Origin: Octopus vulgaris | Taxonomy: Eukaryota | Direction: 5' to 3' | NCBI GenBank assembly: GCA_951406725.2 | Contig: OX597830.1 | Coordinates: forward strand, 56,110,001-56,174,000 | Length of the DNA: 64,000 bases | In this document: positions 1-64,000 of the stretch, one piece after another | Numbering within the stretch: position 1 is the stretch's first letter | How the letters are laid out: every line of letters begins with the position of its first letter | Translations under genes and position numbers: made by a program | The notes under the pieces: generated by a model | What the model was told of the DNA's origin: nothing | Databases searched by the model: none | The model's input: only the letters and a program-made list of their open reading frames with translations

Positions 1-279
1 ATCACAATTTTGTTGCATGGATCTCCAAAAATCTTATATGGACTCCAGTTGAGAACCACTGTGCTAAATGGATAATAGACATAGTCATGTTTAATAGACA
101 AGGAGCTACTTTCAGCTGAATGAACCTCAATATATAACTGGTACTTAGAATTCCTGTGATGTTTGGTGTATTGTGTAAAGAGTAATACTTTTGTAAACTT
201 GTGAGCTGTACATTTTCAGACACGAACTCAGCTCTCATTTATGCCTTCCATAAATTTGTAGTGTACACTGATGGCCACA

Positions 280-490
280 CTACAGTACCTTGCTTCAGCT
301 TATCCACCCATTTCTCAGAAAGAAGTATGCCCACACCACCTACCCTGCCACTGTTACCTTCCCAGAAGATTTTATACCTATGTGTTTTAGCTGTGAAGAA
401 CTTGGCTGAAGCTCCTTTCCACCTTACCTCTTGGATGCAGCATACACCGACATGCCTCCACTCAAGCATCTAAACAATCTCAGTCTGTAG
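280..490 (-). mobile_element. LINE (RTE-like) AP-endonuclease fragment
   Basis: VCCIQEVRWKG...GVGILLSEKW is the N-terminus of an APE endonuclease. Confidence 0.8.
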
Positions 491-1813
491 TGGGTATCAA
501 CAATGACCCCTTAAGTGCAGAGAGACTGAAATGGTAGATGAGGCAGAACCCAATATAGTCAATTGCTCAGAAGGCACGACTCAGACATGTGGCATATCTA
601 GAACATTCTTTTGACAAAATGCAGACTTGTAGCCAGCATCCGTGAAAGGGATTGGGATCCCATAATGTACATAATTGCACTTGTAGTAAATTATGGATCT
701 TAGATGGAGATCCTAGATATCCAACCTACTGAGAACAGATGACACTAACTGATCAATGAAAATTACCACCATATATAATAGCTGTCACTTGCAAGTAAGT
801 ACAACTAGGCATCATGTGCCATGCTTTCAGTACTTGTTTTAGGTTGCTGTGTAGTTGCAAATGGACATGGACATGCTCGTGGCCCTTCCTATCCTTGAAC
901 TTGCAGAACATCACACGTACTCATCACATTTGTTTAGATTGGACCAAACATGAAATGACATACCTTACTCAAGGACATAATGTGCCTTCTAGTTCAGGAA
1001 TATTGGCTGGATGTAACAACCAGATCTCTCTCAAAGATTCATTACCTTAATCTGTTATAACAGCAATGAGTTAATTTATCACCTAACTGCTGTTTTTCAA
1101 AAGAGAAGTCATGGGTGGCCTCTTCAAGTATATATATATCATCAACATCCTCATCCTCACTGCTTTAATGTCCACTTTCCCAAGCTTACATAGATCAGAT
1201 GGAGATTATTAAGGCAGATTTTCGATGGCTGGAAGCACTTCCTGTTTCCAAACCTATTTCCAAACAAGGTAATATTGTTTCCAATTTTGGTACAAGGACA
1301 GCAAGATCAAGGAAAAGATGATTCAATGACCCCAGTGCTCAAATGGTATTTATTTTATCAACCTTGAAAGGATGAAAGACAAAGTCGACATTGGCAGAAT
1401 TTGAACTCAGAACATGGAGAGAGACGAAATACTGCTAAGCATTTTGCTTCACATGGTAACAATTCTGTCAGTTCCACAGTGGGAAATATTGACACTCATC
1501 TACACTATTCTGCTCAAGAACAGATAAGTGTTGGCAAGAGGTAGGATATCTAACCACAGGAAATTTCCCTCAATAAACTTCATCCATCCTATACAAGCAT
1601 GGTAAAAGAGGATATTAAGATGATGATGATGCACATATTGTCATATCTATTCAAAATTCAGATATTTCTTTCTTACAGAAATAGCAACACAATTTTATTT
1701 TGCATCTTCTAAAAATGAATATACTTACTTCAATGTAGAAATATCAAGGTTCCATCTAAATAAGTTTTTTAAAAAATGGTGAAAATAAAACTGTCCCTAG
1801 ATTTTAAACAAAC

Positions 1814-1908
1814 CTTGAGTGTTCCTCTTTTCTTCACACGATGTTTCGAGTTGATCTTACTCTCTCTGTCTGCCTTGAGTTTGTCCCAGTAGCACTTCTC
1901 ATCTTCAC
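1814..1908 (-). CDS. LARP7: LARP7 coding exon 11, xRRM helix 3 (GEDEKCYWDKLKADRESKINSKHRVKKRGTLK); final exon not found in window
   Basis: G-x-x-E-x-x-YW-x-K...KKRG motif of the LARP7 C-terminus; donor AAG|GTTTGT. Confidence 0.93.
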
Positions 1909-3862
1909 CTGAACAATAAAGATGAATAGGAGATGAGTTTATTGTAGCAGAGACAAGAGAAAAGACAGAGAGAGTCTGCAGCATGTTCGATGTGGTCTTT
2001 GATCACTCTGTATATGCGTGTGTGTATATATATAGATGTGCAAGGGTATATGTATGCATGTGTGTATATATTCATATATGTATATATGTGTATGTGTGTG
2101 TTTGTATGTACGTATATGTGTATAATATATCTATCTGTATGTACACATGTATATATATGTATATATATGAGAAAAGAATATGGGGATAACTTGGTACTTC
2201 TTTACTCCAACTGTTACATATGTTTCAGTATTTGGCAACACATGACATCACACTACAGATGCAAGTTATGCCCATGTTCTTCATTCTTATTATTGATGTG
2301 CTCCTTATATTATGTCAAAGCCCACCTTCACATATGGACAACTTGTGTGTACAACCAATGGCGAGAGTTTAACGTTTAACATTAGAGCTGAAACCTGCAC
2401 GGTGAGCGCATCCAATCATAGTTACAGCAATATATATATATATATATATATATCAATGTAATAAACAAAGGAAAGAAATCTCTTCAAAGAGGTGTGTAAA
2501 ACATCCAATTCACTGCGATGTCAGTTGAATACCACATTGTTTACATATATTTATATATACATATATACATCCTACCCATGCATGCATGGAAGATGGATGT
2601 TAAACAATGATGATATATATATATATATATATATCTGTTATATGCAACAGAAGCAGTTTCAGATTAGATAAAATTAGTCATCTGCTTATCAAATTTATGG
2701 GAGCATTCTTCTGGAGATAATCTCTCTTATGGACTTTCTTTGTTCTTTGGAGGCAAATAAAAATTGTTTGGCAGCAGTAGTGGGAACACTAGATGCATTT
2801 ATTGTCAGTAGCATGTACTTGTAGCCAACCACATGCTAAGACAAAATCTGTCACCTGTATTGGAAAACAATGAAGGAACAATCACGACTGTCGTAGAGAG
2901 CCAATTGACTGAATATAATTCTATTATATGCAACAGAATCAGTACTAGAATAGAATATATGTAAATCCGTGCTTATATGTGAACAAAAAGTAGGATGTTT
3001 ACATTAGAGACATCTTTGAATAAAGATCTGCAAGATCAGGGCTGACTTGAAGCAAATCAACACTAAAGCACATATTTAAGTATTGTAGTCTTCTTACATG
3101 TACATCTAACTAAAAGACAGGATGTTCCCAATAGTGACTCTTTGAACATTGGTCCGCAAGATCTGAGCAAACCTGGGCCTAATCAAAACTAAAGGATGCA
3201 TTAAATGACATAGTCCTAGATATACAATGTTCAAAACAGGGACATCTTTGAACACTGGTCTGCAAGATTAGGGCTAGAGTAAAGAGTAAAGGCCCCCTTT
3301 GGTCATGAATGACCATGGGTCTGCACCTAGAGAGTTACCTTCCAAGGTACAAGTCCGGGCAAGGTTGTTTGTGGAAGACCAGCAGTGACCCATGCATACC
3401 AGTCTCCCCTCTCCACACCACTGACTTTATCCAAGGGAAAGGCAAAGGGGCCGATACAGCTTGGCATCACAATTCATTTCTACAGCTGAGTGAACTGGAG
3501 CAAACGTGAAAATAAAGTGTCTTGCTCAAGAACACAACACACAACCCTGTCCAGGAATTGAATTCACTACCTCATGATTGTGAGCCTGACATTCTCACTG
3601 CACCATGCACATTCACAGGGGGACTTCTTTGGACAGTGGTCAGCAAGATTAGGGCTAACTTGGGACTAATCAATACTGAAGAAGGATGCATTAAAAAACA
3701 TACTCCTAGATAGACAATATTAAGATAAAAAAAGATAGGATGATCACGGTGTGGCCCCCTTTGGCCAGGACAGACCAGGGGCTAAACAACAGTGGAACCA
3801 GTTTAAGAATTTAAAATAAAACCGTTTTGAATTCACAACAAATAAATTATTTTTCTGTTTAC

Positions 3863-4007
3863 CTTCAAGAAGTGAAACACTTAATGTCTCAAATTTGGTA
3901 TTGCATATTTTCTGTGCACTTGCTTCATTTTTACAACGCACAAAGGCCTGCGTATCAACTTCTTTCAGATCTATGTATGCAATGTCACCAAGTGGTGTGA
4001 ATTTTCC
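3863..4007 (-). CDS. LARP7: LARP7 coding exon 10, xRRM (GKFTPLGDIAYIDLKEVDTQAFVRCKNEASAQKICNTKFETLSVSLLE)
   Basis: Y-I-D (RNP3, Y/W-x-D) motif of the xRRM; canonical splice sites; 145 nt. Confidence 0.93.
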
Positions 4008-5080
4008 CTGTTAAAACAACAACAGTTTTACTGACTGTAGGTTACATCGCTTTAAATACACTCGCCTTTGTCATACAGTCAACACACACACACAAACAGA
4101 GTTATAAATTTGTTACGTATAAAGAAGCTGTATTAGATTAAAATAGCCATCTGAGTATCATACATATTGCAGACACATTCTGAAAAAGCAAATTAACTGT
4201 GATATTTGTAGAGATAATATCTCTAATGTTTAAAGACACAAAAAATATATCAATAGCAGAATTGACCAGCTGCAATGGTGAGAATGCTAAATGTACATCT
4301 GTTCCTTGTTGGGTTTTGTCAATAACATGTACCCACTGTCAGACACGAGCTAAGTCAAAATCCATCACTACTGAATGATAATAATAATAATATGGGCTAC
4401 AGCAAATATTCTGCTTGATACCACAAATTTGCTTGTCAGTTGTTTGACTTTAATCCTCAAACTCCCAAACTCCACTGTTGTAAAAAATTTACAAAAATCC
4501 ATCATTTTCTGAATTTAAGGGGCTTGAAGGAATAAATGCTCTTGACTGATCTCAGCAAAAATTTAGCATTTTTCTAGTAATCAAATATAGCAACATTTTA
4601 GCCCTTGGTCATTTTCAACTTCCACAATTTTTTAAATTTTCACTCCACTCTAATGTGTAGTGTTGGTGAATTTCCGGAAGCATGGAAGTTTTCAAGGATG
4701 TAGTGGGTAGTTTATTCCATGCTTCAGCAATTCTGAGTGATTTAAAAATCCATGATGTTGTAAATAGCGGCTCAGCTGAATGAAAGTTTGTTTTGTGTGA
4801 TGGAAGCAATATTAGGTTAAAACTGATATCTATGTATCATACATATTGTAGATACATTGTGAAAAACCAATTTAAAGGTGGAAATTTGTACAGAGACAAT
4901 ATCTCTTATGTTTAAAAACACAAAAATATATTTGTAAGAAATGAAAATCTTCCAGCAGTAACAGTAAGAATGCTAGATGTGCATTTGTCTTGTTGCGCTT
5001 CTTCAGTAGCAAGTAGCCACTGTCAGCTGCATGCTAAGACAAAATCTGTTGCTTCTGCTGTTGTAGCAACACCAGCAACA

Positions 5081-5459
5081 GTGGAGGCGCAATGGCCCAA
5101 TGGTTAGGGCAGTGGACTCGTGGTCGGAGGATCGCAATTTATGATTCCCAGACCGGGCATTGTGAGTGTTTATTGAGCAAAAACACCTAAAGCTCCACGA
5201 GGCTCTGGCAGGGGGTGGTGGCGACCCCTGTTGTACTCTTTCGCTCCAACTTTCTCTCACTTTTTCTTCCTGTTTCTTGTCCCTGACTTCCTACGCAACC
5301 GCTGAGCCTAGATGCGCATTCATCCATCCGTCGATGCTCTCGATGTCGGGGGTTGACCTGCTTTCTCTTCTGCGGGTCTTACGAACAGCAAAGGACCACC
5401 TTACGGACTTCTCCCACTAATGGGATGAAGACCGCTTCGCTCAACAAACAAACAAACAA
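5081..5459 (+). mobile_element. tRNA-derived SINE with 12-bp TSD (ACACCAGCAACA); same family on the minus strand at about 45385-45743
   Basis: Box A tggcccaatggttag; (aaac)n tail; TSD at 5069-5080 and 5460-5471. Confidence 0.8.
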
Positions 5460-5519
5460 ACACCAGCAACAAGAACAAGTATCACCACCAAATAAACATG
5501 GTAATTGCCAAAAACATAC

Positions 5520-5623
5520 TTTTAATTCCTTCACGTTTAATACTGTCTCGGACTTAATGTTTACAATCACATTTGGAATAAACTTGTATTTGTCTTCAGA
5601 AGAATTTTCAGGAATTTTACTTT
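5520..5623 (-). CDS. LARP7: LARP7 coding exon 9, start of xRRM (ESKIPENSSEDKYKFIPNVIVNIKSETVLNVKELK)
   Basis: F-x-x-x-VIV-x-I strand beta1 of RRM2/xRRM; acceptor ttccAG|, donor |GTATGT. Confidence 0.9.
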
Positions 5624-5807
5624 CTGGAAATATATATGAAAAAAAAAAAGAAAGAAAGAAAGAAAGAAATAGAAAAAAATATAGAAAACTTCAATGGAGC
5701 TAAAATTCAGTAGTCTGGTTTGAAGATATATTTCTAAGATATCGTTATCATCATTTTAATGCATGTTTTACAATACTAAGTTAACAATCCAGTCTACAGC
5801 CAGAGAA

Positions 5808-6090
5808 ACTGGATTGTTGACAGTTCAAGGTCTTCAGTGTTTTGGTCATGGACACAGTACAGTGAATACACCACACTGTGGTACCTACTTACAGTTAAGT
5901 AGACTGGATTGTTGATGGTTTGGTGTCTTGGTCATGGACACAGTACAGTGAACTACATCACACTGTGGTACCTGCTTACAATTAAGTAGACTGGATTTTT
6001 GACAGTTTGGTGTCTTGGTCATGGACATCACACTGTGGTGCCTACTTACAACTAGGCAGACTAGGCAGTTGACAGTTTGGTGGTTTGGGT
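5808..6090 (+). repeat. ~90-bp tandem repeat, about 3 units
   Basis: ctggattgttgacagtt..ttggtcatggacacagtacagtgaa..cacactgtggtacct..ttaca..taagtaga repeated. Confidence 0.8.
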
Positions 6091-6291
6091 TCTATGACTG
6101 GATTCCTATCTGAATGACAACCACTAAACGGCATGAACTGGATGCTCTTTTCATGTCAATGTCTTGAGAAAATGGACAATGAATAACATAGAAGGCAGAA
6201 GTCCAGTGTGTGTGTGTTATGTATAAAGGAATAATACAGACATATATAATATGACTGAATAGAATAGTGTTTCATTATGGTTGTAACATAC

Positions 6292-6389
6292 CTTGACTCT
6301 TGTTCATCTCAATGAGCTTCTGCTTCATCCTGGACATATTGGACCGCTGTCTGGCAAGGTATTCACTTTTGTACTCTAACCATTCCTTC
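6292..6389 (-). CDS. LARP7: LARP7 coding exon 8 (KEWLEYKSEYLARQRSNMSRMKQKLIEMNKSQ)
   Basis: Read manually. EWxxxKxEYLxxQ helix conserved in LARP7; phases fit both neighbours (2 and 1). Confidence 0.92.
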
Positions 6390-6778
6390 CTGAGATGGAA
6401 CAAGAATAACGTCAACTGAGTCAACAAAGTTACCTTAACACAACTACCAATAAGTGCAGGAACTTTTCAGCGTCCTCTCATACACACGAGCTGGTTCCAT
6501 CTAGATTTGGTGCATTGTAATAACGTATTGGAATTTAATGACCTGTTATGAACTAAGCTTTAAATTTATGTGGATATAGCTTTTAAAGGTTATACAACAA
6601 TTCTCCCTATATAGATATATATGTATGCATGTTTGAAGTAGAATTTCACATATGTAATAGAGGGAGTTGAAAAGCTTCAAATAAGTGAGATTATTCTTAC
6701 AATTAGAAGACAATTTGAAATCTGAAATCTCAAAACAAGGTGAAATGACTTTATAAAACAAACTATAATCAGCTAATT

Positions 6779-7117
6779 TAGTGGTTCTCACTGGGGTCCA
6801 TATGATCCCTTGTGATCCATATAAGATTTTCATGTCGCCACGCAAGAAAAATATTAAATTGGGTTCACAATAGTATTTTATGGATCCATGAAAAAATCTT
6901 GTTTTAGATGTATTTATTGCAAATAAAAGCTAGGTTTCTTTTTCTGACATTTTAACATAGTTCTATCAACACAAATGAATATGTGATAAACAAAACAGGA
7001 ATTTTGAAAGAAGTATCTATAAAACTAGTTTTTAAACATCAAATGGCTGTAGGGATCCACAAGAGTAGAACAATAATCAAAGGGGTCCACAGATAAAAAA
7101 TGGTTGAGTACTACTGA
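6779..7117. mobile_element. hAT-like MITE (partial relatives at 1-61 and about 11410-11510)
   Basis: tagtggttctca...tggttgagtactactg termini; ggggtcca subterminal motifs. Confidence 0.6.
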
Positions 7118-7375
7118 TCTAATCCAAAATTCTGGGCAAATAGCCACATTGCAATCAAAAGTAGATCTGGTCAGTAAAGCAAACTGATGAAAATAAGATA
7201 TGTTTCTGTCTTATTCAGATCTCCTCTACAAAAAGTTTTTCAGCTCAGTTGATAAGACTCAGAGATGATCAGTATTAGAGGTATAGAGAAAAAAAAAACA
7301 TAATTGCACCAATGTCTATCAGGGAGATACATGATACAAAAAAGAAAGAAATAAAAACAAGGAACTACAACTCAC

Positions 7376-8120
7376 TTGGAGATGACCCGCAAGTGTGGCA
7401 GTGGTTTGGATCGCTTACGATTCTTATGGCGCCGTTTCTTATTACAATCTTGAGAATGATCCCGTTGCATATTGTTTTCTTCAGTTATGTCATATTTTAT
7501 ACGTTTTGGCACATTCTCCAGATCACTACTAGTTGTACTATCCACGCTGTCTTTTTTCCGTTTCCTTTTAGACCTTTTAGCATCTTTAGCAGCAGAATCG
7601 ATTCCTTCGTCTGCAGATAAGTTTTCTAACCGTGATTCAGTTTCATGAGGAGTCTTTTTTTCCTGTGTTGCAGTCTCACCTGATTCCTGTTCGTTCGATG
7701 ATTTTAAATCAGTCTCTGATTTTTGAGCCAGTCTATCAGCCGGTTCGATATCACTTAGTTTTGAGTTGCTGCTAGACCGACGTTGGAGCTTACACTTCTC
7801 AGGAAAAACATCATTAGAAAGTTTGCTGAAACTATCCGACCGATGTCGTTTCTTCTTTTTCTTCTTCTTCCAACTACCAGAACCTCGATCTTCGTCTTCT
7901 GACTTGGCACCTTCTTCTGCTTGACCTTCAAACTTGATGTTTGCTTCATCAGTGTTTTCCCCACACAACGGTTCCAACTTCCGCTGTTTAATTGGTCGGC
8001 TCGGTTCCTTGGCTTCGGAGCTGCTGTTGCGTTTTCGTTTCTGTTTGCAGCCTTTGTTCTTCGGACTGTCGTTGCTAATGAGATCACATTCTGGTTTCTC
8101 CTCACTCAAATCCATTCCAT
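7376..8120 (-). CDS. LARP7: LARP7 coding exon 7, long K/R/S/E-rich linker ending PLPHLRVISK
   Basis: 745 nt inside ORF 7372..8205. Acceptor ctgtAG|AT, donor AA|GTGAGT. LRVxSK motif; several NLS-like basic runs. Confidence 0.92.
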
Positions 8121-9184
8121 CTACAGAAAACAAAGAAAAGGAACACATGACAAAGTCCGGTAGAGTAGCTCCCACTACATGCATACCTATTTCTTTACTA
8201 CCCACAAGGGGCTAAACACAGAGAGGACAAACAAACAGATTAAGTCGATTATATCCAACCCATGCTAGCATGGAAAACGGACGCTAAACGATGATGATGA
8301 TGATGATGATGATATCGACCCCAGTGCGTAACTGTTACTTATTTAATCAACCCCCGAAAGGATGAAAGGCAAAGTTGACCTCGACGGAATTTGAACTCAG
8401 AACGCAACGGCAGTCGACCGCTAAGCATTTCGCCTGGCGTGCTAACGTTTCTGCCAGCTCACCACTACATGCATACCTGATATATAGCACCACCCATCAC
8501 CCAGCATCATCACCACCACTTCTCCTCATCACCATCCCTTCTCCTCCTCTTCCTCATCATTGATTATTATACCTCATTTTTCAATGTTGCTCCAAATCAA
8601 ACAGTCTTAGCAATCTGTTCTACAGTTTCATTTTGCAGAGACTGTAGAGTTGTTGCTGCTGTTTAACCCCCAAGTGAGCCCAGATAGAGCAGGAAGAGAG
8701 ACTTAGGATCAAAGACACTCCAGCTGTGACCATCCTATTTTTTTTTATTATCATTATTCAAACATTACACACGCGGTGTATATATTCAGGGTTACATTAA
8801 CTAAAGCGTTCGTCTTCTCTTAAAACAGGCTATGATTTCAAGAAGATTTGGCTGCTATTTCTTGCAATGTGAGAGCACACATAGAGGTTGACTTGTTGGG
8901 GGTGGGGGTGAGAGAGAGTGAGAGTTGTAGAAAGAACCATGCACTAAAGATGGAGGTTTACAAAGAGAGAGAGAGAGGGGAAAAGAGAAAGAAATGGAAG
9001 AAGTACCCCAGGATGGTATAGTCCAAAAACTGAAACAAATAAAAGAAATATATTAATTGTGGCTTACGACTGCCCAACACACCAACCGACTGAATTTTTG
9101 TAATTTAATTTAGTTCCAGATGATGATTTGCCGATTTTGAGAAGGCCTATGTTTGGTTAAGAGTATTCCAAACCAGAACCGCTG

Positions 9185-9631
9185 ATCATTGACAGAGCAG
9201 CTATTCGAGTATGATCGTTACCAGCGTCGCCTTACTGGCACTTATGCCTGTGCTAGTAGGGTGCCAAGAGCACCATCCGAGCGTGATCGTTGCCAGACCA
9301 GCCAACTGGCTTCCGTACCCGTGGCATGTAAAAGGGCACTATTCGAGCGTGATCGTTACCAACGTCGCTTCACTGGCACCTGTGCTGATGGCACGTGCAA
9401 AAAGATTCGAGCAAGGTCATTGCCAGTACCGCCCGACTGGCCCCCGTTCAGGTGGCATGTAAAAAGCACCCACTACACTCTTGGAGTTAGGAAGGACATC
9501 CAGCTGTAGAAACTCTGCCAGATCAAGATTAGAGCCTGGTACAGCCATCTGGTTTGCCAGCCCTCAGTCAAATTGTCCAACCCATGCTAGCATGGAAAGC
9601 GGACGTTAAACGATGATGATGATGATGATGA
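9185..9631 (+). mobile_element. 3' UTR-only copy of the RTE LINE at 19555-21264
   Basis: Same ~55-70 bp subrepeats, ggaaggacatccagctgtagaaac core and (gat)n tail. Confidence 0.85.
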
Positions 9632-10360
9632 GACCAACCCATCTTGTTTTCAGAAAAAACAAGTGTATCTAGGACTACAGTAAACAAAGAGTCTTCCCTT
9701 TTCTCGTGTTTAAGATACCAGGTTGTGATTTGAGGGATATTTGAAAATCTGTTTCATTGAATTCTGTCTGATCCATACAATGAAGGATGAAAAGTGAGTG
9801 TCAAACTGAGGAGGAGGAAGGGGATGGCGATGAGGATGAGAAGGGTGAGAATGCTGCTGCTACTGATGATGATGAGAATAATGATTGCGATTATGATGAT
9901 GACAATGATAACAATGATGAAAAGATGTAGGAGTGGCTGTATGGTAAGTAGCTTGCTTACCAACCACATGGTTCCGGGTTCAGTCCCACTGCATGACACC
10001 TTGGGCAAGTGTCTTCTACTATAGCCTCGGGACGACCAAAGCCTTGTGAGTGGATTTAGTAGACGGAAAATGAAAGAAGCCCGTCATATATATGTATGTG
10101 TGTATATATGTTTGTGTGTCTGTGTGTGTCCCCCCAACATCGTTTGACAACCGATGCTGATGTGTTTACGTCTCTGTAACTAAGCAGTTTGGCAAAAGAG
10201 ACTGATAGAATAAGTCCTGGGGTCGATTTGCTCGACTAAATGTGGTGCTCCAGCATGGCCACAGTCAAATGACTGAAACAAGTAAAAGAGTAAAAGAGAG
10301 TATGATACTGATGATACCAATGATACTATACAGAGAGCCAAATCAAAACCATCTGCTTAC

Positions 10361-10460
10361 CTTCTGTCTGAACTTTCTTCTTCAGCTGGTTGAAAGCTTT
10401 GTTATTCTTGGGGAATTTTCCAGGTTTACTGGTAGTTTCAATGGGGGGTTGATTTAATTC
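10361..10460 (-). CDS. LARP7: LARP7 coding exon 6 (ELNQPPIETTSKPGKFPKNNKAFNQLKKKVQTE)
   Basis: Absent from the ORF track; read manually. Acceptor ttgcAG|, donor G|GTAAGC. LNxPP...KPGxFPK is the conserved LARP7 segment after RRM1. Confidence 0.9.
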
Positions 10461-10585
10461 CTGCAACAAATTGACAACAAAAGCAACTTCATATTCCGTA
10501 TTTTATATCCATTTTTCTGTATTAACAAAACAAATAACACTCACACACACACACATATATATGCAGATACATATATACAAAGAGT

Positions 10586-11018
10586 ACCATCTGAGCGTGA
10601 TCGTTGCCAGTGCCGCTGGAGTGGCTTCCATGCCGGCGGCACGTAAAAAGCACCATTCAAGCGTGATCATTACCAGCGTCACCTTACTGGCACTTGTGCT
10701 GGTAGCACATGAAAAAACATTTGAGTGAGGTCGTTGCCAGTGCTGATGGACTGACTCCTGTGCAGGTGGCACGTTAAAAAACACCATTTGAGCGTGGCCG
10801 CTGCCAGTTCCACCAAACTAGCCCTTGTGCCGGCGGCACGTAAAAGCACCCACTACACTCTCGGAGTGGTTGGCGTAAGGAAGGGCATCCAGCTGTAGAA
10901 ACTCTGCCAAATCAAGATTGGAGCCTGGTGCAGCCATCTGGTTCACCAGACCTCAGTCAAATCATCCAACCCATGCTAGCATTGAAAGCGGACATTAAAC
11001 GATGATGATGATGATGAT
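10586..11018 (+). mobile_element. RTE LINE 3' tail copy
   Basis: Same family motifs and (gat)n tail. Confidence 0.85.
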
Positions 11019-11909
11019 TAACAAGCTGAATATCTGATTAACCACCTGAAAGTAAGCAGTGCCAAATATGTTATGTTGAGTATCATCATCGTTGTGGAGT
11101 CGCGTGGCTTAGTGGTTAGGGTGTCAGCACCATGATCGTAAGATTGTGGTTTCGATTCCTGGACCGGGCAATGTGTTGTGTTCTTGAGCAAAACACTTCA
11201 TTTCACGTTGTTCCAGTCCACTCAGCTGGCAAAAATGAGTAACACTGTGATGGACTGGCATCCCATCCAGCTGGGGAACACATACGCCATGGGTCGATTT
11301 GCTCGACTAAAGGCGGTGCTCCAGCATGGCCGCAGTCAAATGACTGAAACAAGTAACAGAATAAAAGAATAAAGAAAAAGAATTCTTAGTAATATTTAGT
11401 AATAAAGACATAACAGGATTTTATAAACATCAAATGGCTATGCGGGTCCACCCAAGTGAAACAGGAATCAAAAGGATCCATAGGTAAAAAAATAGTTGAG
11501 AACCACTACTTTATCGAAGTAGGATTTCTTAGTTTTGCACAAGGTAAATAAATTTTCCTAAGTTGAACCCTCCTCCAATATTTAACCCCTTTGTTACTGT
11601 ATTTATTTTGAGATGCCCTGTATTTCTTTCAATTACTTTAAATATAACAAAGAATTTAGTAAAATAACTTAGTTATCATTAAGCTAGTGTTAGGAACATA
11701 AATTGTGACTAAAGTTTGGTGGAAGATTTTAATTCAAAGTTTATGAAAACAAGACATTTGTACTCAAATGTTTCAGCCGGGTTGGTGATGAAAGGGTTAC
11801 TTGGTTCTTATTTTTCACTGACTTTAAGATGATGGAAGGTTTTTAGAAAACAATGAAGAACACAAGAAAAAAAATGAAGCAAAGAAAGATAAAAGAAAGA
11901 TAGACTCAC

Positions 11910-12074
11910 TTTACAAGCTCTTTGTGCACCTTTAATGGTTTCAAATTCAACAAATGCAAACTGTTTGAGATCTCCAGTGGACTTATAGCGTGGAAGACTA
12001 ACATAAGTGACCATCCCACAGGAGGAAAACACTTTCTTCAGCCAGTCATGGTCAGCGTTGGCTGGCAGCAATTC
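11910..12074 (-). CDS. LARP7: LARP7 coding exon 5, RRM1 (ELLPANADHDWLKKVFSSCGMVTYVSLPRYKSTGDLKQFAFVEFETIKGAQRACK)
   Basis: RNP1-like FAFVEF and LARP7-type YVSLPRYKSTGD; 165 nt, phase 0/0. Confidence 0.96.
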
Positions 12075-13494
12075 CTGAAAATATTGGAATCAACATTTAA
12101 CAATTATGGTATTGTTATATTTTACAAAGAAACAATAGAGTTGATAGAACAATTTCCTTCTTCTTTTTACCATTTATGGAAGTAGAGCTGTGTGATTAAC
12201 CCTTTCGCTACTATATTTCTGACCAAAATACACCCCTCATAAGTTTCAATTAAATTCTAAAATAATCATGAAGTTAGGCTTGTTTCATTAAATAACTGTA
12301 ACTTTTTTTACTTATCAACATATTAAAGTGATATTTGGAACATAATTAAAGAAAGGGTTCTTAATCAATTCTATTGCATAACTTTTGTCTCAAAGTGACT
12401 TTAATTACAGGTAAATCCAGGTAAATTGAGCAAAAGGTAAAAATATTAAAATTACTCTTTTTTTTTAAAGTGTTTCTCTAGATGTTTCTCAAATATAGTA
12501 GTGCTCCCAGATGAGTCACTATGACTTATTTTACAAACTTCAACTAAACTTGGGATCATTAAGGAACTCACATTGCAACCAGATGGTTTCAGGTTCAGCC
12601 CCCAATATATGGCACCTTGGGCAAATGTGCTCTTGGGTTGACCAATGCCTTGTGAATGAATTTGGTAGACGGAAATTGTGTCGATGCCCATCATATGTGT
12701 GTGTGTGTCTTTGTGCCTGTGTTTGCTCTGCCACCACCACTACTCAATAACCTACCTACTTATCACTCTCTCCCATATATATATATATCACATGGAAGAA
12801 GATGGGTGACGGTGTGCCCGGCTGTGAACGAAGGCAAGGCGTTAGCTTTGGAATTGCATAGTTCCACATTTTCTTTGTGCTCTTGTGATATATTTAGAAA
12901 CCTTAAGTTCACAAAATCAGAAAACTGGCAAGGTAACAAGCTTATCAAATCCTTTGAGCATCAGACAAAATGCCTTGTGACAATTCTTCTGGTCCTTTAC
13001 ATTCTGAGTTCAAATTTGGTTGAGGTCAACTTTATCTTTCTTTCCACTTGGATTGATAAACAAAGTACCAGAGTTGATTTAATGGACATTTTTCATAGGC
13101 ACGTGCATGGTGTGTGATTAAGAAGTTGGCTTCCCAACCAGAGTTTCAAATTCAATCCCACTACATGCACCTTGGGCGAGTGTCTTCTACTATAGACCCA
13201 GGTCAAACAAAATCTTGTGTGTGGAATTGGTAAATGGAAACTGTGAGGAAGCCCATCGTATGTATGTGTGCCTATAAGCTTTTGTCTCCTTATTTTGATA
13301 TCATGCGATAATTGTAAACAAATGCCATTGCGATACAAGCAGCGACATTCATTTCCAATATTCTGCAAAACAACGATAGGGTTCATTATATGAGAAGCCT
13401 AGATTATTGAAAAATGGCAGCAAAAAGATAATTGCAGAGGAAAAAAGAAAAAAAAAATGAAAAGAAAGAATAAGAGGGGAATGTTGTGCCTCAC

Positions 13495-13575
13495 CACATA
13501 AACTGTCCTCTCATCCACATCTTTAGGCTCTGTGTATGGAGTCACACGACGTACGCTGTTCTGGTCTTCACTTAA
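13495..13575 (-). CDS. LARP7: LARP7 coding exon 4, end of La motif / start of RRM1 (LSEDQNSVRRVTPYTEPKDVDERTVYV)
   Basis: LSED...VRR and DERTVYV are typical of the LARP7 La-RRM1 junction; canonical AG/GT; 81 nt. Confidence 0.95.
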
Positions 13576-13774
13576 CTGGAGACAAATAGTCAGAGAATAG
13601 AAAAAAAGGATGAGGTTGATGAATACATGAGTGCGTGTGTGAAGCTGTAAGGTGTTACTCAGGCACTCAACTATGAGTCCATTGCATCTTATAGCAGAAA
13701 TAGATGTAAGCAAATGGACTTCATAAGATAATTGTTTATTCCTTTGTCAACTCATTTTTACATGCATGCATTCA

Positions 13775-14140
13775 TCTCTATATATATAAACGGCAAAATG
13801 TCTGTGTGTGTGTGTCCTTTATACAAATCCACAATTTTTCAGTTAGAGGGCTCGCACTTTCTATGGTCATTCAAAACCGTCCAAGGGTGGTTGTGCACAT
13901 CTTTACATTTCCTCAGTCACCACACAAAGCCATTAAAAAATCAATAGAAGTGACTTTTTTGTGAATTTTCTATCCAAAACTCAATCAAAATGCCCAAAAC
14001 TTGATACGCCAATTGAATGCCAGCTAGCTGTATGTGATTGGTCGGAGATTTGGACAGTACTTGCGTGTATGTGCGCACATACACAGCTGTATATGCATGC
14101 ACTAGCACTATGACCCTGCAACGCTGGGTCATAGTGCTAG
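13775..14140 (+). mobile_element. Non-autonomous Helitron, copy 1 (~366 bp)
   Basis: 5' A|TCTCTATATATATAAA; subterminal hairpin actagcactatgaccc..gggtcatagtg; 3' CTAG|T; no TSD. Confidence 0.85.
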
Positions 14141-14266
14141 TTCATTATAATTTATTTATTTAAACGATTTAAATTAAAGTTTTTCTGTTCTGTTTTCAGG
14201 TTGGCATTCTCAGATGCCGTTATACAAGGCATCTCTTGGAAGTGACTGGATTATAATCTACCTACT
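14141..14266 (+). pseudogene. Degenerate copy of the ankyrin-DHHC intron 1 end and the first 67 nt of exon 2, inside a LARP7 intron
   Basis: 14200-14266 matches 32845-32911 with 7 differences in 67 nt. The upstream tract ttttctgttctgttttcAG matches tttttgttctgtttccAG at 32826-32844. Confidence 0.88.
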
Positions 14267-14395
14267 GAAGCATGTCTTTGACAATTCCAGAGCACACTGA
14301 ACTTATTTTGTGGATGAATTTTGGTCCTTCCTGTACACATACAAATATATATTGTAAAAAATGGATAAAGTGACAAACCTGAAGAAAAGTCTCAC

Positions 14396-14496
14396 CTGCA
14401 GCATGGAAGACGTTGACAATGCTTTACGTATGACAGTCAGGTCTTCAGTGTGGGACTTGATACGATTAAATGTTAAAAATAAAGACAAATCAATAT
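14396..14496 (-). CDS. LARP7: LARP7 coding exon 3, La motif (YIDLSLFLTFNRIKSHTEDLTVIRKALSTSSMLQ)
   Basis: Phase-1 join T+AT=Tyr; FN(R/K)(I/M)K motif; donor CAG|GTGAGA; 101 nt. Confidence 0.95.
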
Positions 14497-14579
14497 CTGA
14501 AAAACAAAGAAAAAAAAATAAAAGCATGAGTTAATTCCTTAGACTGATGTCACCTGGAAAATTCTAATCACAAAGGTAT

Positions 14580-15032
14580 TAACCGGCTTCTATGCCAGTG
14601 GCACTTAAAAGGCACCATTCGAGCGTGATCGTTACCAGCGTCGCCTTACTGGCACTTGTGCCCGTGCTAGTAGGGTGCCAAGAGCACCATCTGAGCATGA
14701 TTGTTGCCAGAGCAGCCAAATGGCTTCCGTGACAGTGGCATGTAAAAGGGCACCATTCAAGCGTGATCGTTACTAACGTCGCCTTACTGTCACCTGTGCT
14801 GGTGGCATGTGTAAAAAGATTTGAGCGAGGTCGTTGCCAGTACCGCCTGAATGGCACGTAAAAAGCACCCACTACACTCTTGGAGTGGTTGGCATTAGGA
14901 AGGGCATCCAGCTGTAGAAACTCTGCCAAATCAAGATTGGAGCCTGGTGCAGCCATCTGGTTCGCTAGCCCTCAGTCAAAATCGTCCAACCCATGCTAGC
15001 ATGGAAAGCGGACGTTAAACGATGATGATGAT
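14580..15032 (+). mobile_element. RTE LINE 3' tail copy
   Basis: Same family motifs and (gat)n tail. Confidence 0.85.
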
Positions 15033-16089
15033 TAATTAGTCTAATTTACAAATGATTATTAACCCTTTTTATAAATGTATTTCTAAAGATATAGACTGTC
15101 TATATGTTTCAATTAATTTGGAGAATAATTAAAAATTTTAAATGATTTAGCAAAATAACTGTTCTGTTGCTAATTAGCTGTTTGGAGCATAGGTGTAGGT
15201 GTGATTGCATGGTTAAGAAACTTGCTTCCCAACTATGTGATCGTGGGTTCGGTCACACTGTATGGCAGTTTGGGCAAGTGCCTTCTACTACAGCCTAAGG
15301 TTGACCAAAATCTTGTGAGTGGATTTGGTAGACGGAAACTAAAAGAAGTCCATTGTGTGTGTGTGTGTGTACTCTTGTCTAGACATCACATGATAATTGT
15401 AAATGAGTATTGTCATGATATAAGTGAGGTTGTTTGTTTCCAGTCTTGCCTGGAAAACATGCTTGCGATACAAGCAGTGACATTCATTTCCAATATTCTG
15501 CAAAACATGTCTGGCCATGGGGAAATATTACCTTCCTAAGAAGGTAAGGGTTGAGGACAGCAAGAGCATCTGGCTGTAGAAAATCTGCCTCAACAAGTTC
15601 CATTCGAACCATGCAAGCATGGAAAAGCGGATATTTGAATGAATCACGATCACCATTTTACACTTGTTTTCCATGCGGGAATAGTTTGGATGGTTTGACA
15701 GGAGCAGGCAAGTTTGAAGACTGCACCAAGTTCTGCTGTCTGCTTTGGAAATGGTTTCTATGGCTGGATGCCCATCCTAATGCCAGCCATTTAAAAGAGT
15801 GTACTGGGTGCTTTTAACATGGCACCAGCACCAGTGAGGTAACCAAATAACTTGCAAGAGAAAAACCACCCCAACTGAGGGGAAGGTAGCTTTGTGCCAG
15901 CCGATGAGAAATTAGAGTATGACAGAGAGGCAGAAACAAATGTCTTGAAGCAGAAGAGTTATATGGCTATGCAAGTATAGATAGATAGATAGAGAGAGAG
16001 GGGGGAGGGAGAGAGGGGAAGAGAGGGAAGGAGAGAGAGAGAGAGTAAAAAGCAGGAAAATTCAAATAGAAAAACAAAACTCAACTTAC

Positions 16090-16168
16090 ATCCATCTTTG
16101 TCTTTATCAATTTGCTTTTTGAAAAAACGATCTTTGTGTAAATTTGAATTACTGAAGTAGAACTCCAT
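16090..16168 (-). CDS. LARP7: LARP7 coding exon 2, La motif (MEFYFSNSNLHKDRFFKKQIDKDKDG)
   Basis: Q-x-EFYFS-x-x-NL-x-KD-x-F is the La-motif signature. Acceptor ttcAG|, donor T|GTAAGT; 79 nt. Confidence 0.95.
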
Positions 16169-16489
16169 CTGAAGTTAAAAAGAACAACAAAAATACAAAA
16201 ACAATCTATTAGTATTATGAATGCTGATGCATTAAATCATAGACAAGTCCACACCATTCTCACCCCTCTCCCCGTATACACACACACCCACAGTTTTGCA
16301 AACATAAATTTTGGCACAAGACCAGAAAATTCATGGGAGTAGGTAAGTCAATTATATAGACCCCAGTGTTCAACTGGTACTTATTTTACTGATCCCATTC
16401 AAAACAGGCCTGATATGTGGTTCCAGCAAAATGAGGCAACTGCTCATACCACAAGAGAGGGCAGTTGCTGAGGCTATGCTTTGGAGAAA

Positions 16490-16730
16490 GAATCATTTCT
16501 TGCTGTCATCGCATTCCCCAGACTTGACCAGCCCTACCTTCTTCTTGTTGGGGTACCCAAAGGGGAAGGCTTATGTCAACAAACCAGAAACCCTGGAGTA
16601 ATTTGAAGGAGAATATCACTAGAGAAATCAGGGAAATGGACCTTGAAAAAACACACAACTATCAAGGAACATATTTTGGAAAGGGCACAGATGTGTGGAG
16701 CTGAAAATGGACATCATTTAAAAGATACTT
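16490..16730 (+). mobile_element. Tc1/mariner transposase C-terminal relic
   Basis: HSPDLT..FFLLGYxKGKAYVNKPETLE...NGHH. Confidence 0.7.
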
Positions 16731-16774
16731 TTCATATATAATGCAGAGTTATGATGAAAAAGGATTAATACAGA

Positions 16775-17146
16775 CTAGCATTATGACCCGGCAATGCCGG
16801 GTCATAGTGCTAGTGCATGCATATACAGCTGCGAGCGTGCACACATACACGCAAGTACTGTCCAAGTTTCCGACCAATCACATACACCTAGCTGGCATTC
16901 AATTGGCGTATCAAGTTTCGGGCATTTTGATTGGGTTTTGGATAGAAAATTCACAAAAAAGTCACTGCTATTGATTTTTTAATGGCTTTGAGGGGTGACT
17001 GGGGAAATGTAAAGATGTGCACGACCACCCTTGGACGGTTTTGAATGACCATAGAAAATGAAAGCCCTCTAACTGAAAAATTGTGGATTTGTATAAAGGA
17101 TACACACACACACAGACAGACATTTTGCTGTTTATATATACAGAGA
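16775..17146 (-). mobile_element. Non-autonomous Helitron, copy 2, inverted relative to copy 1
   Basis: Reverse-complement match to 13775-14140 along its full length, with the same TC...CTAG termini between A and T. Confidence 0.85.
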
Positions 17147-17717
17147 TCACTCTCCATTATCTCCTCTATATTGAATTAAAATTTCATACGCCTGTTTGTA
17201 AAAATAAGAGAGTTATCAAAAATTAAAACCCCTCAGTGACTTTTGGCTCACCCTGAATACACACACACACATATACATATAAACATATCAAACATCATTA
17301 GTTATTATGATTATTTAGGTGTTAAACCATAAACAAGACACATCACTAAATCTGTTGGAAATAGCAGCTAAATTTCTATAAATCATATCACATTGTTATA
17401 AAGAAAGGAAGGATAAACTAGATAATGTAGTTCTAGATATACTGTGTTTGAATAAAAGACAGGATGCTCATAGTTGGAACATCTTTCATAATTGGTTTGC
17501 CCTGAGGATGAACAACTAATGGTAGGAAGGATACATCATATAGTGTAGTTCTAGACATACTGTGTTTGAATAAGAAAACAGGCTGGTGTCATTTATGACC
17601 ATACCTCTGCAGGATCTAGACTGACCTGTGGTTAAACTACGATAGCAGCCCAAAGTAGGCATTGACCCAGTTACACAGTAGCAATTTGTAATTTAGGAGA
17701 GGTTCCACACGTATTAC

Positions 17718-17795
17718 CTGTTCTTTTATTTTAACACAAAGAGCCTTCACACGTTTCTTGGCTGGTTTTTTCTCTTCACTCTGGACCGATTCCAT
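17718..17795 (-). CDS. LARP7: LARP7 coding exon 1 (start codon; MESVQSEEKKPAKKRVKALCVKIKEQ)
   Basis: Acceptor ttctgtAG|AC-ATG (exon starts at 17797, so a non-coding 5' exon lies further right). Donor CAG|GTAATA, phase 0. Peptide matches the basic N-terminus leading into the La motif. Confidence 0.85.
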
Positions 17796-18321
17796 GTCTA
17801 CAGAAAAGAAAAAGACAACAAATTGATTAACCAACAAACCTCTAAGAAATCAACAGATTTGAAACATTTTGTCATTTAACTTTAACACAATTATAGGTAC
17901 AGACATGGGTATGTGGGTAAGAAGCTTGCTTCCCAACTGCATGGTTTCAGGTTCAGTTCCACTGCATCATCTAGGGCAGGTGTCTTCTTTATTTCATTCA
18001 GAAGTGAATTTGCATTCAATTGAAATTCAGGACCCAGGATGAGATTTTAGCTTGTCACATTCATACAAACTGTAGAGAGTGGTTAGTAGTCTTGTATCTT
18101 AACCTCACAATCATTGAGTTTTCAATATATCAATGTACAGGCATGACATGTAGGCTTGCGTTTAATCCTACTGCACGACGTCTAAGATACGTGTCTTCTA
18201 TTATAGCCCCAGGCTTATCAAAGTCTTGTGAATGAGATAATCTATGTGGAAGTCCACTGTGTGTGTGTATGTGCATGCATGTGTGTGTGTGTACGTATGT
18301 ATGTATGTGTATATATATATA

Positions 18322-18725
18322 CATTCTCTCATATTTCACTCTCTCCCTCTCAAACCTTGAACAACCATCATACACTATCTTCCTCCAACCATCACGGTCT
18401 TGTGCCTCCCTCTTCCAATTACCAGCTGCAATTCCTATCTGTATTAGAGCATTTTTAAGGCAATCCTTAAACCTTAGTTTAGGCATATGTGCTGGTCTCT
18501 TGCCATCTTCCAGCTCATCATACAATGGCTGCTTGGGCAGTCGCTCATCACTTATCCTTACCAAATGCCCCCCCCCCCTCAAACGTCTTTGCAAAATCAT
18601 TGACTCTATACTTCTACTGCCACTCCTCTCAAGCACCTCCACATTACTAATGGCCATTTTCCAGTTTATCCCCCAAATTTTTCTCAGACGGTATTGATGA
18701 AATAGTTCTAATTGCCTTATCTGCC
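18322..18725 (-). mobile_element. RTE/BovB-like LINE C-terminal fragment
   Basis: LELFHQYRLRKI..SIESMILQRRLR..GHLVR..RLPK..PKLRFKDCLK. Confidence 0.85.
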
Positions 18726-18727
18726 TG

Positions 18728-19047
18728 CGGTCATGAATGACCATGGTATTGCACCTATAAAGTTACCCTCCAACAAGTCCGGGCAAGGCTGCTTATGGAA
18801 GACCAGCAGTCACCCATGCATACCAGCCTCCCTCTCCATGCCACCAGTGTTATCCAAGGGAAAGGCAAAAGCTGAAACAGCTTGGCACCTGTGACATTGC
18901 AACTCCTTTCTACAGCTAAGTGAACTGAAGCAACGTGAAATAAAGTGTCTTGCTCAAGAACACAACACACAGTCCGGTTCGGGAATTGAACTCACAACCT
19001 CACGATCGTAAGCTTAACGCCCTAATCACTGAGCCATGTGCCTTCAC
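18728..19047 (-). mobile_element. tRNA-derived SINE (second copy at about 3289-3615, minus)
   Basis: Minus-strand head ggcacatggctcagtgattagg..gagttcaattccc; body shared with 3300-3600. Confidence 0.75.
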
Positions 19048-19554
19048 TATACATATATCCATACATATACACATATATAGTCGTAGGAGTGACTATGTGG
19101 TAAGTAGCTTCCTTACCAACCACATGGTTCCGGGTTCAGTCCCACTACGTGGCACCTTGGGCAAGTGTCTTCTACCATAGCCTCTGGTCGACCAAAGCCT
19201 TATGAGTGGATTTGGTAGACGAAAACTGAAAGAAGCCCGTTGTATATATGTATTTATATATATGCATGTGTGTGTGCCTATGTTTGTCCCCACAACATCG
19301 CTTGACAACCGATGCTGGTGCGTTTACGTCCCCGTAGCGGTTCGGCAAAAGAGATCAATAGAAGTATTAGGCTTCCAAAGAATAAGTCCTGAGGTTGATT
19401 TGCTCGACTAGAGGCGGTGCTCCAGCATGGCCACAGTCAAATGACTGAAACAAGTATAAGAGTATACATATATATATATATATATACATATATATACATA
19501 CATATATATGCATACATGCATATATATTTTTCCGATGGCCGGATAACTGACGAG

Positions 19555-21264
19555 ATGGCAATGAGTACACTAAAGAATTCAGGGTAGAGGTAGGGGTCCA
19601 CCAGGGTTCAGTCCTCAGCCCCCTCCTATTTATCATAGTCCTCCAGGCAATAACGGAGGAATACAAGACAGGATGCCCCTGGGAACTCCTCTATGCTGAT
19701 GACCTTGCTCTAATTGCTGAGTCACTATCAGAACTAGAGGAGAAGTTTCAAGTGTGGAGACAAGGATTAGAATTGAAGGGCCTTAGAGTCAACCTAGCTA
19801 AAACCAAAGTCCTAATAAGTAGGAAGGCAGGCAAGCCACAAATCCCTTCAGGTTGATGGCCCTGCTCGATCTGTAGTAGAGGCATAGGTAGAAACTCTAT
19901 AAGATGTACCCAGTGTAAGCTATGGACACATAAGAGGTGCAGCAATATCAAAGGAAGGCTAACTGGGAAGATAGTTTTTGTATGTGGCAGATGCTCGGGA
20001 GCAATAAACTCTGAAAATGTGCAGAGAGCAACTTCCGCCATATTCCAGGGAGGAAAACTAGAAGTAGTTGATAGCTTCCGTTACCTAGCTGACAAAGTTA
20101 GTAGCGGAGGAGGGTGCACTGAAAGTGTAGCTGCTAGAATAAGAATAGCTTGGGCAAAGTTCAGAGAGCTCTTACCTCTGCAGGTGACAAAGGGCCAGTC
20201 GCTCAGAGTAAAAGGTAGACTGTATGATGCATGTGTACGAACAGCCATGCTACATAGCAGTGAAACATAGGCCATGACTGCTGAGGACATGCATAAGCTC
20301 GCAAAGAATAAAGTCAGTATGATCCGATGGATGTGTAATGTCAGTGTGAATACTCAACAGAGTGTAAATACCTTGAGAGAAATGTTGGATCTAAGAAGCA
20401 TTGGATTGGTGTGCAAAAGAGACGACTGCACTGGTATGGTCATGTGGCGTGAATGGATGAGGATAGCTGTGTGAAAAAGTGTCACACCCTAGCGGTTGAG
20501 GGAACCTGTGGAAGAGGTAGACCCAGGAAGACCTGGGATGAAATAGTGAAGCACGACCTTCGAACTTCAGGCCTCACCAAGGAAATGACTAGCGACCGAG
20601 ACTTTTGTAAATATGCCAAATGAGACCATAATCTTGTGGCCTATGCCAGGGGCATAACCAGTCCACTTATGCATATCTTTTCCTTCTTTGGACACTAAAA
20701 CTCTGCTTGCGAAGACCTGTTGAGGCAAGTGAAATCAAAATCAAATTTGATGACTGGCGTCCATGCTAGCAGGGTGCAAATAGCACCATATGAGTGTGAT
20801 CATAGACAGAGCGGTTAACTGGCTTCCGTGCCAATGACACTTAAAAGGCACCATTCAAGTGTGATCGTTACCAGCGTCGCCTTACTAGCACCCGAGTCCC
20901 GTGCTAGTAGGGTATTAAGAGCACCATCTGAGCGTGATCGTTGCCAGAGCGGCTATCTGGCCTCCGTGCCGGTGGCATGTAAAAGACATTATTCGAGCGT
21001 GATCGTTACCAGCATCGCCTTACTGGCACCTGTGCCGGTGGCATGTGTAAAAGATTCGAGCGAGGTCGTTGCCAGTACTGCCTGACTGGCCCCGTGCTGG
21101 TGGCACGTAAAAGCACCCACTACACTCTCGGAGTGGTTGGCGTTAGGAAGGGCATCCAGCTGTAGAAACTCTGCCAAATCAAGATTGGAGCCTGGTGCAG
21201 CCCTCAGTCAAAATCGTCCAACCCATGCTAGCATGGAAAGCGGACGTTACATGATGATGATGAT
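19555..21264 (+). mobile_element. 5'-truncated RTE-clade LINE: RT core with inserted PHD finger, C-terminus, tandem-repeat 3' UTR and (GAT)n tail
   Basis: VGVHQGSVLSPLLF, LLYADDL, VVDSFRYL and RIRIAWAKFRELLP motifs; in-frame stops at 19854 and 20268; 3' end ...ccatgctagcatggaaagcggacgtt-(gat)n. Confidence 0.92.
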
Positions 21265-21732
21265 ATACATATGCATAATAATGCATATATATATATATGC
21301 ATATGCATAATATGTGATACTTGAACGATCTTTCAATTGAACAAGTGTATGAATAAATGAATATATATAAATGTATGAACGTTTAAATCATATATATAAG
21401 CAATGATAAATCTCTGAGCTGAGTGAGGTATAAACAGTAGCTGCACCTAAATCATTTGCCACCCAAATGTGGCTAACCCTTAAGGGTCATAAATACATAT
21501 GCTCTTTTCATAAAGTTAAAAATCAACAAATATAGATTCACAGATCTGCTTATCTAGCGGTGAGATGGACTTACAAATACTATTAATGTATGTGCGTGTT
21601 TTTGTGTTTGCCTCTGTGTGCGTATATGCAGACAGGTAGATAGATAGATGCACACACAGCTCTCTAAATTACATTGCTTGTATAGCGGTTTCGCTCGAAT
21701 TCTTGCAGTTCAAAGACCAACGAAAGGTACTA

Positions 21733-21990
21733 CTTGAGAACAGTGGTCCCGGTGCGCGCACTCGCGCCAGCCAGTTGTGACTAGTCGATCCTACAACAAC
21801 TACCTAGCAAAGTAAATATAACACAAAATAAATAATTTTTTTACACAAGTAAATAATTATTTTAAAACTAAGTAAATAAAACACAAAAATACAAAGTAAA
21901 TAACACACAAAAACACAAAGTAAGGATCGACTAGTCACGACTAGCTAGCGCGGATGCGCGAGTGCGCGCACCGGGACCACTGTTCTCAAG
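21733..21990. mobile_element. MITE with ~60-bp GC-rich terminal inverted repeats, flanked by TA
   Basis: cttgagaacagtggtcccggtgcgcgcactcgcg... and ...cgcgagtgcgcgcaccgggaccactgttctcaag; A-rich interior. Confidence 0.8.
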
Positions 21991-22199
21991 TAAAACATCA
22001 CACACACACATTCTCCTTATTAATATATACACATATATATATCATTTCACTCGGTGACAGTGTAAAGAGTTAAGAGACACTCAACCATACAATCGAACAA
22101 GTCAGACATAGCAGATCCACTCCTAATTCAGCCTCTGTGATGTGTTGAGAAAGTTTCCAGCAGTAAAAGACAAACAGTTTACCATTAAGTTTGAAAACA

Positions 22200-22620
22200 G
22201 CGTGGCTTGACAGATAATAAATACTGGTCCGGCTTCAACGTAGCTCTGCAACTAAACGACTATTTAGACGTTGCAGTGATTGTAATGGTGTTCTAAGTTA
22301 CCCTTACGGGTAATTTAGAAAAGGGTTAATGTATGTGTGCGTGTATAAACGGGTAGACGTAGCTAGGGGTGCGAGATATAAGAAGACGATCATCCATTAA
22401 TGTTAACGGGAGGAAGTTTCTCTAACGACTGTTGTGTGTTGCAAGACGGACTGGGAGAGACTCGCTTTGTAACGTGGCTTGCGATTGGTTAATTCTGACC
22501 AATGCGCTGAATCGTTGTATACAATTATGACGTTTTTCTCCTAGTAATGTGACGGAGCAGCGTGCTGGAAGCAGTGGTTCAATCCCGACTCGTGAAAGGC
22601 CGCAGCGCTAAAAGCTGCTG
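22200..22620. promoter_or_regulatory. Probable bidirectional promoter shared by LARP7 (-) and the DHHC gene (+)
   Basis: Locally CpG-richer, repeat-free stretch between divergent genes. Opposed CCAAT boxes (ATTGG 22484-22488, CCAAT 22499-22503), GGAAGT Ets-like site at 22412-22417, TGACGT CRE-like site at 22528-22533. Transcription start sites cannot be determined from sequence. Confidence 0.55.
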
Positions 22621-22970
22621 ATCTTATGATAGAAGAACAGAGTGGTAGATCTAAATAGAGAGACACAGAGATAAGGAGACGAGACAGAACGTGACGAAAA
22701 GAGCGAGTAGGCTACAGACAAAGCCATATATATACATAAACATATTTATATATATTTATACACACATACACATAAATATACGTACACGCAGATACACACA
22801 CGTCTCTCAGAAGTTTCCTTATTTCAAGAAGGAGAAAAAGAGAAACATATAAAGATATATCTATATATATGTCAAGATGTTTCGTAAATGTCAACGTTAG
22901 CTAGCTAGAATGGTGCTTATTGCTACGTGAAGTTGTAAAGTCAAGTGTTAACTGAAGGAAATCTGGTGAA

Positions 22971-23142
22971 ATGGCAACAGTTTCCAGTCGAATGGATCGT
23001 CACGAGGAATTAGTCAATGCAAAGGATGCTGTTGGCAATACATCAGCAGAATATTCCATGTTGATGCATGGAATCAACACTTGTGCTGCCCCTCTTGTAC
23101 ATCAAATAGTTCGACAGAACCCTCAATTAGTCCATCAGAAAG
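22971..23142 (+). CDS. Ankyrin-repeat DHHC palmitoyltransferase (ZDHHC13/17/Akr1-like), exon 1
   Basis: ATG at 22971; MATVSS...LVHQKG; donor G|GTCAGT, phase 1, joins in frame to exon 2. Confidence 0.82.
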
Positions 23143-26100
23143 GTCAGTTGTCTTATCCATTTCATTTTCTAATACTTTTAGAAAAATTTGGACGTCCCCC
23201 ACCATTGTATCCACTTTTCTCTTTTTCTCTCATTCTCTTTTTATCTTTATTTTGTTTTTCTCTTTGTCTTACTCTTTCTCTCACTTACTCTTCCTTCTCC
23301 TTTTCTGTATTTCATCTCTTCATTTTCTAGATTTCCCTTTTCTCTCTCTCTTTCTTCACCCTCTTTTTCACAGTTTTTTTCCTCTGCCTCTCTCTCTCTC
23401 TTTCTTTCTTCACCCTCTTATTGTCTTTTTCTCTCTTTTTCCGGCCCTCTTCTCTCTCACTCATTAATCCTTCTCTCTTCTCATTTTCTTCGCCCACTTT
23501 TCTCTTCCTCCTATTTTACTCTCTTTCTTTTTCTTGTTATCTCTTATTTTTCTCCTTCTCTTTCTCTTCGCTCTCTTTTCTTTTACTCTCGCTTTCTCAA
23601 CAGACATATAAAGAAAGACAATAACTTCCTTGTTTCTTTGTTTTCATTTAACATCATTTTCACTTTCTCATTTTGTTTTCCCATTAGTTAATTAGTCTAT
23701 CGCACACACATTCTATCACTCTCTCTTGTCTTTCTCTTAGTTAATTAATTACTTTTTCTTTTCTTTTTGTTTTTCTCTCATTTAGCTTTCTCTGTTTTAC
23801 TTTCTTACTTTCGTAGTCGCCCTCCATGCTTCTCTCTTTCTCTCCTTTCCTACATAAATGTCTCTTTCTCTTCATTTCAATCTTCTTAATCAATCTACTT
23901 CTCTCTCTCTCTCTCCATTTTATCGATCTTTATTAGTTTTTTGCCTCTTTTTCTGTATAGTTGCTTAGCACATCCGTCTCTCTCACTTTCTTCCTTTCTC
24001 TTTGTCGGTCTCTCTTTTTAATTATTCTCTTTCTTTTTCCCGTCTCTCCTTCTCTCTCTCTCTCTCTCTCACACATAAGTGTCTCACTTTTTTTTTCTTC
24101 CCACCACTTTTTATTTATCTATTGATTTATCACTAGGAAACATAACAAACAACAGATAGATCAAAACCCGAAAAGAAAATACGTGATGCTATCCGTGCCT
24201 GGAATATTGTTCATTCGAATCTAAAGACCAAATTTCCTGTAACACTACATTGCCAATGTTAGTGATTTATAATTTAGGCTCAATACTCATTGTGGGGTGG
24301 GAACGTAATCGATTAAATCGAACACAATACTTGTACTTGACTTGCTCGTATTAATATCGACCGCGGAGTGATTTGAACTCAAAATGAAGGTAACTAAATT
24401 TTACAAAGAATTTAGTTCAGTGCTTTACCGATTTCTTAATGTCAGTATCAGAACTCTTTAAGGGAAATTTATTATCGTACCCAAGAGGAATAAAATGTGA
24501 AGTTAACTCCTCTGGGCTCCTGAATTCAGAACAGTCTCCGAAGTAAATACTCTAAGGACTTTGAAAGTTACTCTGGTGTCCCATCCCTTCTGTTGCCCAA
24601 CAACCCGTCAGATTATTATTGTTGCTGTTGTTGTTTGGTCCCAGGCCATCTCTGTGCAAGCAGACCGATGGCCAAAGGTCTTTCCAGTTTTACATATTTC
24701 ATCTTCTCTTGGGTTATCCCGAACTACATTAACGTATCATTTTTCCGTGAGTAGAGAGCTCATAGTTAATGCAGACATTCAGACCAGGTCCCGAGGCTTT
24801 AATAATAAAAAAAAAGGGAGTTTTAGCGCTTGGCGCTACACATCTACATTTGAATAATTAAATATACAAATAAACATATATATATATACACTCGCGCGCG
24901 CGCATACATGTACGCTCATAAACATACACAGGCTCTCGTCACGATCTCTGGCTTCTATATCGAGTGACCAAGTCAAAGGCTCACTAAAAATAAAACGTAT
25001 CTGCCACAGCTGGTTCGATTCACAATGTGACCACCAGAGATAATAACAGAAGTCGATGTAGGAGTCTCAACTACGAACATGGGGAACATTTTCGCTCACA
25101 TTATTATTATTTAATTTTAACCTGCCCGCGAGTGAAGTACCTTTATAGCCCATAAAAATAAAATAAAATTTTAAATGATTTCAGCTTCAAGGCGAAAGCA
25201 GTAATTCTATACAAATTTGTATATCAATGAATTTGTAAAATTAAAGATTCTTTTATTTTTCTCCATACAAGTATTTTGTCCCTGGCCCATAAAGGTTCCC
25301 CACCTCCCCTATACTAAACACACCATCGTTGACTTGCCGAAAATAGCGTCTCAGCTGCATGATTTAGGGCTCGTCCCACTACATTGCATTTTAGGCAAGT
25401 GTCTTCTACTATAGCCCAGGTTAACCAAAGCTTCTCAAGTGGGTTTCATAGATAGAAACTGAAAGAAGCCTGGCTTATAATACATACATATGTGCGCGCG
25501 TGTGTGCCAGTTAATATATTATCAGCCAGTTTGTCTACTTGTAACGAGGACGCACTACACGAGAAATGACCTCTTTTTTTAAGGTCTAAATGAATTTAGC
25601 ACTGCCAATCATTGATAAAGATAGTATTATGGTTTGTTTGAACGTTTTGTTATCATAATGCTATTGAAATACATTGCGTTGTTTCAGTTAATTTTCAAAA
25701 TAATGGGAAATTTATTAAAATATCTTTGTGGCCATGAAGCTGGTGTTTGGAATATAAATTAAAATAATGACGATAGGTCTGCTTAATGAAAAGGCCGAAC
25801 TGAAACTAAACAGCTATAACAAAACTACTGGAGTTTATGTAATGGAATCAACTAGACCTGAGATCAGTGTCCCTTCCCTGGAATACCCACTTTCTATAAG
25901 TTGTCACTATGGGTTCCCTCAGAAATAACGATAATTTGACTAATTTATACTGTAGATCCATTGGTAGTCTCATGTGGGTTAGTATATCAAAAGTATCAAT
26001 CTCTTATGAAATTTACTTTTATGAAAGGTAAATAAAAAGATTAATAATGACATATAGTAATTTTTGAGTGGAGGATCCCTTAGACATGGAATGAATTTCA

Positions 26101-26859
26101 AGGGTTCCCCAAGAATACAAAGGCAGGAAAATGCTGCCTTAGACGATCAAGTGGGACCTTAAATCAATATCTGGTCTTTATTTATATGGTAATATGGTAT
26201 CTACCATAAGAAGTCACAACTGGTTGATGATCTCCATATCAGACGTCTGTGATTGCCAAACACTATCAGCTTTTGCTTTTGTTTGCGATACTTTAGATTC
26301 ACGAGTTGGAGCTGGTTCAGCTCATCTAAGGTAATGCCAACATAAATACAAGGTGGATGCTCCAGCATGGCCAGAGTCCAGTCAGTGAAAGTTGTAAACT
26401 AATACAAAGAAACTTTCACATGTTGTCCAAATATTAAAAGGTCATATAAATACTTTATGATCTTTTCCTTGATTTCCCCCGAGATAATGAAATTATTGAT
26501 TAATTTCCGGAATAGATGGAAGAATGGACACTGAAGTGGACAGACTGCTATTGTTTAGCAGTGGAATTTATTTATTTATTTTTCTTTGGATGGTTCGTAT
26601 GACATGAACCAGAGCAAAGGGAAAGCTGGAGGAAGTAAGCAACTTCTACTCATTAACTGAGTTTGATGAGTTTACAGATGTAACCAACTGCATTATCTGA
26701 TCACCATGGTTATGGTTCTATTAAAACATCCTACGTTCCTGCTACTGGTAAGCTTGGTAGGTGGGAGGGGTGCACTATTGCATTCTCCTGGTTAACTGGA
26801 GTGACCACTCTTGTACAATCTTGGTAGTGATCATCTTGGGATGACCACTCATGTACTCT

Positions 26860-27235
26860 CCTGCAAGGAGTCAACTTGGAGTGGCCACTCTTGTACTCTC
26901 TCACCAGAGGCAACTTAGAGTGGCCACTCTTGTACTCTCCCACTTGTGGTGACTTAGAGTGGGCACTCTTTCACTTTCCCACACGTGGAAACTTAGAGTG
27001 GTCACTCTTGCACTCTTCCACTAGTGGCAACTTAGAATGGGCACTCTTTTATTCTCCCACATGTAGCAACTTAAAGTGGTCACTCTTGTACTCTCCCACT
27101 AGAGGCGACTTAGAGTGGTCACTCTTGCACTCTCCCACTAGTAGTAACTTAGAGTGGTTACACTTGTACTCTCTCACAAGTGGCAACTTAGAGTGGTCAC
27201 TCTTCTACTGTTCTGCTAGGGGTCAACTCACTTGT
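26860..27235 (+). repeat. 39-bp minisatellite, about 9-10 units with degenerate flanks
   Basis: Unit approx. ggcaacttagagtggtcactcttgtactctcccactaga; explains the 13-aa periodic ORF 26876..27244. Confidence 0.9.
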
Positions 27236-27458
27236 TGCTCTTGAACTCTCCTGCAAATGGTCAGCTTAAGGTCACCACACTCGTACACTCCTACTAGGGA
27301 TGACTGCATCTGCATGTCCATGCTGGTGGTTAAATTAAACTGACAACACTTGTACTCCTCCACTGGTGGTTGATTTAGTAGGAGTACACTTAAACTCTTC
27401 TAGTAGCACATTCTTGATAAAAGAGGGATTGAACCAAACCATCTTTGTCTTCATCATT

Positions 27459-27684
27459 ATATGTGTATTATTCCAATATCCTTTGAGTAAAATCCAAAAG
27501 TCCAACAGAGTTTAATATGAGTCCATCCAAATGTAAAGTTTATAAGCAATGTAAGATTCTACTGGGAAGGACCAACTTTAAGAGAATCTTACATTACTTA
27601 TAAGCTTTACATCTGGATGGACTCATATTAAACTCTGTTGGACTTTTGGATTTTACTCAAAGGATATTGGAATATTACACATAT
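27459..27684. repeat. ~225-bp hairpin/foldback (~100-bp arms, ~20-nt loop)
   Basis: attccaatatcctttgagtaaaatccaaaagtccaacagagtttaatatgagtccatcc... and its reverse complement. Confidence 0.9.
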
Positions 27685-28059
27685 ATACCATTATGCCTCT
27701 TCATCATTACATTAATGTCTGCTTGATTGCAATAGTAATGAAGGAGAGGAAAGGGCATTGGTGATGACAATGATAATGTTGATAAGGAGTGGAAGAGGTT
27801 TTAGCATGGGGCTGTCAGTAATAATGTTGATAATGATGATGAAGAAGAGGTGGTTGTGGGGTGAGAGTGATAATGTTTGTAATGATGAAGACGAAGACGT
27901 GTGGGATAAGAATGATAATGTTGATAGTAATGATGAAGAGGAGGTTGTGGTGTAGATGACTGATAATGTCAATAATAATTGGAGAGGAAGGAGTGGAGGT
28001 GATGACGTTAAATTTTCATAATGATGAAGAGGATATGTACCAATAATGATAGTGATGGC

Positions 28060-28480
28060 TATGTTATGCCTCCATTCATCTCACACTCAACACGGAGGCC
28101 TCCATCAAGGTCCTGGAGGAGGTCGTGCTGTCCTGGGTCAAGAGGGTGGCTGCTGGAAGACCCTACATCTGGCAACAGGACTATGCACCATGCAGGAGAA
28201 CCCAGTCATGTTTGTCAGATAATTTCTGCGACCACATCACCCCTAACATCTGGCCACTTAACTCTCCTGACTGCAACTCCCTTGATTATTATGTATGGAG
28301 TGCAGTTGAGTGAGAGATCAACAAAACTCCTTGTAACACCAAATGATGAACTAAAGCAAGGATTATGACAGCATTCACCAGCTTAAACAAGGAGACCATC
28401 CAAAAGAGTTGCAGGAGATTCTGAAATTGTCTGGAGGCGGTTGTTGAAGCCAATGGCGATTTTATTGAATAAATTTACTC
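28060..28480 (+). mobile_element. Tc1/mariner transposase C-terminal relic
   Basis: WQQDYAPC..TPNIWPLNSPDCNSLDYYVWSAVE. Confidence 0.8.
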
Positions 28481-28657
28481 ATTAGTATTTCAAGATTTCA
28501 AGATATTTTTATGTAATTTTGCTAACTATATCTGTTAAAATGAGATGTCTGTTATTTTCATAATTTAGATGACAGTTTACTCACTGCCCTTTGTATATAT
28601 ATATATATATGATATAAATAACACTCACACACATACACACACACACACATTTATATA

Positions 28658-28972
28658 TCTCTCTCTATATAAACGGCAGTTTGTCTGTGCGTCTTTCTGT
28701 GTGTCTGTTTTCTCGTACCCTCACCCTGACCACGGCTTTCAACCGATTCTGATGAAACTTGACACACACATAGCCCAATGTCATAATTCAAAACTAACGC
28801 AGCGAAAATTTTGAAAAGTTCCCCCAGTTCTGAAAAAATCGATAAATTCGACATGGGGTCGAGAATCAGGAATACGAACCACAAACTGTCTAGGGGACGC
28901 AACTCCACCTTTTTTAAATCTCAAAAAAAAATTTATCATCATTTTTTTCCTGTTTTTTGGCTATAACTCCCT
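28658..28972 (+). mobile_element. Helitron-type 5' fragment
   Basis: TCTCTCTCTATATAAACGGCAG...ctgtgtgtctg...aaccgattctgatgaaacttg resembles the 5' end of copy 1; no CTAG 3' end. Confidence 0.6.
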
Positions 28973-29041
28973 ATATATGATATAAATAACACTCACACAC
29001 ATACACACACACACACATTTATATATATATATATATATACA

Positions 29042-29417
29042 CATATATGCATATATGGGTACAGGACGTCACCAACAGTAAACAAAATGAAATACTAAAG
29101 CAAATGAGTTCAATTTGTTTGTGTTCAGTTTCCTTGTATGTTTCCACTGTCCTGTTTTTGTTTCCAAATTTGATCCTCCATAAATTTCAAATTTTATTTT
29201 GGTACTTATGGGAGCAACTGTCTTCAAAGATTCATATTGTCGTTCAATGCTCGAAATGAGGAGTAGATAGACAGCTGACAACTGATGAAGGGCCGTTCTT
29301 TGTGTTACTTGTCTTGTTTTCCATTTGTTTCTTTTGTTGTTTGTGCATTGAACTCATTTGGTCTCGTATTTCACGTTGTTTACTGTTGGTGATGTCCTGT
29401 ACCCATATACGCATGTG

Positions 29418-29421
<4 letters not shown>
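29042..29421. repeat. Foldback element with ~70-bp inverted arms, inserted in (TA)n
   Basis: atgggtacaggacgtcaccaacagtaaacaa...aaatgagttcaat versus attgaactcattt...ttgtttactgttggtgatgtcctgtacccat. Confidence 0.8.
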
Positions 29422-29460
<39 letters not shown>

Positions 29461-30659
29461 TATATTATTACTTGATTGAACGTCACGCATCCATTTCCAA
29501 GTATATATATATATATATATATATATATACTTGACTACCTATGACCTGTTGGGTCACCGAAAAAGTTTCCCAGCAATGGAGTTTTGTTTTGTGGGGTTTT
29601 TTTCCTTTTCCAGGTTATTTCACATGCTTTCAAAGAATGTGACATCGAAATCACGCATAGACGGCTCCTTTGAAAGATTTGGCTGTTATTTCTTGCACGT
29701 CCTGCTACTATGTAACAGGTATTTTGAGTCCTTTATCACAAATAGCTGTTACATGGTAGCAGGGCGTACTAGAAATAGCAGCTGAATCTTTGGCAGTGGG
29801 ATATGTTGAATGCACTTGACAAAATCCTCTGGAAAAAAAATATATTTCACAACAAGGTTATGAATAGGTCTTTTACGAAATATTTACCGTATTTTTAAAG
29901 TCGTTTTCACTTAAAAATATTTTTTGAATATGCCAAAAAATTTTTGTAATGGTATTTGCTTGAAAATGATTTTAAAAAAATATTAAAATATTGTCTGTTT
30001 AAAGAAAGCTAAAATATAAATACTTACTGTACAAACAACTTACATTTTTGAAATCACATTCACTTAGAAATATTTCTAAATGATTAAAATATTGTGTTTA
30101 ACAAAAGTGAAAATAGAAACATTTACTGTAAGAAACAATTCGTATTTTTTTGTTAAGTTTAATTTGGGAATATTTTCCCATTTTGCACCATTTTGGGTAT
30201 TTATACCCCGAAAACCCTTATCTTCACAGCCACTTGTTTCATTTATGTGAAATTTGTTTTATTCCGTTCGTATTTACATTTCAGAGGTAACTTAATTCAT
30301 AGTATTTTCTGCACTATGTGCCAGTTTGGCTGGGTAACATTGCAAGCAAGCAAGATTCAAGCTGACTTTTAACATATTGTAGATTTATATATATATATAT
30401 ATATATATGGAGGAGCACCAAAATCTTTTATGTGTTTAGGGCTTCTATGGGCTTTAATCTGGCCCTGATGAGAGAGATGTGCACACTGACAATTTTACAT
30501 CCAATGAAGCCTTCTTGCTTTGTCTTTCTAGTCTTCACAGGTCCTCTGCATTTAGAGTCCATGTTCCTCTACCCTGTAACATTACTGTTCATAAACAAGA
30601 GTTATACGATCTGCCTTTCACTTAGAGAGAAGCCTTTTGTTACCAACAGAGGTTATAGC

Positions 30660-31024
30660 AAAGAATTTTGCCAACATAACATGGCAGTCCTGGTTTAGAA
30701 CGAATGTTGCTGTAATTTTGTCCCAGGCGACATCATCTCCAGCTGGCTATACGACACGATTTGTGTCCTTTATATTTTTGAACAAGGGACTCTAGCACCC
30801 CCACTCAGCTCAAAACAATATCTGTGTATCGCGATTTCCGGGTTGTTTCCCTTCATCAGCACAGAATAATCGTTTGGCTAGAGGTGTCACTGCCAAATTC
30901 CCATATATAAGGACACAAATCATGTTGTATAGCCAGCTGGAGACGATGTCTCCTGGGGCTAAATTACAGTAACATTCATCCTAAACCAGGACTGCTATGT
31001 TATGTTGGCAAACAATCTTTACTC
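30660..31024 (-). mobile_element. Foldback element (~110-bp inverted arms) carrying a hammerhead motif; Penelope-like derivative
   Basis: Arms at about 30667-30775 and 30905-31024 are reverse complements; same family as 51871-52420. Confidence 0.7.
30821..30865 (-). ncRNA. Candidate minimal type-I hammerhead ribozyme
   Basis: Minus strand reads TCTGTG-CTGATGA-A-GGG-AAACAA-CCC-G-GAAA-TCGCGA-TA-CACAGA: stem I, CUGAUGA core, stem II, GAAA, palindromic stem III, NUH site. The base of stem II is an A.G mismatch. Confidence 0.65.
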
Positions 31025-31465
31025 TAAAGTACTGTTGCTGAATATCTCTCGTTGTGAGATTTACAAATAGTAATTTTCTAATTTATAGAGGTTATAGCTC
31101 TCTGAACTTTCTTCACTCTGTTCTTTCCCCATCTGTCATGCTTTGAGGATATATACCACTGCTAATTAGGTCAACATCCTCTTGTGCCTCTCCCACATAC
31201 AAATACACCTTTCTCTTTTTACCTGTATATAATTACATTTCACCTATTGTGTGTCCATAGTTTGCATTGGATTCACCATATTGAATTTCTACTGGCTTCT
31301 TTTTTTATATACTGAGCAAAGCCATTTCCCTGATGGTAACAGGGTCTTGTCTGTTTTCTAGCTAATATTTTAACCCTTGCCAAGTTAACATTGAGGCCCT
31401 TTGATTAGAGGTTTTGCTTCTATATCTGGAATTTCTTCTGTAATAGCTCCTGTAGATTCAGCTAT

Positions 31466-31769
31466 GTGGAGGCACATGGCCTAGTGGTTAGAGCAGTGGA
31501 CTCGCGGTCGAGGGATCATGGGTTCGAATCTCAGACCAGACGATGTGTGTGTTTATGAGCGAAACACCTAAGCTCCACGTGGCTCCGGCAGAAGGTAATG
31601 GCAAACTTCTGCTGACTCTTTCGCCACAACTTTCTCTCACTCTTTCCTCCTGAATCTTGCAGCTCACCTGTGATGGACCGGCGTCCCGTCCAGGTGGGGA
31701 ACCTATACGCCAAGAAACCGGGAAACCGGCCCTTATGAACCAGGCATGGCTCGAGAAGGAACAAACAAC
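31466..31769 (+). mobile_element. tRNA-derived SINE with TSD TCAGCTAT
   Basis: Box A tggcctagtggttag; box B ggttcgaatc; (aac)n tail. Confidence 0.8.
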
Positions 31770-32265
31770 TCAGCTATAAGAATGAAGCCATCAATATGTT
31801 GTTGTTTCCATGGGGAACCAGTCTTAAACTCCTCTGTAATGGCCTGAGAGTCTGTGATAAATAGAAAGAGACTAAGCGCTAAGCCCTTGTAGAATGTGTG
31901 TGTGTCTATGGCTGCACATACGTTGTGTACTGCACCTTTGCAGTTCAAAAAATAACAAGTGATAAAATAACTACTAAACCGAAATTAGGGTTTATATGAT
32001 TGACTAAACCCTTTCTGGTGGTGTCCTACTATTACTGAAACTAGTGAAAGAATAAACTAGAATTGAAATTGCAAAATTCTTATTTATCTAGGCCCATTGC
32101 TAGACTCTGGTACCTGGGGGTGCTTCAAAATATTCTGGGTGGAACACTAATTTATAGTAATATTCAAGCGGAATTTCGTAAGTGTATCACTGTAAATCTA
32201 AGGGTGTACCACTGAATACTGAGGGAGCAGTGCTTTCTAGTGCACCCCCTTAGCAATGGGCTTGT

Positions 32266-32780
32266 CATCATCATCATCATCATCATTTAACGTCCGTTTT
32301 CCATGCTAGCATGGGTTGGACGGTTCGACCAGGGTCTGGTAAGCCATGGAGGCTGCACCAGGCTCCAGTCTAGTTTGGCAGTTTCTACAGCTGGATGCCC
32401 TTCCTAACATCAACCACTCTGTGAGTGTAGTGGGTGCTTATTACGTGCTACCGGCACAGGGGCCAGAGGAGGCTGGCAAATGGCCACAATTAGTTGGTGC
32501 TTTTACGTGTCACCGACATGGATGCCAGTCAGGCAGCACTGGCATCTGCCACGTTTGGACGGTACTTTTTACGTGTCACCAGCACGGGTGTCTTAACTAC
32601 AATTTCCATTTGATTTTTATTTTGATGTTGGTGTTGACGTACTTGACTCAATAGGTCTCCCCGAGAACAGCAGGTCACTCTACGATCAAAGGTTAGCACA
32701 GAAGGCCTCACTTCATTTGTTGGGTCTTCACAGTCACAGCATATCTCAGGGGTCTCGGTTTTTGTCATTTCCATATCCTT
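32266..32780 (-). mobile_element. RTE LINE 3' tail copy (minus strand)
   Basis: (cat)n followed by ttaacgtccgttttccatgctagcatggg..., the reverse complement of the family tail. Confidence 0.8.
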
Positions 32781-32844
32781 GTATTCATCATAATTTATTT
32801 TTTAAACAATGATTAAAATTTTCACTTTTTTGTTCTGTTTCCAG

Positions 32845-33091
32845 GTTGGCATTCTCAGACACCATTGCACAAGGCATCTCTTGGAGGTGACTGGACTATA
32901 ATCTACCTACTTTTGGAGGCAGGTGCTGACCCAAACATGTGCAATGACTTCGATGAAACACCTCTGCACTATGTGTGCCGTCGTGGAATTGCGTCCAATG
33001 TACACCTAATGTTACAACATAATGCAGACATCCAGCTGACAGACAAGCAAGGACGTTCAGTTGTGCACCATGCTGCACAAAGTGGAAGTGT
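32845..33091 (+). CDS. Ankyrin-DHHC exon 2 (ankyrin repeats TPLHKAS, TPLHYVC, SVVHHAA)
   Basis: Acceptor ttccAG|GT; canonical TPLH ankyrin motifs; donor GT|GTGCGT gives the phase 2 that exon 3 needs. Confidence 0.92.
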
Positions 33092-33146
33092 GTGCGTATG
33101 AAATTTTTGTTTTTTATTGCACTTATAATACTGTATTATTATTAAA

Positions 33147-33548
33147 GCACCATCCGTTCGTGTCCGTTGCCAGCCTCGCCTGGCCCCCATGCCGGTGGCA
33201 CGTAGCACCATCCGTTCATGGCCGTTGCCAGCCTCGCCTGGCCCCCGTGCCGGTGGCACATAGCACCATCCATTCATGGCCGTTGCCAGCCTCGCCTGGA
33301 CCCCGTGCCGGTGGCACGTAAAAGCACCATCCGTTCGTGGCCGTTTTCCAGCTCCGTCTGGCACCTGTGCGGGTGGCACATAAAAAGCACCCACTACACT
33401 CACGGAGTGGTTGGCATTAGGAAGGGCATCCAGCCGTAGAAACACTGCCAGATCAGACTGGGCCTGATCAGCCTTCTGGCTTCACAGACCCCAGTTGAAC
33501 CGTCCAACCCATGCTAGCATGGAAAGCGGACGCTAAATGATGATGATC
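33147..33548 (+). mobile_element. RTE LINE 3' tail copy with four ~57-bp tandem subrepeats
   Basis: agcaccatccgttcgtggccgttgccagcctcgcctggccccgtgccggtggcacgt-type unit repeated; (gat)n tail. Confidence 0.85.
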
Positions 33549-33844
33549 ATGATTATTATTATTATTATTCTGAGGTCAACTTTGCCTTTCATCCTTTTGG
33601 GGTCAATAAATTAAGTACCAGTAAACCACTGGTGTTGATGTAATCGACTAGTCCCCTCTCCCAACAATTCAGGCCTTGTGCCTTTAGTAGAAAGGATTAT
33701 TATTATTCTGAGTTCAAATTCCACCGAGGTCAACTTTGCCTTTCATCCGTTCAATAAAATAAGTACCAGTTGAACACTAGGGTTGATGAAATTGACTTAT
33801 TCTCTCTCTGAAATTGCTGGCCTTGTGCTAAAATTTGAAACCAT

Positions 33845-34960
33845 TGACGGGTAAATTGCCTAGTTTGGATGGTCTACCCTATGAGCTTTACATTTACATG
33901 CCAGATTATTTTGGCGACCTCTTAGCATTTACTGTAACCAGCAACAGAATGAGAGAATTCCCAGTTTTGTGAACCAAGGAGCAGTGGTGTTGCTGAAGAA
34001 AGACCCAAACAAGGGGTATTTTATTGACAACTGTTAAATGCAGGGTTCAAAATTTTGGCCAAGGTGTTAGCTACAACATTGGTGCTTGTCGTCAGGGATC
34101 TGGTAGGGGAGGCACAGACATACGTCATCATGAAAAGATCCATCCATGACAACCTCTACCTCATGCAATACATCATTGAGAAAGTGGCTAAAGAACCTGG
34201 CATGGGTGGGGTCCTGATCAATTTAGATCAGTCTAAAGCTTTCAATAGGGTCAACCATCTATACCTCAAGATAGCTAGTTTTGGGCCTGTATTAAAGGGC
34301 TGGATCACTGCAATGCACATCAACATCTGTTCAGTGGTCAGAGTGAACAGTCACCTCTCAGAACCGTTCAACATCATGCGCTTGGTCCGATAAAGTTGCC
34401 CCCTCTCGTCTCTCTTGTATGTACTGACTCTTGAGCCACTACTACACAAACTGGAGGCATTGAGGGGTATCCCATGTGACCAAAGATGTGGGAGATGCGT
34501 GTTGGCATGTGCTGATGATGTCACCATAGTGGTGTTAGATCATAAACACATAGAAATGATCAACCCTGCTCTCAGAGACTATGAGGTGGTTTCAGGAGTA
34601 ATGATTAACCAGGAAAAATCAGTAAGCTTGCGGATCAGCACCTGGAGAAGCAAGTGCATGCCATCCGACTGTGTTGTTGGATGCTGGACGGACAGACCGG
34701 TTAAATTGCTCAGGGTCTGGCTCAGTCTTGACCTCCAGATGGACAAAAACTGGGATGAAGTAACGAGCGGGGTTGACTACTTTCATCTAGAAATGGGCTG
34801 AGAGAAAGCTATCCCTGAAAGGTCAGGCAGTGGTGACTAACGTGTATATCATGTCCATCATCCACTATTGCTTGACTCTCGTGCCTTGTTCTGAGCACTG
34901 TCCGATTATACTGGAGCATAAACTCTTCCACTTCTTGTAGAAGGGACAGGTCCTGACAGT
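33845..34960 (+). mobile_element. Decayed L1/Tx1-clade LINE reverse transcriptase fragment
   Basis: GLDGLPYELY, RSIHDNL, NLDQSKAFNRVNH, LTLEPLL and CADDVT motifs, with stops and frameshifts. Confidence 0.85.
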
Positions 34961-35076
34961 GAAATATATCACGTATAGTACCTACATATAGCTCAGTAGA
35001 CTGGGTTGTTGATAGTCTAGTGTCTTCTTATTACATTCAAGTATGCAGTGTATCTTTTCTAAAAAGCAGGCTATAT

Positions 35077-35360
35077 CATCATCATCATTTAATGTCCATT
35101 TTCCGTGCTAGCACGGGTTGGACGGTTCAACCGGGGTCTGGGAAGCCAGAAGGCTGCACCAGGCTCCAGTCTCATCTGGCAGTGTTTCTACAGCTGGATG
35201 CTCTTCCTAACGCCAACCACTCCGTGAGTGTAGTGGGTGCTTTTTACGTACCAGGGGAAGCTGGCAGCAGCCACGATCGGTTGGTGCTTTTTACGTGCCA
35301 CCGGCACAGAAGCCAGTCAAGGCAGCGCTGGCATCGGCCACGTTCGGATGGTGCTTTTTA
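35077..35360 (-). mobile_element. RTE LINE 3' tail copy (minus strand)
   Basis: Reverse complement of the family tail, directly upstream of the exon 3 acceptor. Confidence 0.8.
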
Positions 35361-35404
35361 GTGACCTTGTTGTTACTGGGTTTTCTTTGCTCTCTCTCTT
35401 GTAG

Positions 35405-35537
35405 GTGTGTTCTCCATTACCTCAACAGCGTCCATAATTTGAGTCTTCAATCAATGGACAACAACCTCCAGACTCCACTCCATATTGTCTGTCAAATGGG
35501 TCACTTAGAAGCTTTGAAGTATCTCACCAAAAATCAG
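35405..35537 (+). CDS. Ankyrin-DHHC exon 3 (CVLHYL...QTPLHIVCQMGHLEALKYLTKNQ)
   Basis: Ankyrin repeat; polypyrimidine acceptor; donor CAG|GTTTTT. Confidence 0.92.
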
Positions 35538-36873
35538 GTTTTTCTAATGCTTTTTTTTACATATATACATATTGTTTGTTTTTTACCATTTTAAGGGCAG
35601 TAGAATTGCTGAATCTGTGGAATGACAGTAAAAATAATGCTTTACAGTATTTATTTACATTTACATACTGAGTCAAAATCTCAGCAGGGCCAACTTTATC
35701 TTCCGTCCTTACTCAGTTGATAAAATAAGTGCCTGTTAAGCACTGGTGTGATATAGTCTGCTCATCTCCATCATTCCAAATTTATGGCCAAATAGCAATT
35801 CTCATATAAGGAATTGCTATTTTATATTTTATATTAATTCCTGCTGTTTGTAGTGATTTTTTTTTTCAAAATAGAAACCACAAAAAAAATATATAATGGC
35901 TATTTCCATTGTTGTTTAGCCCCACTACACCCTGTCCTTTCTCTCCAAAACGCAAGTTGTCTGGAATTCTTTCTCATTTATGCTTTCCATACAGCTGTTG
36001 ACTTTCAACTATTTAATTAGATTAACCACGCCAATCTCACACATCTTAAACAACTTGTGAAAGCTATAGACAAAACCACTACCTCTAGGTCAGCGCTGTT
36101 CAAGCAATCCTGTAATCGAAGATATTACAGTTTTTACAATCCCTTCTTTCTTTTAACAATAATATACCTAGAATTGCATTATTGGATGTATCTCTTGTAA
36201 GACTCTACATTGTGATTTCAGATGGATTTGGCTGTTATTTCTTGTAGGGTGAGTGACAACACGGTGGCTCCTCGATGGCTCGTGTTGGGACACAGTTTCT
36301 ACTTTTAGTTGGAGTAAGTAGAGTTATCTACCTTACATCCGCCCATTCTGGATGTAAGGTATAAATACACAGTCTAAAGCTACAGATACTGGTTTATCTG
36401 GATGTTGTCATTTAGCCCTAGGTGAGGACTGGCCTGTTTATATTCGTGTAGCATAACATGGGAGCAAGACAACAACAACGGCAGTATACTTACATAAACA
36501 CACAGGAGGCGTAACTGTGTGGTTAAGATCACCTCCTAACCATTGATACTGCTTGTACTATAACATCAGATAGACTGAGGCCTTGTGCGTAGATTTTGTA
36601 GACGGAAATGGAAAGAAGCCCATCATATATAAATATGTATATCGATGAGAAACCACTTTTAGCCACCTTTGATAGGCAGTCTCAACACCACATTTTTCAG
36701 TTGCAAGCTGGAGTTTCAGTGATAAACCAAACTGAACACTCAGTACATTATGTCAGTTATACTTTGATAAAGAATATAGAATATTATTTATTCAAGGATT
36801 TCTTCAAATGTTGTGTAGCAGCAATTATTTAGAAATCTAAATGCACCACTATTTGAAATAAATGTAAAATAAT

Positions 36874-37290
36874 AGGCACAGGAGTGGCTGTGTGGTAAGT
36901 AGCTTGCTAACCAACCACATGGTTCCGGGTTCAGTCCCACTGCGTGGCACCTTGGGTAAGTGTCTTCTGCTATAGCCCCAGGCCGACCAATGCCTTGTGA
37001 TTGGATTTGGTAGACGGAAACTGAAAGAAGCCTGTCGTATATATGTATATATATATATAAGTGTGTGTGTGTATATGTTTGTGTGTCTGTGTTTGTCCCC
37101 CTAGCATTGCTTGACAACCGATGCTGATGTGTTTACGTCCCTGTCACTTAGCGGTTCGGCAAAAGAGACCGATAGAATAAGTACTGGGCTTACAAAGAAT
37201 AAGTCCCGGGGTCGATTTTCTCGACTAAAGACGGTGCTCCAGCATGGCCGCAGTCAAATGACTGAAACAAGTAAAAGAGTAAAAGAGAGT
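36874..37290 (+). mobile_element. Abundant tRNA-derived SINE with internal (TA/TG)n (copies at 9929-10300, 19085-19465, 42063-42490 minus, and many fragments)
   Basis: ggagtggctgtgtggtaag..ggttcagtcccactgcgtggcaccttggg..ggcggtgctccagcatggcc..actgaaacaagtaaaagag. Confidence 0.85.
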
Positions 37291-38282
37291 AATACCATGA
37301 TATGGAGGTATGACATGAAAACAGCACAGCTCCCATGACTTTCGGAAATATTTTTTTTCACACTGAAGCATGGAACAAATTACCTGCATCATTTATTGGC
37401 TGCCGAGACATTGCATCCTTTAAAGCCTCCATGCTTCCTGAAATCTGCCAACACTACACCTGATATCCCCACCTCCTTATGCATGCACACATATATATCA
37501 TGACTCATACACTGTTCACTTTCCTGGCATTTGTACATAATTCTATGTACTATACATTCACCTTTGATAAGTTGTAGTGCATCTGAGCACTATACACAAT
37601 GATTTCATTCATTCATCATCATCATCATCATTATTATTATTACTATTATTATTATTGTTATTATTATGACATTTCAAGGTTCTTTTGGTGTTTCCTTTGA
37701 AATTATTGAAAGTTATAAGTTTCCTGAAATTCTTCAGGCAGACTGTTGCATTTATGTTTTTTTTATTGATGCCAAAAGGTCGTGTGATCTAAAAAATAAA
37801 TGGGCCCCTTGTTTTGGTAAGTAATTTTTGATAAAGTCTGCTTATACATAGCTTGGACACCACCATGTGTAGTCATTATTGTTAGTATACACACACACAC
37901 ATGCAAATAAACACTTGACATATACACTCATACATATAAATACATATGTATATAATATATACATGTAAACATGTACAAAAATGTACACATGCATATATAC
38001 ATGTGTATAAAAATATGTGACAAATATACAACCATGCACCCCATGTGTGTGTGTGTGCATTAAAAGCACATGTGCCAGTCTATGCAGAAAGCACTCATGC
38101 TGGTCCATGTAAGTGGCACCCAGCACATTCTGTAAAGTGGTTGGCATTACAAATGGCATTTAGCCATAGAAACCATACCAAATCAGGCTAGAACTTGGTA
38201 CAGCTTGCTAGTTCTGATGAAACTGTCCATCCCATGCTAGCATTGAAAACAGGCATTAAATGGTGATGATAATGTGTGTGTG

Positions 38283-38319
<37 letters not shown>

Positions 38320-38502
38320 CTACATACAAATGTGCATAATATACATTCACCCACACACAAACACTAACATATACAAACCACATGTGTATGTGTGTGTGTG
38401 TGTGTGTGTATTTGCTAGCATATCAAGAGCTATACCACTCTGTGACCCCACGACACATCTTGTATGCACATAGTTTACAATGCATACATAATATATAATT
38501 CC

Positions 38503-38537
<35 letters not shown>

Positions 38538-38781
38538 GATGGGCTTCTTTCAGTTTCTGACCCCCATATCCACTCACAAGGCTTTGGTCGACCCAAGGAC
38601 ACTTGCCCAAGGTGCCATGCAGCGGGACTGAACCCAGAACCATGTGGTTGGGAAGCAAGCTTCTTACCACTCAGCCACGCCTACATATATATTATCACTT
38701 GAACTCTGTAATATATTCTATATTTATCTTTATAATAAATGTATTTGACATATTACTAACGACTTGTTTGTTTGTCCACAG

Positions 38782-38966
38782 CGTTCTGATGTGTTCCAGA
38801 AAGATGTCGACGGAAATACAGTGCTACACCTAACTGCAAAGGAAGGTTTTAGCCATATTTCTTGGATTTTGTTGAATGTTGGGGATTGTAGTCTGTTACG
38901 CATGAAAAACAAACAGAATATGACGCCACTAGACCTGGTTCTTCAAAATCCAAAAAAAAAGAACGA
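38782..38966 (+). CDS. Ankyrin-DHHC exon 4 (RSDVFQKDVDGNTVLHLTAKEG...NMTPLDL)
   Basis: Ankyrin repeat and terminal TPLDL cap; donor GA|GTAAGC. Confidence 0.92.
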
Positions 38967-39644
38967 GTAAGCTTAATTTTTCTTTTTTGTTGTTTAGTTT
39001 TAACAAAGCAGTCTTTTTCATCAAAGGCATTCCATCCACGACCATATCATCTTAGTTTCTCTGCTGCAAGTGTATCCATTAAAACTAAACAAAAAAAAAA
39101 AAAAAAATTCTTGTTTAGTTTTAATGAAGCAGCCCTTTTCATCAAAGGCATTCCATCCATGACCATCTTGTCTTAGTTTCTCAGCCAATGCATCTAGCCC
39201 TACCTTATACTGTGTGTCTTTCCATATCAAATACTTCATCATAATACTCCTCATCTGCAACACAAGTCAGTAGACATTTATGTAACTGAATGTTTGTCAA
39301 TTGAATTAAGATCCTAAAACTAAGGTGCCACATAAAAAGCAATAGCGCTGGTGCCATGTATAAAGCACTGGTCTTGGTGCTGTGTAAAAAGCACCCAATA
39401 CATTCTGAGGAGTGTTTGGCATTAGGAAGGGAATCCAGCTGTAGAAACCAGGCCAAAACAGTCTATGGAACCTGGTACAGCCCCTGGCCTTACCAGTTCC
39501 TGTCAAGCCATCCAACCCATGCCAGCATGGAAAACAGACATTAAATGATGATGATGATGTTTGTCGATTCTCTCTTTCTCTTTCTCTTTTAAATCATCAC
39601 ATATATTTCACCAGAATCTATCTCCATTCTTTCTCCATTTGCAG

Positions 39645-39884
39645 CCATAAACAGCTGGTGTCTCTCCTGTCATATATGTCTTCAAAAAACAGCAACCAGA
39701 AACCTCCAAGTCCATTGTTTATCTGGTGGCTTCAACTACTACAGCCCTGCCTTGTCTATACCAGTATGCTTGTTATTGCACATATGACGGGAGACCAGTA
39801 CCAAGGCGCTGTTGCCATCTTTGCTCTCCTCTACTTTCTATTTCTTCTCAGGAAACATTCACACAGAATGAATCATGTATGCAA
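39645..39884 (+). CDS. Ankyrin-DHHC exon 5 (first transmembrane segments)
   Basis: Acceptor ttgcAG|C; hydrophobic stretches; donor AA|GTAAGT; frame consistent. Confidence 0.88.
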
Positions 39885-39908
39885 GTAAGTCGATATTATG
39901 TCTCATAT

Positions 39909-40128
39909 TTAATCCTTTAGTATTTAAACCAGCCAAAATATTCTACCTATTTCCTGTTCAAACCAACTAGATTGGGTTTCTCACACCTGTGGTAAAATGA
40001 ATGTCATTCAAAAAATATACAATCTCATCATCAAAATCTCAAAGGTACAAGATTATGGCTGATTAATTCAAAACAAAGTCAGTAAATAAGAATTGTAATG
40101 CAATTTAATTTGAATGCTAAAGGGTTAA
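39909..40128. mobile_element. piggyBac-like MITE (relatives at about 11582-11800 and 40682-40900)
   Basis: TTAA-flanked termini tcctttagtatt...aatgctaaagggTTAA. Confidence 0.55.
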
Positions 40129-40927
40129 GGCAATGAGCTGGCAGAGTTGTAAAAAAAACAAAAAAACAAACTGGGTGTGTTATGATTAATGCTCAAGAAA
40201 ATTGGAAGAAGTCTTTAATGCTTTGAGCCTGTTCTCTTCTACAGAAAGGGGAGATGAGGGGAGAGAAAAATAAAGAGAAAAGAGTAAGTGTGCCTAAATT
40301 GAATGGTCACCACATGCTGAAAGGACTGGAAGAGGAAGAAATGGGCATTGTGTGTATTTGTACCCTTGTTTTGATATTATATGCTGATTGTAAATGAGTA
40401 CCCTTGCCATTCAAGCAGAGCTGTGCCTTTGCAAACTTCTGTGAAAAACATTTCTGACCATGGGGAAATATTACCTTGCTTGGAAACAGGTAAACGGTGT
40501 GGCAGGAAGGGCATCTGGTCATAGAAAATCTGCTTCATCAAATTCTATCTGACCCACGGAAGCAGGGGGAAGTGGACATTAAAAGGAGGAGGAGAGTGGT
40601 GGTGGTGATGTGTTCATGTGTGTGAGTGTGCTATCAATTTGTCAGTACTTATTTCAATGTGTTTTTTCTTTTTATTGTTCTTTAACCTTTTTGATACTAG
40701 CTTACCTGTGACCAGTTTTGGTCCTTGTTTTAAAATTTATATAAATTATAACTTTCCATCAAAATTTCAAGTTAATTTATTGTTCAAAAACACCAGCAAC
40801 ATAACGACGTCTGTTTTAGTAAATTAGACTTTATTTTAAAAATTAATCGAAATTAACCCAGTATATTTCAACAGAAATATATTAATAACAAAATGGTTAA
40901 TATTATTTTGTCCCTTTGTTTTCTCAG

Positions 40928-41010
40928 ATGGCCGAACCCTGTTTATGCTGGGATGTTTTCTGCCGGTCTCCTTTATTCAATATTTACCTACTTTTTGATT
41001 TTATTACCAA
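40928..41010 (+). CDS. Ankyrin-DHHC exon 6 (WPNPVYAGMFSAGLLYSIFTYFLILLP), followed by a U12-type donor
   Basis: Read manually. Acceptor ttctcAG|A; transmembrane helix; donor |GTATCCTTTT. Confidence 0.85.
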
Positions 41011-42265
41011 GTATCCTTTTTTGGTAACACAATTATCTCCCATGTTTGCTTTGCTCTCTGTTTCTCATCTTCATTCTTAGTTGTGCCTTTAAAGGGGCCA
41101 CTCAATCTGTTAGAAATAGCAGCCAAATTTCCCCCAAATCTCATCCTATAAATTTAAATAAGGAATGGGCACTTGAGAAAATGTTGGAATAAGTCAAATG
41201 GGACAGCTGTTTGGATGCCCAGAATTTTGCATGGGACTGACATAAACACTTTCCTTTTCCTCATATGCATAAAGAGATATATACTCACACACATAAACAG
41301 AGAGAGAGAGAGAGGTGGGGAAAGAGCAAGAGAGTCATTAAAACGTCTAAATAAGTTAGTGTTGAATCAATGATGCCAAAACGGCATTGCTAAAACATCA
41401 CATACCCAGAAAAGTACATACCCCTCTAAAAGCAGGATGGTCGAAGTTGGAATGGCCTAAAGCATAGATCTGCTTGATCAAAATTGATTGGGACTAAACA
41501 ACGACAGTAAATCCTGTTGTATTTGTTTAACTCCAGGTCAACCTTGACCAAGCAGACCTGTGATCAGAATCGTTTAGCCATGATAATTTCGTCTTCTTTT
41601 ATGCGTAGTATATCCAGGACTACATTTATCCAAAGAGTTTTTCCTTCGTTTTTATTGGTAAGATGTGATTTGATGGAGATTTGGCTGATATTTCTTGTAA
41701 TAGTTGTCATTTCTTTGGCTTGAAAGAGCTCCTGAGGTTTTAAGAACAGAAAGAACATATTGGCAGATGTAATCTGGAGAACCCTATGTTGGAAATAAGA
41801 TGGAATGATTGGGATATGTTTGATCACATGTTTTCTCAGTTCAGGGCTTCATCAGAGCTAAACAGTAACAACCACTAGTATTTCCTTTGTCAAATAAGTA
41901 AAAAAATTAAAAACACAAAATCATGATTTGAACCCAGTTCCAAAGGACTCTAAAGTTGATGCATGTGTGTGTAAAACCATTAAGTCAGGAGATAATGAGA
42001 GATGAACATATATATTTATTTAACCACCTGACTTCCATAGGATCATGGTTGTTTCACAACCTTACTCTTTACTCTTTTACTTGTTTCAGTCATTTGACTG
42101 TGGCCATGCTGGAGCGCCGCCTTATTCTTTGTAAGCCTAGTACTTATTCTATCAGTCTCTTTTGCCAAACCACTAAGTTACGGGGACGTAAACACACCAG
42201 CATTGGTTGTTAAGCGATGTTGGGGGACAAACATATACACACACACACACACTTACATATATATG

Positions 42266-42307
<42 letters not shown>

Positions 42308-43361
42308 TATATATATACATTTCTACGACGAGCTTCTTTTAGTTACCATCTACCAAATCCACTCACAAGACTTTGGTCGGCCCAAAGCTATAGTAGAAGA
42401 CACTTGCCCAAGGTGCCATGTAGTGGGACTGAACCCGGAACCATATGGTTCGTAAGCAAGCTACTTACCACACAGCCACTCCTGCGCCTATTCATGTATT
42501 ATTAATTTCAGTATGGCAGAAATTACGCGTTCTTGTTTGGGTTAATCTATATGCTCAGCATGACCACCAAGGTTGGCTTTGCCTTTCATTCTTTCGGGGG
42601 TCAATGTAATTGACTTACCCGCTTCACCAAAATTGCTGGCATTGTGCAAAAATTTGAAATAAATATGTAATAAAAAATAAATAATCTTGAAATAAACCTT
42701 GAAATCTTGAAATAAATAATCTTGATCTGGCAGAGTCTCGACAGCTTGTTGGCATTGGGAAGGGCATCCATCTGTAGAAACTCTGCCAGATCAAGATTGG
42801 AGCCTAGTGCAGCCATCTGGTTCGCCAGCCCTCAGTCAAAATCGTCCAACCCATGCTTGCATGGAAAGCGGACGTTAAACGATGATGATGATGATGATGT
42901 ATGCTCAGCATTATACAGTACAATTGTGTATTCACAAATTAATGTAAATAACGAAAGCTAGCTCATCAGATCACCAGAACATCGATATTTTCCATTACAT
43001 GGACACTACATTACACTCTTTTCTAATTGATTATTATGTAGACTGTTAGCCGAATCCAAAGGAAAAACTTCCTGTGATAGCCACACAATTTTCTGAATCC
43101 ACACCTTATACTACTCATTTATATATATATGTAAGCCAAATCAGACTAGAAGTTGATGCAGCTTTCCAACTTGCTAGCTGTAGTCAAACCATCCAACCCA
43201 TGCCAGCATGGGAAATGGCCATTAAAGGAGGATGATGATGATGATGATGTACATATGCGTGTGTGTGTGTATATATATATATGTGTGTGTGTGTGTATAT
43301 ATATATATGTGTGTGTGTGTATATATATATACACACACATATATATATATATATGTATATA

Positions 43362-43423
<62 letters not shown>

Positions 43424-44267
43424 TACACATATATATATAGCTGATATTATAGCTCAAACGTTCCATGAGTCCACAGTTTGTATTGCCACATTGCTACTTG
43501 AGTAGATTGACCTGCTACAAATAGCAACCAAATCTTGTGTGGCTGTGTAGTTAAGAAGTTTGCTTTCCAACCATGTGGTCTTGGGTTCAATCCCAATGCA
43601 TGGCAGTTTGGCCACTTCTCTTCTATAGCCTTAGACTGACCAAAGCTTTGTGTAGTTTTGCTTGATGGAAACAAAAAAAGGAGCCCGTTGTATGCATGTG
43701 TGTGTGTGTGTGTATCTATCTACCTATCTGTCTATCTGTTTATCTATCTACGTATTTATGAGTGTGTACCCATGTCGTGACATCAGGTCATTGTTGTAAA
43801 CAAGCATCACTGTCAAACAAGCAGTGTGGTTCGTTTCCAGTCTTCTGTGTAAAAGATGTTGAGCCATGGGGAAATATTACCTTGCTTGGAAATAGGTGAG
43901 GGTTGGTGACTGATAGAGCATCTGGCCATAGAAAATTTGCTTCAACAGATTTCATCTAACCCATGTAATCACAGAAAAGGAAGAACAAAGACATATATTG
44001 ACCTGCTAGAAGCCTCACTTGACCTGCTAGAAAAAGCAGCCAAATCTTTTTCAGCTTACTCTCTTCTGCCATTAAAAACAGAACAAACACATTAAATTAC
44101 AGAATGGTCACTTCTACTGAACAAGGTATGACCTGAGGTCAAACAACATCAGCAACCATGCCGCCCACCGATACTAGCGTTATTGCCATCTTAATTTACA
44201 ATCATGAATACGTGTTTTGTGATGACATTGACTTAGATATCCTACCATTCCTTAATTCAACTTTCAG
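41011..44267 (+). other. U12-type (minor spliceosome) GT-AG intron
   Basis: 5' splice site GTATCCTTT; branch site TTCCTTAAT at 44248-44256, about 12 nt before the AG at 44266-44267; no long polypyrimidine tract; splicing here restores the frame into the DPG motif. Confidence 0.85.
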
Positions 44268-44360
44268 ATACCAGAGATTATATATTTTTGCATTGTCTTT
44301 CCCCATTTTTGACGACCCTTTTGTTGTATTTATACTGGAAAATGCTGAGGACCGATCCTG
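44268..44360 (+). CDS. Ankyrin-DHHC exon 7 (NTRDYIFLHCLSPFLTTLLLYLYWKMLRTDPG)
   Basis: Transmembrane helix ending in the DPG motif conserved before the DHHC cysteine-rich domain; donor G|GTAGGT. Confidence 0.88.
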
Positions 44361-46076
44361 GTAGGTGTATTATATTTTTTGTATTCAAAGCAAATATTAT
44401 AAATTTGTCTTTACAGGATCCAGAGCCAGATGATGTGATGGCTGGCATTACACAGTAATAGAGATAATTTCATGATTGTCATGACAGGATCCAGATTCTG
44501 GTTATGTGATAAGGTGGTTATCATCACATATTGGTAGAGACAATTCTATGCCTACCCTCACATATGGTCACAAACGTTGGGTTATGACTAAAAGACTACA
44601 GTTGTGAATGCCAGCAGCTGAAATGGGGTTTCTTGACAGAATGTATAGCTCAGAGATCAGGGAGTCTCTCCAGGTTGAGCCACTACTCCACATTGAGAGG
44701 TCATAGCTCCAGTACTCTTGGACATGCGATTAGAATATATTTCATCTGTCTTTTAATGTTCTGAGTTCAAATACCATTAATGTTGACTTTTCCTTTCATC
44801 CTTTTGAAGTCAATAAAATAAGTACCAGTTGAGCACTGGGGCTGATGTAATTGATTTACCCTCTACTCCGAAATTTCTGGCCTTGTGTCAGAATTTGAAA
44901 TCAGCATTGCCGTCGTCGCCACCGCCACTTTGTCTGTCTCTATGTTCTGAGTTCAAATGCCAAGGATGACTTTGCCTTTCATCTTTTCAGGGTTGATAGA
45001 ATAAATACATCAGGGTTGATGTAATTGACTAGCCCCCTCCCCACAAATTCCAGGCCTTATTATTATTAATATTATTATTATTGTGAAGGTACATGGTCTA
45101 GTGGTTTGGGTGTTGTACTCATGATTGCGAGATCATGGTTTCAGTTCCTAGAACCGGTGAAACATTGTGTTCTTGAGCAAAACATTTCATCTTGCATTGC
45201 TCTACAATCACATTACCACCTGATGCATGGTACACAGTGCTCCTGCTCGGGCAACGTCGATTTGATGGAGGAGTAAGCTAATGTACAGCACCTGCATTTG
45301 ATCATTATAAACAAATCGTTTGTACAGGTCGTTCAACAAAAGCTGAACATTCATATATCATCTTCGATGGGAGAGTCCATTATTGTTGTTGTTGCTGTTG
45401 CTGCTGTTGAGCAAACGGTCTTCGTCCCAGAGCTCACAAGATGGGAGAAGTCCAAAACGTGGTCCATTGCTATTTGTAAGACCCGCAGAAGAGAAAGCAG
45501 GTCAACCCCCGACACCGAGAGCATCGACGGATGGATGAATGCGCATCCAGGCTCAGCGGTTATGTAGGAAGTCGGGGACAAGAAACAGGAACAAAAAAGT
45601 GAGAGAAAGTTGGGGCGAAAGAGTACAACAGAGGTCGCCACCACCCCCTGCCAGAGCCTCGTGGAGCTTTAGGTGTTTTTGCTCAATAAACACACACAAT
45701 GCCCGGTCTGGGATGCCCTAACCATTGGGCCATTGCGCCTCCCTGCTGTTGTTGTTGTAAATATTTTTTTAGGAAGGATGCTATCTTGAGGTTCGGTGGT
45801 TTGGTGACAACAAGTCTCCTCAAATCTCAAAAATCTTTGTTAAGATTCTTGCAGAATATAAGGTTGTACTTTTCTGCAGGTTGATAGTGCATGCCTCAAT
45901 TCCAATATCCTTCGGTCCCTTAGGTATCAGTTTGAGTTTTTAGGCCAAATGCACCAATTACCACAGGAACTATTGTCACCTTTGTGTTCCACAATCTCTC
46001 TGACTAGGTCCTGGTATTTCTCAATTTAATTTTTTCAAATTCTCTGGTATCCATCATTTTATTATTTACTCTTCAG

Positions 46077-46183
46077 GTACAATCCGGTACTCCCTGTCTA
46101 AAGATGGCACTAATTGCCCTTATACACTAAAAGATCTGTGTGTTCCACCATTGAAAGTCGAAATATTTTGTGAAGAGTGTGAA
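46077..46183 (+). CDS. Ankyrin-DHHC exon 8 (TIRYSLSKDGTNCPYTLKDLCVPPLKVEIFCEECE)
   Basis: Ends in FCxxC, the first Zn ligands of the DHHC domain; acceptor cttcAG|, donor |GTAAGT. Confidence 0.9.
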
Positions 46184-46489
46184 GTAAGTTAAACATATCT
46201 TTGATTTTTATACTAATTTAAAATTTGTTTTTGTTTTTTGTTTTTTTTTTGGGGGGGGGGTTTCCACTATTTACGTTGTAAAAATTATTTCACACACACA
46301 CACACACTTTCGTATATATGAAGGGATACTAAAAAAAACTGGAATCTTGCAGTATTATTTTATTCACTTAGATTTACATGTTTATAATTTTATCACCTTC
46401 AAAGTATTCTCCATTTGAAACAATGCATCAGTCCAGACAATTTTTTCTACTGTGGAAGCATGTGAAAAGCACCCAGCATCACTACAAAA

Positions 46490-46900
46490 TCAGCATTCCT
46501 GCTTACTGGTATGAACATCATCCTGAGTCAGTCGTTGAAGATAAAAATGTCACTATCCTCTGGGATTTTGCAGTCAACACCAACAGAATCATCCTGGCTA
46601 ATCAAGCATAATCATTAAAGACAGGGAAGAAAATACTTGTAGACTTATAGATATAAGTGTTCCCATTGATAAAAATAGATCTATCGAGGGATTTGACATT
46701 ATTAAAAAAATATAAGGACCCAGTGATTGAAATACAAAATTTGTGGTATCTTAAAAAGAGAACTGTTCTTGTTATTGTGGGTGCCCTAGATATGATAAAA
46801 ATAGATGTCAGAAACATCCAGATAACATCCCAGGAGAACCATGTCTCAGAGAAATCCAAAAGACTGTTCTGACAAGTACTACCCACATCCTTGGAAAAAC
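46490..46900 (+). mobile_element. R4/Dong-like LINE restriction-like endonuclease C-terminal relic (a second, minus-strand relic lies at about 45800-46020)
   Basis: WYEHHPESVVEDKNVTILWDFAVNTNR...KYKD..IEI..LW...VIVGAL. Confidence 0.75.
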
Positions 46901-47147
46901 CCTATCCATTTAAATGTCTGTTTTGTATTACATGAAGATATTTTGCTACTTCCCCTCCCCAAGCTTTCAGTCATACTGTAACATCTCTTATCCTTCATTC
47001 GCCCCAGGACACTGGGGTATCTCAGCAAGTGACTGTAACAAACATGCAGGTTAAAAGTAAAAAAATGATAATAATAATATAGAATTTTCATTATGCAATG
47101 CCTGTCTAATAGATATTTTAATTTTAATAATTTTCTTTCGTTTCTAG

Positions 47148-47600
47148 ATTGTGCGAAGTCCTCGAGTGAAACATTGCCGCCTCTGTGTGACATGCTTCCA
47201 AAATATGGACCATCATTGCCTCTTTCTGCTGAAGTGTGTTGCGAAGAATAACCACACATTGTTTGTGTGGTTTCTTATTTGCTGTGCAGCCAGTCTGAGT
47301 TTCTTCCTCCTCACTGCATTACTCTATTGTATTAATGTTTACAAAGACTTCACCGTTCTTGAAACGGTCGTCATACTGATACGGAGCAACATCTGGATCT
47401 TGACCCTCTCCACCATGGATCTCTTCTCCCTCGCTTGGATTCTCACGTTGATCCGATTCCAGTTTATCATAGTTTCTCAAGGGAACACTACATATTTCCA
47501 AAAATCTGACAGTGTTTTGACATCCACTGAAAAGCTGTTGAACATTGCATATTTCTTACAAGGAAAGCAGCCGTTCGCATCGGATCCCTTTGCAGCATAA
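47148..47600 (+). CDS. Ankyrin-DHHC exon 9, DHHC cysteine-rich domain, last transmembrane helices and stop (CDS total 1713 nt, 570 aa)
   Basis: RxKHCxxCxxCxxxxDHHC motif; two further transmembrane helices; TAA at 47598-47600; summed exon lengths are divisible by 3. Confidence 0.95.
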   Translation: MVRSPRVKHCRLCVTCFQNMDHHCLFLLKCVAKNNHTLFVWFLICCAASLSFFLLTALLYCINVYKDFTVLETVVILIRSNIWILTLSTMDLFSLAWILTLIRFQFIIVSQGNTTYFQKSDSVLTSTEKLLNIAYFLQGKQPFASDPFAA

Positions 47601-47699
47601 TACTACTTGAGATCATTCACAGACATTAAGTATTTTCATTTTACCAATGACACATGCTCTCTCTCTCTCTCTCTCTCACACATGAACACACACACTCAC

Positions 47700-48240
47700 A
47701 CATACATATTTATTAAGTGCTACATCAAACATGTGACACAAACGCAAATACATAGTGGTTAATGAAACACACTCACATTAAGTGTTATATACCACAAGTG
47801 ACACATACATGCACACAACACAACGCATATTAAGTGCTACATAAAACGTGATATATATTGAGTGCTACATAAAAGATGCGACACATATAAAATGCTACGT
47901 AAGATATACCACACATGTATTAACTAATGCATGAAACATAACATACATATATTTTAAATGGTGCGTTCTACTTGTGACAGATATATTAAGTGCTACATGA
48001 GTCATGTGACACATTAGATATTACATGAAATATGATTTACACAAGTGCTACATTAGACATGTAATATATATATACTGATTGCTACGTAAGACATGTGACA
48101 TATATTAAGTGCTACATAAGATGTATGACATTCATATTAAGTGCTACATGAAACATGTTACATGCATATTAAATGCAATATGACGTGTTACACACATTAA
48201 AAGCTACAAGATGTATGTGACACATGCATTATGTACCGCA
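47700..48240 (+). repeat. Degenerate ~30-bp minisatellite in the DHHC gene's 3' UTR or flank
   Basis: attaagtgctacat..acatgtgacac repeated more than 10 times. Confidence 0.75.
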
Positions 48241-48272
48241 TGAGAATACATAAGACTGGTGACACTTTAATC

Positions 48273-48414
48273 CAGTGGTTCCCAACCTGTGGTCTGTGGA
48301 CCCCTGGTGGTCCATGAACATGCTAAGCTGACAGCCCTTTCAATATCTGGGGTCCATCGGAAAACTCATTTAAATAAAAGGGGTCTTTGGTAGTGAAAAG
48401 GTTGGGAACCATTG
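48273..48414. mobile_element. hAT/Charlie-like MITE
   Basis: TIRs cagtggttcccaacc / ggttgggaaccattg; degenerate 8-bp TSD ctttaatc / ccttagtc. Confidence 0.7.
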
Positions 48415-49555
48415 CCTTAGTCAGATAAACCAGTGGTTCTTGACTTAATGCTATTGTCAAAGAGGTGCTATGAGGGTATAGGGGGTGTCCAGAGGGGGTT
48501 GTGAATTTTTTAGATATAAAATATTTAGACCAAGTAAAATACAATACACTTTTCAAAAAAATCTTTGTCAGGGGTAGAAGATGAGTTAGCCAGTGTATTA
48601 TCAGAGTGCAGAAACATTGACTGATGATACACCAAGATAAAATATAATTTCATTGTATAAGACCTCATCGGTTTTGGTTATTTCCATAAAAATTTAACAT
48701 AGGTGAGTGTTAGTCCATGCAAATAATCTAAAAATGAAACAAGCTGGATGGGATAGTATAATACATAACCATTGTATAAAATCAGTGAGTAGCCTCTGTG
48801 TAATTACAATAACATTATGTAACACAAATTTTGTCCTTGGGTAGCAATTGTTATTTCTTATTTGTTTACCCCTAGAAAGAATGGCTAAGATTTCCTTTGG
48901 ACTTTGCTTTTGTTATATTTATTCAAACCCCAAAGAATCTCTCCCAACACATGGCTATGATGCTCCCCACCACTACGCCTGCTCATGATCAGAGAGGCAC
49001 ATGTCACCCAAGGGACATGTCTGAGTGATTACAGTAGTCAAGCAACTGACAAGCAAATCTGTGGTATTGAGCAGAATATTTGTTATACTGATATTTCTGC
49101 TTCAGCAACTCAATGCTGAATCTGTCTGAAATGTAATGGAAAAAAGGTCCAGGTCACAAAAGCAAAGTTTGAAGGCAATAATAGTCATTTCCTTTGATTT
49201 CAAGCTAGAATCAAATAGGAAATAACACTTACTGACCAAAGACAAAAAAAGAAAATAAAAATTTTGTTATGCAGTGTAATCTGCTGGGGGTTTTTTTGTG
49301 TGTATTTTCAAAATGCCATGGGTCCACTGTTACACCTTGTCACCACTATTTTACCTCTTTCCAGCTCCATCCCAGTCACTCCCATCTCTCTTCTATAGTG
49401 GGAGTAGTTGTGTGGTTCCTCTCCAGCAAGAAATTGTTCTGTTCTGACCCTTTTCTCATACTCTAACCCCGCCCCATCATTTCATTGCATAAAGCTGCCT
49501 CCCGCTCTACAGCAGCTTCTCTCACTCATAGGGTCTCTTAGTCTTGCAGGTTGCA

Positions 49556-50232
49556 TCATCATCATCATCATTGTTCGACCGTGGTCGAGACAATAGAATT
49601 TACCATGCTACACCAGACTTCACGGTCCATCATGGCATTACGGAGGTCCTGTTGCTGGATGCCTGTATCCCTGGAGATTACATCAAGGTAGGAGAGTGTG
49701 CGCCCTCTGGCATTGCGAGTAGATGGCTTCCAGAGGAGAAGAGTAGAAATTACCTCTTTTTCAGCTTTACAACAATGTCCAGCAAACTGGACTCTCCTAC
49801 CTTTCACAAGAGATGACACAGGTGGTAGTTTCCCATATATTTGCATTTTGGTTGGATGGTGCTTCCACGAGAGATTTTGAGCTCTCATAAGGAGGCGAGT
49901 GTAGGTTCCATCCAACCACCTCTCAAGCTTCTTTGATAACGTCCAGGTTTCTGAGCCATATAGTAGAATTGGTTCGACTGTGGCTTTGAAGATTTCAAGT
50001 TTGAAGTCTCTACTTAAATTTGATGACCAGATCTTATGCATGTCATTACAGGCTGACTAGGCCATACCCTTTCTAGTTCGAAAGTCTTTTCCAGATGATG
50101 ATATGTATGACCCAAGATAGTTGTAATCAGAAACCATATTTAAGGGCGCATTGTTGAGAGTATGGATGATGCAATCACTGTTGGACAGGCACTTGCTTAT
50201 GTATTCAGTCTTGGCCTCATTGAGGTAAAGAC
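49556..50232 (-). mobile_element. RTE-like LINE 3' fragment with (gat)n tail
   Basis: IFKATVEPILLYGSETW..DGTYTRLL..VQFAGHC. Confidence 0.85.
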
Positions 50233-50583
50233 CTACACTAGTACTGGTACCATCACAAAAAAGGCACCCAGTGCATTCTGTAATGTGGTTGCCCTCAAGG
50301 AGAGCATCGAGCTGTGGAAACTATGACAAAGAAGGCATTGGAGCATGAAGCAGTCTTTGGACCCCTTAGATCTTGTCAAACTCTCCAACTCATGCCAACA
50401 TAAAGCATGGACATTAAATGATGAGGATAATGATAATGGTGGAAAGGGGACATTTATATATGAAAAAAAGCATTGGGTGAAAGGGTGGTGGTCCAAAGTT
50501 GTATAAGATTGAGAACCATTGACAATAACAAATATACATGCATTAATTTATACATATACACATATAAATACAGCCATAATCAA

Positions 50584-50634
<51 letters not shown>

Positions 50635-51870
50635 TATATAACTACCTCTCCCTTAAAAAAAATCCTGCTGATTTTCTTTGTGTTAACTTCATCATCTTCA
50701 GGTCTCCTTTGGTGAAACGTTCAGTCTGCAGTAAATCAGAATAAAATTGATCTACTGACCATGACTTGGTGGAAGTTCCATTTTATTTTGATATCTGTGC
50801 ATCTTCTTATTTTTATTTTTCTCTTGAAGGGCAACTTTATCCTTCTTGGATGATGGATAATTCACAGCATAAACATCAACCTCATTATCACCATCAACAT
50901 CAACATCCGTTTCTCATACATGTATACTTACAAACACAACATAAACACACTCACACATACAAACAACACACACACACATATATATATACATACACATATA
51001 TATATACACATACATGCATACATATACATCTGTGTATCTATACCTCAGTGTCATTGTTTGTTTCACAGAAAACAAAAAGGAACAAAAAATACACATCATA
51101 TTTGTGTGTGCTTCAAATATTTACATGATTTTCATCATTACAGCTCGTTATTTCTCATTACTTCTCATTAAACTTTCTCTTTATTTCAAATTTTATTTCA
51201 TTTTTCTCCTTTGTAAAAAAAAAAAAAATGAAATGGAAAAAAAAATTCTGTAAAAAATCTAGTAATGATTAGTATTGTTATTTTTTATTATTATTATTAA
51301 TATTATTAATAATAATATATATAAAAATTTATTTTGTTTAATTGAGATTATAATCCTGTATCTAAGCTTATCCCATTTAGCTGAAACATTTTGTGATAAT
51401 ATGGTTTTCTTGGGGTTTATTTTTTTAATGTGAAAAGCTACTTTTATGTGATGAGTAAAATTTGTTATTTTTATTGTCTGAAAGGAAAAGAAATGATATC
51501 GTCCATTGTTGTTAAGGTTTGTGTGTGTGTGTATGTGTGTGTGTTATTTTTTTCCCACATTGCTTTTTGCTATATTAAAAATACAGATGAGGACTTTTCA
51601 TTCAAGTTTTTTTATATTTTTTCATTTTTATTCTTTACATCTTTTTTTTTTTTTCGTTTTGGGAATTTCAATTTGAGTAAACTGATATGGTTTTATCAAT
51701 TGAAATTTTTGAAAATGACTATTCAGGAGGAAAAAAAAATTGGAAATTATTTAATAAAGTTTAAACTTGAATAAAATTCAGTGAAAAAGAAAAAAATATC
51801 CTGAAGTTATTTTATTAGAAAATTACTATTTGTAAGTCTCACAACGTGAGATATTCAGCAATAGTACTTT

Positions 51871-52420
51871 GGAGTAAAGATTGTTTGCCAACATAACATG
51901 GCAGTCCTGGTTTAGGATGAATGTTGCTGTAATTTAGCCTCAGGAGACATCGTCACCAGCTGGCTATACGACACGATCTGTGTCCTTATATATTCGAACA
52001 AGGGAATGTAGCACCCCCACTCAGCTCAAAACAATATCTGTGAAATCAAAGGGTTTGAAGCCACCACACACCTTGACCCACGCGTGGAGCACAGTGGCTG
52101 CTGCGACGGCCCATATGCGTTGGTCTCAGTCTAATATTTGCATTGGTCGTAGTGCAAAAATATTGACTGAGACCGACGCATACGACCCGTTGCAGCAGCC
52201 ACCGCATGCGGGTCAAGGCATGCGGCAGCTTCACGCCCTTTGATTTCACAGATGTTGTTTTGAGCTGAGTGGGGGTGCTAAAGATTCCCTTGTTCGAAAA
52301 TATAAGAACACCAATCGTGTTGTATAGCCAGCTGGAGATGATGTCTCCTGGGGCTAAATTACAGCAACATTTGTCCTAAACCAGGACTGCCATGTTATGT
52401 TGGCAAACAATCTTTACTCC
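51871..52420. repeat. ~550-bp near-perfect palindrome (foldback element)
   Basis: Outer arms 51871-52042 / 52247-52420; the inner GC-rich segment is also self-complementary, apex near 52147. Confidence 0.9.
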
Positions 52421-52421
52421 A

Positions 52422-52452
<31 letters not shown>

Positions 52453-52470
52453 CGCTCACACACACACACA

Positions 52471-53400
52471 CTAGCAATGCATCCCGGTGTTGCCTGAGTG
52501 TTATAACCTACAGTCACATTGTATTATTTCTTTCTTATGGGTAGAATTGGCACATGAGGAGCATGAAAGCAAACAACTCTTTTTTATAAACATATTTTTT
52601 GGTCATTTTGTGATGAACAATGCTGAAATTGTTGTCACCAAAAACATGTTGAATACCAGCTAAGATTGGAATGAAATCCTAAAAATGACCCCAAAATGAC
52701 CTAGACTTACCGATGTAAAGAATTGGATGACAAATGAGAATGTAGAGGTATCCGTATTGCAGAAAGTAAGGTACATGGAAAGAAAGTTGCTTCATTGTAA
52801 AAAGAACCATCTATGTAATGTTTGGGCAGACTGCACACTTCAACATTTGTTAAGTGAAGCTGACAATGCTTCTGGGTAAACTGTGTTTTACGTAAGTCCA
52901 GTGTTGGTAGAATAAATACACAAGTCATCTGCACTGCGAACTCAAGAGTATGCAACATATAGTTGTCCATGAGAAAGGTAGGGTTGTTATAAACTGATAC
53001 CCACAATTTTTAAAGTTTGACCCTGGGCTTTCTTGATTGTCATAGTGAATCACATTAGAGTTATAATCAGTCTTGTACGATTGCATAGTTGTGATGGATC
53101 CAAATTCCTCAAGAGCAAGATAGGTGCACCTTTCTTTAGGAACAACTTATGTGGTGGCAGTCCTGTGGGTTGTAGAGAGTTGAGAAATTCAACTGGATAC
53201 TCAACAGCAGCATGTTCATCGATGGAGACAAATGTTGAAGTATCTCCAGGTAGAATGTGGAGGGGTTCATGGTTTACTTTATCAGTGCTTTCATTCCAAT
53301 GTGAACCATGCCTTGTTTTTGAAGTTGTCTTGCAATGTGCGAAATACCTTTTTTTTTAAGCTCAGCCAATGTAGACACCACGTATTCACATTGCAGTACA
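52471..53400 (-). mobile_element. Helitron 3' relic with PIF1-family helicase remnant
   Basis: Minus-strand translation EYPVEFLNSLQPTGLPPHKLFLKKGAPILLLRNLDPSQLCNRTRL..FTMTIKKAQGQTL..SHGQLYVAYS*V..VYPEAL (with stops); 3' hairpin and CTAG terminus at 52471. Confidence 0.9.
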
Positions 53401-53514
53401 TGCTACTGCAAGGTGTTATTCAACGGTAAGGCGCCATTTCCAATTAGTAGAAGATGATGAGAGAGAATTTGTTGTAGAGATGAGCTCGCATATTCTTGCC
53501 TAATGACACAAAAG

Positions 53515-53715
53515 GCCATGGAAAGAGCCATGTTAGGAATATAATTACAAAAGCACATTCAAAATTAGATAATTCAAGAATGGAGTAGAGTGAACGATGT
53601 GATTGCAGAGTACCAAAAGTACAAGTTCCATTGGGTTGGACATTTCACTAGGTTCACAGATAATAAGTGGACCTGTGCAGTTGCTGAGTGGTACCTAAGG
53701 GATTGGAAAAGGCCT
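53515..53715 (+). mobile_element. RTE LINE C-terminal relic
   Basis: MERAMLGI...KFHWVGHFTRFTDNKWT...EWY. Confidence 0.7.
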
Positions 53716-54457
53716 TCACTTTTCCATTGTGACCCTAGTAATTTGGGTCATGATGGAAAAGAATGGTAACAGCACAATCAAAACAGAATTGGAAATGCAT
53801 TGTGTCCAAGTGTATATAACAGCATCTGATGGTCTGGACAATACTGTGATATATCTATATATATTGTTCAAATTTGCAGGAAACATATATTACAGTGTGT
53901 GGTGTATGTGTATATTTGTTACCATGTCTACATATTCCATCTGAGCTGTTCCATTCCTGTTCCTTTACATATTTAAATACGTCATCATAATCATTTAACA
54001 TCCATTTTCCATGCTGGCATGGGTTAGGTGGTTTGACAGGAGCTGGCGAGCCATTTGAGATATTCAAGGATATTGAACTCTTGGGTCTCTTTGCAGGACA
54101 CACTTTCGACTGAAAGCTGTGATATTTGTCTCACCGAGAGTGGCAGTCTTGTTTTCTAATTGTCTACTACACTCATTTCCAACTTGTGAAGATGTGAAAA
54201 ATTGTTGCTTACAGATCAATGATTAGGACATTGATTGAAAATTAAATAAATATCACTGATTCAGATAAATGTTTTACATAACAAGCCGATTATTTCTGAT
54301 AAAGCAAAATGATTGTTTGCCCTAGCAATTTACCAACTATTTGCTGGCACGGTGAAATTTGTCACTTTACTGCTCTTTATAACATTTTTATATATCTTTG
54401 GTAGGTGTGTGCAGCACTCACCCAGCACATACATACACACACATATATATTACATTC

Positions 54458-54768
54458 ATCATCCGTTTTTCCATGCTAGCATGGGTTGGATGGTTTGACC
54501 GGGGTCTGGGAAGCCTGGAGGCTGCACCAGGCTCCAGTCTGATCTGGAAGTGTTTCTACAGCTGGATGCCCTTCCTAATGCCAACCACTCCGTGAGTAGC
54601 GGGTGTTTTTTACGTGCCACTGGCACAGGGGCCAGAGCAGGCTGGCAAATGGCCACGATCAGTTGGTGCTTTTACGTGTCACCGACACGGATGCCAGTCA
54701 GGTGGCACTGGTATTTGCCACATTCGGACGGTGCTTTTTATGTGTCACCGGCACGGGTGTCTTAACTG
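54458..54768 (-). mobile_element. RTE LINE 3' tail copy (minus strand)
   Basis: Family motifs. Confidence 0.8.
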
Positions 54769-55009
54769 TGTATATATATATATCCTTTACTTTTTACTTG
54801 TTTCAGTCATTGGACTATTGCCATGCTGTGGCTCAAATTGAAGGGTTTATTCAAACCAATCAACCCAGTATCTAGTTTTTGAAAGCCTGGCATTCGTTCT
54901 ACCAGTCACTTTAGCTGAACTGTTAAGTAACAAAGAATGGAAACAAACCAGCACTAGTTCTCAAGTGGTGATGGGGGACAAACATAAACACAAAGACACA
55001 TACATTTGT

Positions 55010-55200
55010 ACATGGAATCAAAGGGAGAACTGTGGAGAAATCTATGCCATATATAAATGTATCAAAGAGATGCAAGTTACACATAGCTGAAAGATCACAC
55101 ATCCTTTTTAGATCCAAGAAGTCCACCAAACTACTTAATTCTAGATCCAAAATTTTTAACAAATGTAAGCACATGGACAAGTTTCTCTTCTTGAACTGGA
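55010..55200 (+). mobile_element. Penelope-like element, GIY-YIG endonuclease C-terminal relic
   Basis: EKSMPYINVSKRCKLHIAERSHI...LLNSRSKIFNKCKHMDKFL resembles the PY..SKRCxLCxxEK..LLNxRSE..CRH tail of PLE ORFs. Confidence 0.65.
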
Positions 55201-55436
55201 GGACACCACCTGTTCCAGACTTTGGCTTTGGCCTCCTCTCTGTTATATTAATCTGCACCAGCTACATTAATCATGATTTCTTCAGACAAATGAGACAATC
55301 TTGGTTTTCTTCAACTTTCTTTGAATTTTCCTTCCCATTTTTTCCCATGTTTTCTCAGATTAGCATCCTGGTTTTTAAATAGATCTAACAGTATGCTCTG
55401 AGCCTGAAAGCTTGTTTGGAGGCATATGGTTTGTTA

Positions 55437-55925
55437 TCATCATCATCATCATCATCGTTTAACGTCCACTTTCCATGCTAGCATGGGTTGAATGAATAAC
55501 TGAGAGTTGGCGAACCAGAAGGCTGCACCAGGCTTCAATCTTAATCTGGCAGAGTTTCTACAGCTGGATGCCCTTCCTAACGCCAACCACTCCAGGAGTG
55601 TAGTGTGTGCTTTTACGTGCCACCGGCACAGGGCCAGTCAGGCGGTACTGGCAACGGCCTTGCTTGAATCTTTTACACATGCCACCAGCACTGGTGCCAG
55701 TAAGGCGATGCTGGTAACAATCATACTCGAATGGTGTCTTTTACGTGCCACCGGCACAGAAGCCAGATAGCCGCTCTGGCAATGATCACGCTCGAGTGCC
55801 AGTAAGGCGACACTGGTAACGATCACGCTCGAATTGTGCCTTTTAAGTGTAACTGGCATGGAAGCTGGTTAGCCGCTCTGTCAATGATCACATTCGTATG
55901 GTGCTCTTTGCACCCTGCTAGCACA
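55437..55925 (-). mobile_element. RTE LINE 3' tail copy (minus strand)
   Basis: Family motifs and (cat)n. Confidence 0.8.
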
Positions 55926-57423
55926 CAGTCATATATATATAATACATATATTTCTTTGGACTTGTATATAGACAAAAAATCTTGCAGCATCCGTCCATCC
56001 TTTTTCCAGGTTGTCTTGTGTCTCTGAGTTCAACTAGCTTTTATCCTGATATTGCTCATCCATAGTCTATGTTGAGTGGTACATTTTCCATTAAGGAAAA
56101 ACTTAGCTTGGTAGTCACAACAAACTATCAATGCTTTTTCTTGGAAAGGAAACAAAATCCCAAGGAGCAATTGTTTATAACTCTCAAAGAAAAGGGAAGA
56201 TAATTTCAAGAAATTAAGCATTGATATTGCAAGTAAAGGAGACAACTATGGACATGTTTCAGTTTTGTTAGAACTTTAACTGGAAGGGTGTCTCTGGCCC
56301 TCTTATTACAATTTTTTCTTTCTCATGAGTTGCTTGCAAAAAGGTGGAAATAATACAAGAAATGAGGCTTCAATTAACTGTGACACTTTAGTCTTCTGCT
56401 AAATAAAATTATACAACAAACCAGATTAATACATCACGGAGAATGCTGTCTGTAGAAAATCATACATAGTTGGCTTTTTAACTCAGTTGAACTTGGTTAC
56501 ATGTGCTTCAACAAGAACAAAAATAATATGATATAACTCCCTGAAAACAACTCTCCCCTCTCCATTAAAATGAGAAACATCATGCTATTTTTTTGACAAA
56601 ATGAGGTTCAGGCTATTATCTAGAATTTACCACAATGTGATTGGATACGAGCTCTGTATCCTGTGTAAAACTAGACCAATCCAAATGCTGAACTCAACCA
56701 AGTATTTTAACATCACATGACTGGTTGCATGACCAATCTTAGGCATAGAATTTTTAGATTACTTAAGTCTAAAACATGAAATTATGAAATTAGTCATGCT
56801 ACAGGTCTTTCCAGTATAGTATAGTTTTCTGATGCCAGCTTTGATTAAGATTATTCAACAAATGTTTCTACATATGGAAAAGGGTATTCAGAGAATTTTG
56901 GTCAGTAATAGCGTCTCTAACAATAAGAAAAATTATAATTAATTGCTATGCTGATGAGATGCAATAAGATTGGAACATCTGCACCTGGCTCATTGCCTAC
57001 AAAAATTAGATTTTCTCTTAAGCAAATAAATTAATTTTGCGTAATTAATTTTTAATTTCTTTAAATAATCCACAACTGTTTCAATATATCAACCCTTAAT
57101 TTGTTGCATGAATGCGTGCGTATAACCTCTGTCCTCTTTTTTCTTTCTTTCTCTCCCTTTTTTTCTCTCTCTCTCATTCTCTTTATTTCTCTGTGCAACT
57201 CCCTCTTCAGCATATCTCCCCACCCATTGCTCTGCATTACCAGAAGGAGAGAGAGAGAGATGATAGACGAAGGAGAAGATGGATGGGGGAACGTAGAGTA
57301 GTAAGAGAGAGTAAGGGAGATGAACAAAGGTGTAGTGGTGGTGGTGGGAGGTTGTTATTGAAAAGGAGGCCGCTTACGTTATCGTCAAAGCGAAGCAGTA
57401 CACGATCGTCTGACTGCCAAGAA

Positions 57424-57643
57424 ATGGCTGAAGATGAGGATAAAACACCATTATTGAAGGGTGCAGGGACATATGCTATCGATGATCCTCGTGATAAGAT
57501 TAGATATTTGTATGAAAGTGGTAATTTAGGCTATGTCAATGGCAACGACAATAGAATCAGCGCCAATAGGAGTCCACTGCCATCGTCATTGGCAGCTGAC
57601 AAGATTGTTACCATCTTTGTGGTTACTTTTGATACGCGATCAG
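57424..57643 (+). CDS. DENND11: DENN domain-containing protein 11 (LCHN/KIAA1147) first coding exon; gene continues beyond window
   Basis: IVTIFVVTFDTRSG matches the uDENN start of DENND11/Anr2-type proteins (IVAVFVVTFDPRSG). ATG in GAAATGG context; donor G|GTAAGT. Confidence 0.8.
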
Positions 57644-57731
57644 GTAAGTTGTGTTCATAACTATGGCCATACTGTATTGTACGATGCGTAATATATACAA
57701 ACATACACACATTATACCTCTCTCTCTTTCT

Positions 57732-57800
<69 letters not shown>

Positions 57801-58373
57801 CTACCTATCTATACATACATATATACGTACATACATACATTCCATATCGTTCTAAATGGACTTGGCACTCTCGTATATAATTATTATCTCGTAAATATAA
57901 CCTACACACCCGTTTCATCATATTTCATTCATTATGCAATAATATACACCCCCTCTACATACCATTCTACATCACTTCTATACACCATCTTATACATGCC
58001 TGATGTATTATTCATACAACAGCTGTTGTACTACCTATCTTTCTATCTATATACCTACTCGCCACACAGCAAATCTGCTTATATACATATACACACACAC
58101 ATTCACCATGCACACACGCATACCACAATTACAGTCACGTACATTCCTGACATACTATATACATCCTACAACGACATACAATAATATGCATATCTACTTT
58201 ATCATATACATTCTGTCGAAGATGTCATACACACACCTGTTATATTATAGACTCGTTACAGCACAATGTAGAGTAATACTAATCTCAGTAGACATACAAT
58301 ATACACAGTACCAGGGCTGTTTTACCAGTGTTATAGGCCCCACCCCACGAGCAAATCAATAAACTGGGCCCCA

Positions 58374-58640
58374 TCTATATATATATAAAGATAAAAATGT
58401 GTGTTTGTGTGAATCCCTAAAACTCGAGAACTACACAACCAATTTCATTCAAATTTTACACATGCCTTACTTAGGGTCCATGTAGTGTCATAGGCCAATT
58501 TTTTAAAAAACTTCTTTGCCTAGTGCGAGCCCACAAAAATATCATATCTTCACCACTATTTCAGCATTACGTGTCAAAAGTGAAACAATAACATCTCTCT
58601 ATTGTAATGTCAGATATTTTCATTTAATACTGAAACTAAT
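58374..58640 (+). mobile_element. Helitron-type 5' fragment
   Basis: A|TCTATATATATATAAAG...tgtgtgtttgtgtg...accaatttcattcaaatttt; typical non-autonomous Helitron head. Confidence 0.5.
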
Positions 58641-58659
58641 TAAGTGAAACTATTATCTC

Positions 58660-59390
<731 letters not shown>

Positions 59391-59554
59391 AGGTGCAGTT
59401 GTGGCTGTGTGGTAAGAAACTTGGTTCCAAAACAAATGGTACTGGGTTCAGTGCCACTGTGTGGTGACTTGGCACATGTCTTCTGCTATAGCCTCTCAGA
59501 CCAACCAAAACCTTGTGAGTGGATTTTGTAGATAGAAACTCAAAGAAATCAATC

Positions 59555-59604
<50 letters not shown>

Positions 59605-59962
59605 TTGTATATATGTAAGTATATGTGTGTGTTTTTGTCTCTGTGTTTCTCCCTCATCACTGCTTCACAACTGCTGTTTGTTTATTTACATCCCCATAAT
59701 TTACTGGTTTCACAAGAAGAAACTGATAGAATAAGTACCAGGCTTATCAAAATAAAAAAAAAGCACTAGGCAGTGTCTCATATTTTTGTTTGCTCACTCA
59801 GTTGTATCTATCAATCTATCTTGTGTGTGTGTGTGTGTGTGTGTGTATACACATACACACATCATCATCATCATCATTTAACGTCCACTTTCCATGCTGG
59901 TGTGGGATCATCATCATCGTTTACACACACATATATACATATATGTTTATGTGCATATTCAT

Positions 59963-60590
59963 ATCTATTATATAAAAGTTAATGTCTTTATGTGTGTTCG
60001 TGTGTTACTTATACATTCGAAAACCACAGCACTGATCCTAATGAAATTTGGAACACAAAATCCAAGCCTAGGGAGAAGGGTATTGCTGTGTGTTTCATAC
60101 AATTTCATGGACCAAAATTACTGAATGGATCCTTGTGATATTTGGAACTTAGAGTCTATGCATAAGGGTGGGTATAATGCAATATGTTTGGTTTGAATTT
60201 GAGATGGCTTAAGGGGGTAGAACCCCCATGAAAATTTGTAAATTTTCGATTTTGATGAAATTTCAACCATGGGTAATTGACACACATCAAGATGTATTCT
60301 CAAAGTTTCCACTTTTCATGAGGATTCTAAGATCCCCTAATGGGAGCCTTAACTCCCAAATTTTAGTAATTTTTTAATGATCCAAAACTAGGTCAAAAGT
60401 ACTGAATGGATCTTTATAAAATTTGGAAATTATATTCTATGCATAATCCCCATGAAAATTCATATTTTTTTGCTGTTGATGAAATTTTAACCATAGATAT
60501 TAGACACAAAGGAGATAGTACTTCTAAAATTTCATCTTCTTAGAAGTTAGAAAGACCCCTTCATGGGGACTTAACACCCACAATTTATTC
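59963..60590 (+). mobile_element. Helitron-type 5' fragment with two internal ~280-bp subrepeats
   Basis: TCTATTATATAAAAG head; 'ctaatgaaatttggaacac'; block actgaatggatc..tttggaa..tctatgcataa..ccccatgaaaatt repeated near 60120 and 60400. Confidence 0.5.
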
Positions 60591-62054
60591 ATGCAAAGAT
60601 GAATACAGTTGTACTCTTGGAAGCTATAAGGTCACCCAAGCATAAAAGATGAGCATTATTTGTAATTCGATGGTACAACAGTGTAAGAGTTTGCTTTGAG
60701 ATATTCTTAGGTTGTGATTTCTGCAATTTGTTGCATAAATTGTCAAGTAAATGAGAGGCATCTTTGCCTCCACTGATTCAGTTGCGAAGTGTTGAGTAAA
60801 GTTATTTGGTTGCAGACCTCCTTTGAGTCTTTTTATTATCACTGGGTCACACGTAGTACCCAAATGGTAACATTATTTCAAGGCCTTCCCAGATGAGTGA
60901 CTGGTTATTGAAAGACATTTATAGATTGTAAATTTTTTCTGTCCAGTTACCTATCGGTATAGTGATCATTTGCAAACTTCAGAGGTGACACTTTTATTTC
61001 TCCTTAGCCCTCACGTCACACAATTGTTAATATTTATTTGAGTTGGGTCACGCCCTTCCAATTGCTATAGATTCGTAATGCATCTTACAGCCCTGCCTGT
61101 CACCTGTATGGTGAGGAATCCTATATTGGGAGTGGTAACGACTAGGATAGGGTAGCTGACTGCTTATTGTGATCATTCGTCTTTTGATTTCCTGTAGCTT
61201 TGCTCTCTTTTACAAACCCAGTGAACATACATATATTTCCTATTTCAAAGGAATTAAAACAATAGATATAAGACCCAAGTTAAAAAGTTAATAGATATAA
61301 GACCCAAGTTAAAAAGAACCTGAGTGAAAATGATTCAAGGCCTGCTGGCTTAGAGGAACAGAGGCTACTGTAGTAGCAGTAGAGAAGGCAGAGAGAGGAG
61401 ACAGTATGTCTGTGGGAGTAGTACTGTATTGTTGATCTCGGATATGTGTGTGGGAGTAGTAGCAACATTTAGTGTGAGGAATCAGTACTGTATTGGGAGG
61501 GGCTCTAAAATGTATTTATGTGTGTGTGTGTGTGTGTGTGTGTAGTAAAATTATCCCAAATATAGCAGGTGTTTTCCATTATTGGTTGAAACTAGGATAT
61601 ATGTGTAATGGTACTATCTCAGATGTAGAAGCGGTATTCTATTGTGTGTCTAGCATGTCTATGTATGTACCAGCAGTAGCTCCACCACCATCTCAGTGGA
61701 GCTGTACTCCATGGTAGATTTAGGATATTTGTGCATGTAGCTTCAGTACTGTCTTGGGTGTGCTCTAGACTGTCAGTATATATTAGTAGCTACAGTACTT
61801 TCCCAAAAGTTGGAGTGGTATCCTCCCCTGCACCCATGGGCCAAAGATGTGAGAGTAGTACACTCTTGTGGATCTAAAATATCTGTTATGACATCTGAAA
61901 TATATACATCATACAATAAAACACCCACCTGTCATACCTTATACATCATACAATAATGTATATACCTGTCATTCTATGTACACCATAAAATAATACATAA
62001 ACTTGTCATTCTATGTGCCCTGTACAATTGTATACATACTTGCTATACTTTATA

Positions 62055-62087
<33 letters not shown>

Positions 62088-62365
62088 TTAGCGTCCGCTT
62101 TCCATGCTAGCATGGGTTGGACGGTTCAACTGGGGTCTGTGAAGCCAGAAGGCTGCATCAGGCCCAGTCTGATCTGGCAGTGTTTCTACGGCTGGATGCC
62201 CTTCCTAACACCAACCACTCCGTGAGTGTAGTGGGTGCTTTTTACGTGCCACCCACACAGGTGTCAGACGGAGCTGGAAAACGGCCACGGACGGATGGTG
62301 CTTTTTATGTGCCACCGGCATGGGGGCCAGGCGAGGCTGGCAACGGCCACGATCGGGTGGTGCTT
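62055..62365 (-). mobile_element. RTE LINE 3' tail copy (minus strand)
   Basis: Family motifs and (cat)n. Confidence 0.8.
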
Positions 62366-63090
62366 CATACAATATCCACCACACTAGAAAATATCTTTAT
62401 GTTGTATTTTCTCACTTTCCCCTGTTGTGTTCAATGTTGACGTTGTCCAGGTATTAATAGTGTAAGTACATATAATAATGCTGAGGTTGTTTCCATCAAT
62501 ATCTTGTGAAGAACACCTAAGACACAAGTGCCTGATCCTTTGGTAACTTTAGTTAAAGCAGCTGGTCTAATACTAGCACCTAGTACTTTAGTCATAGGTC
62601 TAATTGCTACCCAGGGCCACCACTTGCTCTTTGGATTGTAAATCTAACACACCACCCTGTTTAACACTACCATCACCTGGCTCATGGGTGGTAGATCTAA
62701 TACATCACTCTGTTTAACACTATTGTCTGGTCCTTGGTTCAGAGGTCCAATACACCTAACTATTTATTACTGCTACCACCATATCTTTCAGTGGTAGAAC
62801 TAAAAGACCACTCTGTTTACACTGTCATCACTTGGTCCATGGGTAGTAGGTCTCACACATCTATCTATTTATCACTGCCTAGTACTTTGGTGGTAGATCT
62901 AAAATACCATTCTGTTTAACATTACCAGCTTGTCATTAGGTTCCTTAAGTTTGAGAATAAGTCTAACCTGCCACCCAGTCTAACACCACTACCTGGTCCT
63001 TGGGTGGTTTTAGCACAGTGTAGTCTGTTGTAAACATTAAGACCAAGCCTCCAGCTTCCTTGCAACTCAACATTTTCCTCAATGATATTA

Positions 63091-63316
63091 AAGGCGACGA
63101 GCTGGCAGAAACGTTAGAACGCCAGGCGAAATGCTTTGCAGTATTTCATCTGTCGCTATGTTCTGAGTTCAAATTCCGCCGAGGTCGACTTTGCCTTTCA
63201 GGGTCGATTAAATAAGTACCAGTTACGCACTGGGGTCGATATAATCGACTTAATCTGTTTGTCTGTCCTTGTTTGTCCTCTCTGTGTTTAGCCCCTTGTG
63301 GGTAGTAAAGAAATAG
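63091..63316 (+). mobile_element. SINE-like dispersed repeat (minus-strand copy at about 8187-8465)
   Basis: ggcgacgagctggcagaaacgttag..gagttcaaattccgccgaggtcgactttgcc..gtaaagaaatag. Confidence 0.75.
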
Positions 63317-64000
63317 ATATTAATCTGTTGATATTCAGATTGGGTAATCTGCCAAGCCAATCTTCACAATCTCCAAGTGAGACTTGCAATGGTTATAAGC
63401 ATGTCTCTCCCCACTGACTGATTTGTAAACAAACAAAATTTATGTCTAGAAGACAAAAAAATGATGAACTCTCATTACATGGACAAATAAGGGTTCAGCA
63501 AAACACTGTTGCATGGTGTAGGAGTGTGGAAAATGACCATCACCCTATGGCTGCCTGTGTGCAGAGCCAAAACTGAAAACTTTCCCATTGCCTCTTTTCC
63601 TATTGCCATTGGACTTATGGAGTAAGTGTAATGGTGTTGGTGCTGGTGTCTTGCTTTGCTGAATAACTAGCATGATGAATATCACTATAGTGGGCATGGT
63701 GTGTGCAGAGCCAGTCCCACTATCTCACCCTTTGAGCTTGTATTAGTCTGGTGCAACAAGTGTCACAAGTCCAGTAGTTACGCAAGATTTGTATGGAACT
63801 ACTTTCCTTTAGATGAGCAGCTAAAGGACTGAAGGACCTTATCTGCTCTGGTGCCTGTGAATGAGGTAGGCTTTGTGCCTATAATAGAATGGATTATCAT
63901 CATCATCATCATTAATATTATTTTGATTTACTACATATTTGGCATCTGATCAATGTTGGATAACTCTACTAATTACCAGTAACATCTTGGAAAAGGTTCC

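What the first reader, a model, noticed from the sequence alone, without database searches (positions are those of the whole stretch)
14141..14300. Fragment of the neighbouring DHHC gene (acceptor + exon 2 start) copied into a LARP7 intron, abutting a Helitron 3' end
Seen: 14141-14266 duplicates about 32786-32911, including intronic sequence and the AG acceptor, so the copy was made at DNA level rather than by retrocopying. The exon part is ~90% identical (7 differences in 67 nt, all transitions) and reads WHSQMPLYKASLGSDWIIIYLL before diverging to a stop near 14300. It starts at the base right after the Helitron's CTAG. Established: Helitrons capture host gene fragments by 3' read-through. 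Inference: either Helitron-mediated local exon capture, or a repair-templated insertion later hit by a Helitron. LARP7 pre-mRNA therefore carries sequence antisense to its divergent neighbour's exon 2.
Basis: partly seen in the sequence, partly recalled or inferred. Interest (0 to 1): 0.7.

Follow-up and report, generated by a model that had tools for sequence, protein, structure and literature searches.

The report
Exon scrap patched into broken transposon
About 105-125 bases of an octopus gene (ZDHHC13) sit as a single decayed copy inside a broken mini-transposon in an intron of the neighbouring gene (LARP7), likely pasted there during DNA repair and only later hit by a Helitron, so it is most likely an ordinary, functionless repair scar.

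Summary
The duplication is real: 14141-14266 matches only its source, 32784-32911 (intron end plus 67 nt of ZDHHC13 coding exon 2), and lies antisense in an 819-nt LARP7 intron. Helitron capture is unlikely. There is no donor Helitron at the source, no new CTRR end and no second chimera, and the Helitron (12/368 from consensus) looks younger than the fragment (P 0.008). The MITE stretch just upstream of that junction matches the source's left breakpoint better than any other of 4568 windows (12-bp exact core), and the match runs across the Helitron site. Best reading (0.7): a break in the MITE was filled by homology-primed template switching from 18.6 kb away, like a single-copy Pack-TIR; the Helitron came later. 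It fails the strict Pack-TIR test because the left TIR is gone. The copy has four amino-acid-changing substitutions, and RNA contigs of 3 of 4 runs splice the intron out whole. Relatives were too close to order the events. The scan noted a similar scar in another genome (e1-9094378). Low interest.

The parts
14141..14266 (+). Duplicated piece of ZDHHC13: intron end, AG acceptor (14198-14199) and 67 nt of coding exon 2. About 14162-14263 is unambiguously ZDHHC13-derived; 14141-14161 is a tract shared by the source and the MITE; ACT at 14264-14266 is shared with the MITE right arm.
14264..14335 (+). Right arm, with terminal inverted repeat and TA, of a 216-bp MITE (22-nt perfect TIRs in the consensus of 30 copies; the Tc1/mariner label is recalled from TA flanks and TIR type). 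9/73 from consensus.
   Evidence: (63 bits, E 3.9e-19 in the window)
13759..13774 (+). Likely remnant of the same MITE's interior, left of the Helitron and in register with the right arm; it could also be a decayed tail of the element to its left.
   Evidence: 13 of 20000 random 16-mers score as well; profile match alone not significant (E 0.15)
13775..14140 (+). 366-bp non-autonomous Helitron-like element (A|TC...hairpin CTAG|T, no target duplication), high copy; 12/368 from consensus, 7 of them CpG decay, no indels.
13640..13759 (+). Truncated end of a multicopy repeat (Penelope-like label recalled), 11/120 from consensus; it stands where the MITE's left arm would be.
13577..14395 (-). LARP7 intron between coding exons 3 and 4 (819 nt, GT-AG) that holds all of the above.
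14396..14496 (-). LARP7 coding exon 3, joined directly to the exon ending at 13576 in RNA-type contigs of X11, X14 and X20.
32780..32911 (+). Source: ZDHHC13 intron end and start of coding exon 2 (exon 32845 to about 33091). 32780-32791 is the 12-bp exact match to the MITE interior.
32089..32264 (.). hAT-like MITE at the source with an 8-bp target duplication (7/8 match; the right copy lies at the fragment's left breakpoint); 24/174 from consensus.
32265..32772 (-). Multicopy retroelement piece (RTE/SINE-like label recalled) at the source, ending 11 bases before 32784; 10/153 from consensus in the part tested.

Best explanation
This is a single, decayed copy of about 105-125 bases of ZDHHC13 lodged inside a broken MITE in a LARP7 intron, likely written in by homology-primed template switching during repair of a break, with the Helitron probably inserting afterwards. 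Shown: the copy, its single source 18.6 kb away in the same orientation, the MITE right arm at its right end, and a MITE-like tract at its left end that also matches the source. Inferred: a break in the MITE's AT-rich interior; the left end paired with a look-alike tract in the ZDHHC13 intron (12 bp exact, 28 of 34 columns); about 100 nt were copied through the acceptor into the exon; the strand rejoined the MITE's right arm at a 1-3 base overlap, losing about 17 bases of MITE. Later the MITE's left arm was lost and a Helitron landed at an AT inside the shared tract. The copy is antisense to its host transcript, is removed with the intron, and likely does nothing.
For: Right junction runs into MITE position 145-147. 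The 60 nt of MITE consensus left of that junction score best at the source's left breakpoint among 4568 windows on both strands of the 64 kb. With 30 single MITE copies as query, the site ranks first for 8 of 30 and has fewer than 10 better windows for 21 of 30. The exact 12-mer occurs once in the window; random switch points give 12 or more shared bases with P 2.8e-4 (300-bp parent) or 7.5e-5 (12 kb). The 16 nt left of the Helitron continue the match (13 of 20000 random 16-mers vs the MITE, 66 of 20000 vs the source). Divergence order: MITE arm 9/73, fragment 12 substitutions over about 106 sites, Helitron 12/368; a shared origin of fragment and Helitron gives P 0.008, or 0.0007 without CpG sites. 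Four differences change amino acids, including TPLH to MPLY, while the source exon is identical in protein to O. bimaculoides. One contig of organism B shows 11- and 7-base losses in the intronic part. No target duplication or poly(A). Nearby source, single copy, small gap and breakpoint microhomology are the features reported for gap-filled single-copy Pack-TIRs (PMC8277862).
Against: The MITE's left arm and TIR are absent (profile search of the window), so the intact pre-break element is inferred. The left remnant is short and AT-rich; alone it scores -0.4 bits, E 0.15. The homology test was made after I had seen the resemblance, and 9 of 30 single copies rank the site below 10 or more other windows, worst 202. 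The right overlap is weak: ACT needs the MITE variant seen in 8 of 38 rows (two loci counted twice), and 3 or more bases occur by chance with P about 0.08. The Helitron sitting in the breakpoint tract is a coincidence on this reading (about 30 of 453 bases, my estimate; eased by the AT-rich target preference in PMC4778049). Dating rests on few sites and a gapped AT-rich alignment; amino-acid-changing sites alone give P 0.08; error-prone repair synthesis could inflate the fragment's age. No outgroup allele was seen.
Confidence: 0.7

Rival explanations
1. A longer local duplication of the ZDHHC13 exon-2 region came first; a MITE inserted in or beside it, and a later deletion joined exon position 67 to the MITE's right arm.
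For: Explains the missing left arm and the 1-3 base overlap with one deletion. The source has transposons within 12 bases of the breakpoint, a case PMC8277862 filters out as possible segmental duplication. The 16 nt left of the Helitron also fit the source (score 12 vs 15 for the MITE).
Against: It leaves the in-register match between the MITE interior and the left breakpoint as chance (1 of 4568 windows; P under 3e-4). At two sites in 14141-14161 the copy agrees with the MITE, not the source. No homology was found between 13300-13774 and the source's upstream DNA.
Confidence: 0.15
2. Helitron 3' read-through capture: a Helitron once at 32783|32784 ran past its CTAG, took the downstream bases and inserted locally in LARP7.
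For: The alignment starts at the base after CTAG, and the source reads A|T there. Read-through capture is shown experimentally, about 11.7% of events for an intact element (PMC4778049).
Against: No Helitron at the source in this genome, nor in the one source contig of organism D (record 31). The copy's hairpin and CTAG are intact and followed by the target T, as in 30 of 30 loci. No CTRR or CTTG at the fragment's end in the source. No second chimera among 40 scored of 1408 candidates. Homology continues left of the element. Ages differ (P 0.008 and 0.0007). Helraiser showed no local hopping.
Confidence: 0.07
3. The same repair patch, but copied from unspliced ZDHHC13 RNA (reverse-transcribed or used directly) rather than from DNA.
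For: RNA-derived patches at breaks are described, with microdeletion and microhomology (PMC5110952). The copy is from a transcribed gene; its mRNA is in 4 of 4 RNA-type runs.
Against: The source lies 18.6 kb away in a 2.8-Gb genome, which fits a DNA template in cis (cis bias in PMC8277862). The priming tract is intronic.
Confidence: 0.05
4. Whatever its origin, the piece is kept as an antisense regulator of ZDHHC13, released from the LARP7 intron.
For: The genes are divergent, with start codons at 17795 (-) and 22971 (+). Predicted duplex -104.6 kcal/mol vs -134.5 for a perfect match. Antisense Pack-TIR transcripts are discussed in PMC8277862.
Against: Seven substitutions in 67 nt, five of which break pairing; longest exact run 17 nt; divergence is at a neutral-looking level; no Rfam match in 13500-14500.
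Confidence: 0.03

Closest known systems
Single-copy Pack-TIRs made by gap filling (Tan et al. 2021, PMC8277862; abstract, passages and methods section 14 read)
   Same: Single copy; source nearby on the same chromosome; host sequence replaces a small internal part of a TIR element (about 17 of 216 bases; their median is 4.6%); microhomology at the breakpoints (their range 1-36 bp); lies in a neighbouring gene.
   Different: Left TIR is missing; identity is under 90%; the source has transposons within 100 bp; distance 18.6 kb is just beyond their under-15-kb class. It would not pass their filters.
Class 2 templated sequence insertions (Onozawa and Aplan 2016, PMC5110952; abstract and sections 5 and 9 read)
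   Same: Donor intact; no target duplication, poly(A) or poly(A) signal; microdeletion and microhomology at the junctions.
   Different: Those are human polymorphisms, often from distant loci and argued to be RNA-derived; this one is old, local and not shown to be polymorphic.
Helitron 3' transduction (Grabundzija et al. 2016, PMC4778049; passages read)
   Same: TC...CTAG element in an AT target with gene sequence directly downstream.
   Different: No donor element at the source, no new 3' end, no amplification, and the element looks younger than the fragment.

Membership tests
Pack-TIR (Tan 2021 criteria) | Both terminal inverted repeats of one element flank the captured sequence (10 bp or more each) | tested here: not met
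   Right TIR present; no left arm found in the window by profile search; criterion
Pack-TIR (Tan 2021 criteria) | Internal sequence over 100 bp with a unique parental copy | tested here: met
   About 102-126 bp; only the copy and the source among 40 scored of 240 candidates
Pack-TIR (Tan 2021 criteria) | 90% or more identity to the parent, and no TE within 100 bp of the parent | tested here: not met
   84.5% overall, 60/67 in the exon; a repeat ends at 32772
Pack-TIR (gap-filling signature) | Microhomology between TE and filler at a breakpoint, beyond chance | tested here: met
   Left: 12 bp exact, P under 3e-4; right: 1-3 bp, P about 0.08
Pack-TIR (gap-filling signature) | Intact TE without the filler at the orthologous site of an outgroup | tested here: inconclusive
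   The four DNA runs laid are near-identical relatives and their contigs break at the repeats
Class 2 templated insertion | Donor locus intact; no target-site duplication, poly(A) tract or signal | tested here: met
   Source exon intact and spliced; junction sequences
Class 2 templated insertion | Microdeletion and microhomology at the recipient site | tested here: met
   About 17 bases of MITE consensus missing between the junctions; homology as above. Depends on the left remnant being MITE.
Class 2 templated insertion | Polymorphic in the population (the P of TSIP) | tested here: inconclusive
   No empty allele among the joints shown (15 of 51); contigs cannot show absence
Helitron (non-autonomous) | 5' TC, 3' hairpin and CTRR, insertion between A and T, no target duplication | tested here: met
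   13775-14140; 22 of 30 loci read A|TC at the left end, 30 of 30 have T after the 3' end; motifs as
Helitron (non-autonomous) | Link to an autonomous RepHel partner | not tested
   No search for the partner was run
Helitron 3' transduction | Donor Helitron directly upstream of the captured sequence at the source | tested here: not met
   None at 32783|32784; none in one contig of organism D
Helitron 3' transduction | New 3' end (CTRR-like) followed by the target T | tested here: not met
   The fragment ends in a MITE arm; the source has no such motif there. A later deletion could have removed one.
Helitron 3' transduction | Element and captured piece of the same age | tested here: not met
   P 0.008 (all sites), 0.0007 (non-CpG), 0.08 (amino-acid-changing sites only)

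The most novel reading that the evidence does not exclude
A repair scar turned regulator: the LARP7 intron, transcribed from a promoter region shared with ZDHHC13, releases a 67-nt antisense strand that pairs with ZDHHC13 exon 2 and changes its editing, splicing or stability, coupling two divergent genes in octopus.
Probability: 0.03. Interest if true: 0.6.

Novelty: new member of a known kind. Interest (0 to 1): 0.2.

Why it matters
As it stands it matters little. It is a worked example of how exon pieces move into neighbouring introns by transposon-primed repair in a cephalopod, and a warning that a gene fragment next to a Helitron end need not be a Helitron capture. The nested insertions in an 819-nt intron could serve as a marker for ordering octopod lineages. 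It would matter more only if the antisense piece proved functional.

Tried and rejected
Ordering events with relatives: four DNA runs (X2, X5, X7, X8 of 24 listed; organisms A-D) differ from the window by about 2% or less in the flanks. Contigs of X2, X5 and X7 run only 24-25 letters into the Helitron, below the tool's 31-letter bridging rule, and no joint skipping the Helitron is among the 15 of 51 shown. Not decisive.

Expression of the fragment: no RNA holder is on record. In four RNA-type runs (X11, X12, X14, X20) the only pieces shown on 14198-14266 carry the 7 source differences and the ZDHHC13 exon-1 end, and 14158-14189 has no cover. This is no evidence either way on use of the AG.

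Homology further left than about 13765: none found; that DNA is another repeat plus the LARP7 acceptor region.

Multicopy-repeat reading of the fragment: rejected; only bases from 14264 on are multicopy.

An inverted 11-mer of the MITE interior just left of 13640 as a fold-back trace: 255 of 5000 random 64-mers do as well, so dropped.

Known RNA families: none in 13500-14500.

Literature: no listing on this locus. Terms searched: helitron+octopus+capture (11 of 12 listed); octopus/LARP7/ZDHHC13, two of three (7 listed); Pack-TIR with cephalopod terms (8 of 3017 listed, uninformative). Only listings were seen for these. Supplements of PMC8277862 were not read, so I cannot say whether its 19 invertebrates include a mollusc.

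Full report
Observation. Bases 14141-14266 align to 32784-32911 at 84.5% over 129 columns. The exon part has 7 differences in 67 nt, all transitions; the acceptor AG is at 14198-14199; the frame stops at 14298-14300. A search of the window's genome found these bases only at the copy and the source, among 40 scored of 240 candidates. The tool warns that such a search gives lower bounds.

The two genes. The source exon is identical over 82 aa to a protein named palmitoyltransferase ZDHHC13 of Octopus bimaculoides, with ankyrin and DHHC domains. It maps to nine exons from 22971 to 47597 on the plus strand. RNA-type contigs of 4 of 4 runs join the exon ending at 23142 to 32845, so the source is the second coding exon. 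The host is LARP7 (94% to O. bimaculoides LARP7), on the minus strand from 17795. Contigs of X11, X14 and X20 join exon 14396-14496 to the exon ending at 13576; X12 showed only pieces of that exon. The fragment therefore lies antisense in an 819-nt intron, 18,645 bases from its source and in the same orientation.

The Helitron. 13775-14140 is a high-copy 366-bp element: TC at the left, a hairpin and CTAG at the right, between A and T. In 30 loci, 22 read A|TC and 30 have T after the 3' end. These are the Helitron marks given in PMC4778049 (passages). The window copy differs from the consensus of the others at 12 of 368 sites, 7 of them CpG decay, with no indels.

The fragment does not fade out at 14266. 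From 14264 the sequence is the right arm of a multicopy, TA-flanked 216-bp MITE with 22-nt terminal inverted repeats; the Tc1/mariner label is recalled, not tested. The junction falls at MITE position 145-147, on a shared T or ACT; the ACT variant is in 8 of 38 rows, two loci counted twice. Left of the Helitron are 16 bases and then a different repeat, 13640-13759.

The left breakpoint. With the Helitron taken out, the bases on both sides of it read like the MITE interior just upstream of the right junction, and so does the source intron at 32780-32811. I tested this after noticing it. The 60 nt of MITE consensus left of the junction score highest at the source's left breakpoint among 4568 windows covering both strands of the 64 kb (28 matches in 34 columns). 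With each of 30 MITE copies as query, the site ranks first for 8, has fewer than 10 better windows for 21, and ranks lower for 9 (worst 202). The exact 12-base core occurs once in the window, and random switch points share 12 or more bases with P 2.8e-4 or 7.5e-5 depending on the parent stretch. The 16 bases left of the Helitron match the MITE at a level reached by 13 of 20000 random 16-mers and the present source by 66 of 20000. So the Helitron sits inside the shared tract rather than at the edge of the copy. Against this: the left remnant alone is not a significant profile match (E 0.15), and the MITE's left arm is not in the window.

Ages. MITE right arm 9/73 from consensus; left repeat 11/120; hAT-like MITE at the source 24/174, with an 8-bp target duplication at the breakpoint; retroelement piece at the source 10/153; Helitron 12/368. 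The fragment differs from its source at 7 of 67 exon sites and 5 of about 39 intron sites, plus gaps. Four exon differences change amino acids, including the ankyrin TPLH to MPLY, and must be on the copy's side because the source protein matches O. bimaculoides. If fragment and Helitron had arrived together, about 5.3 differences are expected and 12 are seen (P 0.008); without CpG sites, 2.3 vs 9 (P 0.0007); amino-acid-changing sites alone give only P 0.08. These counts are small, the intron alignment is gapped, and error-prone repair could add changes.

Capture test. Read-through capture needs a donor Helitron upstream of the captured DNA and makes a new 3' end (PMC4778049). The source has no Helitron at 32783|32784, nor does one source contig of organism D. 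There is no CTRR or CTTG at the fragment's end in the source. A search with Helitron end plus fragment found no second chimera among 40 scored of 1408 candidates.

Mechanism. Shown: copy, source, right MITE arm, shared left tract, intact Helitron ends. Inferred: a break in the AT-rich MITE interior, pairing of the left end with the look-alike ZDHHC13 intron tract, copying of about 100 nt, rejoining to the right arm with loss of about 17 MITE bases, then loss of the left arm and Helitron insertion. This is how single-copy Pack-TIRs are reported to form: 56.9% within 15 kb of the parent, microhomology of 1-36 bp in 67.6%, gaps of median 4.6% of the element (PMC8277862, passages). It works like one but is not a member by that paper's criteria: one TIR is missing, identity is under 90%, and the parent has TEs within 100 bp. 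Its junctions fit class 2 templated insertions (PMC5110952, section 9). An unspliced-RNA template is not excluded (section 5).

Function. The acceptor is on the strand opposite to LARP7 and cannot be used by it. The intron is spliced out whole in the contigs seen. The copy is decaying, with further short losses in one contig of organism B. An antisense duplex with ZDHHC13 mRNA is possible on paper (-104.6 vs -134.5 kcal/mol; longest exact run 17 nt), but nothing here shows it forms. No Rfam family matched.

Limits. The relatives on hand were too close and too fragmented at the repeats to order the events. RNA evidence is contigs of runs only guessed to be RNA. Searches for this locus in print found nothing (listings only).

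Verdict. Real feature, ordinary cause: a likely repair scar in a broken MITE, with a later Helitron. New member of a known kind; interest 0.2.

Noticed in passing
window 13775-14140 (+) and 16774-17147 (-): Two copies of the same Helitron, 91% identical and inverted, flank two LARP7 coding exons (14396-14496 and about 16089-16192). In the pre-mRNA they could pair, a layout that can favour editing, exon skipping or circular RNA (recalled); not tested.
   Followed up: no
window 32081-32789: Nested insertions at the source's breakpoint: a hAT-like MITE with an 8-bp target duplication (7/8 match), and a retroelement piece inserted at its right end.
   Followed up: yes
window 13577-14395: About 695 of the 819 intron bases are four inserted pieces (left repeat, Helitron, ZDHHC13 fragment, MITE remains); the ancestral intron may have been about 120 nt.
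   Followed up: partly
window 17236-17269: A lone terminal repeat resembling that of the same MITE family, about 90 bases from the second Helitron copy (profile E 0.002).
   Followed up: no
window 13616-13626: An inverted 11-mer of the MITE interior just left of the 13640 repeat; 255 of 5000 random stretches match as well.
   Followed up: yes
window 17795 (-) and 22971 (+): LARP7 and ZDHHC13 start codons face away from each other 5.2 kb apart, a possible shared promoter region.
   Followed up: no
window 57112-57657 (+): A 182-codon open frame whose second half looks like the start of a third gene (MAEDEDKTPLL...); not identified.
   Followed up: no

Follow-up and report, generated by a model that had tools for sequence, protein, structure and literature searches.

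An octopus retrozyme-like repeat with mirrored 18S rRNA joined at the predicted hammerhead cleavage site of one fold-back copy

Introduction

The closest described systems to the locus presented here are Penelope-like elements (PLEs) and the animal retrozymes, which a 2026 preprint treats, in its accessible text, as PLE derivatives (10.64898/2026.07.22.740005). According to the available parts of the PLE literature, insertions are laid out as an inverted copy plus a tail (PMC8557442), there are two start sites for the reverse transcriptase (RT), with both strands nicked and extended (PMC11167929), and PLE hammerheads include a U3-A8 core and a dimer design (PMC4209133). RtcB is described, in sections of two further papers, as circularising retrozyme monomers (PMC7229834) and as joining a 2',3'-cyclic phosphate to a 5'-OH in U6/L1 chimeras (PMC6789731). 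Cutting by PLE hammerheads in vivo and the origin of the inverted ends of PLEs are both stated to be open in the portions available (PMC4209133; PMC8557442), and the accessible text of PMC11167929 reports that no reads were found at the cut site.

Here, I describe a fold-back in a 64,000-nt window of Octopus vulgaris DNA (the whole stretch that was analysed; coordinates without a locus name refer to it), together with its repeat family and the 18S rRNA at its centre. The element is of a known kind, with one unusual copy and one useful mechanistic statistic.

Results

The palindrome at 51871-52420 folded computationally into one hairpin of -439 kcal/mol, and its arms matched the copy of the same element near 30.7 kb at ~90%, in agreement with the initial annotation. 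The annotation was likewise right that homology to that copy stops at the predicted cleavage nucleotide: the arms end at CTGTG (52042, left) and CACAG (52247, right), in both cases the base after the predicted hammerhead cut. The fold-back is a single insertion, 51814-52421, whose left end lies at 51814 and not at 51871, and which is asymmetric, with a left arm of 229 nt and an inverted right arm of 173 nt. Its parts are as follows:

51814..52042, minus strand: long arm, monomer nt 1-229 (RNA sense), from the predicted cleavage site at CACAG to the distal fixed 3' end
52247..52421, plus strand: short arm, monomer nt 1-173, with its terminus at the proximal fixed 3' end
52043..52141, minus strand (sense): 18S rRNA nt 374-475, butt-joined to CACAG, 82% identity
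52140..52246, plus strand (sense): 18S rRNA nt 360-475, identical CACAG junction, 78% identity
52140..52141, no strand: 2-nt GC overlap at the centre, shared by the 18S pieces ending at nt 360 and 374
51808..51815, plus strand: left copy of an 8-bp flanking duplication (TATTTTAT), weak, sharing 2 nt with the element end
52424..52431, plus strand: right copy of the duplication, running into a (TA)n tract

The long arm, which includes a ~55-nt tail, and the short arm showed 96% and 95% identity to the family majority sequence, respectively. Each arm carried 4 non-CpG changes over 163 sites, and it is only the independent decay of the arms that speaks against an assembly artefact. The 8-bp duplication is AT-rich and could be a chance match. 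About 4.2 kb from the insertion, the window contains a DHHC palmitoyltransferase exon (47148-47597, plus strand; Pfam PF01529, E 1e-20), and it also holds what I take to be decayed LINE-like coding fragments at 34028-34798 (plus), 49571-50056 (minus), 18133-18762 (minus), and 19857-20267 (plus).

Searching the genome with the arm returned 3322 candidates, of which 40 were scored. Tandem copies gave a monomer of 352 nt with stops in all six frames, making the repeat non-coding, and head-to-tail monomers were present in L050 and other loci. Neighbouring monomers at L050:1151-1850 differed at 2/350 bases and shared some twelve differences from the family majority, a pattern implying one template or a recent local duplication as the probable source. 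A second insertion of the family lies in the window, bounded by an exact 12-bp flanking duplication, and carries the hammerhead:

30657..31082, no strand: second insertion of the same family, with a short arm containing the hammerhead (30657-30902, minus) and a long arm (30905-31082, plus)
30822..30864, minus strand: minimal type I hammerhead (CUGAUGA ... GAAA, palindromic helix III), predicted cut between 30827 and 30826

Each unit comprises CUGAUGA, a short helix II, GAAA, and a palindromic helix III, and folds as a dimer; the core motif was found in every L050 unit. The base of helix II is a non-canonical A-G, and no Rfam hammerhead family matched the window at the gathering score, or L050, L026, and L215 at E values up to 5. 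A sister family (2724 candidates, 362-nt monomer, ~64% alike to the 352-nt family) covaries with it, as C3-G8 is replaced by U3-A8, helix I is changed, and helix III is a different palindrome, with compensatory changes in helices I and III. The sister family is younger (~97% between copies), has a similar tail of ~52 nt, and is found at L215:1-285, L254-L283, and L021/L024, and a further relative lies at L234:5620-5819. Judged by sequence, the 352-nt repeat would be a non-LTR retrozyme with PLE-type insertion, for which cleavage and circles are predicted.

At the centre of the fold-back, the initial annotation had seen an unrelated GC-rich palindrome in place of the ribozyme. The palindrome does replace the ribozyme, but it is not unrelated, as it consists of mirrored 18S rRNA nt 360-475. 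Used as a query in the genome search, the core matched rDNA on both strands, and the reference rDNA loci L005 and L013 match Rfam RF01960 at ~987 bits; the captured stretch sits in an expanded variable region near the 18S 5' end. Changes were found at 14/36 and 10/37 CpG positions of the core and at 1/63 and 6/69 of the others; most of the divergence of the core from 18S is CpG decay, in line with the arms. Both the family assignment and the 18S identity of the core can be stated with high confidence.

The junction between 18S and repeat is blunt, with 0-nt microhomology (the next base in 18S would be T, and the base ahead of the repeat is A), and in each arm 18S and repeat share one orientation, giving the sense-oriented, blunt donor-acceptor junction seen in RtcB-made chimeric retrocopies. 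A CGAT word common to 18S and repeat lies one base off the junction. No 18S was found in the flanks of the insertion, and the combination of core and arm was seen at 51814-52421 only among 37 candidates scored. This copy was also the only one with an rDNA spacer among head-to-head pairs (1/128), spacers longer than 30 nt being present in 4/128. In my judgement, the junction probably marks a ribozyme-made end. The same join could instead be a coincidence, in which RT working on uncut, circular, or randomly broken RNA switched to 18S with the help of CGAT. In its favour, the copy was selected post hoc, a break rate of ~1% per base applies throughout, the sister family has no excess at its site, and 5/152 aligned copies have T instead of A just ahead of the site, so that the word in common would be longer in them. 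However, 18S is matched up to and including nt 475 and the repeat takes over at +1 without overlap, and a homology route needs an A-to-T change and an extra T before the arms were copied, and I consider such a coincidence unlikely.

The initial annotation had proposed that the mobilised RNA begins where it has cleaved itself, and had named a sharp truncation peak at CACAG beforehand as the test. Arms were sampled at 90 of the first 100 places (contigs C1-C10) among 222 exact 3'-side anchor matches, with 2 duplicates dropped, and 167 arm segments were mapped. Their 5' ends were diffuse, with 1 lying exactly at +1 and 8 within -3 to +4. Among the 145 arms with canonical 3' ends, 63 read through the site, 20 were longer than one monomer, and 1 started at the site, and instead of the predicted peak the break rate was ~1% per base and flat on either side. 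Cleavage therefore sets no 5' end as a general rule in the 352-nt family. Several breaks cluster at monomer nt -7 to -13, in palindromic helix III, where the cDNA may pair with itself.

Across the genome, an exact +1 to +18 is present in 826 copies, and 13/826 break at +1 as judged from the listed matches (8/10 plus 5/6, with the 51814-52421 copy included and one ambiguous), compared with 1 clear break and 1 internal deletion among 5 matches at control position +9. The 13 breaks amount to a 1.4- to 4-fold excess over background (p = 0.14 or 5e-5, depending on the baseline), and several carry 2-5 nt of microhomology; the sister family breaks at its own site in 1/257. A hairpin element whose 5' end is set by self-cleavage throughout the family has the 51814-52421 copy and this weak +1 excess (13 against 1-2 at +9) in its favour, yet given the read-through arms, the single start at the site, and the sister family count, I regard it as very improbable. 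The flat truncation profile and the read-through arms therefore show a family that is not ribozyme-delimited, while the retrozyme/Penelope-type character that had been suggested with it was borne out by fixed 3' ends, 8-16 bp duplications, and tandems. The read-through suggests that the templates were mostly circular or uncut RNA, two states that genome data do not separate.

In contrast to the diffuse 5' ends, the 3' ends were sharp, with 48 at 168-178 and 76 at 222-233 (124/167 arm ends); these two narrow windows resemble the two RT start sites in the available text of PMC11167929. The ~228 end was paired with the ~173 end in 84/112 simple two-arm copies, a set that includes loci selected near +1, and duplications of 7-16 bp were present in ~61/84 long/short copies (score of at least 6; my own count, without a shuffle control). 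The flanking duplications were 8-16 bp and variable, tandem monomers and single-arm copies exist, and inner ends vary widely. Long inverted arms would also be expected of an ordinary MITE with terminal inverted repeats and a DNA transposase. Here, however, the arms end at 173 and 228, respectively, the inner ends vary, the duplications are uniform in neither length nor sequence, and some copies are tandem monomers or single arms, so that a MITE is scarcely credible and the preference of the initial annotation for another kind of element held on the grounds of asymmetric ends and variable duplications.

The arms were also compared for how far they extend in the 5' direction. The short arm reached further 5' in 37/47 unselected long/short copies (p = 1e-4), with an excess of 2-45 nt in 19 copies as against 2 the opposite way, and 10/47 ran against the snap-back direction. 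The 51814-52421 copy lies at the mode, its short arm reaching further 5' by 14 nt. This geometry favours snap-back of the 173-primed cDNA, and the two identical arm junctions are probably one event copied rather than two: given the short-arm bias and the 14-nt offset, both junctions of the 51814-52421 copy probably derive from one cDNA. Twin priming on one ligated RNA had been favoured first for the shared junction and was dropped in view of the short-arm bias. Arms of one copy shared derived changes at 58/14231 sites (0.0041, compared with 0.0015 in random pairs), which does not separate snap-back from twin priming. Of the two routes to a fold-back named in the initial annotation, snap-back fits the arm geometry (37/47). 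In the open-licence literature searched, without supplements, no report of PLE snap-back or of a short-arm bias was found.

Dispersed 18S fragments were examined at 26 further places, ten rDNA-like loci (L005-L013, L018) being excluded and one place having no match. Twelve of these fragments end within 18S nt 415-716, and 7/12 end at 461-478 (one by eye; p = 3e-5 with a rough correction for a window chosen afterwards), while a pattern search added one more ending at 18S nt 475; the enders at 461-478 are L003, L017, L023, L024, L026, L246, L247, and L253. The recurrent end suggests that the host 18S rRNA is readily cut by a nuclease within its expanded variable region. Another repeat had a recurring start within ~35 nt after 8/15 dispersed 18S fragments, joined in the same sense at L003:1590, L017:1588, L247:~1430, L024:1602, L026:1602, L243:~1340, L246:1343, and L248:1438. 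From the recurrent end and these repeat neighbours it follows that a recurrent 18S 3' end has repeatedly been caught by retroelements. L003, L017, and L247 have one short 3' module with an A tail in common; they may form a small SINE family headed by 18S, or each may be a chimera of independent origin. Several of the neighbours presumably resemble tRNA-derived SINE heads, and the SINE and LINE labels used for them are likewise my assumption.

These joins bear on how 18S came to sit at the cut. The RNA could have been cut without any ligation, with RT at the ribozyme-made 5' end jumping to the 3' end of a free 18S fragment, followed by snap-back. A blunt same-sense junction fits this equally well, and it is what the 8/15 fragments that precede other repeat starts within ~35 nt would suggest; 5'-triphosphate ends, as in tRNA-derived SINE heads, would be no substrates for RtcB, which also counts in favour of a jump. 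Template switching is, moreover, the alternative stated for rRNA/L1 chimeras in the accessible text of 10.1101/2025.02.02.635956. On the other hand, the flanking repeats may have inserted later into AT-rich ends, they are the work of other enzymes, and hammerhead chemistry yields exactly the 5'-OH that RtcB uses in the available parts of PMC6789731 and PMC7229834. I consider an RT jump a real possibility, held with some doubt; ligation and jumping are nearly as likely as each other and inseparable on genome data.

Elements encoding RT and GIY-YIG are abundant (6136 candidates, 150 scored, with Pfam support). The linkage to a full PLE RT/GIY-YIG ORF that the initial annotation had named as a check did not appear at the termini examined: none of 30 loci and 10 longer stretches (3 overlapping), out of 150 listed matches, had a match to the monomer. 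The 352-nt monomer contains no RT+GIY-YIG ORF and is thus not an autonomous PLE. Matches of 64% near GIY-YIG loci (L215, L234) were considered as a link to a partner and rejected, as they are separate insertions of sister repeats. A young, abundant PLE was observed at L227:906-4587 and L228-L231, with a 781-aa RT+GIY-YIG frame and a separate upstream ORF of up to ~480 aa; a motif scan of the ends of this family (L227-L231) gave no type I hammerhead, and its ends had no match to the 352-nt monomer.

Three RNA-seq runs of organism C, each sampled at about 6 in 100, gave 1561, 1252, and 1179 reads on the family. Together with one contig set, these reads showed equal depth in both directions and no pile-up of starts or ends, in libraries that were fragmented and are uninformative on cleavage, and they fit circles or embedded tandem copies alike. 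A-to-I editing was considered and rejected: A>G and T>C changes were at ~25%, but C>G and C>T were at an equal level, and the reads may come from other copies.

Discussion

A hammerhead cut leaves a 5'-OH. In the chain of events that I tentatively propose for the 51814-52421 copy, (1) the hammerhead would have cut in vivo, leaving such an end at CACAG, and (2) that end, rather than being used to close the monomer into a circle, would have been attached by an RtcB-type ligase to a piece of 18S whose last base is nt 475. (3) Both strands would then have been nicked by a Penelope-like RT/GIY-YIG protein supplied in trans, with priming at monomer nt ~173 and ~228. (4) Synthesis of the 173-primed cDNA would have continued past the junction as far as 18S nt 360; this cDNA would have folded back on GC at 52140-52141, where priming is predicted and where a 12-nt loop of 18S nt 362-373 would remain, and copied itself. 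(5) Its union with the 228-primed cDNA would, I infer, have produced the long arm together with the tail. Most copies read through the site because their templates would be circular or uncut RNA.

I place the complete chain, from self-cut and ligation to 18S through to fold-back of the cDNA, somewhat short of an even chance. Its junction is blunt, in the same sense, and with 0-nt microhomology, 18S is absent from the flanks, background breaks run at only ~1% per base, and the hammerhead covaries with the sister family. The donor end recurs (7/12 18S fragments at 461-478), and the two fixed 3' ends (124/167), which are like the RT starts in the accessible text of PMC11167929, and the short-arm bias (37/47) fit the later steps. 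Against this, it is a single case (1/128 pairs), chosen in the initial annotation for lying at the site; the family-wide +1 excess is weak, with 1/257 in the sister family; the A-G at the base of helix II comes with no Rfam hammerhead match; and the CGAT word lies one base off the junction. The 8/15 18S fragments abutting other repeats point to template jumping, 10/47 copies are against snap-back, and no partner ORF was found in the termini examined. The anole PLE did not require cleavage in vitro, and none of the reads started at the site, according to the part of PMC11167929 available.

Read most broadly, the insertion would be a fossil in which a PLE hammerhead cut in vivo, RtcB acted on the cut end, mis-ligation to 18S caught the circle-closing intermediate, and the short-arm bias would reveal snap-back of the proximal-primed cDNA as the origin of PLE inverted ends; I find this reading attractive but doubtful, and on balance somewhat unlikely. 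With its thousands of candidate copies, the protein-free family offers a countable record of PLE-type insertion, in which cleavage rarely leaves a 5' end in DNA and the arm bias is as snap-back predicts. One copy has caught foreign RNA at the predicted scissile bond, which is suggestive and not proof, in a family that is itself of the expected kind, and three mechanistic steps become directly testable in vitro.

Capture of rRNA at the cut of a hammerhead was nowhere reported in the open-licence literature searched, without supplements; the supplements of PMC4209133 and PMC11167929, which may list mollusc hammerheads or insertion ends, lie outside that scope. The 352-nt family resembles the metazoan non-LTR retrozymes, as far as the accessible accounts describe them (PMC7229834; 10.64898/2026.07.22.740005), in its ~350-nt non-coding monomer, which lies within their 150-450 nt range, its head-to-tail units with a single type I hammerhead each, its low GC, flanking duplications of more than 4 bp, and a proposed PLE origin. 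It differs from them in consisting mostly of sub-monomer inverted pairs and in that its circular RNA and cleavage are predicted. The available text of these accounts contained no rRNA capture, and that of PMC7229834 does not use the words 'octopus' or 'cephalopod'.

With insertions of EN+ PLEs, as described in the accessible parts of PMC8557442, PMC11167929, and PMC4209133, the family has in common partial tandems, an inverted 5'-truncated copy, a tail at one end, two fixed start sites, and a minimal hammerhead with a palindromic helix III and a U3-A8 variant. Unlike these elements, it has no ORF, its tail is ~55 nt as compared with 30-40 nt, and no matching autonomous pLTR was found; the short-arm snap-back bias is absent from those parts of the EN+ PLE descriptions. 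The 51814-52421 copy is also like the U6/L1 and rRNA/L1 chimeras (PMC6789731; 10.1101/2025.02.02.635956, each in its available text), where RtcB ligation or a template switch has placed a fragment of cellular RNA, in sense orientation, on the 5' side of a retroelement, and fragment ends recur. It departs from both kinds of chimera in that the donor is 18S, the acceptor end is the predicted ribozyme cut and not a variable truncation, and the chimera is mirrored.
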